Of a stretch of DNA of 14,641 bases, positions 1-14,641 are shown one piece after another. The position numbers were made by a program, and so were the translations under genes. Origin of the DNA: a virus. The notes under the pieces were generated by a model, which was not told where the DNA came from, ran no database searches, and saw nothing but the letters and a program-made list of their open reading frames with translations. The stretch is from the UHGV virus genome UHGV-0127656; one strand, written 5' to 3'. Position 1 is the first letter of the stretch. The number at the start of each line of letters is the position of its first letter.

Positions 1-1
1 C

Positions 2-364
2 CTACCATTGTTTAATTCCGTGGGTGACTCAGTTGAAGAAGCGTTGCTTGAGGCTGGTTATGGATTGGTCGCAGCGGTTGCGATTGAGATTGAAGAACGC
101 CGACCTGTTCCCACTGGTAGCGAGCCAAAAGAAGGTGAGTACGTTGTCTCTTTGCCAGTGCTACCAGCAATGAAGGCTGCACTCCACAACGCGATGATAG
201 AAACCGGCACACGCAAAGCAGAGTTGGCGCGCAAACTCGGAAAAAATGGAACACAGATTGATCGGCTTCTCGACGTCGAACATTCATCGAAAGTTGAAAC
301 TGTCGAGCTGGCACTGCATCAACTGAATAAAAATATCGCCGTATCTGTCACACCAATGCGGTGA
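2..364 (+). CDS. hicB: HicB-family antitoxin of a type II toxin-antitoxin pair, 5'-partial (frame open to the left window edge; ORF track starts it at the first Met, 8)
   Basis: C-terminal segment 'TRKAELARKLGKNGTQIDRLLDVEHSSKVETVELALHQL' resembles the DNA-binding tail of E. coli HicB as I recall it, and the preceding 'GDSVEEALLEAGYGL...' resembles the HicB N-domain. No stop between position 2 and the Met at 8, so the N-terminus and any hicA lie upstream of the window. Confidence 0.6.
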   Translation, partial: LPLFNSVGDSVEEALLEAGYGLVAAVAIEIEERRPVPTGSEPKEGEYVVSLPVLPAMKAALHNAMIETGTRKAELARKLGKNGTQIDRLLDVEHSSKVETVELALHQLNKNIAVSVTPMR

Positions 365-442
365 CTGCTCCCCGCCCTGGCTGGGCGAGGATTTACGGGG
401 TATTTGTTAAAAACGCTCTATTCAAAGAAGAAATACCGAATC

Positions 443-461
443 CCCCGGAGGTTATCCGGGG
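443..461 (-). terminator. Stem-loop (7 bp stem ccccgga/tccgggg, 5 nt loop) between convergent hicB and the 461 aa gene; possible terminator for the minus-strand gene
   Basis: Inverted repeat read directly from sequence. On the minus strand it is followed by the moderately T-rich GATTCGGTATTTCTTCTT; no T-tract on the plus side. Confidence 0.3.
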
Positions 462-476
462 TGTCCGGTCGCCAGG

Positions 477-1862
477 TCAGGTTTCCAGCCCAAAATCGCT
501 TTGTTCTGTTTTGGCTTCGAACATCGTGAAGTTAAGCCCTTTCCCCTCTCCATGTTCCAGTTCAATCTCATTAGAAACAGCGGTCAAAATACTACGTAGA
601 TCGACATCTCCACCGCCGAACATATCGCCCAACGCCTGCTGTTTATGAATCAGTTCGTCGTTGATTTTTTGTGCCATTTTTTTGAATGCAGCCCCCATGC
701 GCTTCGCGCTTCGATTATTTGCCACGATGAATAGCGCCAACGCCTCGGCTTCCGGCGGGCTATCACCGAAGAGTCCGCGCTGGGCTATCACCTCTTCCAC
801 TGCCTGACCGTTGTCTTTGGCTTCACGAACAAGGTTAATCGCGTCCTGGAGTGCTGCTATAGCCTGTTTATCCAGACCGTTCACCTGCTCTATACCATCA
901 ACCAGACCAGTTACAGCATCATGATGTGCATCGCCAGAAATCGACTGCATTTGCGCAAAGTCACTGGCTGCTGTATTAAGCGCGGTCAGGATATTGCGCA
1001 TTTCCGGATCCGGTTCTTCCGCCACAAGCCGAACAAGTCGCTCATCCTTATAGGCTTTGGCAAAAATCGCATTCTGAATGCGATCGATAAGCTGTTTCGT
1101 TGGACGTCCATCGGCTGTAAGCAAACCTGCCGTCGCGGTATCGCCTATTTCGTGCAAAAACGCACGAATAAACGCATCATTGGACCGCGCCAGTAGATTT
1201 CCATCATCTGAAGGATTAAATAGCGCCATGACGCTCTCAGTGAGAAATTGCGCATCCGCATACGCTTTCTCACTTGCAGCCATCTCTTGCAGATCGCTGA
1301 TGTTTGAGTCGCGTGCAAATTGAGCACGATCAACGTCAGTGAGGCGCTCGCGAACCAGTACAGGCATCACCATTGCCCTGACGTCTTCGGGATTAAGGCC
1401 AAACTCTTTAGCGTGATCGATAAGATATTGTCGGTAATCTTCAGCCTGTCCTTGTTCATAAGCACGCCAGATTCCCATGCTTCGACCATTACCAGACTCA
1501 ACGACATTATCCGGACCAACAATCGGGGAACCATGACTACTCATACCCGAATCAGTGAGCTGTGCCGGGCGTAAATTGGCGGCGATACGGTTAACCTGGA
1601 GCTTACTTGACAGTCGGGTGCGATCGCGAGGCTGGAGTTCCTCCGGAAATGACGGATTTATACTTCCGTCCAGGTTGTTAGAAATGATGAGCTTTTTGGC
1701 ATCAATAACCTTGAACGCTGTTTTAACTTCGTCGCCTTTGCTGGTGACGACATAGCTGCTACGCCCCAACTTCGTCTCTTGCTTTTCAAGAGATGACACC
1801 ACAGCGATAACCCCCTCAATGTTCGCTGCGGCCAGAAGTGCTGATGTTACGTTTTGAGTCAC
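477..1862 (-). CDS. Hypothetical 461 aa protein, separately transcribed; occupies the position expected for ddrB if the upstream operon is Dar-like, but identity is unknown
   Basis: Long ORF with GTG start at 1862 preceded by AGGTGG at about 7 nt spacing. Flanked by hairpins on both sides (1932-1948 upstream, 443-461 downstream). No Walker or other catalytic motif recognised by eye. Confidence 0.55.
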   Translation of the reverse strand: MTQNVTSALLAAANIEGVIAVVSSLEKQETKLGRSSYVVTSKGDEVKTAFKVIDAKKLIISNNLDGSINPSFPEELQPRDRTRLSSKLQVNRIAANLRPAQLTDSGMSSHGSPIVGPDNVVESGNGRSMGIWRAYEQGQAEDYRQYLIDHAKEFGLNPEDVRAMVMPVLVRERLTDVDRAQFARDSNISDLQEMAASEKAYADAQFLTESVMALFNPSDDGNLLARSNDAFIRAFLHEIGDTATAGLLTADGRPTKQLIDRIQNAIFAKAYKDERLVRLVAEEPDPEMRNILTALNTAASDFAQMQSISGDAHHDAVTGLVDGIEQVNGLDKQAIAALQDAINLVREAKDNGQAVEEVIAQRGLFGDSPPEAEALALFIVANNRSAKRMGAAFKKMAQKINDELIHKQQALGDMFGGGDVDLRSILTAVSNEIELEHGEGKGLNFTMFEAKTEQSDFGLET

Positions 1863-1922
1863 AATTAACCACCTTTCTGTAAAAAAGGCAGTGTAAAAAG
1901 TGTGTTATTTCGGTGACTATTT

Positions 1923-1948
1923 TAAGAAGAAAGGGGCATTCTGCCCCT
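1923..1948 (-). terminator. Rho-independent terminator ending the five-gene minus-strand operon (possibly bidirectional)
   Basis: Stem aggggca/tgcccct (1932-1938 / 1942-1948) with 3 nt loop. On the minus strand it is followed by TTCTTCTTAAAA (1923-1931), and on the plus strand by CTCTTTTAC. Sits 6 nt beyond the stop of the 123 aa gene. Confidence 0.5.
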
Positions 1949-1953
1949 CTCTT

Positions 1954-2325
1954 TTACGCTGCATACCCGTTAGCTGAAACCCAGTTTACGGTCTGTTCTT
2001 TGGCCTGGTCGAGTGTCAAAAATTCACCAATATATTGAGATATGCCTCTCAAAGCATCGATGAACTCCATTTGTGATGATTTAGTAAATGCACCACTAAG
2101 GAAGTCAGCAACAATTTTAGGCGTTTCTTGTGCCGCCGGTTGCACTTCCTCTTCTTGCTGTTGTGCTGGATTATTCGATGAACCAAGCCCCAGCTTCATC
2201 ATCACTTCAACTATCCGCACGCCAATAGTGACACGTTGTACCGCAGTCGCGCTTTTTTGCGCTGACATCAGCTCAGACAGTTCTTTGCCTAAGCTAAGGC
2301 GCTCCGTTACTGATATTTTCACCAC
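1954..2325 (-). CDS. Small 123 aa protein, last gene of the operon; DdrA-like by position and size
   Basis: GTG start (2325 or 2322) overlapping the stop of the upstream 650 aa gene, AAGGGGG Shine-Dalgarno-like element upstream, terminator immediately downstream. Assignment is by synteny only. Confidence 0.45.
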   Translation of the reverse strand: MVKISVTERLSLGKELSELMSAQKSATAVQRVTIGVRIVEVMMKLGLGSSNNPAQQQEEEVQPAAQETPKIVADFLSGAFTKSSQMEFIDALRGISQYIGEFLTLDQAKEQTVNWVSANGYAA

Positions 2326-4271
2326 ACGCCCCCTTGTTGTATCTCTGCCAGAATGTTGATCAGGTGATCGGCTGCCGCACCAACAAGTGACTCGTTCTCA
2401 TCATATCGACCTGCGTTGATAAGAACATTAGCTGCCTCCTGAATGCGATCAAACTCCGCTCTAATCACCGTCAAATCACGGGACGTAAACTGCAACGGCA
2501 CGGATTTCAGATATTCCAGCGCACTGTCCGCCTCCTGATCAGCCTCACTAACTACTGGCCCATCTGAACCTGTATCAGACTCTTGGGGGGATTCAGGTTC
2601 AGACTCAGGTTCTGGTTCTTGTACTGCTTCCGGTGCCTGATCTAATGTCTGTTCAGCTTCGACTACTTCTGATTGATTCTGAAGCGCGTCATAGATATCC
2701 ATTATAAAAAGGTTCTCCCCATCTCCAAGTGGATAAGCGACGTTAGGAAATGCTTTGCGGAAGAGGATTTTTATCTGCGCCTTAAAGGTTTTCAAGTCGC
2801 TTCTAAACAGATCAACATAGCCATCAATATGGTTCGACATACTGGACGCAACCAATTCGCCTGCAATCTCTTTCAATTCATCGTCACCAGGGAGATATAG
2901 CAACTCGTACTGACTGACTTCTTCGTCTGTCAGTTTGCGGTCATACGTAATGATTCCGTGACGAGCATATTCGTAATACGGATCAGCCTGATCAGGACGG
3001 TCAAGTACAGCTTTATTTCCTTCAGGAACCGCACCAACACCCGCCGGGCGAGATTGGAGCGCATAGCGATATTTACCAACCTCCAGGGGATCAGGATGTG
3101 ATGCTGGTTGTGGCTCCTGTTCAGGCTGCGGCTGATCAGTTGGCTCAGGCTGGCCCGGCAACACATCCACTTTGTATTGATCAGCATTATGTTCACGATA
3201 GGCTTTAAGTAATTTGGTTGCAGCGTCCGCTGAACTCCCACCTTTAACAGCACTGACATCAATACTGAAATTGCCTTCTGGTGCCTCAATCGTGACAAAG
3301 CTATCACTGCCTGACGTGACATACTTAACTACAGCACCATTATCCAGCGTTGTTTGGCCTTCTGTAGCAAGATTATGTTTTATGTGTCGCAGTTGATCAT
3401 TGAAGGCACGCTCTTTAGTTCCTTGGCTCTTAGCTGACAATAAATTATCGCGTTTAGCCTGCAATTCCGCGTTAAGGGCTTTTTGTGCGTCTAATTTATT
3501 CTGCATATCATTGAGTGTTGAGCGTTTCTCTGCCAGCCCCCGCTGTGCGTCTTCAACCTGCTCAATCAGCACAGAACGTTCTTCTGCCAGCTTGTCGGCT
3601 TCATTGAGATACCCCTCAATATCAGCCTTCATTTTGTCCTGGCGCTCCTTTGCTTTTTTGAATTTTGCACTGTTACGCTCAATGAGGTTAGAAAGCGCCT
3701 GACACACCTGGCTCAGAGATACATCACGCCCACCGATTGGCGCAACAACATGCGTAACGTTTCTTTTGTTAAGAAGAAACTGAAACGCAACCAGCTCGTC
3801 ATCCCCTTTAATTCTTGTGCCGTCTGCGGTTGGAGAATGGAAAATTATGCTTGTCGTTTGTCCATCGGTTAGAGGTATTTGTGCTGTTACAACAGGGATA
3901 TTAGCAACCCGGCGCACGCGCCCAATGATTGCCCCACCGATACTATTACGTCCGTCTTCATATTCACCTGCCTCATCCGTACCCGCAGCAATGTCAGTGC
4001 CATTCAGGCCGCGATTAAGCGCCCGGACAAATGCTCGCATTGTTTGCGCTAACCGCAATTTTGTTGTGGTTATGGCTTCGAACATTGCCTCATTGGTAGT
4101 TACCAAAATTTCGTTGCCCATATAGGCCAGCTCGATATCTTCCAGCGTCGCAGGCTCGATAAGTAAATCATCCTCGGTGATATCTTCCGCCACCCAACGA
4201 TTAGGCGTATATCCAGTGAGCGTATCTGCAAAAGTGGACTGGATATTTATTCGAATAGGTTTCTTTATCAT
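2319..4271 (-). CDS. darA: 650 aa multi-domain protein: N-domain, coiled coil, beta-rich middle, Pro/Gln-rich and Pro/Glu-rich acidic linkers, C-terminal helical domain; DarA-like (P1 antirestriction / head-associated protein) by architecture
   Basis: ATGA start/stop overlap with the upstream 205 aa gene. Size close to what I recall for P1 DarA. A segment of it appears similar to the upstream 205 aa protein, matching the P1 description of Hdf as 'homolog of DarA fragment'. Not verified by search. Confidence 0.5.
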   Translation of the reverse strand: MIKKPIRINIQSTFADTLTGYTPNRWVAEDITEDDLLIEPATLEDIELAYMGNEILVTTNEAMFEAITTTKLRLAQTMRAFVRALNRGLNGTDIAAGTDEAGEYEDGRNSIGGAIIGRVRRVANIPVVTAQIPLTDGQTTSIIFHSPTADGTRIKGDDELVAFQFLLNKRNVTHVVAPIGGRDVSLSQVCQALSNLIERNSAKFKKAKERQDKMKADIEGYLNEADKLAEERSVLIEQVEDAQRGLAEKRSTLNDMQNKLDAQKALNAELQAKRDNLLSAKSQGTKERAFNDQLRHIKHNLATEGQTTLDNGAVVKYVTSGSDSFVTIEAPEGNFSIDVSAVKGGSSADAATKLLKAYREHNADQYKVDVLPGQPEPTDQPQPEQEPQPASHPDPLEVGKYRYALQSRPAGVGAVPEGNKAVLDRPDQADPYYEYARHGIITYDRKLTDEEVSQYELLYLPGDDELKEIAGELVASSMSNHIDGYVDLFRSDLKTFKAQIKILFRKAFPNVAYPLGDGENLFIMDIYDALQNQSEVVEAEQTLDQAPEAVQEPEPESEPESPQESDTGSDGPVVSEADQEADSALEYLKSVPLQFTSRDLTVIRAEFDRIQEAANVLINAGRYDENESLVGAAADHLINILAEIQQGGVW

Positions 4272-4885
4272 GCATCTTCCTCCAGGCGCGCTATTTCTTC
4301 TTTCAATACGCGAGTTTTCGCCAGTTCCTGCGCCATCTCGGTTCTAATGATTTCAGTTTCTCTTGTTGCGCGGTCTGAATTACCTTGCACCTGATTTAAT
4401 TTTTCTTTGGCCCTTTCAATATCCTCGCGGATCGCATCGCGAGATTCCTTTGCCTCTGCTAGTTTCTGCGCATTGGACTTAACGCCTTTTATTTTCTTAT
4501 TCCCATCATCAATATCTTTCGCCGCACGAGCTAACTTACGCGCCAATGATTTCTGAAATGATGATGCGCCTTTATTAAATAAAGCAGCCAGTGATTGCCC
4601 TAAAGCCATCAGCGTTTTAACTGGCTTGAAAGGAACAATTTTTCCGTTCAGTTTTACACCAGAAATATCACCAGTATCATTAACCTGAACGTCCATCGTC
4701 TGCTCATCGATTCCGATAAGGGTAAACGTGCGCGTCATGATCCCGTCTTTCTTCCTGCCATTACTGGCGGGGATCACCCTCGCTATCTTGTAGCCTCCTT
4801 TACCGATTTCTTTGACGAGTTTTGCCAGCCCCTTTTCGTTTAACTCATCATAATTAAGAAGAACATAATTAGACTTATTTGACAT
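4268..4885 (-). CDS. hdf: About 205 aa protein with N-terminal beta-rich domain and C-terminal coiled coil; Hdf-like. Start is probably the Met at 4885 rather than the ORF-track start at 4909
   Basis: AAGGAG sits 6 nt upstream of the ATG at 4885 (the ORF-track Met at 4909 has no comparable site). Region 'IARVIPASNGRKKDG...ALGQSLAALFNKGASSFQK' resembles DarA-like 'RVANIPVVTAQIPLTDG...SLSQVCQALSNLIERNSAKFKK'. Confidence 0.5.
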   Translation of the reverse strand: MSNKSNYVLLNYDELNEKGLAKLVKEIGKGGYKIARVIPASNGRKKDGIMTRTFTLIGIDEQTMDVQVNDTGDISGVKLNGKIVPFKPVKTLMALGQSLAALFNKGASSFQKSLARKLARAAKDIDDGNKKIKGVKSNAQKLAEAKESRDAIREDIERAKEKLNQVQGNSDRATRETEIIRTEMAQELAKTRVLKEEIARLEEDA

Positions 4886-5321
4886 TCCAGTCTCCTTCAC
4901 ACTTTTCAATCATAAACTGACGTTCTATGCAGTCATTGATAGGGAAAATGCGATAAAGCGGATTCAGGCGGCAATTACCGTTAGTCAATGTGACCTTTAG
5001 ATCCCACTTCGCTGGCTCAAGATATTTCGTGTCGATGAGCAAATATTCTTCTCTCTCACCGCGTTTTGACGCGTCAACTGGTCTGGTTTTCCCCGAAATA
5101 ACCACAGATGGATTTTTCAAGTCCTGCAACCAATATTCGATTTGTGCATTGCTTACCCAGCTTCGTTTAACGCGAAGCGACACAGGAAACGCTATAGCAG
5201 ACTCTTTCACTACAGCTTCGCCAATGCTCAAAATATCAACACTCTTGCGACGAAATAAGAAACGGTCAATAACGGCAACAAATGCCATGATAAAAATGAA
5301 ATAATTTCCAAAGTCACCCAT
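4875..5321 (-). CDS. 148 aa protein with one N-terminal transmembrane segment (YFIFIMAFVAVIDRFLF); LydB-like by position and size (holin antagonist in P1)
   Basis: Start ATG overlaps the stop of the upstream holin-like gene by 1 nt, with AGGTGGAG upstream. Overlaps the next gene at its 3' end. No lysozyme catalytic motif seen. Confidence 0.45.
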   Translation of the reverse strand: MGDFGNYFIFIMAFVAVIDRFLFRRKSVDILSIGEAVVKESAIAFPVSLRVKRSWVSNAQIEYWLQDLKNPSVVISGKTRPVDASKRGEREEYLLIDTKYLEPAKWDLKVTLTNGNCRLNPLYRIFPINDCIERQFMIEKCEGDWNVK

Positions 5322-5647
5322 TACTTCTCTCCACCTTTTCCCCCACTCGCTATTACGCTTAAGAGATTCAAGACGTTACTAGCTCTGGACTTCAAGCCCT
5401 GTAAAATTTCACTTCCGTTGTTACTGGCAATCAGAACAACGCAGTAAATGATGCCTTCCGGCCATTCATAGCTATCAGCCACCCAAAACCCCGCAAGCCC
5501 GGCAGTTACCGCAGTAAACAATTCACTCGCGAGGTTGAGCAGTGACGCAGAAATGCGCCCGTCTCTAACTCCGAGAAGGAATACGCCGGTTCCACTCAGC
5601 AGGGATGTTATGACTGCTACAGCCAGATTTTCATAATCTGCAAACAT
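5321..5647 (-). CDS. 108 aa small membrane protein with three predicted transmembrane helices and a charged C-terminal tail; class I holin-like (LydA-like by position)
   Basis: Hydrophobic stretches 'LAVAVITSLLSGTGVFLLGV', 'LLNLASELFTAVTAGLAGFWVA', 'GIIYCVVLIASNN' and C-terminal 'SGGKGGEK'. GGAGGGG upstream of the ATG; first gene of the operon. Confidence 0.5.
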   Translation of the reverse strand: MFADYENLAVAVITSLLSGTGVFLLGVRDGRISASLLNLASELFTAVTAGLAGFWVADSYEWPEGIIYCVVLIASNNGSEILQGLKSRASNVLNLLSVIASGGKGGEK

Positions 5648-5729
5648 ACCCCTCCAGAAATGACGTTTAACGCGGCTTCAACTTATCCAGTTTGTTATTT
5701 CCCGACTAAATGCCATTCACACAAAATGG

Positions 5730-5948
5730 ATGCATATGATGGCCCGGTGGTCCGTAAACCTCGTCACTCAGAGCGTGGAGGATGCCAAATTCGCGTATCA
5801 ACAAAATGGTCCAAACACGGCTTTAAAGAGAAATACGCTTGAATGCGCAAGATGTGAGCTGATTCTTGAGGACAAAATGATGACATGTGAGTCTTCACAA
5901 GCGTCATTCAGTGAATATAATGCCCCCCTCTCAGATACCACTAACTGA
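5730..5948 (+). CDS. Possible small plus-strand ORF (72 aa) divergent from the operon and ending 13 nt before a strong terminator; product unknown
   Basis: ORF stop at 5946-5948 followed by the hairpin/T-tract at 5962-5993. No convincing ribosome binding site or recognisable domain; an overlapping 60 aa frame (5660-5842) is an alternative. Confidence 0.2.
   Translation: MHMMARWSVNLVTQSVEDAKFAYQQNGPNTALKRNTLECARCELILEDKMMTCESSQASFSEYNAPLSDTTN
5894..5921 (+). promoter_or_regulatory. Candidate sigma70-type promoter: -35 TTCACA (5894-5899), 16 nt spacer, -10 TATAAT (5916-5921)
   Basis: Hexamers read directly from sequence. Perfect -10, 5/6 match to TTGACA at -35; lies about 40 nt upstream of the terminator at 5962-5993. 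Confidence 0.3.
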
Positions 5949-5961
5949 GTGTTCATTTTGC

Positions 5962-5993
5962 CCGCCGTCATTGACTGGACGGCGGCTTTTTTG
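5962..5993 (+). terminator. Rho-independent terminator on the plus strand
   Basis: 8 bp GC-rich stem ccgccgtc/gacggcgg (5962-5969 / 5978-5985), 8 nt loop, followed by cTTTTTTg (5986-5993). Confidence 0.6.
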
Positions 5994-6042
5994 TACCAAA
6001 GGATTGTATTACTAAAAAAGGTCACAAAAGCACTCACTAATA

Positions 6043-6065
6043 AAGCCCTCAACAAAAGAGGGCTT
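6043..6065 (-). terminator. Stem-loop downstream of the tail fiber assembly gene; weak terminator candidate for the tail operon
   Basis: 8 bp stem aagccctc/gagggctt with 7 nt loop. Only a short TATT follows on the minus strand, so termination efficiency is doubtful. Confidence 0.3.
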
Positions 6066-6107
6066 GAAATATCAAAAAAGCAGTGCTGATTGGATTGTTA
6101 TGATTGT

Positions 6108-6530
6108 TTATGCAGGCATCTCAGGCCATGAGATATCTGCATCAACAGAAGTGTCAACTCTATTAAGAAGAACTCTATACCTCTTTAACTTTGTCAACAT
6201 TTCTATTTCCTCATCAGTGGCAATATCCATATCAACAGCATCCTGAAGCGTTGATATTTTTATGCTCACATCATTCATAAGACTACTTTTGGTGTTTTCA
6301 GCAATGCTGACTCTATCCTCTAAGCTCATAGGTTGTGGGTCAGATAACATTGGATAACCATCGCCATTTGCAATTATTATTTTCCCATTGCCATACCCTG
6401 ATAACAATTCATCATATAAGTCATCAGGTATATGTACAGCATCGGACGGCCATGAACCGTTTTTATCGTAATCTTCTTTTAGTCTATCGTCGTAGAAACC
6501 ACCAGTATCTTTGCTGTAATACTTTGCCAT
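6108..6530 (-). CDS. Tail fiber assembly protein (Tfa/gpG/U family chaperone)
   Basis: 140 aa protein immediately downstream of the tail fiber gene. C-terminal 'KLKRYRVLLNRVDTS...WPEMP' matches the conserved Tfa motif as I recall it. ATG with GAAGG upstream. Confidence 0.85.
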   Translation of the reverse strand: MAKYYSKDTGGFYDDRLKEDYDKNGSWPSDAVHIPDDLYDELLSGYGNGKIIIANGDGYPMLSDPQPMSLEDRVSIAENTKSSLMNDVSIKISTLQDAVDMDIATDEEIEMLTKLKRYRVLLNRVDTSVDADISWPEMPA

Positions 6531-6561
6531 TTAAAAGCCTTCATTCTAATTAACTATATTT

Positions 6562-9069
6562 TTAATACCCATAAGCAACATACTGTGCATATACTTTATC
6601 AGTAGAGCTACTTTTTACTGTAAAACCAGTGGCTGAGTTGTTGTATGTATAAAGAATTGCATTAACAGCATTCCCGCTATTAGGTGAAATCACAACTACC
6701 GCACACGCCTCAGGAAAAGCAGTCGGAAATTTAACTACGCTTCCTGGAGTAACAGCCGCTATAATCCCCCACTGCATCATCACCTTAGTTGATGTATCCT
6801 TATGCCATCCATGAATGTTGGCATATGCTGTGTTTTTAGCCTGATATTTCGTGTTGAAATTACTATAGTTACCAGGGGTAATCTGACCAGCGGCAGATAA
6901 ATTCCCCATAACCCTTACATGACCATCAGCACGTCCTAATTCTACGCGACCATCACCGCCATCTATCTTTAATGGAGTGTAAACGACATCACCATTAACA
7001 TTTTGCCCAGTGGTTGATATCTGGAAACTATATCCAGTATTAGTTATTAGGAATCCATAGTTATTATTATAAGTTAGGCGTATAGCATTTTGGCTGCTGG
7101 ATATAATTTCACCGGTAACAGTACCACCTGTTGTTGGTAACGCACCAACATGACTTGCCGTTAATGTGATATCTGCAGAACCATCAAACTTAACACCGTT
7201 GATTGTGCGGGCTGTTTGCAGTTTTGTAGCGGTTGCAGCATTACCTGTTGTGTTCTGGTTACCGGCAATGTTCACACCCGGCAGGTCGATATTGGCGGTG
7301 CCATCAAATGCCACCCCGCCGATCGTTCGGGCCATCTTGAGCTTTGTGGCAGTATCTGCGTTTCCCGTCAAATTACCTGTAATGCCACCACTAACTGTTA
7401 CCCCATTACCGATGGACACCAACCCGGTTCTTAAATTTATAGCAAAAGGTCTTAATGGGCCGATGTCACCATTTTCTCCCTCACCTTCATTTGTCGGGAT
7501 AAGATGAAGATATTCCTCGGATCTCCTGAAGATAAGGCCAAAGTCCTGGTTAAATATTCGAAGGGCATTTATTGTGCCAATTTTTAGCTGCCCCCCCATT
7601 GTGTCGCCAGAACGCTGAACTGCGTTACCAGCTTGAGAAGCAATATCCGTTAAGCCAAGATCTTCAGGGGTCAGAGTAATATCTGCCGACCCATCAAATG
7701 CCACACCGTTAATCTTTCTGGCTGTTTTTAATTTCGTCGCAGTATCGGCGTTCCCGGTCAGCGTACCAGTGATCCCCGCGCTGAAAGTCTGGCGTGCACT
7801 CCAGGTATTAGCTGTGCTCAACAGGGGGAGCTTTTCTCCGCTGGTTCCGAGTTCTCTTAAACCAAGGTATTGGATAACAGCCAGTGTGCTTGTTTTAGCA
7901 AGAATATCGCGACCGACTGACGTTAAATCAGTCTGGGCTACAGTGTCTGTTCCGGTAAAGTACGGTAATTTATTTGCCCCCGTCGCCAGGTCAGCGAGCG
8001 CGGTTAAGGTTGCGTCGAGAGGCTGCTTACCTGCCAGGGCATTTGTCATTGTAGCCGCAAAGTTCGGGTCATTGCCCAGCGCCGCAGCAAGCTCATTAAG
8101 AGTATCAAGAGCTTCTGGTGATGAGCCGACCAATGCAGAAATAGCGGCACGAACATAAGCGGTTGTTGCAATCTGAGTGTTGTTCGTACCTTGTGACGCT
8201 GTAGGCGCTGTTGGCACCCCTGTAAATGCCGGGCTTAATAACGGTGCTTTAAGAGCTAAAGCAGCATTAATCGTCTGGCTAAACTGAGGATCATTGTTAA
8301 TTGCATCTGCAATTTTTTTCAGCGTATCCAACGCTGAAGGAGAACCATCAATAAGGGCGGTTATTGCGGCCTGAACAAAGGCAGTGTTTGCGATTTGTGT
8401 ACTGTTTGTACCTTGTTCCGGAGTTGGAGATTTAGGTATACCAATAAACTCCGGGCTATCAACCGGAGCTTTTAGTTTGTTTAACGTGCTGATAGCAAGA
8501 GGTGTTGCGGCTTTATATTCTTCGTCACTATCCAAAGCACTGGAAAACTCAACACCAACAGCACGATTAGCACGATATTCAGTGCTAATCATATCTGCGG
8601 TAACGGCTTGAGCATTGTCAGGCACGATCACGCGGCATAGCTCAATCTGGTTAGATGCTATTTCCTCATCAACGAGAGCAATAATTCTCGCTGCGCTAAT
8701 ATCCGATGAGCTATCTACCTGGCTGGTTTTCACTCCATGTTCGTAATTAGCTTCAAGAACGATGATTGTCGTTACACCAGCTTCTACAGGAACAAGAACA
8801 TCACTGACTTGCTGCACGGATATCTGACATTTACCCACGTCAATTGAAGCCGCCCCTCTTCCCTCTGTTTTCTCGGATGTAATACGCACAAACAGACCAT
8901 CCCCTGGCACCGGTTCAAACCCACAGTACACTCCGGGCAGAACGATATTTTTCATCTTCCTGTTTAGAGCTTCGGTGCTATACAGCTCAAAGTATTGCAT
9001 GTCTGCAATTAGTGGAGCGGAAATGTCCGAAGATAAGGTGACAATATTCTTTACTTTATCTGCGCACAT
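6562..9069 (-). CDS. Tail fiber protein (835 aa) with a central region resembling the P2 gpH / P1 S / Mu S / lambda Stf family and a distinct C-terminal receptor-binding domain
   Basis: Segments such as 'SPAFTGVPTAPTASQGTNNTQIATTAYV...SSPEALDTLNELAAALGNDPNFAATMTNALAGKQPLDATLTAL...LPYFTGTD...LTSVGRDILAK' closely resemble P2 gpH as I recall it. Also carries repeated 'TGNADTATKLKTAR.INGV.FDGSADITL' units. ATG with GAGGGA upstream. Confidence 0.9.
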   Translation of the reverse strand: MCADKVKNIVTLSSDISAPLIADMQYFELYSTEALNRKMKNIVLPGVYCGFEPVPGDGLFVRITSEKTEGRGAASIDVGKCQISVQQVSDVLVPVEAGVTTIIVLEANYEHGVKTSQVDSSSDISAARIIALVDEEIASNQIELCRVIVPDNAQAVTADMISTEYRANRAVGVEFSSALDSDEEYKAATPLAISTLNKLKAPVDSPEFIGIPKSPTPEQGTNSTQIANTAFVQAAITALIDGSPSALDTLKKIADAINNDPQFSQTINAALALKAPLLSPAFTGVPTAPTASQGTNNTQIATTAYVRAAISALVGSSPEALDTLNELAAALGNDPNFAATMTNALAGKQPLDATLTALADLATGANKLPYFTGTDTVAQTDLTSVGRDILAKTSTLAVIQYLGLRELGTSGEKLPLLSTANTWSARQTFSAGITGTLTGNADTATKLKTARKINGVAFDGSADITLTPEDLGLTDIASQAGNAVQRSGDTMGGQLKIGTINALRIFNQDFGLIFRRSEEYLHLIPTNEGEGENGDIGPLRPFAINLRTGLVSIGNGVTVSGGITGNLTGNADTATKLKMARTIGGVAFDGTANIDLPGVNIAGNQNTTGNAATATKLQTARTINGVKFDGSADITLTASHVGALPTTGGTVTGEIISSSQNAIRLTYNNNYGFLITNTGYSFQISTTGQNVNGDVVYTPLKIDGGDGRVELGRADGHVRVMGNLSAAGQITPGNYSNFNTKYQAKNTAYANIHGWHKDTSTKVMMQWGIIAAVTPGSVVKFPTAFPEACAVVVISPNSGNAVNAILYTYNNSATGFTVKSSSTDKVYAQYVAYGY
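7159..7779 (-). repeat. Three copies of a ~110 bp coding repeat inside the tail fiber gene (7159-7269, 7279-7389, 7669-7779)
   Basis: Encode 'TGN(A/-)DTATKL(K/Q)(T/M)AR.I.GV.FDG.A.I.L' at about aa 431-467, 561-597 and 601-637. Confidence 0.7.
8059..8481 (-). repeat. Two tandem degenerate ~200 bp coding repeats inside the tail fiber gene (8059-8259 and 8281-8481)
   Basis: Encode paired units 'LKAP..SP.F.G.P.(A/S)PT...GTN.TQIA.TA(F/Y)V.AAI.AL...SP.ALDTL...A.A..NDP.F' at about aa 197-263 and 271-337. The DNA-level similarity is visible by eye. Confidence 0.7.
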
Positions 9070-9071
9070 AA

Positions 9072-9518
9072 TTATCCCTCGACCTGTTCAATGGTCATGA
9101 GCAAGCTGTATCGCTTACCTTTGAATAAGGTGTCCTGTTGAGTACAAACAACCCCAAAAGCCTGATCCTCTGCATCTACGAGAACCAGCGTATTGAAATC
9201 GTAAGGTGTATCGTCCGGCATCGTTTCTTGTGGAAAAGCGGCATTAATCGTAATGACACCATCGAGGCTGGAAAGAATGAGATTGGATTCAGCAAAATGC
9301 TGTGCATCACTTAACTTGAAGTCGAGCGGAATATCAGAAATAGTCCAGCCACCAGCACTATTTACCGTCACAAGATCGGACTTGCACCAATAAGCCTTTG
9401 TCATAACAAAACGCTCACCCCTGCCGATTGCAGACTCTGCACGGCGAGAGTAGTAGTAAGAAAGGAGTTGCGCCTTGTAAATACTTGAATCGCTTTGGGA
9501 TTTTAAAGTTTCAGCCAT
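9072..9518 (-). CDS. 148 aa protein immediately upstream of the tail fiber; probable tail/baseplate structural or fiber-attachment protein
   Basis: Tightly packed with the tail fiber gene (stop 3 nt before the fiber start). No recognisable motif; assignment by position only. Confidence 0.45.
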   Translation of the reverse strand: MAETLKSQSDSSIYKAQLLSYYYSRRAESAIGRGERFVMTKAYWCKSDLVTVNSAGGWTISDIPLDFKLSDAQHFAESNLILSSLDGVITINAAFPQETMPDDTPYDFNTLVLVDAEDQAFGVVCTQQDTLFKGKRYSLLMTIEQVEG

Positions 9519-9603
9519 ACGAACATAGCCCCTTTAACAAGCAATAAATCGAAGGGCAGTATGTTCAGTTTGTGATTTCCAGTGGTCTTTTGTTTTGAGA
9601 AAT

Positions 9604-9627
9604 GGCCCCACCCAGGTTGGTGGGGCC
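9604..9627. other. Perfect 9 bp GC-rich stem-loop (ggccccacc / ggtggggcc, 6 nt loop) in the intergenic gap between two tail genes
   Basis: Inverted repeat read directly from sequence; no clear T-tract on either strand. Confidence 0.5.
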
Positions 9628-9634
9628 TGGTTTG

Positions 9635-10477
9635 CTAAGGTGCAAAATTATAATCCAGCGCCCAGGCGTCGAGCGGGAGTTCATCGAGATGAAGCACTCT
9701 TTCCGTCGTCCGGTCTGGCCTTCCTGCGAACTGGATGCCGTCTAATTGAATGATCGTATCGCTAATAGATAGTTCATCGACCATCTCTTGCGTCGTGTAC
9801 ACCCCCTCAATAAAGGACACTTCCGCAGATAAGCAATTCAGGATCTCCGCCATTTCCGGCAATGTTGCGCTCAACTGGAAAGAAACACCATCAAACACGA
9901 TATGCAATGGCAATAGCGGCGCTATAACCGTATCAAAATCAGCAAGTAGCTTCTGTACAGCAACGTCTCTGTCATCGCTATCATAAGCTCGATACAGCTT
10001 ATTTTGGTTGACGACAACCAGCCCTCTGGATGTCAGGAAAAACTCACCATATTGTGCCTGAGCAGTCGGTATTTCATTTGCAGTCGCGAAGAATGAACCA
10101 TAGGGATGTTTTTCTGTATCGACAGGCGCATACAAAGGTTCCCATGAGACGGGGATTGTGCCAAATTCACGCCAGAACGTTTGCTCTATCGGCCTTACTG
10201 TTCCTTTGAAGTGCACCTCATCCAGTCGTTGAGCTAATAGCATTGGCCTGCGTGTTTTGTCCGTTTCTGTGATAACAAAGAAACGACCATATTCAGCAAT
10301 GCGAGTGTCCATATCCTCGCTTGCCATTGTGAAAAACGATTTACGGTTGCTTATTCGCGTGAGAATAGGTTCAACCGATTCATTCCACACGTCCTGAATC
10401 GTATCAACAAAGGTGGCCCACAATTTAGAATCCTGTTTAAATTGCGTCAGACGCTCTTTTAGCCAGTTATTCTGCAT
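9635..10477 (-). CDS. 280 aa tail/baseplate protein in the position of P2 gpI-type baseplate wedge proteins
   Basis: Follows the baseplate J-like gene with a 9 nt gap, inside an otherwise canonical W-J-I-fiber order. Sequence similarity to gpI is not clear by eye. Confidence 0.5.
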   Translation of the reverse strand: MQNNWLKERLTQFKQDSKLWATFVDTIQDVWNESVEPILTRISNRKSFFTMASEDMDTRIAEYGRFFVITETDKTRRPMLLAQRLDEVHFKGTVRPIEQTFWREFGTIPVSWEPLYAPVDTEKHPYGSFFATANEIPTAQAQYGEFFLTSRGLVVVNQNKLYRAYDSDDRDVAVQKLLADFDTVIAPLLPLHIVFDGVSFQLSATLPEMAEILNCLSAEVSFIEGVYTTQEMVDELSISDTIIQLDGIQFAGRPDRTTERVLHLDELPLDAWALDYNFAP

Positions 10478-10486
10478 TGTGACCTC

Positions 10487-11917
10487 TTACGGATAGGTTA
10501 TGCTGAACGTTGATGATTCCACGTCCAGATAAACAAAATCATTAAAGTACACTGCTTCTTTCATGTTCTGCGTAGCCACGTCATAAGACAGGAACATATC
10601 CAGCGATTCGATTACTCGCCAGATATCTTTTACTTTGACCTGTGCATAACATTGCTGTGAGTCGTCATCACTCTGCAATAGCTGGTTAAATGACATGGAG
10701 TCTTTACCGAAGTTCTCCTCCAGTGCCGCTTTAATTGCAGTTAGCGCGTCATCCACCAGCACACTCTTTTTTACGATACCGGTAAATTTGATGTTGAACG
10801 GCTGTTCATTGGTGGCGACGTATTCGAACTTCTTATTCAGCTCATTAGGGATACTCTCAAGGGCTGATAATATCTCTGTTTTCAGAGCTTCCTGTGTTAC
10901 GCCGGGCTTATGCCCACAAAAGAAAATTTTGTTGATATTACGCACATCAAAGCCCGTTATTTTCTCCTGTAGCGCCTCCCCCCACACGTTAAGCCATGAC
11001 GTGCCACTGACCACGTTCTGAATGAACTGGCGGTAATCACCGCCCCAAACAACCTGCTCATCGTAGGCCACATAATACTGCGCCCTGTTTCGGGTTTCCT
11101 CGGTAGTTTCCATGCCACCACCGCCAGAAATGATCGAATCGGTTTTTACTTCCAGTGATTCGACATACCCGGAGATGTTCCCTGCTGGTTCAAGTTTCTG
11201 GCCTTCAGCCAGCGTGTAATCACCGAGGCTTGCCATAATGTCAATGCGTACCTGACTCCCTGCCGCTGGCATCATCCCCATTGATCCATCACCGAAGCGC
11301 ACGCCGATCTGTTCTGTCGGCTTATAAACCAACACATAATGTTTACTGTTATCCCTGGACATGCGGAACAGGGGGTTATGTGTCCATTTTTCCTCGACAC
11401 CATTAGTTATCACGACAACTTCCAGGCTGGCGACTTCTGCTGTTAACTCACGGGAAAGTAACAGCGTCAAGAATGGTGTTTCTTGCACCACGTCGAACGT
11501 TACGCTGACTGCTTCATGCTGTTTTACTTCTATGCCGGGTACTGTTTCACCAGCAGGGATAACAACACTACTGCTGGTTGCAATTGGTGTCTGGTCACTT
11601 GTCAGTAATTCAGCCCCTCCGGGTAGAGTAATATCCCTGTCGGTTTTGTTGGTGATGGAAACAGTGCCGTATGACGCATCGACCAAACGACCGACATAGC
11701 CACGGTCTTCCGCTGCCGCGAGAATACTTGCTCTACGCGTCGCGGTGGAAATGAATCCTTCTGTAAGTGCACGGCTTGCAAATGTACGCGCAATATAAAC
11801 AATCTGCGCGCCCAAAACGGACTGCATTTGAATAAACTGGCTGTTTACAAATCGCGCCCACCAGGGGTTTTCGTTCAGCTTGGCATTAAACTTGTCCAGT
11901 AATTCGGTAATACTCAC
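10487..11917 (-). CDS. Baseplate J-like protein (476 aa)
   Basis: Size and position between a gp25/W-like gene and tail fiber genes. GTG start overlapping the stop of the W-like gene (GTGA). Confidence 0.65.
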   Translation of the reverse strand: MSITELLDKFNAKLNENPWWARFVNSQFIQMQSVLGAQIVYIARTFASRALTEGFISTATRRASILAAAEDRGYVGRLVDASYGTVSITNKTDRDITLPGGAELLTSDQTPIATSSSVVIPAGETVPGIEVKQHEAVSVTFDVVQETPFLTLLLSRELTAEVASLEVVVITNGVEEKWTHNPLFRMSRDNSKHYVLVYKPTEQIGVRFGDGSMGMMPAAGSQVRIDIMASLGDYTLAEGQKLEPAGNISGYVESLEVKTDSIISGGGGMETTEETRNRAQYYVAYDEQVVWGGDYRQFIQNVVSGTSWLNVWGEALQEKITGFDVRNINKIFFCGHKPGVTQEALKTEILSALESIPNELNKKFEYVATNEQPFNIKFTGIVKKSVLVDDALTAIKAALEENFGKDSMSFNQLLQSDDDSQQCYAQVKVKDIWRVIESLDMFLSYDVATQNMKEAVYFNDFVYLDVESSTFSITYP

Positions 11918-12288
11918 GCTGTATCTCCGCTATCTTTCTGCATAACAACATTCACGGTGCCTCCTTTTGCCTGGAAGCTAATTAGTAACTGGTCTTCAGA
12001 GACAGTCGCGCAGCGGATCGCCTGGAGTCCAAGCCCTGGTAAGTCCTGCTGTAGCTTCGTCATCATTCGCGCTTCAATCGCCACTTCAACAATGTGTGAC
12101 GTATCAGAACCGAAGGGTTCGTGTTTGAACTCCTCCATCGGATTCCCCCATGACGGCAATCCGTAAACGCTGCCATTTGGTGTCCGTAGCCATTCATCGA
12201 GTCGGGCTATCCAGGCGTTTGTGTCGCCTTCAGCGATCACCACCCCGCTCTCGTTTGTCTGAAGGCGGGCATCAATCTCATAAAGCAT
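11914..12288 (-). CDS. Baseplate wedge protein, GPW/gp25-like (124 aa)
   Basis: Small protein immediately upstream of the baseplate J-like gene; start 5 nt after the stop of the large upstream ORF. Assigned by size and synteny. Confidence 0.55.
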   Translation of the reverse strand: MLYEIDARLQTNESGVVIAEGDTNAWIARLDEWLRTPNGSVYGLPSWGNPMEEFKHEPFGSDTSHIVEVAIEARMMTKLQQDLPGLGLQAIRCATVSEDQLLISFQAKGGTVNVVMQKDSGDTA

Positions 12289-12293
12289 CGGTC

Positions 12294-14641
12294 TTAATCC
12301 TCCAGTAATTTGTCAAGAGATGGGTCATTGATAGTCGTGCTGGCACGCTGACGAGGTTGTGGTTGTGATGTGTTCACAACTTTGTCCTGATCGCCTTTTC
12401 GGTTGTCTTTGCTTACGCCAAGAATCTCTTTGAGAACGGAATAAACGTTCTCCAGTGCTTTCAACATAGCCGGATCGTTATTTGCGGTATCTGTTGTTAG
12501 CATCTGCCTTATTCCGCTTCGTGCGAGGTCCGTGACGATTGGTAGCTGCGGAGGCATTGCAAGGAACGGTTCTTTAGCAGCCACGCCCGAAGCAAACAGG
12601 CTTTGATTGATTGCGCCAGTTGTGTCCCTGATCGTATCCGCCGTTTTCTGTATGCCACCATTCAGCCAACCGCCAACACTCCTTGTTAACGGACTAATAG
12701 CGCGAGCAACATCGGTATTCTGTCCAGAGGACTGCAATACAAAGTCATTTAACATTCCGGTGCTATCAATACCGCCCACAAGTCGCGAGAGGTTATCTCC
12801 AACGGCGGGGAGGACGGCGGAGCCTACCTGGTTAAGCCCTGACACAGTTGAATCAAATAGCGAGCCAAAGAAGCCCCTGTCCTCACCTTCAACCACCTTG
12901 TAGCCGTTGTCGTACATCTGCACACCCGCCGGTGTCGATGTGGCACGCTTCTCGCTGATGGTTGCCGGACTCTCCGGAAGCAGGCCAATGGTTTCTGTAT
13001 CGCGGTTAACGTTGCGCTTTTGCTGTATAGCCGTAGTGATATCGGCGATCTGTTCCGCCTTCTGGAAACTAAAGTTTTTGCCCGTTGCTCTGGATATTTT
13101 TTCAACAAGAAACTTATCCAATTGCTTGGCTTTTGCTGCTAACGAGGACATCTCTTCCGGAGAACTGACAGGGCCGAGATTTAGCCCCATATTGGGATCT
13201 CCCCCAACTATCCCGGCGATGACGCCCCCAACACCGTCTGCACTCATTAACCGCTCCGTCAATCCGGCTGCGGCGGAAGAATTGCCACTAGCTTTCGCGT
13301 GGCTGATCGCCTGGGCATTTTCCTGTTGAGCTGCCTTCGGTTTTTTAGCTGCCTGTGCGTGTTGAACCACGTCAGTAGGGCTAGGCATTACAGCCTGGGC
13401 TACGCTTGACGCAGGAATAGCAGAAGATGAGCCGTTGGCGTATTTGACTTTGCTACCGACACTATATTGGGAGTTGCGAGCGATTAGAGGACCGCCCTTT
13501 TCCTTCTGGATTTTATTAATGTGTTCCAGCGTTTCATCATTGAATTGCCCTTCCCAACGCCCAGTTTTAGCGTTGAATGAACCAAGAGCTGTTTTGATGA
13601 AATTGTTGTTAACCGCCGGGTTACCCCCCTCCTTCGTCGCAATGGCGCGAACAAGGTGCGTCATAACTTCAGGGTTGCTAACGTCTATTTTATCGTTGGG
13701 GGATACCCCGAGATATTTGCTGACGTTTTCAATGTACTGATTGGTGTTGTTCTCTGTTGGTGGTGCCCATTTTGAAATGATGCTGGATACTGTTTGCAGC
13801 TTCTGATACCCGGCGGCAGCACTTGTACCGTTGTAATAACTCGATACCTGGTTTGCCAATGCCCGAATCCCTTCTTCGGGCGTATTAAACCGCGCAAAAC
13901 GCTGTTCGCCTTTCGCGTTCGGCGCTTCCAGTACCGCCCCCTCCTGATTTGCAAAAACCAGGTTCCCCAGGTTGTTATTCCGGTAATTCCTGTTCTTGGC
14001 GTTGCTTCCGCCTATATTCAGATCAGCCGTTATTGTATTTTTTTCAGGCGCTTTAAATTCGTCTGGCGATTTGTAGCCGTGTTCACCCACGCCATCCTCA
14101 CCTCTGCGCCCGCCCTGTAGCTGTCGGGCCAGATCATTAATTGCGGCTACCGTTTGCTTGGTGCCATCTTCAACGGCTTTCTTAACCTGCGCAGTGCCTT
14201 CGCTGCTTGATGAGAACGATTCTTTTAGGCTGCTGAATGCGTTCTTCGACGCGTCGATAGAACTATTTATGCCGCGAGCGATATTGCTGGTATCAAGACT
14301 CTGAAGTTTTTGTCCGACACCTTCAAAGCCTAGCGCGGACATCCCCTCGCCAATGAGGTTAGCCGCTCCCGTCACCAGACCGCCCATATCCAGGACGTTA
14401 GCAGCGGCGTAGGCGCTCTTTTGCTGTGTTGTAACGTCCTGCCCTTCCTTCAGGTTATAAGTCGCCCTCTGCGCTTCTGTGTCGCTGTAGCCGTCTACGG
14501 CATCATAACCAACCATAGCCACCTGGCCGATGACTGGAATCGCCCTGAATCCGGCCCTTGCGGCAACACCTCCGGCAGCTTTGAGAGCCACTTTTCCAGC
14601 TTCTTTTTTCGCGATGTTTTCACCAGTGGCACCGGCAACCT
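12294..14641 (-). CDS. Large tail protein, 5'-partial (C-terminal ~780 codons in window; tape-measure / injection-protein-like position)
   Basis: Frame is open from the stop at 12294 to the right window edge (the ORF-track start at 14591 is GTG and codons 14592-14639 contain no stop). Gly/Ser/Asn-rich, with a segment 'NNLGNLVFANQEGAVLEAPNAKGEQRFARFNTPEEGIRALANQV' that looks like a conserved globular domain. Sits directly upstream of the baseplate genes. Confidence 0.65.
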   Translation of the reverse strand, partial: VAGATGENIAKKEAGKVALKAAGGVAARAGFRAIPVIGQVAMVGYDAVDGYSDTEAQRATYNLKEGQDVTTQQKSAYAAANVLDMGGLVTGAANLIGEGMSALGFEGVGQKLQSLDTSNIARGINSSIDASKNAFSSLKESFSSSSEGTAQVKKAVEDGTKQTVAAINDLARQLQGGRRGEDGVGEHGYKSPDEFKAPEKNTITADLNIGGSNAKNRNYRNNNLGNLVFANQEGAVLEAPNAKGEQRFARFNTPEEGIRALANQVSSYYNGTSAAAGYQKLQTVSSIISKWAPPTENNTNQYIENVSKYLGVSPNDKIDVSNPEVMTHLVRAIATKEGGNPAVNNNFIKTALGSFNAKTGRWEGQFNDETLEHINKIQKEKGGPLIARNSQYSVGSKVKYANGSSSAIPASSVAQAVMPSPTDVVQHAQAAKKPKAAQQENAQAISHAKASGNSSAAAGLTERLMSADGVGGVIAGIVGGDPNMGLNLGPVSSPEEMSSLAAKAKQLDKFLVEKISRATGKNFSFQKAEQIADITTAIQQKRNVNRDTETIGLLPESPATISEKRATSTPAGVQMYDNGYKVVEGEDRGFFGSLFDSTVSGLNQVGSAVLPAVGDNLSRLVGGIDSTGMLNDFVLQSSGQNTDVARAISPLTRSVGGWLNGGIQKTADTIRDTTGAINQSLFASGVAAKEPFLAMPPQLPIVTDLARSGIRQMLTTDTANNDPAMLKALENVYSVLKEILGVSKDNRKGDQDKVVNTSQPQPRQRASTTINDPSLDKLLED

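Follow-up and report, generated by a model that had tools for sequence, protein, structure and literature searches.

A probable D6-lineage version of the P1 darA late operon on a P1/D6-like Escherichia coli phage-plasmid

Introduction

Does a run of five overlapping genes in a viral genome (UHGV-0127656) encode a Dar antirestriction system of the kind known from phage P1? An initial annotation of the 14,641-nucleotide stretch analysed here (the window) proposed as much from gene order and protein sizes. In P1, the capsid interior is lined by 55 DarA-Hdf pairs, which contact the DNA and leave with it (PMC12810830). The P1 virion proteome includes Hdf, DarA, DdrA, DdrB, DarB and Ulx (PMC9024508), and P1 DNA is protected in cis both from type I systems and from BREX (PMC12707154). 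Our search of the literature found no published experiments on the window allele or on the Dar proteins of the related phage D6. The comparisons described below indicate that the locus is very probably the P1 darA late operon in its D6-lineage version, and that its carrier is an E. coli phage-plasmid of the P1/D6-like type, ~90 kb in size.

Results

Organization of the locus

The window ORF map contains all five minus-strand open reading frames at the coordinates first assigned to them. A sixth same-strand gene, part of the same system, lies downstream of a terminator-like hairpin, and the operon is effectively one of 5+1 genes. The features, in order of transcription, are as follows (evidence in parentheses).

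5680..5701, minus strand: candidate late (Lpa-type) promoter of the operon, GAAATAACAAACT-GGA-TAAGTT (motif recurrence, D6 conservation)
5321..5647, minus strand: lydA, holin, 108 aa (BLASTP to P1 LydA, D6, PHROG 1527)
4875..5321, minus strand: lydB, LydA antagonist, 148 aa, single N-terminal hydrophobic anchor (Pfam LydB, BLASTP to P1, PHROG 1898)
4268..4885, minus strand: hdf, 205 aa from ATG 4885; open frame up to TTG 4909, 213 aa (Pfam DarA_N, PHROG 1620, 9ukm_H)
2319..4271, minus strand: darA, 650 aa (NCBIfam NF052326, Pfam DarA_N and DarA_C, 9ukm_I)
1954..2325, minus strand: ddrA, 122-123 aa, start GTG 2322 or 2325 (PHROG 1855, BLASTP to P1 DdrA)
1927..1953, minus strand: terminator-like hairpin, 12-bp stem, GAA loop, then T-rich run (folding energy, terminator scan)
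1890..1911, minus strand: second late-promoter-like motif, GAAATAACACACT-TTT-TACACT, 28 nt 5' of ddrB (motif scan, sister plasmid)
477..1862, minus strand: ddrB, short form, 461 aa (Pfam ddrB-ParB, BLASTP to P1 DdrB, D6 orf25)
436..456, minus strand: tentative terminator-like hairpin past ddrB, CCCCGG...CCGGGG then T-rich run (sequence reading, partial scan support)

The overlaps at the lydA/lydB, lydB/hdf, hdf/darA and darA/ddrA junctions are 1, 11, 4 and 4 (or 7) nt, respectively. The lydB start shares its single nucleotide with the lydA stop, the hdf/darA overlap is ATGA, and the overlap of the ddrA start with the darA stop is 4 or 7 nt depending on the choice of GTG. Each of the five ORFs has a Shine-Dalgarno sequence at its start. 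We place the hdf start at ATG 4885 because the D6 alignment, an AAGGAG ribosome-binding site and the PGAP call in a sister plasmid (see below) agree, which gives the length of about 205 aa originally proposed. For ddrA, PGAP uses the second GTG (2322; 122 aa), so that the 123 aa first reported corresponds to the alternative GTG.

The hairpin at 1927–1953 (dG -19.1 kcal/mol, z -4.6) is the module boundary after ddrA, and an equivalent hairpin follows ddrA in D6. Coordinates, overlaps and hairpin thus agree with the description of five overlapping minus-strand genes ending at a terminator. The operon had also been placed directly downstream of the tail fiber assembly gene; in fact a 460-bp spacer (5648–6107) containing terminators and a relic of the cin invertase gene intervenes. 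The flanking genes are in P1/D6 order, with ddrB on one side and U, S, R, 16, bplA, pmgA and sit on the other.

Homology to the P1 Dar proteins

BLASTP of the five proteins against the annotated P1 LydA, LydB, Hdf, DarA and DdrA (34–41% identity, E 4e-25 to 1e-144) confirmed each assignment that had been made from order and size. Pfam, PHROGs, NCBIfam and PDB agree with these assignments; PHROGs names all five proteins, and the Pfam LydB, DarA_N, DarA_C and ddrB-ParB models all score above cutoff.

LydA (41% identity to P1 LydA, E 4e-25; PHROG 1527 holin, 1.3e-38) scores 20.5 bits against Pfam PF16083 (Phage_holin_3_3), under the gathering cutoff of 28.4. A Kyte-Doolittle analysis gave two clear hydrophobic segments (residues 9–27 and 39–57) and a short third (IIYCVVLIA, ~66–74), so that the three transmembrane segments ascribed to this 108-aa protein are only plausible. 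LydB (34% identity, E 2e-30; PHROG 1898, 4e-68; Pfam PF16084 LydB, 86.9 bits against a cutoff of 28) has one N-terminal hydrophobic anchor, as expected for the membrane-anchored protein of 148 aa originally described. P1 LydA and LydB are a holin and its antagonist, and both lie outside the virion proteome (PMC9024508); the proposal that all five products are virion antirestriction proteins therefore fails for these two.

Hdf combines a DarA_N-like N-terminal domain (Pfam DarA_N, 65 bits) with a charged C-terminal helix. It matches P1 Hdf (40% identity, E 5e-31), PHROG 1620 ('Hdf-like antirestriction', 3e-72) and the Hdf chain of PDB 9ukm (9ukm_H, 3.4e-25), a solved cryo-EM structure of the P1 head with DarA and Hdf chains. 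DarA, at 650 aa the multi-domain protein anticipated, can be divided into an N-terminal presumed propeptide, DarA_N (residues 62–201), a coiled-coil, a P/E-rich linker (374–395), DarA_C (399–461) and a C-terminal helical region. It passes the NCBIfam equivalog model NF052326 (anti_RE_DarA) with 1083.7 bits against a cutoff of 350, scores 136 and 69 bits with Pfam DarA_N and DarA_C (cutoff 27 each), belongs to PHROG 1926, and matches P1 DarA (40% identity across 632 aa, E 1e-144) and 9ukm_I (3e-124). DdrA matches P1 DdrA (36% identity, E 3e-26) and PHROG 1855 ('DdrA-like anti-restriction protein', 1.4e-44).

In the P1 darA operon (NC_005856, late promoter LPdar), the six genes lydA-lydB-hdf-darA-ddrA-ddrB share order and strand with those of the window and are flanked by the tail-fibre region and the head genes; in the window they lie beside the tail-fibre/cin region, as comparison with the annotations of P1 and D6 shows. 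The domain architectures are also shared (LydB; DarA_N in Hdf; DarA_N and DarA_C in DarA; ddrB-ParB), as are tight start/stop overlaps. Upstream of lydA, where P1 has LPdar, the window has a candidate late-type promoter. In P1, darB, ulx and lpa are located elsewhere in the genome, as in the sister plasmid. The window differs from P1 in that identity is only 34–41% for five proteins and 64% for the N-terminal half of DdrB, the 91-nt ddrA-ddrB gap (12 nt in P1) holds a strong hairpin and another late-promoter-like motif, lydC is absent upstream, and cin is dead. Given the low identity of the five proteins, their target specificity may differ from that in P1.

Relationship to D6 and distribution

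The closest relatives are found in D6-like plasmid prophages (E. coli, Salmonella) and in phage D6 itself (NC_050154, orf25–orf30, annotated as 'similar to P1 gene lydA/lydB/hfd/darA/ddrA/ddrB'). Gene order is identical to that of D6, the proteins are 65–94% identical (LydA and LydB 94% each, DarA 78%, DdrA 65%), and collinearity with D6 extends across the entire window (ddrB to sit), 47% of the window aligning at 79% DNA identity; the ddrB, R, 16, bplA and pmgA proteins are 76–94% identical. D6 shares the short DdrB (454 aa), the gap and hairpin that follow ddrA, and the promoter motif, which precedes lydA and R. The window differs from D6 in the type of its tail-fibre tip and U chaperone and in its downstream cargo (hicAB in the window, DUF4145 and orf23 in D6). 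Synonymous divergence from D6 is 0.15–0.36 for lydA/lydB and above 1.3 from hdf through ddrB, a disparity that argues for mosaicism.

Plasmid NZ_LR890273, the sister plasmid, is 99.6% identical to window positions 1–6600. It also encodes DarB (2278 aa, 98% to D6), Ulx (144 aa, 98% to D6) and an Lpa homolog (82%), none of which is in the window; this argues, indirectly, that the window's own genome has the partner genes darB and ulx. Of 5426 complete E. coli genomes, 100 carry related operons on plasmids; the E. coli matches number 104, each on a ~90-kb plasmid. This plasmid location and the D6 collinearity fit a D6-like (P1-related) phage-plasmid, in keeping with the P1-like element first suggested.

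Candidate late promoters

The motif upstream of lydA has a -10-like hexamer at 5685–5680, which would place the transcription start near 5673. The P1 late-promoter box AAGT[T/G]A[C/T]TT is absent here; the candidate box is GAAATnACAnACT, compared with AAGTTACTT in P1 (LPdar is AAGTTACTT-N4-TACCAT). The pattern GAAATnACAnACT-N4-AnnnT occurs three times in the window (0.01 expected) and eight times in the sister plasmid (~0.15 expected), where every occurrence is upstream of a late operon on the correct strand (ddrB, lydA and six others). It is conserved upstream of D6 lydA and is also found upstream of D6 R. The copy upstream of ddrB occupies the same position in the sister plasmid and is degenerate in D6 (2 mismatches). 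Position and recurrence suggest that the motif functions as a late promoter.

ddrB and the slot after ddrA

DdrB comprises a ParB-like domain (Pfam ddrB-ParB, 137.7 bits) and a helical region, and corresponds to the N-terminal ~445 aa of P1 DdrB (995 aa). The alignment is confined to P1 residues 2–442 (64% identity); the window contains no full-length DdrB, the C-terminal ~540 aa, with the 'possible metallopeptidase' half, being missing. The D6 counterpart, orf25 (90% identity; 454 aa), carries the annotation 'similar to P1 gene ddrB'. In an E. marmotae relative, homology stops at the post-ddrA hairpin and ddrB is replaced, with no ddrB whatever; relatives carry HTH and DUF3944 genes in its place.

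The halving of DdrB, its complete absence from a close relative and the large divergence from P1 would all suit an element in which hdf-darA-ddrA is kept chiefly for head assembly and capsid stabilization (head size, DNA charge neutralization), antirestriction having been lost or retargeted relative to P1. P1 Hdf and DarA are indeed head-size determinants (PMC9024508) and structural partners in the capsid (PMC12810830). We consider this explanation unlikely, though it is compatible with the antirestriction reading: DarB and Ulx, whose sole known role is antirestriction, are retained in the sister plasmid, each 98% identical to its D6 counterpart, and DdrA, listed in P1 work as an EcoA antagonist (PMC9024508), is intact.

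The same region raises the speculative, and in our judgement rather improbable, idea that the D6-lineage Dar module is a functionally shifted variant with ddrB as an independently promoted, exchangeable cassette behind the terminator. On that view, the site behind ddrA would serve as a cargo slot for alternative genes of anti-defence or defence function, head-packaged or otherwise, and the lineage could guard against restriction or BREX-type systems other than those countered by P1.

Maintenance of the operon

In D6, cin is intact and the invertible S'/U' segment complete, whereas the window retains a broken 5' relic of cin and a single cix site, an intact orphan cixR; the invertible tail-fibre segment is gone. 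The statement that the element lacks the cin inversion system is accordingly correct functionally, but remnants of the system persist. This dead invertase next to the operon, together with known defective D6-like plasmids without the entire region (PMC6799933), might point to a defective plasmid prophage that no longer makes particles, with the operon as a non-functional leftover. Loss of cin, however, only fixes host range without disabling the phage, and the surrounding structural genes are intact, as are all six ORFs with their overlaps and ribosome-binding sites. Moreover, dN/dS relative to D6 is 0.06–0.22, which shows that the genes are maintained by purifying selection, and a 97.7%-identical relative shows almost no non-synonymous changes. 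For ddrA (pN 0.22, pS 0.78) no dN/dS is given because synonymous sites are saturated. A non-functional leftover is therefore very unlikely. An uncharacterised membrane and coiled-coil accessory module unrelated to P1 Dar, suggested by superficial features only (small hydrophobic proteins, a coiled-coil), has negligible probability and is ruled out by the highly significant one-to-one P1 homology and the matching curated family models.

Discussion

Homology to P1 suggests how a D6-lineage darA operon would work. An Lpa-type activator would turn on the candidate promoter at ~5680–5701 late in lytic growth, producing a single translationally coupled lydA-lydB-hdf-darA-ddrA mRNA that would mostly end at the 1927–1953 hairpin; ddrB could be expressed from its own candidate late promoter (1890–1911), by read-through, or both. 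The holin LydA and its membrane-anchored antagonist LydB would jointly time lysis. Hdf and DarA would form pairs, joined by their helical domains, on the inner capsid face at penton-hexon junctions, touch the packaged DNA, help to fix head size and be required for loading DdrA, DdrB, DarB and Ulx into the head, and a prohead protease would remove the DarA N-terminal propeptide. At infection, the head proteins would exit with the DNA and shield it, in cis, against type I restriction. In P1, DarA and DdrA act against the EcoA family, and DarB and helpers against EcoB and EcoK.

The T4 internal protein IPI*, like other injected head proteins, is comparable in principle: it is packaged in the head, enters with the DNA and blocks host restriction at entry. 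It is unrelated in sequence and fold, however: one small protein that directly inhibits a type IV enzyme (GmrSD), with neither a capsid-morphogenesis role nor a multi-protein loading hierarchy.

The P1-type lydA-lydB-hdf-darA-ddrA operon is already well known, and the locus is real but ordinary. Its assignment has value for annotation, as most public records call four of the five genes 'hypothetical protein' and darA merely 'head protein'; the name darA is already in use in current annotation. Leads for P1-like late regulation and Dar assembly are the lineage-specific late-promoter motif, the variable slot after ddrA and the half-length DdrB, which has a candidate promoter of its own; they may already be in the D6 genome paper. 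More broadly, ~2% of complete E. coli genomes contain D6-like phage-plasmids, whose Dar system, antirestriction by homology, is complete and maintained by selection; its carriage bears on the spread of phage-plasmids among strains with differing type I restriction-modification systems.

Identity and structure of the operon

The ORF listing contains five minus-strand ORFs exactly where the initial annotation had placed them:

5321–5647, minus strand, ORF 1, LydA, 108 aa
4875–5321, minus strand, ORF 2, LydB, 148 aa
4268–4909, minus strand, ORF 3, Hdf, 213 aa counted from TTG
2319–4271, minus strand, ORF 4, DarA, 650 aa
1954–2325, minus strand, ORF 5, DdrA, 123 aa

We compared the encoded proteins with the annotated genome of phage P1 (NC_005856), to whose lydA-lydB-hdf-darA-ddrA genes they had been likened. 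All five are homologous to their P1 counterparts, none lacking similarity, with identities of 41% (LydA), 34% (LydB), 40% (Hdf), 40% (DarA) and 36% (DdrA) and E values from 4e-25 to 1e-144. Identities to the closest relative, phage D6 (NC_050154), are 94%, 94%, 80%, 78% and 65%, respectively, and the D6 depositors annotated the matching genes as similar to P1 lydA, lydB, hdf, darA and ddrA. PHROGs name all five proteins. Three Pfam models scored above threshold: LydB, DarA_C and DarA_N, the last of these in Hdf as well as in DarA; the LydA holin model scored below threshold. The NCBIfam equivalog 'antirestriction phage head protein DarA' scored 1084 bits (cutoff 350), DarA alone being matched in NCBIfam, where no model matches LydA, LydB, Hdf, DdrA or DdrB. 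DarA and Hdf also match their chains in the P1 head structure (PDB 9ukm) at 3e-124 and 3e-25. We take this homology as already decisive for identity: the locus is, as judged from it, the D6-lineage version of the P1 Dar/Lyd operon.

The start/stop overlaps attributed to the operon are seen at all four junctions. Genes 1 and 2 overlap by TAATG, genes 3 and 4 by ATGA, and genes 4 and 5 by GTGA (or 7 nt). Because ATG 4885 of gene 3 is preceded at 6 nt by a good AAGGAG, the third protein is taken to be 205 aa, with an 11-nt overlap. The PGAP annotation of a near-identical plasmid uses these starts as well. The predicted terminator follows gene 5 as a 12-bp hairpin and T-rich run (1927–1953, dG −19.1 kcal/mol, z −4.6). 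Other details of the initial annotation needed correction. Between the operon and the tail-fibre assembly gene, which had been described as directly adjacent, lies a 460-bp spacer; the 108-aa protein, described as having three TM segments, has two clear hydrophobic segments and a short third one, so that a 3-TM topology is no more than plausible; and the supposed five-gene operon does comprise five ORFs, but a sixth same-strand gene (477–1862) lies beyond the hairpin. ORFs of at least 100 aa within the operon on the plus strand (2042–2359, 3400–3702, 3817–4125 and 4990–5304) and in an alternative minus-strand frame (2930–3322) have no PHROG match and were therefore treated as chance ORFs.

A D6-type phage-plasmid with a relic of cin

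The whole window can be assigned to a D6-type phage-plasmid related to P1, which gives a more precise form to the P1-like element first proposed: 47% of its length aligns to D6 at 79% DNA identity. At the DNA level, the conserved part of gene S is the only stretch alignable to P1. Window 1–6600 is 99.4–99.6% identical to three ~90-kb E. coli plasmids; NZ_LR890273 (99.6%), carried by E. coli MINF_7C, is referred to here as the sister plasmid. The flanks are the P1 set, with U, S, R, 16, bplA, pmgA and sit on one side of the operon and ddrB on the other.

The element had been described as lacking the cin inversion system. It has no working cin, but the system was present originally. The lydA–U spacer preserves the beginning of cin, namely its start codon (5736) and about 105 nt of 5′ coding sequence, broken by 38-bp and 1-bp insertions, and homology to the D6 and E. 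marmotae cin genes stops near 5880. One exact copy of the D6 crossover site cixR (TCTCTTAAACCAAGGTATTG) lies inside gene S at 7853–7872 (plus strand); the window contains no cixL to pair with it. Given the cin remnant and the orphan cixR, the inversion system was thus lost by deletion or replacement.

The dead cin relic (5736–5880, plus strand) falls within an ORF at 5730–5948, whose 72-aa product matches a DNA-invertase PHROG over 26 residues (2e-09). The orphan cixR marks the former constant/variable boundary of the tail fibre. The variable end and chaperone (6108–7860, minus strand; 2683–6646 in comparison locus L005) are of another type than those of D6 and P1: U (140 aa) shares 31% identity with D6 U and can be aligned to P1 U over its C-terminal 63 aa only, and the C-terminus of S is Gp53-like. 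NZ_LR890273, otherwise 99.6% identical, has an S annotated at 3510 bp, versus 2508 bp here (a ~1-kb difference).

A short DdrB and a variable slot beyond the hairpin

The product of the ORF at 477–1862 (461 aa) has a ddrB-ParB domain (Pfam) and is 64% identical to residues 2–442 of P1 DdrB (995 aa). Since the alignment is limited to these residues, this is a short DdrB without the C-terminal half. D6 DdrB is of this short type as well (454 aa, 90% identical), and the D6 annotation lists no separately encoded homolog of the C-terminal half of P1 DdrB. The ddrA–ddrB gap is 12 nt in P1, whereas the window and D6 have a ~90-nt gap containing the hairpin. An E. marmotae plasmid carries lydA-ddrA at 97.7% identity to the window; its homology ends at the hairpin (window 1927), and opposite-strand HTH and DUF3944 genes take the place of ddrB. 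The hairpin is thus a real module boundary, and in the D6-type lineage ddrB is a variable accessory of the Dar system.

Between the ddrA hairpin and the portal gene lies a variable cargo slot (window 1–1926; 6001–7941 in comparison locus L007; 4927–7351 in L001). Its contents are the short ddrB and hicB in the window, followed by hicA in the sister plasmid; the short ddrB, a DUF4145 protein and orf23 in D6; and HTH and DUF3944 genes, hicAB and TnpB, with ddrB missing, in the E. marmotae plasmid. The HicB-like antitoxin gene (2–364, plus strand; Pfam HicB-like_2, 33 bits) is incomplete at the window edge and converges with ddrB, and a HicA toxin is annotated beside it in the sister plasmid. The DdrB N-terminal half (477–1862, minus strand) has an intact ParB-like ESGNGR motif and resembles its P1 counterpart far more closely (64%) than the other Dar-operon proteins do theirs (34–41%), suggesting stronger constraint or more recent exchange.

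A late-promoter-like motif

Annotated P1 late promoters share AAGT[T/G]A[C/T]TT, 4 nt and a −10 hexamer. We looked for this box in the window and it is not present. The 22-nt pattern GAAATnACAnACT-N4-AnnnT, different from the P1 Lpa (late-promoter activator) box AAGTTACTT, has three matches in the window versus 0.01 expected:

5680–5701, minus strand, motif copy upstream of lydA
1890–1911, minus strand, motif copy upstream of ddrB
9558–9579, minus strand, motif copy upstream of R

D6 also has the motif upstream of lydA and R. The complete sister plasmid has eight matches versus about 0.15 expected, each preceding a late operon by 35–140 nt and in the same orientation (R/S, lydA, ddrB, portal, a lysozyme-like gene, mat, gene 7 and pmgB/sit). 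Lpa homologs are encoded by the sister plasmid and by D6. From position and recurrence, we infer that the motif is the late promoter of this lineage and the operon, like that of P1, a late one; the motif may already have been described in the D6 genome paper. Across D6-type genomes (including comparison loci L005 and L006), this lineage-specific motif stands upstream of essentially all late operons. An alignment of the lydA upstream region to the P1 late promoter LPdar via a common AAGTT (AAGTTGAAG versus AAGTTACTT) was dropped because GAAATnACAnACT-N3-TAnnnT covers the three window and eight sister-plasmid sites, AAGTT being part of the −10-like hexamer.

A σ70 promoter scan gave no excess over shuffled sequence (13 matches versus 9.7) and none convincing for the operon, and no RNA family was found when the window was scanned in full against Rfam at the gathering thresholds. 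Just past the cin breakpoint (5894–5993, plus strand) there is a near-consensus σ70 promoter (TTCACA-16-TATAAT, 11/12), followed after ~40 nt by a strong plus-strand terminator (5962–5985; 7/8 pairs G-C, then CTTTTTT). Together these could yield a ~60-nt transcript, antisense to nothing annotated and with no Rfam match.

Function predicted from P1

All functional statements on the locus are by homology with P1, and those on Dar genetics are drawn from secondary accounts (PMC12810830, PMC9024508, PMC12707154). P1 virions contain Hdf, DarA, DdrA, DdrB, DarB and Ulx; the proteome paper does not mention LydA or LydB (PMC9024508). By cryo-EM, the inside of the P1 capsid carries 55 DarA-Hdf pairs, placed at the penton-hexon junctions; the partners are joined via helical bundles, and the pairs contact DNA and are lost upon DNA ejection; DarA residues 1–69 are missing from the density, consistent with proteolytic processing, and deletion of hdf or darA gives particles lacking every other Dar protein (PMC12810830). 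Dar protection is confined to cis: it covers the DNA packaged together with the Dar proteins, and is directed against several type I systems and BREX (PMC12707154). The P1 record annotation and Pfam descriptions give LydA as a holin and LydB as its antagonist.

The best-supported account of the locus is thus a late, translationally coupled transcript encoding the lysis-timing pair first and the head-internal Dar core next. The short DdrB would come from its own promoter or by read-through, and DarB and Ulx would be supplied from elsewhere in the genome. The sister plasmid encodes both, each 98% identical to that of D6.

Selection, mosaicism and distribution

The module is under purifying selection, and is therefore not a relic: dN/dS versus D6 is 0.22 (lydA), 0.08 (lydB), 0.09 (hdf), 0.08 (darA) and 0.06 (ddrB), with synonymous sites saturated in ddrA (pN 0.22, pS 0.78), and nearly every difference from the 97.7%-identical relative is synonymous. 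Divergence from D6 is mosaic, with dS of 0.15 in lydA and 0.36 in lydB (4875–5647) versus more than 1.3 in hdf, darA and ddrB and saturation in ddrA (477–4885). The pattern suggests that a tract recombined recently, with one end close to the lydB/hdf junction.

Among 5426 complete E. coli genomes, 100 have a related operon, in every case plasmid-borne; identity is 99% or more in 14 of them. In the most recent PGAP annotations the genes already carry the names 'antirestriction phage head protein DarA' and 'defense against restriction DarA-related protein', and D6-like plasmid prophages with their 'antirestriction module' are already in the literature (PMC6799933). The locus differs from P1 in having no full-length DdrB and no P1-type promoter box; D6 has both differences too. 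The only reading left that would be even mildly novel, and one we consider unlikely, is that this lineage has come to counter other defence systems, a shift that would show in its diverged core, its half-length DdrB with a promoter of its own and the exchangeable slot behind ddrA.

Follow-up and report, generated by a model that had tools for sequence, protein, structure and literature searches.

Evidence that the Hdf and DarA proteins of a D6-like phage-plasmid are ancient paralogues with a common DarA_N domain and helix

The overlapping genes hdf and darA, found in a 14,641-nucleotide stretch of DNA from the virus genome UHGV-0127656 (hereafter the window), are best explained as ancient paralogues that are orthologous to hdf and darA of phage P1, that reside in a D6-like phage-plasmid of the P1 family, and whose products would work as a heterodimer of the P1 type; taken as a whole, we hold this explanation with high confidence. 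We show here that the two proteins have a common module, formed by an alpha+beta DarA_N domain (residues 11-112 of Hdf and 62-206 of DarA) to which a long helix is directly attached (138-204 and 186-282, respectively). The paralogy of Hdf and DarA is already known from the gene name, from the Pfam family PF18788, and from the work of Iyer et al. 2017 and Zheng 2026; in this work, the register and the extent of the homology are corrected for the lineage to which the window belongs.

Results

Gene order and relatives of the darA operon

The window comes from a D6-like, P1-family phage-plasmid of Escherichia coli. On its minus strand it carries an operon with the order lydA-lydB-hdf-darA-ddrA-ddrB, which matches that of D6 and P1, with hdf placed between lydB and darA in all of them. 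The genes are the following:

5321-5647, minus strand: lydA, holin (Pfam Phage_holin_3_3; gene order of D6 and P1)
4875-5321, minus strand: lydB, holin antagonist (Pfam LydB, E=1.5e-24; gene order of D6 and P1)
4875-5647, minus strand: span of the upstream genes of the operon, lydA and lydB
4268-4885, minus strand: hdf, 205 aa (ATG at 4885 after AAGGAGA; PHROG 1620; 9ukm_H; Hdf of D6)
4268-4271, minus strand: ATGA in which the stop of hdf overlaps the start of darA, read from the sequence; translational coupling
2319-4271, minus strand: darA, 650 aa (NCBIfam NF052326; PDB 9ukm_I)
1954-2325, minus strand: ddrA, downstream gene of the operon (PHROG 1855, DdrA-like, E=1.4e-44)
477-1862, minus strand: short ddrB-like downstream gene, 461 aa (Pfam ddrB-ParB, E=2.7e-40)
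477-2325, minus strand: span of ddrA and the short ddrB-like gene

The two ORFs of the original prediction, of 205 and 650 aa, are both present; hdf starts at the ATG at 4885 and not at the TTG at 4909. The analysis confirms that the window holds a bona fide P1-type darA operon. The paralogy of the two genes had been proposed as the strongest sequence-internal support for a Dar-like operon; it does support this assignment, but the orthology with P1 and D6 is far stronger evidence.

Escherichia phage D6 (NC_050154), in which orf28 is Hdf-like and orf27 DarA-like, is the closest characterised phage to the window: the operons are 82% identical at the nucleotide level, the amino-acid identity is 80% for Hdf and 79% for DarA, and the short ddrB has a similar size in both. 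D6 retains cin and an invertible tail-fibre segment beside lydA, whereas only a cin remnant of ~90 nt is found in the window. A DarB-like protein of 2278 aa, with N6_Mtase and SNF2 helicase domains, is encoded on the plasmid pMUB-MIN14-1 (98.5% identical), outside the region that matches the window. In this plasmid (NZ_CP069647) hdf and darA form a single fusion ORF, at the position that corresponds to 4285 of the window, which was considered as a natural tandem-domain variant and set aside; an assembly error is no less likely, since the same record shows a frameshift in lydB (corresponding to 5091) and two further 1-nt indels inside 7 kb.

Upstream of lydA, a comparison by eye of the P1 late promoter LPdar with positions 5648-5720 gave only a partial match of the AAGTT...-type, and a promoter is not claimed; a scan of the lydA-U spacer against Rfam gave no significant match.

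Domain architecture of Hdf and DarA

The 205-aa protein is an Hdf orthologue. It matches PHROG 1620, 'Hdf-like antirestriction', over its full length (E=2.8e-72, positions 1-204) and the Hdf protein of P1 (PDB 9ukm_H, E=3.4e-25); it is of about 200 aa and, in the AF2 model, DarA_N is its sole globular domain, followed by a C-terminal helix. Its features are:

4550-4855, minus strand: DarA_N domain of Hdf, aa 11-112 (Pfam PF18788, E=6e-18, 65 bits; AF2; domain-only hhalign)
4640-4708, minus strand: Hdf family signature, D60 (4706-4708) and N80-G-K82 (4640-4648) (invariant columns; definition in PMC5512222)
4475-4507, minus strand: flexible basic hinge of Hdf, aa 127-137 (pLDDT <50 at 127-134, AF2)
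4274-4474, minus strand: long alpha-helix at the C terminus of Hdf, aa 138-204 (AF2 H138-204, pLDDT ~85)

The model of the DarA_N domain (pLDDT ~85) shows a helix at residues 21-29, six strands within 34-84, and the next helix from residue 92. The columns D60, Q62, N80 and K82 are invariant across 52 Hdf sequences. The hinge is the counterpart of loop 125-134 in P1 Hdf (PMC12810830), and in the C-terminal helix 14 of the 20 heptad a/d positions are occupied.

The 650-aa protein in turn is a full-length DarA equivalog: it reaches 1083.7 bits against the NCBIfam equivalog NF052326, anti_RE_DarA (cut-off 350; residues 2-649 against model positions 1-654), and it matches PDB 9ukm_I with E=3.3e-124. 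Pfam and the AF2 model together reveal the domain plan of DarA, that is, DarA_N, a long helix, a beta-rich domain and DarA_C:

4074-4271, minus strand: acidic segment at the N terminus of DarA, aa 1-66, without Hdf counterpart (pLDDT, charge, likeness to P1)
3654-4088, minus strand: DarA_N domain of DarA, aa 62-206, paralogue of Hdf 11-112 (Pfam PF18788, E=7.7e-40; hhalign; AF2)
3762-3866, minus strand: DarA family signature, D136 (3864-3866) and N168-K-R170 (3762-3770) (invariant columns; hhalign match to D60 and N80-x-K82 of Hdf)
3426-3716, minus strand: long alpha-helix of DarA, aa 186-282 (AF2 H186-282, pLDDT 85-94; hhalign; heptads)
3156-3398, minus strand: beta-rich domain of DarA, about aa 292-372, without Hdf counterpart (AF2 strands 305-329; alignment to P1)
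2889-3077, minus strand: DarA_C domain, aa 399-461, without Hdf counterpart (Pfam PF18789, E=4.3e-19)

An acidic C-terminal region also lies beyond the module common to Hdf. The DarA_N domain of DarA carries insertions at about 89-113, 146-158 and 172-185, the first of which is the hexon-binding loop in P1; the beta-rich domain binds the penton in P1 DarA (PMC12810830). Invariant columns of the DarA family alignment are D136, G137, Q138, N168 and K169. The first 66 residues have a net charge of -9, with pLDDT <50 at 1-31 and 58-63. In P1, residues 1-69 of DarA are invisible in the structure and reported to be cleaved (PMC12810830), and it is the N-terminal part of roughly 9 kDa that the prohead protease cuts off; the segment 1-66 is thus presumed to be a propeptide that would be removed in the same way.

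Homology of the common module

Both proteins exceed the gathering score of PF18788 (27 bits, a model of 122 positions), Hdf with 65.3 bits over model positions 2-121 and DarA with 136 bits over positions 1-122. A comparison with hhalign of the Hdf family (28 sequences) and the DarA family (24 sequences), of the kind suggested in the original prediction, gave a probability of 97.1% and E=5.6e-11. With the helices removed the match remained (E=6.4e-7, score 45.2), the maximum in 30 column permutations being 19.9 and the score of the reversed profile 14.4. The relationship first proposed, and implied by the P1 name Hdf, in which an internal fragment of the large protein has its paralogue in the small one, is thus borne out by Pfam, hhalign and orthology. 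The extent that had been proposed for it, about aa 112-210 of the large protein, is too small: the Pfam unit runs from 11 to 106 in Hdf and from 62 to 201 in DarA, and in the hhalign alignment the helices continue up to residue 205 of Hdf and 284 of DarA, with Hdf 141-205 matching DarA 217-284 in the same heptad phase.

The predicted structures agree with this alignment. An alpha+beta fold is common to Hdf-type and DarA-type members, the secondary-structure elements follow the same order in the AF2 models of both proteins, and three strands are identical in length with a constant offset of 76 (44-46, 49-58 and 63-69 in Hdf; 120-122, 125-134 and 139-145 in DarA). The D...N-x-[KR] signature is invariant in both families and mutually aligned by hhalign, and the N-domains are basic in the Hdf and DarA families alike (mean charges of +5.6 and +6.9).

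PF18788, a domain of the 'polyvalent proteins' of phages described by Iyer et al. 2017 (PMC5512222), is defined as the domain at the N terminus of DarA and the only one in Hdf; both proteins of the window fit its signature, an alpha+beta domain in which a D and an N-x-basic motif are conserved. In many other phages DarA_N is found inside giant multi-enzyme head proteins, as in the InPase+DarA_N protein of Xanthomonas phage Rb1, whereas in the window it is present in two small non-enzymatic proteins.

Comparison with P1 and the heterodimer

The P1 proteins (PDB 9UKM and 9VZ0, chains H and I; PMC12810830) are encoded in the same gene order and are of similar size (Hdf 203 aa and DarA 639 aa; 205 and 650 aa in the window). 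For DarA the alignment spans the full length at 40% identity (E=1e-145), and for Hdf it covers 144 aa, likewise at 40% identity; the domains are arranged alike, with DarA_N and the helix in both proteins and the beta-rich domain and DarA_C in DarA. The window differs from P1 in its lower identity (40%, against about 80% to D6), in a ddrB of half the length, in the loss of the neighbouring cin and invertible segment, and in the charge of the helices.

Given this orthology, and with the P1 cryo-EM and genetic data as a guide (PMC12810830, Zheng 2026, cryo-EM in situ; bioRxiv 10.1101/2025.11.26.689930), the most likely mechanism comprises pairing on the inner capsid wall as in PDB 9UKM, recruitment of the Dar proteins, and a role in head size. 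Hdf and DarA would be produced together late in infection; their parallel helices would pair, and the resulting heterodimer would lie against the inside of the capsid at the penton-hexon junctions, with the basic N-domains turned toward the packaged DNA. The pair would be required to load DdrA, DdrB, DarB and Ulx into the head and would favor the large head form, and both proteins would finally exit the head together with the DNA and shield it from type I restriction. In P1, Hdf is a virion head protein needed for large heads and for the incorporation of the Dar proteins, and its residues 135-203, modelled by cryo-EM, pair with the DarA helix and bind the capsid wall (PMC12810830); DarA protects the DNA from type I restriction.

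The pairing in P1 is parallel and involves helices of complementary charge, +9 in Hdf and -8 in DarA (PMC12810830). In the window the net charges are -3 and -2, so the bulk complementarity of the P1 type is absent and the pairing determinants of P1 are not simply transferable here. Hdf and DarA might then be homologous but act independently, Hdf for instance as a homo-oligomeric DNA-binding internal protein, with no obligate heterodimer. Along with the helix charges, the copy numbers in the P1 virion are consistent with this possibility, with about 400 Hdf and about 100 DarA molecules for 55 capsid pairs, which leaves most Hdf outside the resolved pairs (PMC12810830). However, in P1 neither protein is incorporated independently of the other and the two are observed as a pair (PMC12810830), the ATGA coupling of hdf and darA is conserved, and the aligned helices have a common heptad phase; we therefore consider independent action improbable.

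Age of the duplication

The original prediction was right in that hdf and darA are paralogues, but the intra-operon duplication that it put forward is not a recent event; as judged from sequence comparisons, it is ancient. Short forms group together (E=9e-14 between window Hdf and the short protein encoded by Xanthomonas phage Rb1), long forms do likewise (DarA against the long protein of Rb1, E=8e-17 to 4e-23), and comparisons of short with long forms were never better than 3e-4; the two forms are already separate clades when the Xanthomonas phage is included. The adjacency and overlap of the two genes and the collinearity of their common module would be expected if hdf had arisen from darA by a recent partial duplication, in this element or among its close relatives. 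Against this, the identity between Hdf and DarA in the common domain is only about 20% (hhalign), Hdf is much nearer to P1 Hdf (E=4e-31) and even to the short Rb1 protein than to the DarA of its own operon (E=0.02), DarA is likewise nearer to the long Rb1 protein than to Hdf, and the pair is also present in P1, D6 and Xenorhabdus elements (adjacent locus tags), so that a recent origin is very unlikely.

Pairwise comparison and alignment register

The pairwise alignment with shuffled controls that had been proposed as a check did not give a significant result for the window pair. BLASTP of Hdf against DarA reached the E value of 0.02 cited above in the low-complexity helical part only; Smith-Waterman gave z=1.95 for the full-length proteins (44 of 1000 shuffles reached the score), z=0.59 for the domain alone (520 of 2000 shuffles) and z=0.60 for the helices alone. 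Therefore, the pairwise data cannot carry the homology claim. Single-family HMMs also failed to detect the other family: the Hdf-domain HMM against DarA sequences, and the reverse, gave at best 10-11 bits, compared with 7 for the decoys (20 shuffled decoys per target). For this reason the claim is based on the curated Pfam model, the comparison of the two profiles, the structure and the P1 pair, which is significant in a pairwise comparison of its own (BLASTP, 3e-4; Smith-Waterman z=7.6, 0 of 2000 shuffles). Scores indistinguishable from shuffled controls together with unrelated folds had been named as grounds for abandoning the paralogy; the former were indeed obtained for the window pair, but the AF2 models do not show unrelated folds. 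That Hdf and DarA are unrelated, their likeness a product of chance and coiled-coil composition, would fit the shuffle-like scores of domain and helices, the BLASTP match confined to the helical part and the failed cross-detection, but it is already contradicted by the profile, Pfam, P1-pair and structural evidence and has a negligible probability.

The alignment read by eye in the original prediction was right for the C-terminal helix, where hhalign also pairs KTLMALGQSLAALFNKGASSFQK of Hdf with VSLSQVCQALSNLIERNSAKFKK of DarA, but its N-terminal part is 12 residues off. In the hhalign register, Hdf 40-69 corresponds to DarA 116-145 with an offset of 76, and IDEQTMDVQVN is aligned with TDGQTTSIIFH (IDEQ with TDGQ). 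This offset is the best among offsets 60-100 over Hdf 40-69 and agrees with the predicted strands. The register in which IP is paired with IP and KKDG with LTDG (offset 88-89) was rejected, given that its ungapped BLOSUM62 score over Hdf 33-69 is -15 to -23, whereas the hhalign offset scores -5.

Discussion

From the two sequences of the window alone the homology of Hdf and DarA cannot be shown, and it is family information that clearly reveals it. In D6-like elements this homology is too old for pairwise detection, which is a caution against alignments that are seen by eye. Beyond annotation our results add little, given that the P1 proteins have already been seen in situ by cryo-EM (2026). 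The window does not conserve the helix charge pattern by which the P1 heterodimer is explained, and this provides a testable point on how the pair is held together.

In function, the DarA-Hdf pair resembles CpmA and CpmB of SaPI1, proteins that redirect capsid size and that have been proposed as a functional analogue (PMC12810830): both are accessory internal proteins that change the size of the capsid through additions to the scaffolding network. In contrast with the Cpm proteins, which exit the capsid, DarA and Hdf are still present when the head is mature and are ejected from it along with the DNA.

Since the heptads of the two paralogous helices are in phase when aligned, and since the N-domains of the P1 proteins lie side by side, we infer that the heterodimer probably descends from an ancestral homodimer and is pseudo-symmetric. 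A fuller version of this idea, which we put forward tentatively, is that the ancestor was a homodimeric internal head protein of the form 'DarA_N + coiled-coil', that in the DarA-Hdf pair the paralogous helices pair in homologous, in-phase register while the two basic N-domains make up a single two-lobed face for DNA binding, and that in the D6-like lineage another pairing code has replaced the bulk charge complementarity of the P1 pair, or Hdf also associates with itself. If this were true, the pair of a short and a long DarA_N protein in the distant Xanthomonas phage would mark a general two-component adaptor for the loading of cargo into myovirus heads.

Gene content of the window

The window is a portion of a P1-family phage-plasmid; the E. 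coli plasmid pMUB-MIN14-1 is 98.5% identical to it over the entire window length, and Escherichia phage D6 shows 82% DNA identity in the hdf/darA region. All the large ORFs are carried by the minus strand, in the downstream order sit-like transglycosylase, baseplate genes, tail fibre S, tail-fibre assembly U, a 460-nt spacer and lydA, from which point the order lydA-lydB-hdf-darA-ddrA-ddrB is common to the window, D6 and P1.

Genes of the lydA-ddrB region, assigned with Pfam and PHROG
5321-5647, minus strand, lydA
4875-5321, minus strand, lydB
4268-4885, minus strand, hdf (205-aa ORF)
2319-4271, minus strand, darA (650-aa ORF)
1954-2325, minus strand, ddrA
477-1862, minus strand, ddrB-like gene (461 aa)

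The short ddrB-like product has the ddrB-ParB domain and aligns with positions 10-447 of the P1-type family, which spans 995; the C-terminal half, to which Iyer et al. (PMC5512222) assigned a metallopeptidase, is therefore missing, and ddrB is equally short in D6. The C-terminal portion of a HicB-like antitoxin is encoded at 8-364 (plus strand), and in the matching plasmid pMUB-MIN14-1 a HicA toxin gene lies just upstream of it, so that a hicAB toxin-antitoxin module adjoins the dar operon. The tail fibre S gene (6562-9069, minus strand) contains an internal 98-nt direct repeat (7289-7386 and 7679-7776, 71% identity) that corresponds to a repeated 'GNADTATKL...NGV.FDGSADI' motif, and at this repeat the S gene of pMUB-MIN14-1 is 40 codons longer.

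The spacer between lydA and U (5648-6107) includes a remnant of about 90 nt of the 5' part of a cin DNA-invertase gene (5789-5880, plus strand), which shares 80-83% identity with the cin genes of P1, D6 and SJ46 and matches 17 of 24 residues of D6 Cin (aa 11-34). Neither an intact cin nor an alternative S'/U' tail-fibre segment was found in the window, hence the invertible C segment has been lost and the tail-fibre type is fixed. Next to the remnant there is a near-consensus sigma-70-like promoter (TTCACA-16-TATAAT, 5894-5921, plus strand) and a strong intrinsic terminator (5962-5985, plus strand; 7 of 8 pairs G-C, followed by a T-run). From these predicted elements (5894-5994, plus strand) an RNA of about 60 nt would arise, running antisense to the tail-fibre and lysis genes, and Rfam gave no significant match for the region; alternatively, the terminator could close a 72-aa plus-strand ORF (5730-5948) that holds the cin remnant.

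The start of hdf is the ATG at 4885, preceded at the right distance by AAGGAGA. A 213-aa reading from a TTG start was rejected because the 205-aa reading agrees in length with all of the 52 homologues. The TGA stop of hdf and the ATG of darA overlap (ATGA), the usual arrangement for translational coupling. In pMUB-MIN14-1 (stretch L004, 5700-6460, equivalent to window 4285 and 5091) one extra nucleotide, 15 nt ahead of the hdf stop, joins both genes in a single 855-aa ORF annotated as 'head protein', and lydB is broken by a 1-nt deletion within a C-run. The fusion is likely an assembly error, since there are four single-base indels within 7 kb; a natural tandem fusion of DarA_N, the domain common to both proteins, is the less probable reading.

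Hdf and DarA of the window are homologous

The 650-aa protein scores 1084 bits over its full length against the DarA equivalog NF052326 (cut-off 350) and matches the P1 DarA chain 9ukm_I with E=3.3e-124, which identifies it by sequence as a full-length equivalog of DarA. Likewise, the matches of the 205-aa protein to PHROG 1620 (E=2.8e-72) and to the P1 Hdf chain 9ukm_H (E=3.4e-25) identify it as Hdf.

The original prediction that Hdf parallels an internal segment of DarA was to be checked by pairwise alignment against shuffled sequences, and taken alone the two window sequences are no more similar than expected by chance. BLASTP gave a single alignment (Hdf 91-163/DarA 185-246, E=0.02), and Smith-Waterman scores were unremarkable for the full length (z=1.95; 44 of 1000 shuffles reach the score), the globular region (z=0.59; 520 of 2000) and the helical region (z=0.60). 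The D6 pair behaves similarly (z=1.5). In contrast, the two P1 proteins give clear significance in the globular region (z=7.6, reached by 0 of 2000 shuffles) and in BLASTP (Hdf 29-115 vs DarA 107-210, E=3e-4), and this similarity is the basis of the name 'homolog of DarA fragment'. HMMs of the Hdf or the DarA family alone did not detect the other family above shuffled decoys.

Despite these pairwise scores the homology is real, and Pfam, profile-profile comparison, signature residues and predicted fold agree on it. Pfam DarA_N (PF18788, cut-off 27) is found in Hdf 11-106 (65 bits) and in DarA 62-201 (136 bits). Comparison with hhalign of two family alignments, one holding 28 Hdf-type sequences and the other 24 of DarA type, matched Hdf 40-205 to DarA 116-284 with a probability of 97.1% (E=5.6e-11). 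Because coiled coils can inflate such scores, the comparison was repeated on the globular parts, giving a score of 45.2 (E=6.4e-7), against a maximum of 19.9 in 30 column permutations and 14.4 for the reversed profile. The conserved Asp and Asn-x-basic motif of DarA_N (Iyer et al., PMC5512222) are invariant in both alignments and fall in aligned columns.

Signature residues of DarA_N
Hdf: D60 and N80-G-K82
DarA: D136 and N168-K-R170

The AlphaFold2 models of Hdf (mean pLDDT 78) and DarA 1-330 (mean pLDDT 74) agree in the order of their elements: a short helix comes first, then several beta-strands and finally a very long helix. Three consecutive predicted strands of equal lengths (Hdf 44-46/49-58/63-69, DarA 120-122/125-134/139-145) keep a constant offset of 76, exactly the hhalign register. 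With Foldseek, the Hdf model found only two matches with E<1e-3 among 350,542 PDB chains, 9vz0_I and 9ukm_I, both of them P1 DarA cryo-EM chains. The predicted folds are therefore related, and the homology stands.

The C-terminal helix of the domain had been aligned correctly ('...SLAALFNKGASSFQK' with '...ALSNLIERNSAKFKK'), and the long helix that follows is present in both proteins; the N-terminal match ('IP'/'IP', 'KKDG'/'LTDG') is 12 residues off. Instead, 'LIGIDEQTMDVQVND' corresponds to 'QIPLTDGQTTSIIFHS', a register plainly visible in the P1 pair ('LSDGQILAIQVN' vs 'LSDGQTISILFH'). The segment matched originally belongs to the homologous unit, which begins earlier, at Hdf 11 and DarA 62 according to Pfam. 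Three stretches of DarA (about 89-113, 146-158 and 172-185) are insertions relative to Hdf, and the hexon-touching loop of P1 DarA corresponds to the first of them. That Hdf has no counterpart of this loop fits what is known of the P1 Hdf N-domain, reported as mobile and not resolved in the virion (PMC12810830).

Discussion

The relationship between Hdf and DarA was already recorded in the gene name, in Pfam PF18788 and Iyer et al., and in the D6 annotation; it is here correctly recognised in a new representative of a known group of phages, and the original observation is partly confirmed and its interpretation supported.

'Intra-operon duplication' describes the outcome well, but not a recent event. 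Hdf of the window matches P1 Hdf (E=4e-31), and even a DarA_N protein of 160 aa from Xanthomonas phage Rb1 (E=9e-14), far better than the DarA encoded beside it, and DarA is closer to the DarA_N copy of a giant Rb1 internal head protein (E=8e-17) than to Hdf. In Rb1 (L003) the short protein (5992-6474) consists of the domain and a helix, and the giant protein, about 5 kb away (at 11173-12321), carries DarA_N behind an inorganic pyrophosphatase domain; a short form together with a long one is thus widespread, reaching this distant phage. Xenorhabdus elements, too, contain Hdf/DarA pairs, with neighbouring locus tags. The split predates the P1, Rb1 and Xenorhabdus-element lineages, because each protein is closer to its distant counterparts than to its own partner and pairs are found in Xenorhabdus.

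Cryo-EM of P1 located DarA-Hdf pairs, 55 in all, at each penton-hexon junction of the inner capsid surface. The long helices of the two proteins form a parallel bundle that joins them, and their N-domains present a positively charged face to the DNA; DarA 1-69 is missing, which agrees with its removal by the prohead protease (PMC12810830; an independent preprint is also available, bioRxiv 10.1101/2025.11.26.689930). The features needed for such a mechanism are present in the window, except helix charge complementarity. The N-domains are basic (+7 and +5), as across both families; both long helices show heptad periodicity, in the same phase under the hhalign alignment (Hdf 141 = DarA 217); and the N-terminal 66 residues of DarA are acidic, with low model confidence. 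Helix net charges are +9 (Hdf) and -8 (DarA) in P1, whereas in the window (4274-4474 and 3426-3716, minus strand) they are -3 and -2. Hdf helices are near neutral across the D6-like family, ranging from -5 to +3 among the 52 homologues, so the charge complementarity of the P1 helices is not conserved; the pair here may be held together differently.

By this analogy, Hdf and DarA of the window most likely pair through their long helices on the inner capsid, where their basic N-domains would face the packaged DNA. According to the P1 genetics cited in PMC12810830 and PMC9024508, in P1 lacking Hdf or DarA large heads fall from ~80% to ~15%, and DdrA, DdrB, DarB and Ulx are excluded from the head. 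A protein of 2278 aa encoded by the plasmid pMUB-MIN14-1 (stretch L006, 21945-28781) combines N6-methylase with SNF2/helicase domains and corresponds to P1 DarB in size and architecture; this cargo, loaded by Hdf/DarA in P1, therefore appears to exist in the element too. As in P1, the window pair would favour large heads and admit DdrA, DdrB, DarB and Ulx.

Follow-up and report, generated by a model that had tools for sequence, protein, structure and literature searches.

Phage P1 depends on its DarA protein (YP_006494) for protection against type I R-M systems and for heads of normal size, and the structure of this protein has been obtained by cryo-EM (PDB 9ukm and 9vz0, chain I; Zheng et al. 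2026, PMC12810830). In these structures residues 70-382 were modelled under the capsid shell at penton-hexon junctions, where they pair with Hdf and touch DNA. Density is lost from residue 383, the chain being mobile beyond 382, and residues 1-69 are also absent from the density, a ∼9 kDa N-terminal fragment being cleaved off in maturation (PMC12810830). The protein attaches to the inside of the capsid and governs head size; loading of every other Dar protein needs both DarA and Hdf, and all Dar proteins exit the head with the DNA (PMC12810830). The DarA-N domain has also been listed among the domains of phage-type polyvalent proteins (Iyer, Burroughs, Anand, de Souza, Aravind 2017, PMC5512222). 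Here we describe a DarA protein encoded by the UHGV virus genome UHGV-0127656, with emphasis on the part of the chain that follows the last residue modelled in P1.

Results

The window, by which we mean the whole stretch of 14,641 nucleotides that was analysed, carries darA at 2319..4271 on the (-) strand (the range includes the stop codon), encoding a 650-aa antirestriction internal head protein. The NCBIfam equivalog NF052326 matched this protein with 1083.7 bits (cutoff 350), aligning residues 2-649 with positions 1-654 of the 654-position profile, and PHROG 1926 matched it with 1079 bits. Pfam placed DarA_N (PF18788) at aa 62-201 (E 7.7e-40), followed by DarA_C (PF18789) at aa 399-461 (E 4.3e-19). 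P1 DarA is 40% identical over aa 36-649 (BLASTP, E 1e-144), and its structure, PDB 9ukm_I, was matched both by sequence (phmmer, E 3e-124) and by fold (Foldseek, E 2e-16). The homologue from Escherichia phage D6 (MF356679 / NC_050154), an element of the same family of circular plasmid prophages, is 78% identical over the full length (tblastn); it is annotated as 'released from the phage upon host infection' and lies beside an 'Hdf-like antirestriction' gene. A megablast search of the phage collection with the darA DNA returned no match, and relatives were reached by tblastn. No enzymatic effector or processing peptidase domain was recognised in the 650-aa protein by Pfam, PHROGs or NCBIfam.

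Six genes, lydA-lydB-hdf-darA-ddrA-ddrB, have the same order and strand as in P1, and a non-mobilizable E. coli plasmid with tail and head genes (a phage-plasmid) matches the whole window at 98.5% identity. As judged by homology, the 650-aa ORF is a full-length DarA orthologue in a P1-type operon of a D6-like E. coli phage-plasmid. The protein is already known: its family is named and curated, and this exact protein is already called DarA in public databases. By analogy with the P1 homologue, at 40% identity, it would be packaged in the head, processed at its N-terminus and active against restriction.

The neighbouring hdf gene (4268..4909, (-)) encodes a DarA_N-domain partner of DarA (PHROG 1620 'Hdf-like antirestriction', E 3e-72; Pfam DarA_N, E 7e-18). 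Its start is likely the ATG at 4885, giving a protein of 205 aa, as annotated in the 98.5%-identical plasmid. On the other side, ddrA (1954..2325, (-)) encodes a DdrA-like protein (PHROG 1855, E 1.4e-44), and its likely start at 2322 overlaps the darA stop. A composition scan showed that DdrA has a Gln/Glu/Pro linker of its own at aa 48-70. The ddrB gene (477..1862, (-)) is a short form encoding 461 aa with a ddrB-ParB domain (Pfam PF18763, E 2.7e-40). The protein is 64% identical to residues 2-442 of P1 DdrB; it has no counterpart to the last ∼550 aa of P1 DdrB and lacks the predicted metallopeptidase half. We considered that this half might lie further downstream in the near-identical plasmid and rejected the idea, the 391-aa ORF found there being unrelated. 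Two ORFs overlapping darA, at 2673-2900 (+) and 2930-3322 (-, other frame), have no family support and were treated as spurious.

The N-terminal half of DarA begins with an acidic and poorly conserved tail (aa 1-69; 4065..4271, (-)), with pLDDT <50 at residues 1-40 and 54-67 and a mean majority-residue fraction of 0.45. This tail is the counterpart of the P1 segment thought to be cut off by the prohead protease, and by analogy it would be cleaved from the orthologue as well. The DarA_N alpha/beta domain (aa 62-201; 3669..4088, (-)), which is the hexon-binding domain in P1, is the best-conserved block (majority fraction 0.81). It is followed by one long alpha-helix of 80 residues (aa 202-281; 3429..3668, (-); AlphaFold2 pLDDT about 90), the P1 equivalent of which pairs with an Hdf helix under the capsid shell. 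Next is a small alpha/beta domain (aa 294-366; 3174..3392, (-)), the penton-binding domain in P1, for which AlphaFold2 predicts helices at 294-304 and 347-366 and strands within 306-338 (pLDDT 67-78) and which can be aligned with the P1 residues modelled up to 382.

The C-terminal half starts with linker 1 (aa 371-396; 3084..3161, (-)), which is Pro/Gln/Glu-rich, and continues with the DarA_C module (aa 397-541; 2649..3083, (-)), in which a small beta/alpha subdomain (397-460) is packed on a three-helix bundle (463-541). Linker 2 (aa 542-575; 2547..2648, (-)), which is Glu/Pro/Ser-rich and strongly acidic, leads into a C-terminal three-helix bundle (aa 576-650; 2322..2546, (-)) with predicted helices at 576-594, 600-619 and 624-648 (pLDDT 80-88). 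Both linkers are predicted to be disordered, as judged from composition shuffles, pLDDT and their lengths in homologues. The C-terminal bundle opens with a conserved SEAD-x2-A-[ND]-x-A-[LI] motif in which D578 is invariant, and its length is constant in all homologues (63-65 aa, and 64 in nearly all). An HMM of this bundle, run against DarA_C-bearing proteins, matched only DarA-type proteins. The pI of aa 70-370 is 7.75; aa 371-650 holds 20 K+R versus 55 D+E, and the two C-terminal modules are acidic (pI 4.2-4.5). An earlier, sequence-only reading of this DNA (the first-pass annotation) had counted at least three globular regions. Autonomous modules are indeed delimited by the linkers, but the count was too low, the N-terminal half alone comprising the tail, DarA_N, the 80-residue helix and the small alpha/beta domain.

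In the translated protein, LPGQPEPTDQPQPEQEPQPASHPDP spans aa 371-395 (window 3087-3161) and APEAVQEPEPESEPESPQESDTGSDGPVVSEADQEAD spans aa 546-582 (window 2526-2636). Linker 1 contains 17 P+E+Q in 25 aa, a number that was reached by none of 20000 shuffles of the protein's composition, and linker 2 contains 24 P/E/Q/D/S in 30 aa, reached by a single one of 20000 shuffles. There is no basic residue in either LPGQPEPTDQPQPEQEPQPASHPDP or APEAVQEPEPESEPESPQESDTGSDGPVVSEADQEAD, and their net charges are -5 and -13, respectively. Linker disorder was read from low pLDDT, which is a prediction, in an AlphaFold2 model built from a 42-sequence alignment. Values <50 were found at aa 373-396 and 542-573, within the C-terminal half only at the linkers, and the blocks beside them were modelled confidently (pLDDT 85-91 for 397-541 and 80-88 for 576-648). 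The whole-chain pTM was only 0.29 and no fixed inter-domain arrangement is therefore predicted. Thus the two low-complexity linkers that had been proposed within 2532-3161 (exactly aa 371-580) are borne out by both the shuffles and the pLDDT values. The second linker of the first-pass annotation, placed at about aa 545-580, needs trimming: the string is present, off by one or two residues, but its end, 'SEADQEAD', already belongs to the first helix of the C-terminal bundle (576-594), whose conserved start it forms, and so is not linker, the real linker 2 covering about aa 542-575.

These segments have the features of disordered interdomain linkers: they are of low complexity, poor in hydrophobics and predicted to have little order, and between the conserved domains they vary in length and sequence. 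The Pro/Glu-rich stretches are predicted flexible tethers between folded DarA blocks. Tandem Repeats Finder detected no DNA repeats in darA, so that in this copy the variable linker length cannot be put down to simple repeat slippage.

We compared 37 non-redundant DarA homologues. The globular blocks are constant in length among them; plain linker 1 segments range from 10 to 41 aa and plain linker 2 segments from 4 to 33 aa. The median proline fraction is 0.36 in linker 1 and 0.21 in linker 2, with a median basic fraction of 0. Most plain segments have a net negative charge (27 of 29 for linker 1, 23 of 25 for linker 2). In the closest (D6-type) relatives the linkers are 41-60% identical, versus 70-91% for the domains, and the differences between D6 DarA and the present protein are concentrated in the two linkers. 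Across the family the linkers retain composition, not sequence or length. The shortest examples are a linker 2 of about 4 aa (e.g. homologue P0046) and a linker 1 of about 10 aa (P0016), indicating that a long tether is not strictly required. In another homologue (P0015) linker 1 is replaced by a non-Pro/Glu sequence containing a degenerate duplicate of the first DarA_C strand. A compensated frameshift of a Pro/Glu linker was ruled out as its origin by the DNA, which is a different sequence.

Extra modules of 75-250 aa sit in linker 1 (8/37 DarAs) or linker 2 (12/37), and the module-bearing proteins include Pantoea-, Rosenbergiella- and Tatumella-type DarAs. The Pro/Glu-rich stretch comes after the inserted module in most of the examples shown. 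No family matched the inserted modules. The Pantoea-type linker 2 inserts were considered as DdrA-like on account of a shared W..ANG / W..ALGY motif, and this was rejected, seven inserts having no match to PHROG 1855 and no other significant match in PHROGs or Pfam. The linkers separate three units of independent evolutionary distribution, namely the capsid-anchoring N-terminal half, DarA_C and the DarA-specific three-helix bundle.

The domain between the linkers, for which the first-pass annotation could offer no name, does have one, DarA_C, a functionally uncharacterised module. The model of DarA_C is very confident, and it has no counterpart among solved structures. DarA_C is found alone and within polyvalent proteins that contain no other DarA parts. 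In proteins of 961-3431 aa its neighbours include LPD1/3/23/29/38, ART-PolyVal, PBECR1/3 nucleases, InPase, MuF_C, RadC, MutS_I and a methyltransferase. The stand-alone proteins ('defense against restriction DarA-related protein', e.g. Thauera, Rhodoferax) have the whole ∼130-aa module in common with DarA (query positions 5-135) and carry its conserved Y..RP..G..P...ARHG....R.L...E....EL signature, of which R-P / P / R-H-G / R / E / E is invariant between DarA_C and the stand-alone proteins of conjugative elements. Unlike DarA, they are single-domain proteins without linkers that are encoded outside phage head operons, their genes adjoining PcfJ, UDG, RNase_T, HU, TraT and ParM-like genes in mobile-element gene strings. 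They are only moderately acidic (median pI 5.3), which speaks neither for nor against a DNA-mimic role. A literature search on DarA_C / PF18789 returned nothing relevant, only daratumumab papers.

P1 DarA has the same domain order over its full length, the same place in the operon between hdf and ddrA, and Pro/Glu linkers in both of the corresponding positions. Those of P1 are shorter and less acidic (26 aa for linker 2, versus 46 aa here, measured as alignment windows). The N-terminal 35 residues are unrelated, and the element is D6-like, not P1-like. By alignment, P1 residue 382/383 falls within linker 1. Since only about 9 kDa is lost from the N-terminus of P1 DarA, the linkers should be intact in the virion. 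The P1 virion proteome covers 67.4% of the 69.4-kDa DarA; residues 70-382 make up 49% of the protein, and hence virions must contain some of the rest as well. P1 heads also show an unassigned low-resolution density close to the penton-binding domain; should it stem from the C-terminal half of DarA, that half would be less than fully mobile.

Discussion

We consider it probable that the region studied belongs to DarA, an internal head protein with an anti-restriction role in a D6/P1-like phage-plasmid, of which it forms the flexible C-terminal part, and that its linkers serve as tethers. The linkers would be extended, polyproline-II-like and DNA-repelling, reaching about 7-10 nm each at roughly 3 Å per residue, and would keep the two acidic C-terminal modules off the capsid wall and free for a docking or effector role toward the other Dar cargo. 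A beads-on-a-string build could also allow the 71-kDa protein to thread the ∼40 Å tail channel domain by domain, and the linkers may double as evolutionary junctions at which new modules are spliced in.

Other roles for the linkers have to be weighed against that of tethers. One unlikely alternative is that the anti-restriction agent is the acidic C-terminal half itself, linkers included: after injection it would fill the DNA-binding groove of type I restriction enzymes as a flexible polyanionic DNA mimic, much as Ocr or ArdA do. Strong acidity is typical of the known DNA-mimic anti-restriction proteins and is found in aa 371-650 as well (55 acidic versus 20 basic residues, with a net charge of -13 in linker 2), and negative charge without basic residues is the sole conserved property of the linkers. 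However, linker length varies, the charge ranges from about 0 to -11, and linker 2 is almost missing from some homologues. Ocr and similar DNA mimics need a folded scaffold that holds their charges in a fixed pattern, and a hypervariable disordered segment provides none. Moreover, the loss of protection in darA mutants has another explanation in the absence of all other Dar proteins from the head. We regard as quite unlikely the possibility that the linkers are maturation cleavage sites, at which the prohead protease or another peptidase would cut, DarA_C and the C-terminal bundle then being injected separately. Linkers that are exposed and disordered make good protease substrates, and polyvalent proteins have been proposed to be processed into units, DarA itself being known to be proteolytically processed (Iyer et al. 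2017, PMC5512222); yet P1 DarA loses only the ∼9 kDa N-terminal fragment (PMC12810830), and the P1 proteome coverage implies that the C-terminal parts stay. In addition, DarA here has no peptidase domain, the local DdrB is without its predicted metallopeptidase half, and the hypervariable linker sequences contain no conserved cleavage motif.

It is also highly improbable that the linkers have no function of their own and are neutral junctions left by domain accretion or recombination, for which any hydrophilic spacer would suffice. Such junctions would account for the unconstrained sequence and length, for the clustering of module insertions at the two linkers, and for the exchange of linker 1 in P0015 for a sequence of another kind. 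They do not account for a Pro-rich acidic composition, with a median basic fraction of 0, that is kept across lineages down to about 37-40% identity, or for the similar linker in DdrA of the same operon. This conserved composition and its recurrence in DdrA point to selection for an extended, DNA-repelling spacer. In any case, the neutral-junction explanation overlaps with that of tethers more than it excludes it.

A further, more tentative reading is that DarA is a capsid-anchored display scaffold, held under the shell by its N-terminal half, with the Pro/Glu linkers as plug-in sites for co-injected effector modules. DarA_C would then be an uncharacterised anti-defence effector or adaptor itself, not a passive structural piece, and the inserted modules of 75-250 aa would be further new injected effectors. 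The case for DarA_C comes from its very confident model, the lack of a solved counterpart and the invariant signature that it has in common with proteins of conjugative elements.

The annotation of this gene as darA is ordinary; its value is that it marks the limit of current knowledge. The P1 cryo-EM is blind beyond residue 382, that is, to everything after linker 1 (PMC12810830). Our comparative data indicate that this invisible half is made up of two autonomous modules, both folded, that are held by acidic Pro-rich tethers, that DarA_C is a mobile module common to polyvalent proteins and small conjugative-element proteins, and that the tethers are the sites where related phages added new modules. 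These data define concrete constructs for asking how the rest of the Dar proteins are recruited by DarA and Hdf, and whether DarA_C by itself acts against host defences.

Comparison with other known systems

The TonB polyproline region and the EP repeats of trypanosome procyclin have the same composition as the linkers, and this is a resemblance only. Exactly at the linkers there are weak Pfam matches to Trypan_PARP and TonB_N (19.6 bits versus a gathering threshold of 100), and homology was rejected with scores so far under the gathering thresholds. The internal proteins of phage T4 (IPI-III, Alt) are, like DarA, packaged in the head and injected with the DNA against host defences. In T4, as probably in DarA, an N-terminal segment is removed by the prohead protease; unlike DarA, the T4 proteins have no anchor on the capsid shell and no part in setting head size, and they have no sequence or fold relationship to DarA.

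The polyvalent proteins of phages and conjugative elements contain the DarA_N and DarA_C modules too, are likewise multidomain proteins built like beads on a string, and arrive together with the invading DNA. The first-pass annotation had called such a layout typical of this class of virion-packaged proteins, injected to counter host defences, as opposed to ordinary structural proteins of the head or tail. That reading holds in so far as the protein is DarA and both of its Pfam domains belong to the polyvalent repertoire. On the other hand, polyvalent proteins combine several effector or enzymatic domains, commonly with a processing metallopeptidase, whereas the present protein is only 650 aa long, no enzymatic effector or processing metallopeptidase was detected in it, and its N-terminal half would be structural in the capsid, a role taken from P1. 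Judged by its domain content, DarA is thus no classical polyvalent protein; P1 DarA is a structural protein of the head, which goes part of the way toward what the first-pass annotation had named as its refutation, yet it is not an 'ordinary' one.

Identification of the window protein as DarA

By homology, the 650-aa product of the minus-strand ORF at window 2319-4271 is shown to be DarA. It matched the NCBIfam equivalog NF052326 ('antirestriction phage head protein DarA') over its full length with 1084 bits (cutoff 350) and PHROG 1926 ('released from the phage upon host infection') with 1079 bits, and Pfam placed DarA_N at aa 62-201 (E 8e-40) and DarA_C at aa 399-461 (E 4e-19). The phage D6 homologue is 78% identical to it and P1 DarA, the sole solved relative found by sequence and fold searches (9ukm and 9vz0), 40% identical across aa 36-649. 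NCBI and UniRef label its 90%-identity cluster DarA or 'head protein', and the gene is already known and properly named in public databases. The neighbours lydA, lydB, hdf, ddrA and the gene for a ddrB-ParB protein have the order and strand of the P1 dar operon, and tail-fibre, baseplate and tape-measure-like genes lie beyond the dar genes. Over its entire length the window shares 98.5% identity with a non-mobilizable E. coli plasmid (locus L002), a D6/P1-like phage-plasmid.

We noted an extra single C (GCGCG-CC to GCGCGCCC) in this plasmid, pMUB-MIN14-1 (NZ_CP069647, L002:7270-7300, corresponding to window ~4275-4290), 18 nt ahead of the hdf stop codon. It fuses hdf in frame to darA, annotated as a single 855-aa 'head protein', and could stem from an error in sequencing or represent a natural fusion of Hdf with DarA; the two proteins pair 1:1 in the P1 capsid.

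Composition and predicted structure of the linkers

Both low-complexity strings quoted in the first-pass annotation are present on the minus strand: linker 1, LPGQPEPTDQPQPEQEPQPASHPDP, at aa 371-395 (window 3087-3161), and linker 2, APEAVQ...DQEAD, at aa 546-582 (window 2526-2636). The interval first proposed, window 2532-3161, corresponds to aa 371-580; both linkers are real, and only the end of linker 2 needed a small correction. The 25 residues of linker 1 include 9 Pro, 5 Gln and 3 Glu, and the 37 of linker 2 include 9 Glu, 6 Pro, 5 Ser and 4 Asp; neither has a basic residue, and their net charges are -5 and -13 respectively. This strong bias was matched by shuffled DarA in 0/20000 (linker 1) and 1/20000 (linker 2) cases. 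We found no DNA tandem repeats in the darA gene, and two further ORFs overlapping the linker region had no family support. A composition scan revealed a similar stretch in the product of the next operon gene, DdrA, where a Gln/Glu/Pro-rich low-complexity linker (GSSNNPAQQQEEEVQPAAQETPK, aa 48-70, window 2116-2184, minus strand) joins two short helical halves; acidic linkers thus recur among packaged Dar proteins.

In an AlphaFold2 model built on a 42-sequence alignment, a low-confidence N-terminal tail is followed by the DarA_N alpha/beta domain, a single 80-residue helix (aa 202-281, pLDDT about 90) and a small alpha/beta domain (aa 294-366). The pLDDT is below 50 in linkers 1 (aa 373-396) and 2 (aa 542-573), which flank a confident middle block (aa 397-541, pLDDT 85-91), and the chain ends in a three-helix bundle (aa 576-648, pLDDT 80-88). 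Since the whole-chain pTM was 0.29, a fixed domain arrangement is not predicted. Modelled in isolation, the middle block reached a pLDDT of 93.8 and a pTM of 0.84, and comprises a small beta/alpha subdomain and three long helices.

Conservation of the linkers and inserted modules

Block lengths were measured on an alignment of 110 DarA homologues, each 600 aa or longer. Globular blocks are nearly constant in size: the core spans 298-317 aa (421 in homologue P0096), the middle domain 132-154 aa (194 in P0087) and the C-terminal bundle 63-65 aa (64 in nearly all); the N-terminal tail spans 58-64 aa. Among 37 DarAs non-redundant at 90% identity, plain linkers (those without an inserted module) measure 10-41 aa for linker 1 and 4-33 aa for linker 2, with median proline fractions of 0.36 and 0.21, acidic fractions of 0.22 and 0.24 and basic fractions of 0 in both; 27/29 and 23/25, respectively, are net negative. 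Identity to the closest relatives is 41-60% in the linkers vs 70-91% in the domains. Composition has thus been kept while sequence and length have not, a pattern typical of disordered spacers under selection for physical properties. Both DarA segments are shown to be disordered-type spacers separating autonomous modules.

In one D6-type DarA (P0015, L008:1300-1420), the Pro/Glu linker 1 is swapped for QDLNRYQNNSQATQNVSKYRHALYQSSLED, which holds a degenerate second copy of DarA_C's first strand (VSKYRHALYQS vs VGKYRYALQS); examination of the DNA ruled out a frameshift origin.

An extra module lies within linker 1 in 8/37 non-redundant DarAs (roughly 95-240 aa) and within linker 2 in 12/37 (roughly 75-220 aa), followed by a Pro/Glu-rich stretch in most examples inspected. 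The inserts had 0 family matches in Pfam and PHROG, and a guess that some of them are DdrA-like was not borne out by this search. These folded-looking inserts were seen in DarAs from Pantoea-, Rosenbergiella- and Tatumella-type elements (linker 1: P0028, P0040, P0041, P0062, P0037, P0083, P0086-P0089; linker 2: P0042-type, P0047, P0048, P0056, P0060, P0037, P0045, P0069). What modest interest remains attaches to the C-terminal modules, as yet uncharacterised, and to the use of the linkers as places where modules are inserted.

DarA_C as a mobile module

Querying 1.84 billion representative proteins with DarA aa 396-545 returned 231 relatives in three groups: DarAs, many stand-alone proteins 130-160 aa long, and a set with lengths of 1000-3900 aa. 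Members of this last group contain LPD1/3/23/29/38, ART-PolyVal, PBECR1/3 nuclease, InPase, MuF_C, RadC, MutS_I or methyltransferase domains and correspond to the polyvalent proteins described by Iyer et al. 2017 (PMC5512222). The stand-alone proteins align to query positions 5-135, so the mobile unit is the entire ~130-145 aa module and not merely the 70 aa of Pfam DarA_C. Residues conserved superfamily-wide are Y403, R408, P409, P416, R437, H438, G439, R445, L447, E451 and E456 (window DarA numbering). Among the 231 relatives, by contrast, an HMM built on the three-helix bundle at the C-terminus matched DarA-type proteins only. The three regions of DarA are independent modules.

Two stand-alone DarA_C genes form part of extended runs of small genes, all on one strand, that sit on mobile elements, with PcfJ, UDG, RNase_T, HU, TraT or ParM-like neighbours; the carriers are apparently conjugative or plasmid elements. 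Stand-alone proteins of 138-145 aa were located at L003-L006:8001-8417 and L007:8001-8438, among unannotated small genes, and two come from Thauera and Rhodoferax.

The first-pass annotation had proposed a polyvalent-type protein, packaged in the virion and injected against host defences, whose middle domain had no nameable motif. The class and the polyvalent link hold, but the protein belongs to a known, named family with a head structural role and is devoid of effector and peptidase domains. Its middle domain does have a Pfam name, DarA_C, and may, as suspected, carry an undescribed activity.

Proposed role of the linkers and comparison with P1

The predicted domain layout fits the P1 cryo-EM study (PMC12810830), in which the DarA model covers residues 70-382, divided into hexon-binding, alpha-helix and penton-binding domains that sit against the inner face of the capsid, pair with Hdf and contact DNA. 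Residues 1-69 are not in that model, in agreement with the ~9 kDa cut off by the prohead protease (PMC12810830). In the alignment, P1 residue 382 falls inside linker 1, which therefore marks the end of the ordered, capsid-bound half. Proteome coverage of DarA in the P1 virion is 67.4%, for which residues 70-382, only 49% of the protein, cannot alone account; as the N-terminus alone is trimmed, the linkers persist in the virion. By analogy with P1, the N-terminal half of window DarA would be fixed under the capsid with Hdf, and the protein would be trimmed at its N-terminus alone, with its linkers intact in the virion.

That the linkers are cleavage sites is disfavoured: these P1 processing data speak against it, the linkers contain no conserved motif and DarA has no peptidase domain. 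A disordered DNA mimic fits poorly with linker length and charge that vary, and junction sequence without function fits poorly with composition that is conserved; both are likewise disfavoured. As disordered spacers, the linkers may instead be Pro-rich acidic tethers that hold the acidic C-terminal modules (pI 4.2-4.5 vs 7.75 for aa 70-370) off the capsid wall and DNA. Modules so placed could dock other Dar proteins or act post-injection, and a string of small domains would ease transit through the tail. In P1, DdrA, DdrB, DarB and Ulx need DarA and Hdf for loading, and the Dar proteins all exit with the DNA via a ~40 A channel (PMC12810830).

Elsewhere in the window, an 835-aa tail-fibre protein (window 6562-9069, minus strand) contains a ~30-aa repeat (TGNADTATKLKTARKINGVAFDGSADITL and variants) three times and SP[SE]ALDTL..[IL]A.A[IL].NDP.F twice. 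Unlike in P1, the interval from the fibre genes to lydA has no cin invertase and no invertible segment. The ddrB homologue (window 477-1862, minus strand) encodes a short form of 461 aa, corresponding to P1 DdrB residues 2-442 (64% identity), whereas P1 DdrB has an additional ~550-aa C-terminal part with a predicted autoprocessing metallopeptidase; in the related plasmid, the ORF that follows downstream of ddrB bears no relation to this part. Directly past the truncated ddrB lies a HicA/HicB toxin-antitoxin pair (window 8-364, plus strand, extending upstream beyond the window; L002:2720-3364), the window start falling inside the HicB-like gene; at this position P1 instead carries the rest of ddrB and hxr.

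Follow-up and report, generated by a model that had tools for sequence, protein, structure and literature searches.

A 460-bp gap in a D6-like phage-plasmid as the probable scar of a deleted tail-fibre inversion switch

Gene content of the window

The window, by which we mean the whole 14,641-nt stretch of the viral genome UHGV-0127656 that was analysed, carries all of its real genes on the minus strand, as judged from the ORF list and from Pfam and PHROG searches. From right to left, in the direction of transcription, it contains the following genes and one sizeable gap:

12294–14591, minus strand: tail-injection transglycosylase (sit-like)
11914–12288, minus strand: unknown gene
10487–11917, minus strand: baseplate protein
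9635–10477, minus strand: gene-16/tube-like protein
9072–9518, minus strand: R
6562–9069, minus strand: S tail fibre, an intact 835-aa ORF (PHROG 454)
6108–6530, minus strand: U tail-fibre assembly chaperone, 140 aa, sole copy (Pfam Caudo_TAP, E 2e-34; PHROG 188)
5648–6107: 460-bp gap between U and lydA
5321–5647, minus strand: lydA-type holin, with which the lysis/antirestriction (P1 darA-type) operon opens (PHROG 1527, E 1e-38)
4875–5321, minus strand: lydB
4268–4909, minus strand: hdf
2319–4271, minus strand: darA
further downstream of darA, minus strand: ddrA- and ddrB-like genes

Against the Pfam family LydA-holin, the lydA ORF gave a weak match that fell below the cutoff. The gene order matches that of phage P1, which runs ddrB, ddrA, darA, hdf, lydB, lydA, (lydC), cin, Sv', U', U, S, R and is also given in PMC10695390. 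By nucleotide sequence the nearest phage is D6, with 92% identity over lydB–lydA, and the nearest records are non-mobilizable E. coli plasmids of about 90 kb, i.e., D6-like plasmid prophages. On this sequence evidence, the source of the window is a D6-like (P1-related) plasmid prophage.

The boundaries that the initial annotation gave for the gap are exact, as lydA starts at 5647 on the minus strand and the stop codon of U occupies 6108–6110. The gap does divide, as proposed there, the R-S-U fibre operon from the lydA-lydB-hdf-darA-ddrA-ddrB operon.

Switch remnants in the gap and in S

In D6, the interval between lydA and U holds cin (187 aa), cixL, S' and U'; the arrangement in P1 is alike, though annotated more richly. 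We partitioned the gap of the window by alignment with D6, pEC361_3, CP159120 and other relatives. Together with a site inside S, this gave the following features:

5703–5738, plus strand: degenerate cin upstream region with the cin start codon ATG at 5736–5738 (DNA alignment with cin of pEC361_3, CP159120 and D6)
5739–5786, plus strand: 48-nt filler in place of cin codons 2–5 (alignment gap against three cin genes)
5787–5880, plus strand: cin pseudogene relic, codons 6–35 (cin nt 16–106; tblastn and DNA alignment)
5881–5890, plus strand: final 10 nt of a deleted U', with the stop TGA at 5888–5890 (alignment with the U' 3' end of CP159120 and contig L017)
7855–7874, plus strand: cixR crossover site inside S, without a partner (20/20 identical to the annotated cixR of D6 and P1)

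The initial annotation stated that no invertase lies near the fibre genes, and no serine invertase is in fact encoded anywhere in the 14.6-kb window. When D6 Cin was compared with the window by tblastn, the sole match was a 24-residue relic at 5805–5876 (17/24 identical, E 3e-6). The statement that only one fibre end and one assembly gene are present also holds. There is no second copy of either, the plus-strand ORFs are all of 140 aa or less, and neither the ORF list nor Pfam nor PHROG revealed a plus-strand fibre or Caudo_TAP ORF (Sv'/U') in the window.

In comparison with the P1/D6 switch, the locus lacks some 80% of cin, the whole of cixL, Sv', and U' except for 10 nt. It has no intact invertase (~185–190 aa, with a resolvase domain and an HTH), a single crossover site and no alternative cassette. 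Since most of the switch is gone, inversion is impossible.

What is left of cin is clearly recognizable. The relic is 87% identical in nucleotide sequence to nt 16–106 of the pEC361_3 cin, and 5792–5875 aligns with nt 19–101 of P1 cin at 82% identity, a stretch in which the P1 recombinational enhancer is annotated (cin nt 19–90). It can still be read as IRVST, including the codon of the catalytic serine; afterwards the frame shifts and then reads NGPNTALKRNTLECARCELILEDK. The frameshift is caused by a 1-nt insertion in the A-run at 5803–5806. The CP104667 and L010 alleles do not have this insertion, which suggests that the cin stub decays stepwise. Additionally, the cin Shine-Dalgarno sequence, AAGGGGAGG in the relatives, is mutated to AAAATGGATG here.

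For the 48-nt filler, blastn against all complete E. coli genomes gave full-length, high-identity matches only in plasmids that share the gap structure of the window; the remaining E. coli matches listed were short and weak (E 0.1–0.3). From 5881 onwards, the gap corresponds to the U' 3' end and the U'-U spacer of CP159120, L017 and L012, with the spacer extending to 6107. At the junction 5880/5881 (AAAATGA/TGACATG), possible microhomology, as read off the alignments, amounts to only about 3 nt (TGA).

Two small plus-strand ORFs lie across these remnants, one of 60 aa at 5660–5842 and the other of 72 aa at 5730–5948 (ORF list). The initial annotation had listed them among the contents of the gap. 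They are present mechanically, but they are not genes, because their frames and lengths change between alleles. Over seven alleles, we found lengths of 60/72 aa here, 95/31 aa in CP104667 and L010, and 60/71, 60/82 and 60/103 aa in the others. The 72-aa ORF is composed of the filler, cin codons 11–35 and a stretch that reads through the U' stop region. In the sister plasmids, the gap carries no PGAP annotation.

The sequence of cixR, TCTTAAACCAAGGTATTGGA, has one exact match in the window, whereas none is expected from shuffles. No second cix-like site was found at up to 3 mismatches in the window or at up to 4 in the whole sister plasmid LR890273 (92.8 kb; 100% identical over the gap). A further Cin homologue is absent from LR890273, in which a tyrosine recombinase is the sole recombinase annotated. 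An invertase beside the fibre genes elsewhere, which would have contradicted the initial annotation, is therefore found neither in the window nor in that plasmid.

The fibre gene itself changes character at the crossover site. Residues 1 to ~466 of S align closely with D6 S (near-identically from ~290), and the similarity then collapses just past cixR. This is the pattern expected if S consists of a constant part, Sc (9069 to ~7875), joined to a locked and cassette-specific variable part, Sv (~7855 to 6562). U, which is low in GC, shares 31% amino-acid identity with D6 U and 99.3% nucleotide identity with U of L012, a contig with an intact switch; neither P1 nor D6 has a related Sv-U cassette. 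When the spacer, U and the Sv end were searched against a phage database at the nucleotide level, the only matches were to generic fibre repeats (7130–7300). Tandem Repeats Finder reported nothing in S; repeats are nevertheless evident at the protein level.

The initial annotation proposed a search for remnants of recombinase genes or crossover sites, and such a search proved positive: stubs of cin and U' turned up, as did an orphan cixR. Their presence suggests that the locus once had a P1-type switch and then lost it. Thus, rather than being a switch region that replaces the invertible segment, as had been supposed, the gap appears to be a deletion scar made up of the cin stub, the U' stub and the old U'-U spacer. 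We regard it as highly probable that the 460 bp are what remains of a deleted P1/D6-type tail-fibre inversion switch and that the fibre type is locked.

The same scar junction was detected in 15 of 5426 complete E. coli genomes, on plasmids in every case, and also in 2 IMG/VR contigs and 5 metagenome contigs. About 80 other plasmids match the lydA side only, and those examined (D6, pEC361_3) have cin beside lydA. The scar type therefore makes up ~0.3% of complete E. coli genomes and about one sixth of the plasmids with this lydA region. Its alleles share the junction and are 93–100% identical to one another, with spacers that fall into two groups, one of them of the CP159120 type. A common junction combined with diverged alleles points to one old event followed by divergence and recombination.

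Two relatives have kept a switch. Metagenome contig PPYF01506980 (L012) has a full switch, with lydA, an intact cin of the pEC361 type, cixL ATCCCAAACCTTGGTTTA, Sv' (207 aa) and U' (156 aa). Beyond U' it continues with the same spacer (87% identical), the U mentioned above and an S with cixR. In CP159120 (E. coli 10034292-3), a 67-codon cin stub with an intact start is accompanied by a second invertase, which is encoded on the opposite strand and shares 61% identity with Cin. A cixL-like site, Sv', U', the spacer and U are present too, and 438-nt inverted repeats flank the segment.

Both share with the window the lydA upstream region, the U'-U spacer (including both hairpins and the promoter-like site), cixR and a U that is 94–99% identical at the nucleotide level. 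They differ from it in having retained Sv', U', the left crossover site and an invertase, that is, a working-looking switch. These arrangements suggest that the U cassette of the window normally resides inside an invertible segment.

Transcription signals in the gap

The gap contains elements that may start or end transcripts, on both strands:

5648–5702, minus strand: lydA leader (Shine-Dalgarno GGAGGGG) and D6-type late-promoter-like element, unchanged in CP159120 and pEC361_3 and also conserved in D6
5702–5686, minus strand: box GGAAATAACAAACTGGA upstream of lydA, followed by the -10-like TAAGTT at 5685–5680
5894–5921, plus strand: sigma70-like promoter TTCACA-N16-TATAAT in the old U'-U spacer, directed towards U (11/12 positions matched)
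5962–5992, plus strand: intrinsic terminator, an 8-bp GC stem followed by CTTTTTT (terminator scan; -16.4 kcal/mol, z -2.6)
6043–6065, minus strand: hairpin AAGCCCTC-N7-GAGGGCTT with a weak U-tract UUUAUUAGUG (-14.4 kcal/mol, z -2.8; z -4.3 on the plus strand)

The block upstream of lydA loses its homology to D6 exactly at 5702. The 17-nt motif GGAAATnACAAACTGnA occurs exactly twice in the window, at 5702–5686 before lydA and at 9580–9564 before R, where it abuts a CATACT hexamer. D6 holds it at both the lydA and the R site, with 1 mismatch each. In the sister plasmid there are 7 sites at up to 2 mismatches, as compared with 0.25 in shuffles, and at two further sites of this plasmid ORFs annotated as portal and tail protein start just downstream.

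We define the D6-type late motif, which comes from the present analysis and is not a curated family, as GGAAATnACAAACTGnA abutting a -10-like hexamer 30–50 nt before a start codon. Its recurrence in the window, D6 and the sister plasmid is our reason to take 5702–5680 (minus strand) as a candidate D6-type late promoter of the lydA-lydB-hdf-darA operon. The supposition that the gap holds the promoter of the downstream operon thus gains a concrete site, a late-type motif common to the upstream region of R, for which a promoter role is inferred.

The late promoters LPdar and LPs of P1 offer a comparison. They consist of the box AAGTTACTT, the same in both, followed by N4 and a -10 of TACCAT (LPdar) or TACAAT (LPs). 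The element described here resembles them in lying 30–45 nt before lydA and R, in having a conserved box that abuts a -10-like hexamer and in having no -35. It differs in the sequence of the box, which is GGAAATnACAAACTGnA instead of the experimentally defined P1 box AAGTTACTT. The P1 box occurs in the window at chance level and not at all in 5648–6107 at up to 2 mismatches. The gap does not contain the arrangement of a P1-type Lpa-dependent late promoter, namely a 9-bp palindromic -22 box, 4 nt and a TANNNT -10.

Two shorter candidates were discarded along the way. The palindrome AACT-N5-AGTT (5680–5692), considered as an Lpa-type site, occurs once, with a 19% chance expectation, and was replaced by the longer motif. 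The sequence ACAAACTG taken alone has 9 sites plasmid-wide as compared with 3 expected, mostly outside a promoter context; only the extended 17-nt motif is significant.

The two hairpins reported in the gap are both present, at 5962–5985 and 6043–6065. The first, on the plus strand with a T-run reaching 5992, has every element of a Rho-independent terminator and is located downstream of U' in CP159120 and L012. This suggests that 5962–5992 was the terminator of the lost Sv'-U' arm, and that it persists either as a relic or to end a short plus-strand transcript.

The second hairpin lies 42 nt past the stop of U and is invariant among the spacer alleles, whereas its flanks differ at a few positions. 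Read on the minus strand (6065–6043), it has a good stem and a weak U-tract, and the weakness of its T-run explains why the consensus scan missed it. It is likely the terminator of the R-S-U fibre operon. Taken together, the two spacer hairpins are, on their sequence and position, the putative convergent terminators of the former U' and U arms.

The possible promoter of the initial annotation exists as a site, at 5894–5921. It faces the plus strand, though, the wrong way for lydA, and so it cannot serve that gene. It is the best sigma70-like match in the window; when the gap was shuffled, 1.4% of the shuffles attained its score. No spacer allele, those of the switch-bearing relatives included, departs from it in either hexamer. 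Scanning the contigs for the promoter-like 28-mer gave no matches.

Could the U'-U spacer be a small transcription unit of its own, one that survived the deletion? It would produce a small RNA of ~65 nt, starting near 5928 and ending at 5962–5992. A canonical terminator does stand 40 nt after a promoter match of 11/12 positions that is the best in the window and rare in shuffles of the gap. Most of 5930–5992 is conserved in all spacer alleles, including those with an intact switch, while 5993–6042 is ~69% identical (window versus L012, hand count). Furthermore, the predicted 71-nt RNA folds with z -3.0, and the spacer is ~220 bp long here as compared with 28 bp in P1 and D6.

Other observations speak against such a unit. 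The terminator is already accounted for as that of U', and at the scale of the window the consensus match has a 27% chance expectation, being reached in that share of whole-window shuffles (one match per 14.6 kb). A search of 5300–6600 against Rfam at permissive thresholds returned nothing in the gap. The target search yielded only self-complementarity and chance 11–13-mers, with no complementary plasmid target above chance, and the spacer alleles vary too little for covariation.

We therefore consider an independent unit of this kind unlikely. The more specific proposal that the ~220-bp spacer is a small gene for a predicted ~65-nt RNA of the 3'-UTR-derived type, sharing the U' terminator, seems to us quite doubtful. 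If it were true, the spacer RNA would have outlasted the inversion switch and could influence the host or the expression of fibre or lysis genes. The same Rfam search gave a sub-threshold hit to IS009 (35.6 bits, gathering threshold 117) and one to DUF805b inside U, and both were treated as chance.

Origin of the gap and its meaning

The features above fit a simple history. The ancestor would have had the order lydA, cin, cixL, Sv', U', spacer, U, Sv, cixR, Sc, with lydA flanking the switch. A single deletion, illegitimate and not site-specific, would then have run from cin codon 35 (nt ~106) to the last 10 nt of U', so that most of cin was lost together with cixL, Sv' and U'. U and the Sc-Sv fusion would thereby have been locked permanently in the expressed orientation, because no recombinase and only a single crossover site were left.

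Later, the cin stub would have decayed by losing its Shine-Dalgarno sequence, gaining the 48-nt filler and acquiring the 1-nt frameshift. The 460 bp would now serve as intergenic DNA only. In this capacity, hairpin 6043–6065 would end the R-S-U transcript, with 5962–5985 as a possible backup, and the late-type promoter at 5702–5680 (minus strand) would start the lydA-lydB-hdf-darA operon. The make-up of the gap, the homologies, the orphan cixR and the occurrence of the scar in relatives are seen directly in the sequences; we infer the single step, the direction of the change and the promoter and terminator functions.

None of the sampled relatives is a direct ancestor. In L012, the spacer is only 87% identical and U' stops ~75 nt short of the homologous point, and CP159120 has a different cin stub and a second invertase. 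A history of several events (two or more), or one of cassette exchange and subsequent deletion, would therefore fit as well. One deletion is the simplest history and, on the alignments, the most likely one, though not the only one.

A different agent might have removed the switch, namely Cin itself, through a deletion at cix or quasi-cix sites, or an insertion sequence. Recombination by Cin at quasi-cix sites is known to occur at a low rate. For P1-like plasmids, cases are on record in which an IS removed cin and the C segment (PMC6906374, PMC6799933), and the 48-nt filler might be the debris of an earlier insertion. The junction 5880/5881, however, has no cix-like core, and a second cix-like site was not found; moreover, we saw neither an IS end nor a remnant of a transposase, and the filler search gave no significant match. 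Neither end of the deletion is cix-like, cixR is untouched, and cix sites are inverted rather than direct, all of which argues against a deletion mediated by Cin. We consider both agents very unlikely in comparison with illegitimate recombination.

It is hardly credible that the gap is ancestral, so that the lineage never had a Cin switch and the gap is ordinary intergenic DNA with accessory genes of 60–72 aa. The ORFs can indeed be read off mechanically, and the blank PGAP annotation of the sister plasmids would agree with plain intergenic DNA. Against this stand the cin stub, the U' stub and the exact orphan cixR (20/20, 0 expected), the shifting frames and lengths of the ORFs between alleles, and the relatives in which the same U accompanies a full switch.

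Finally, invertible segments whose flanking inverted repeats reach several hundred bp (438 nt in CP159120) are easily misassembled, but a collapse by the assembler would not join a frameshifted cin stub to a U' end, and the junction recurs with diverged alleles in 15 independent complete genomes and 7 contigs, which shows that it is neither an artefact nor a one-off, so we give this explanation practically no weight.

Loss by illegitimate deletion thus being the preferred reading, the locus can be set beside known systems. With the Cin/C-segment switch of P1 and D6 it still has in common the two flanks, lydA and U-S-R, as well as an identical 20-bp cixR in S and cin codons 6–35. Truncated cin or a missing C segment is known in the P1-like phage-plasmids pSvP1, pTZ20_1P and pJIE250-3 (Venturini et al. 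2019, PMC6906374). Like the window, these have a partial invertase ORF and no complete C segment, and host-range switching has presumably been lost.

The differences lie in the background. The three plasmids have P1/P7-type backbones, their losses are mostly IS-mediated, and often structural genes have been removed and the prophages left defective. In the window, by contrast, the backbone is of the D6 type and the loss is IS-free; it does not reach beyond the switch and has spared S and U. A D6-like plasmid of Salmonella has undergone a 15-kb IS26-mediated loss that includes the fibre region (PMC6799933). Unlike in the reported losses of P1-like and D6-like elements, the set of virion genes in the lineage of the window is apparently complete. 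Decay of this kind is known in P1-like elements; the locus adds one more example and no new mechanism.

Nothing here challenges current understanding, and the main value of the finding lies in correct annotation. The sister RefSeq records that we examined lack annotations for the cin pseudogene stub, the U' stub and the orphan cixR; all three should be marked, and the small ORFs of the gap should not be called as genes.

It is worth adding that the locus offers a clean natural example of how an inversion switch decays, with fibre cassettes swapped and stacked scars left behind. With a single fibre type, the sub-lineage presumably does without the host-range alternation that P1, D6 and Mu keep. 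Such locking of the fibre would matter if D6-like phage-plasmids were considered as gene-transfer vehicles or as an engineering chassis.

Promoter-like elements of the window

The minus-strand genes lydA (holin) and R are each preceded by a 17-nt motif with an abutting -10-like hexamer. The promoter-like features of the window are as follows:

5702-5680, minus strand: GGAAATnACAAACTGnA motif and hexamer, upstream of lydA
9580-9558, minus strand: GGAAATnACAAACTGnA motif and hexamer, upstream of R
1911-1896, minus strand: weaker site of the GGAAATnACAAACTGnA motif
5894-5992, plus strand: sigma70-like promoter TTCACA-16-TATAAT, then a terminator

In the sister plasmid LR890273, sites of the motif were found at positions 2172, 7052, 13211, 63221, 67463 and 76161, and ORFs annotated as portal and tail proteins begin directly 3′ of such sites. 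With up to 2 mismatches allowed, this plasmid carries 7 sites, as compared with 0.25 in shuffled sequences. The motif looks like the D6-type counterpart of the Lpa-dependent late promoters of P1, although the P1 box (AAGTTACTT) is unlike it. In another part of its backbone (31380-32408), LR890273 (record NZ_LR890273.1) additionally carries five clustered tRNA genes (Arg, Tyr, Thr, Ser and Ile) and a gene of the Thoeris anti-defence Tad2 family.

The plus-strand promoter is the top-scoring sigma70-like promoter of the window, with a canonical terminator 40 nt downstream. Both elements are kept in every allele of the U′-U spacer (the part of the gap 3′ of the U′ stub), intact-switch relatives included. 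The pair is a possible source of an RNA of about 65 nt; the candidate had no Rfam match in a search over 5300-6600, and a target search on the plasmid turned up none.

Fibre tip and chaperone

The GC content falls to 36-41% across approximately 6000-7050 (the spacer and the chaperone gene U, together with the distal end of the variable part, Sv, of fibre gene S), as compared with 45-55% elsewhere. U shares only 31% identity with its D6 counterpart, and its closest relatives in the phage database come from APSE phages of Hamiltonella (~45% at the amino acid level). Together, these features suggest that the fibre-tip and chaperone cassette was acquired horizontally. A sub-threshold Rfam match to IS009 within the U coding sequence (6145-6322, minus strand; 35.6 bits, E 2.6e-6, gathering score 117) is probably due to chance or composition.

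S itself encodes 835 aa in the window; its product reaches 1169 aa in both LR890273 and CP085065, and 1089 aa in the metagenome contig PPYF01506980.1. From the window version, some 330 aa are missing between the repeated TGNA(A/D)TATKL...FDGS modules of the Sv part (6562-7855), an in-frame, repeat-mediated length change within the variable part of the fibre.

Invertase and U′ modules of relatives

In the related E. coli plasmid, the invertase module has been replaced, not lost:

NZ_CP159120.1, 2126-3147: cin stub and second invertase

Here, a 67-codon cin stub adjoins a complete invertase on the opposite strand, 61% identical to Cin; the plasmid further has a cixL-like site (GCAAAAACCTTGGTTTAAGA) as well as inverted repeats of 438 nt.

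The metagenome contig, whose switch is intact, holds at approximately 7058-7135 a non-coding relic of a CP159120-type U′ 3′ end (AAGACAAAACGCTGACACACGG), located 3′ of its own U′ stop. This relic is a second, older scar, which shows that U′ cassettes were swapped while the spacer was retained.
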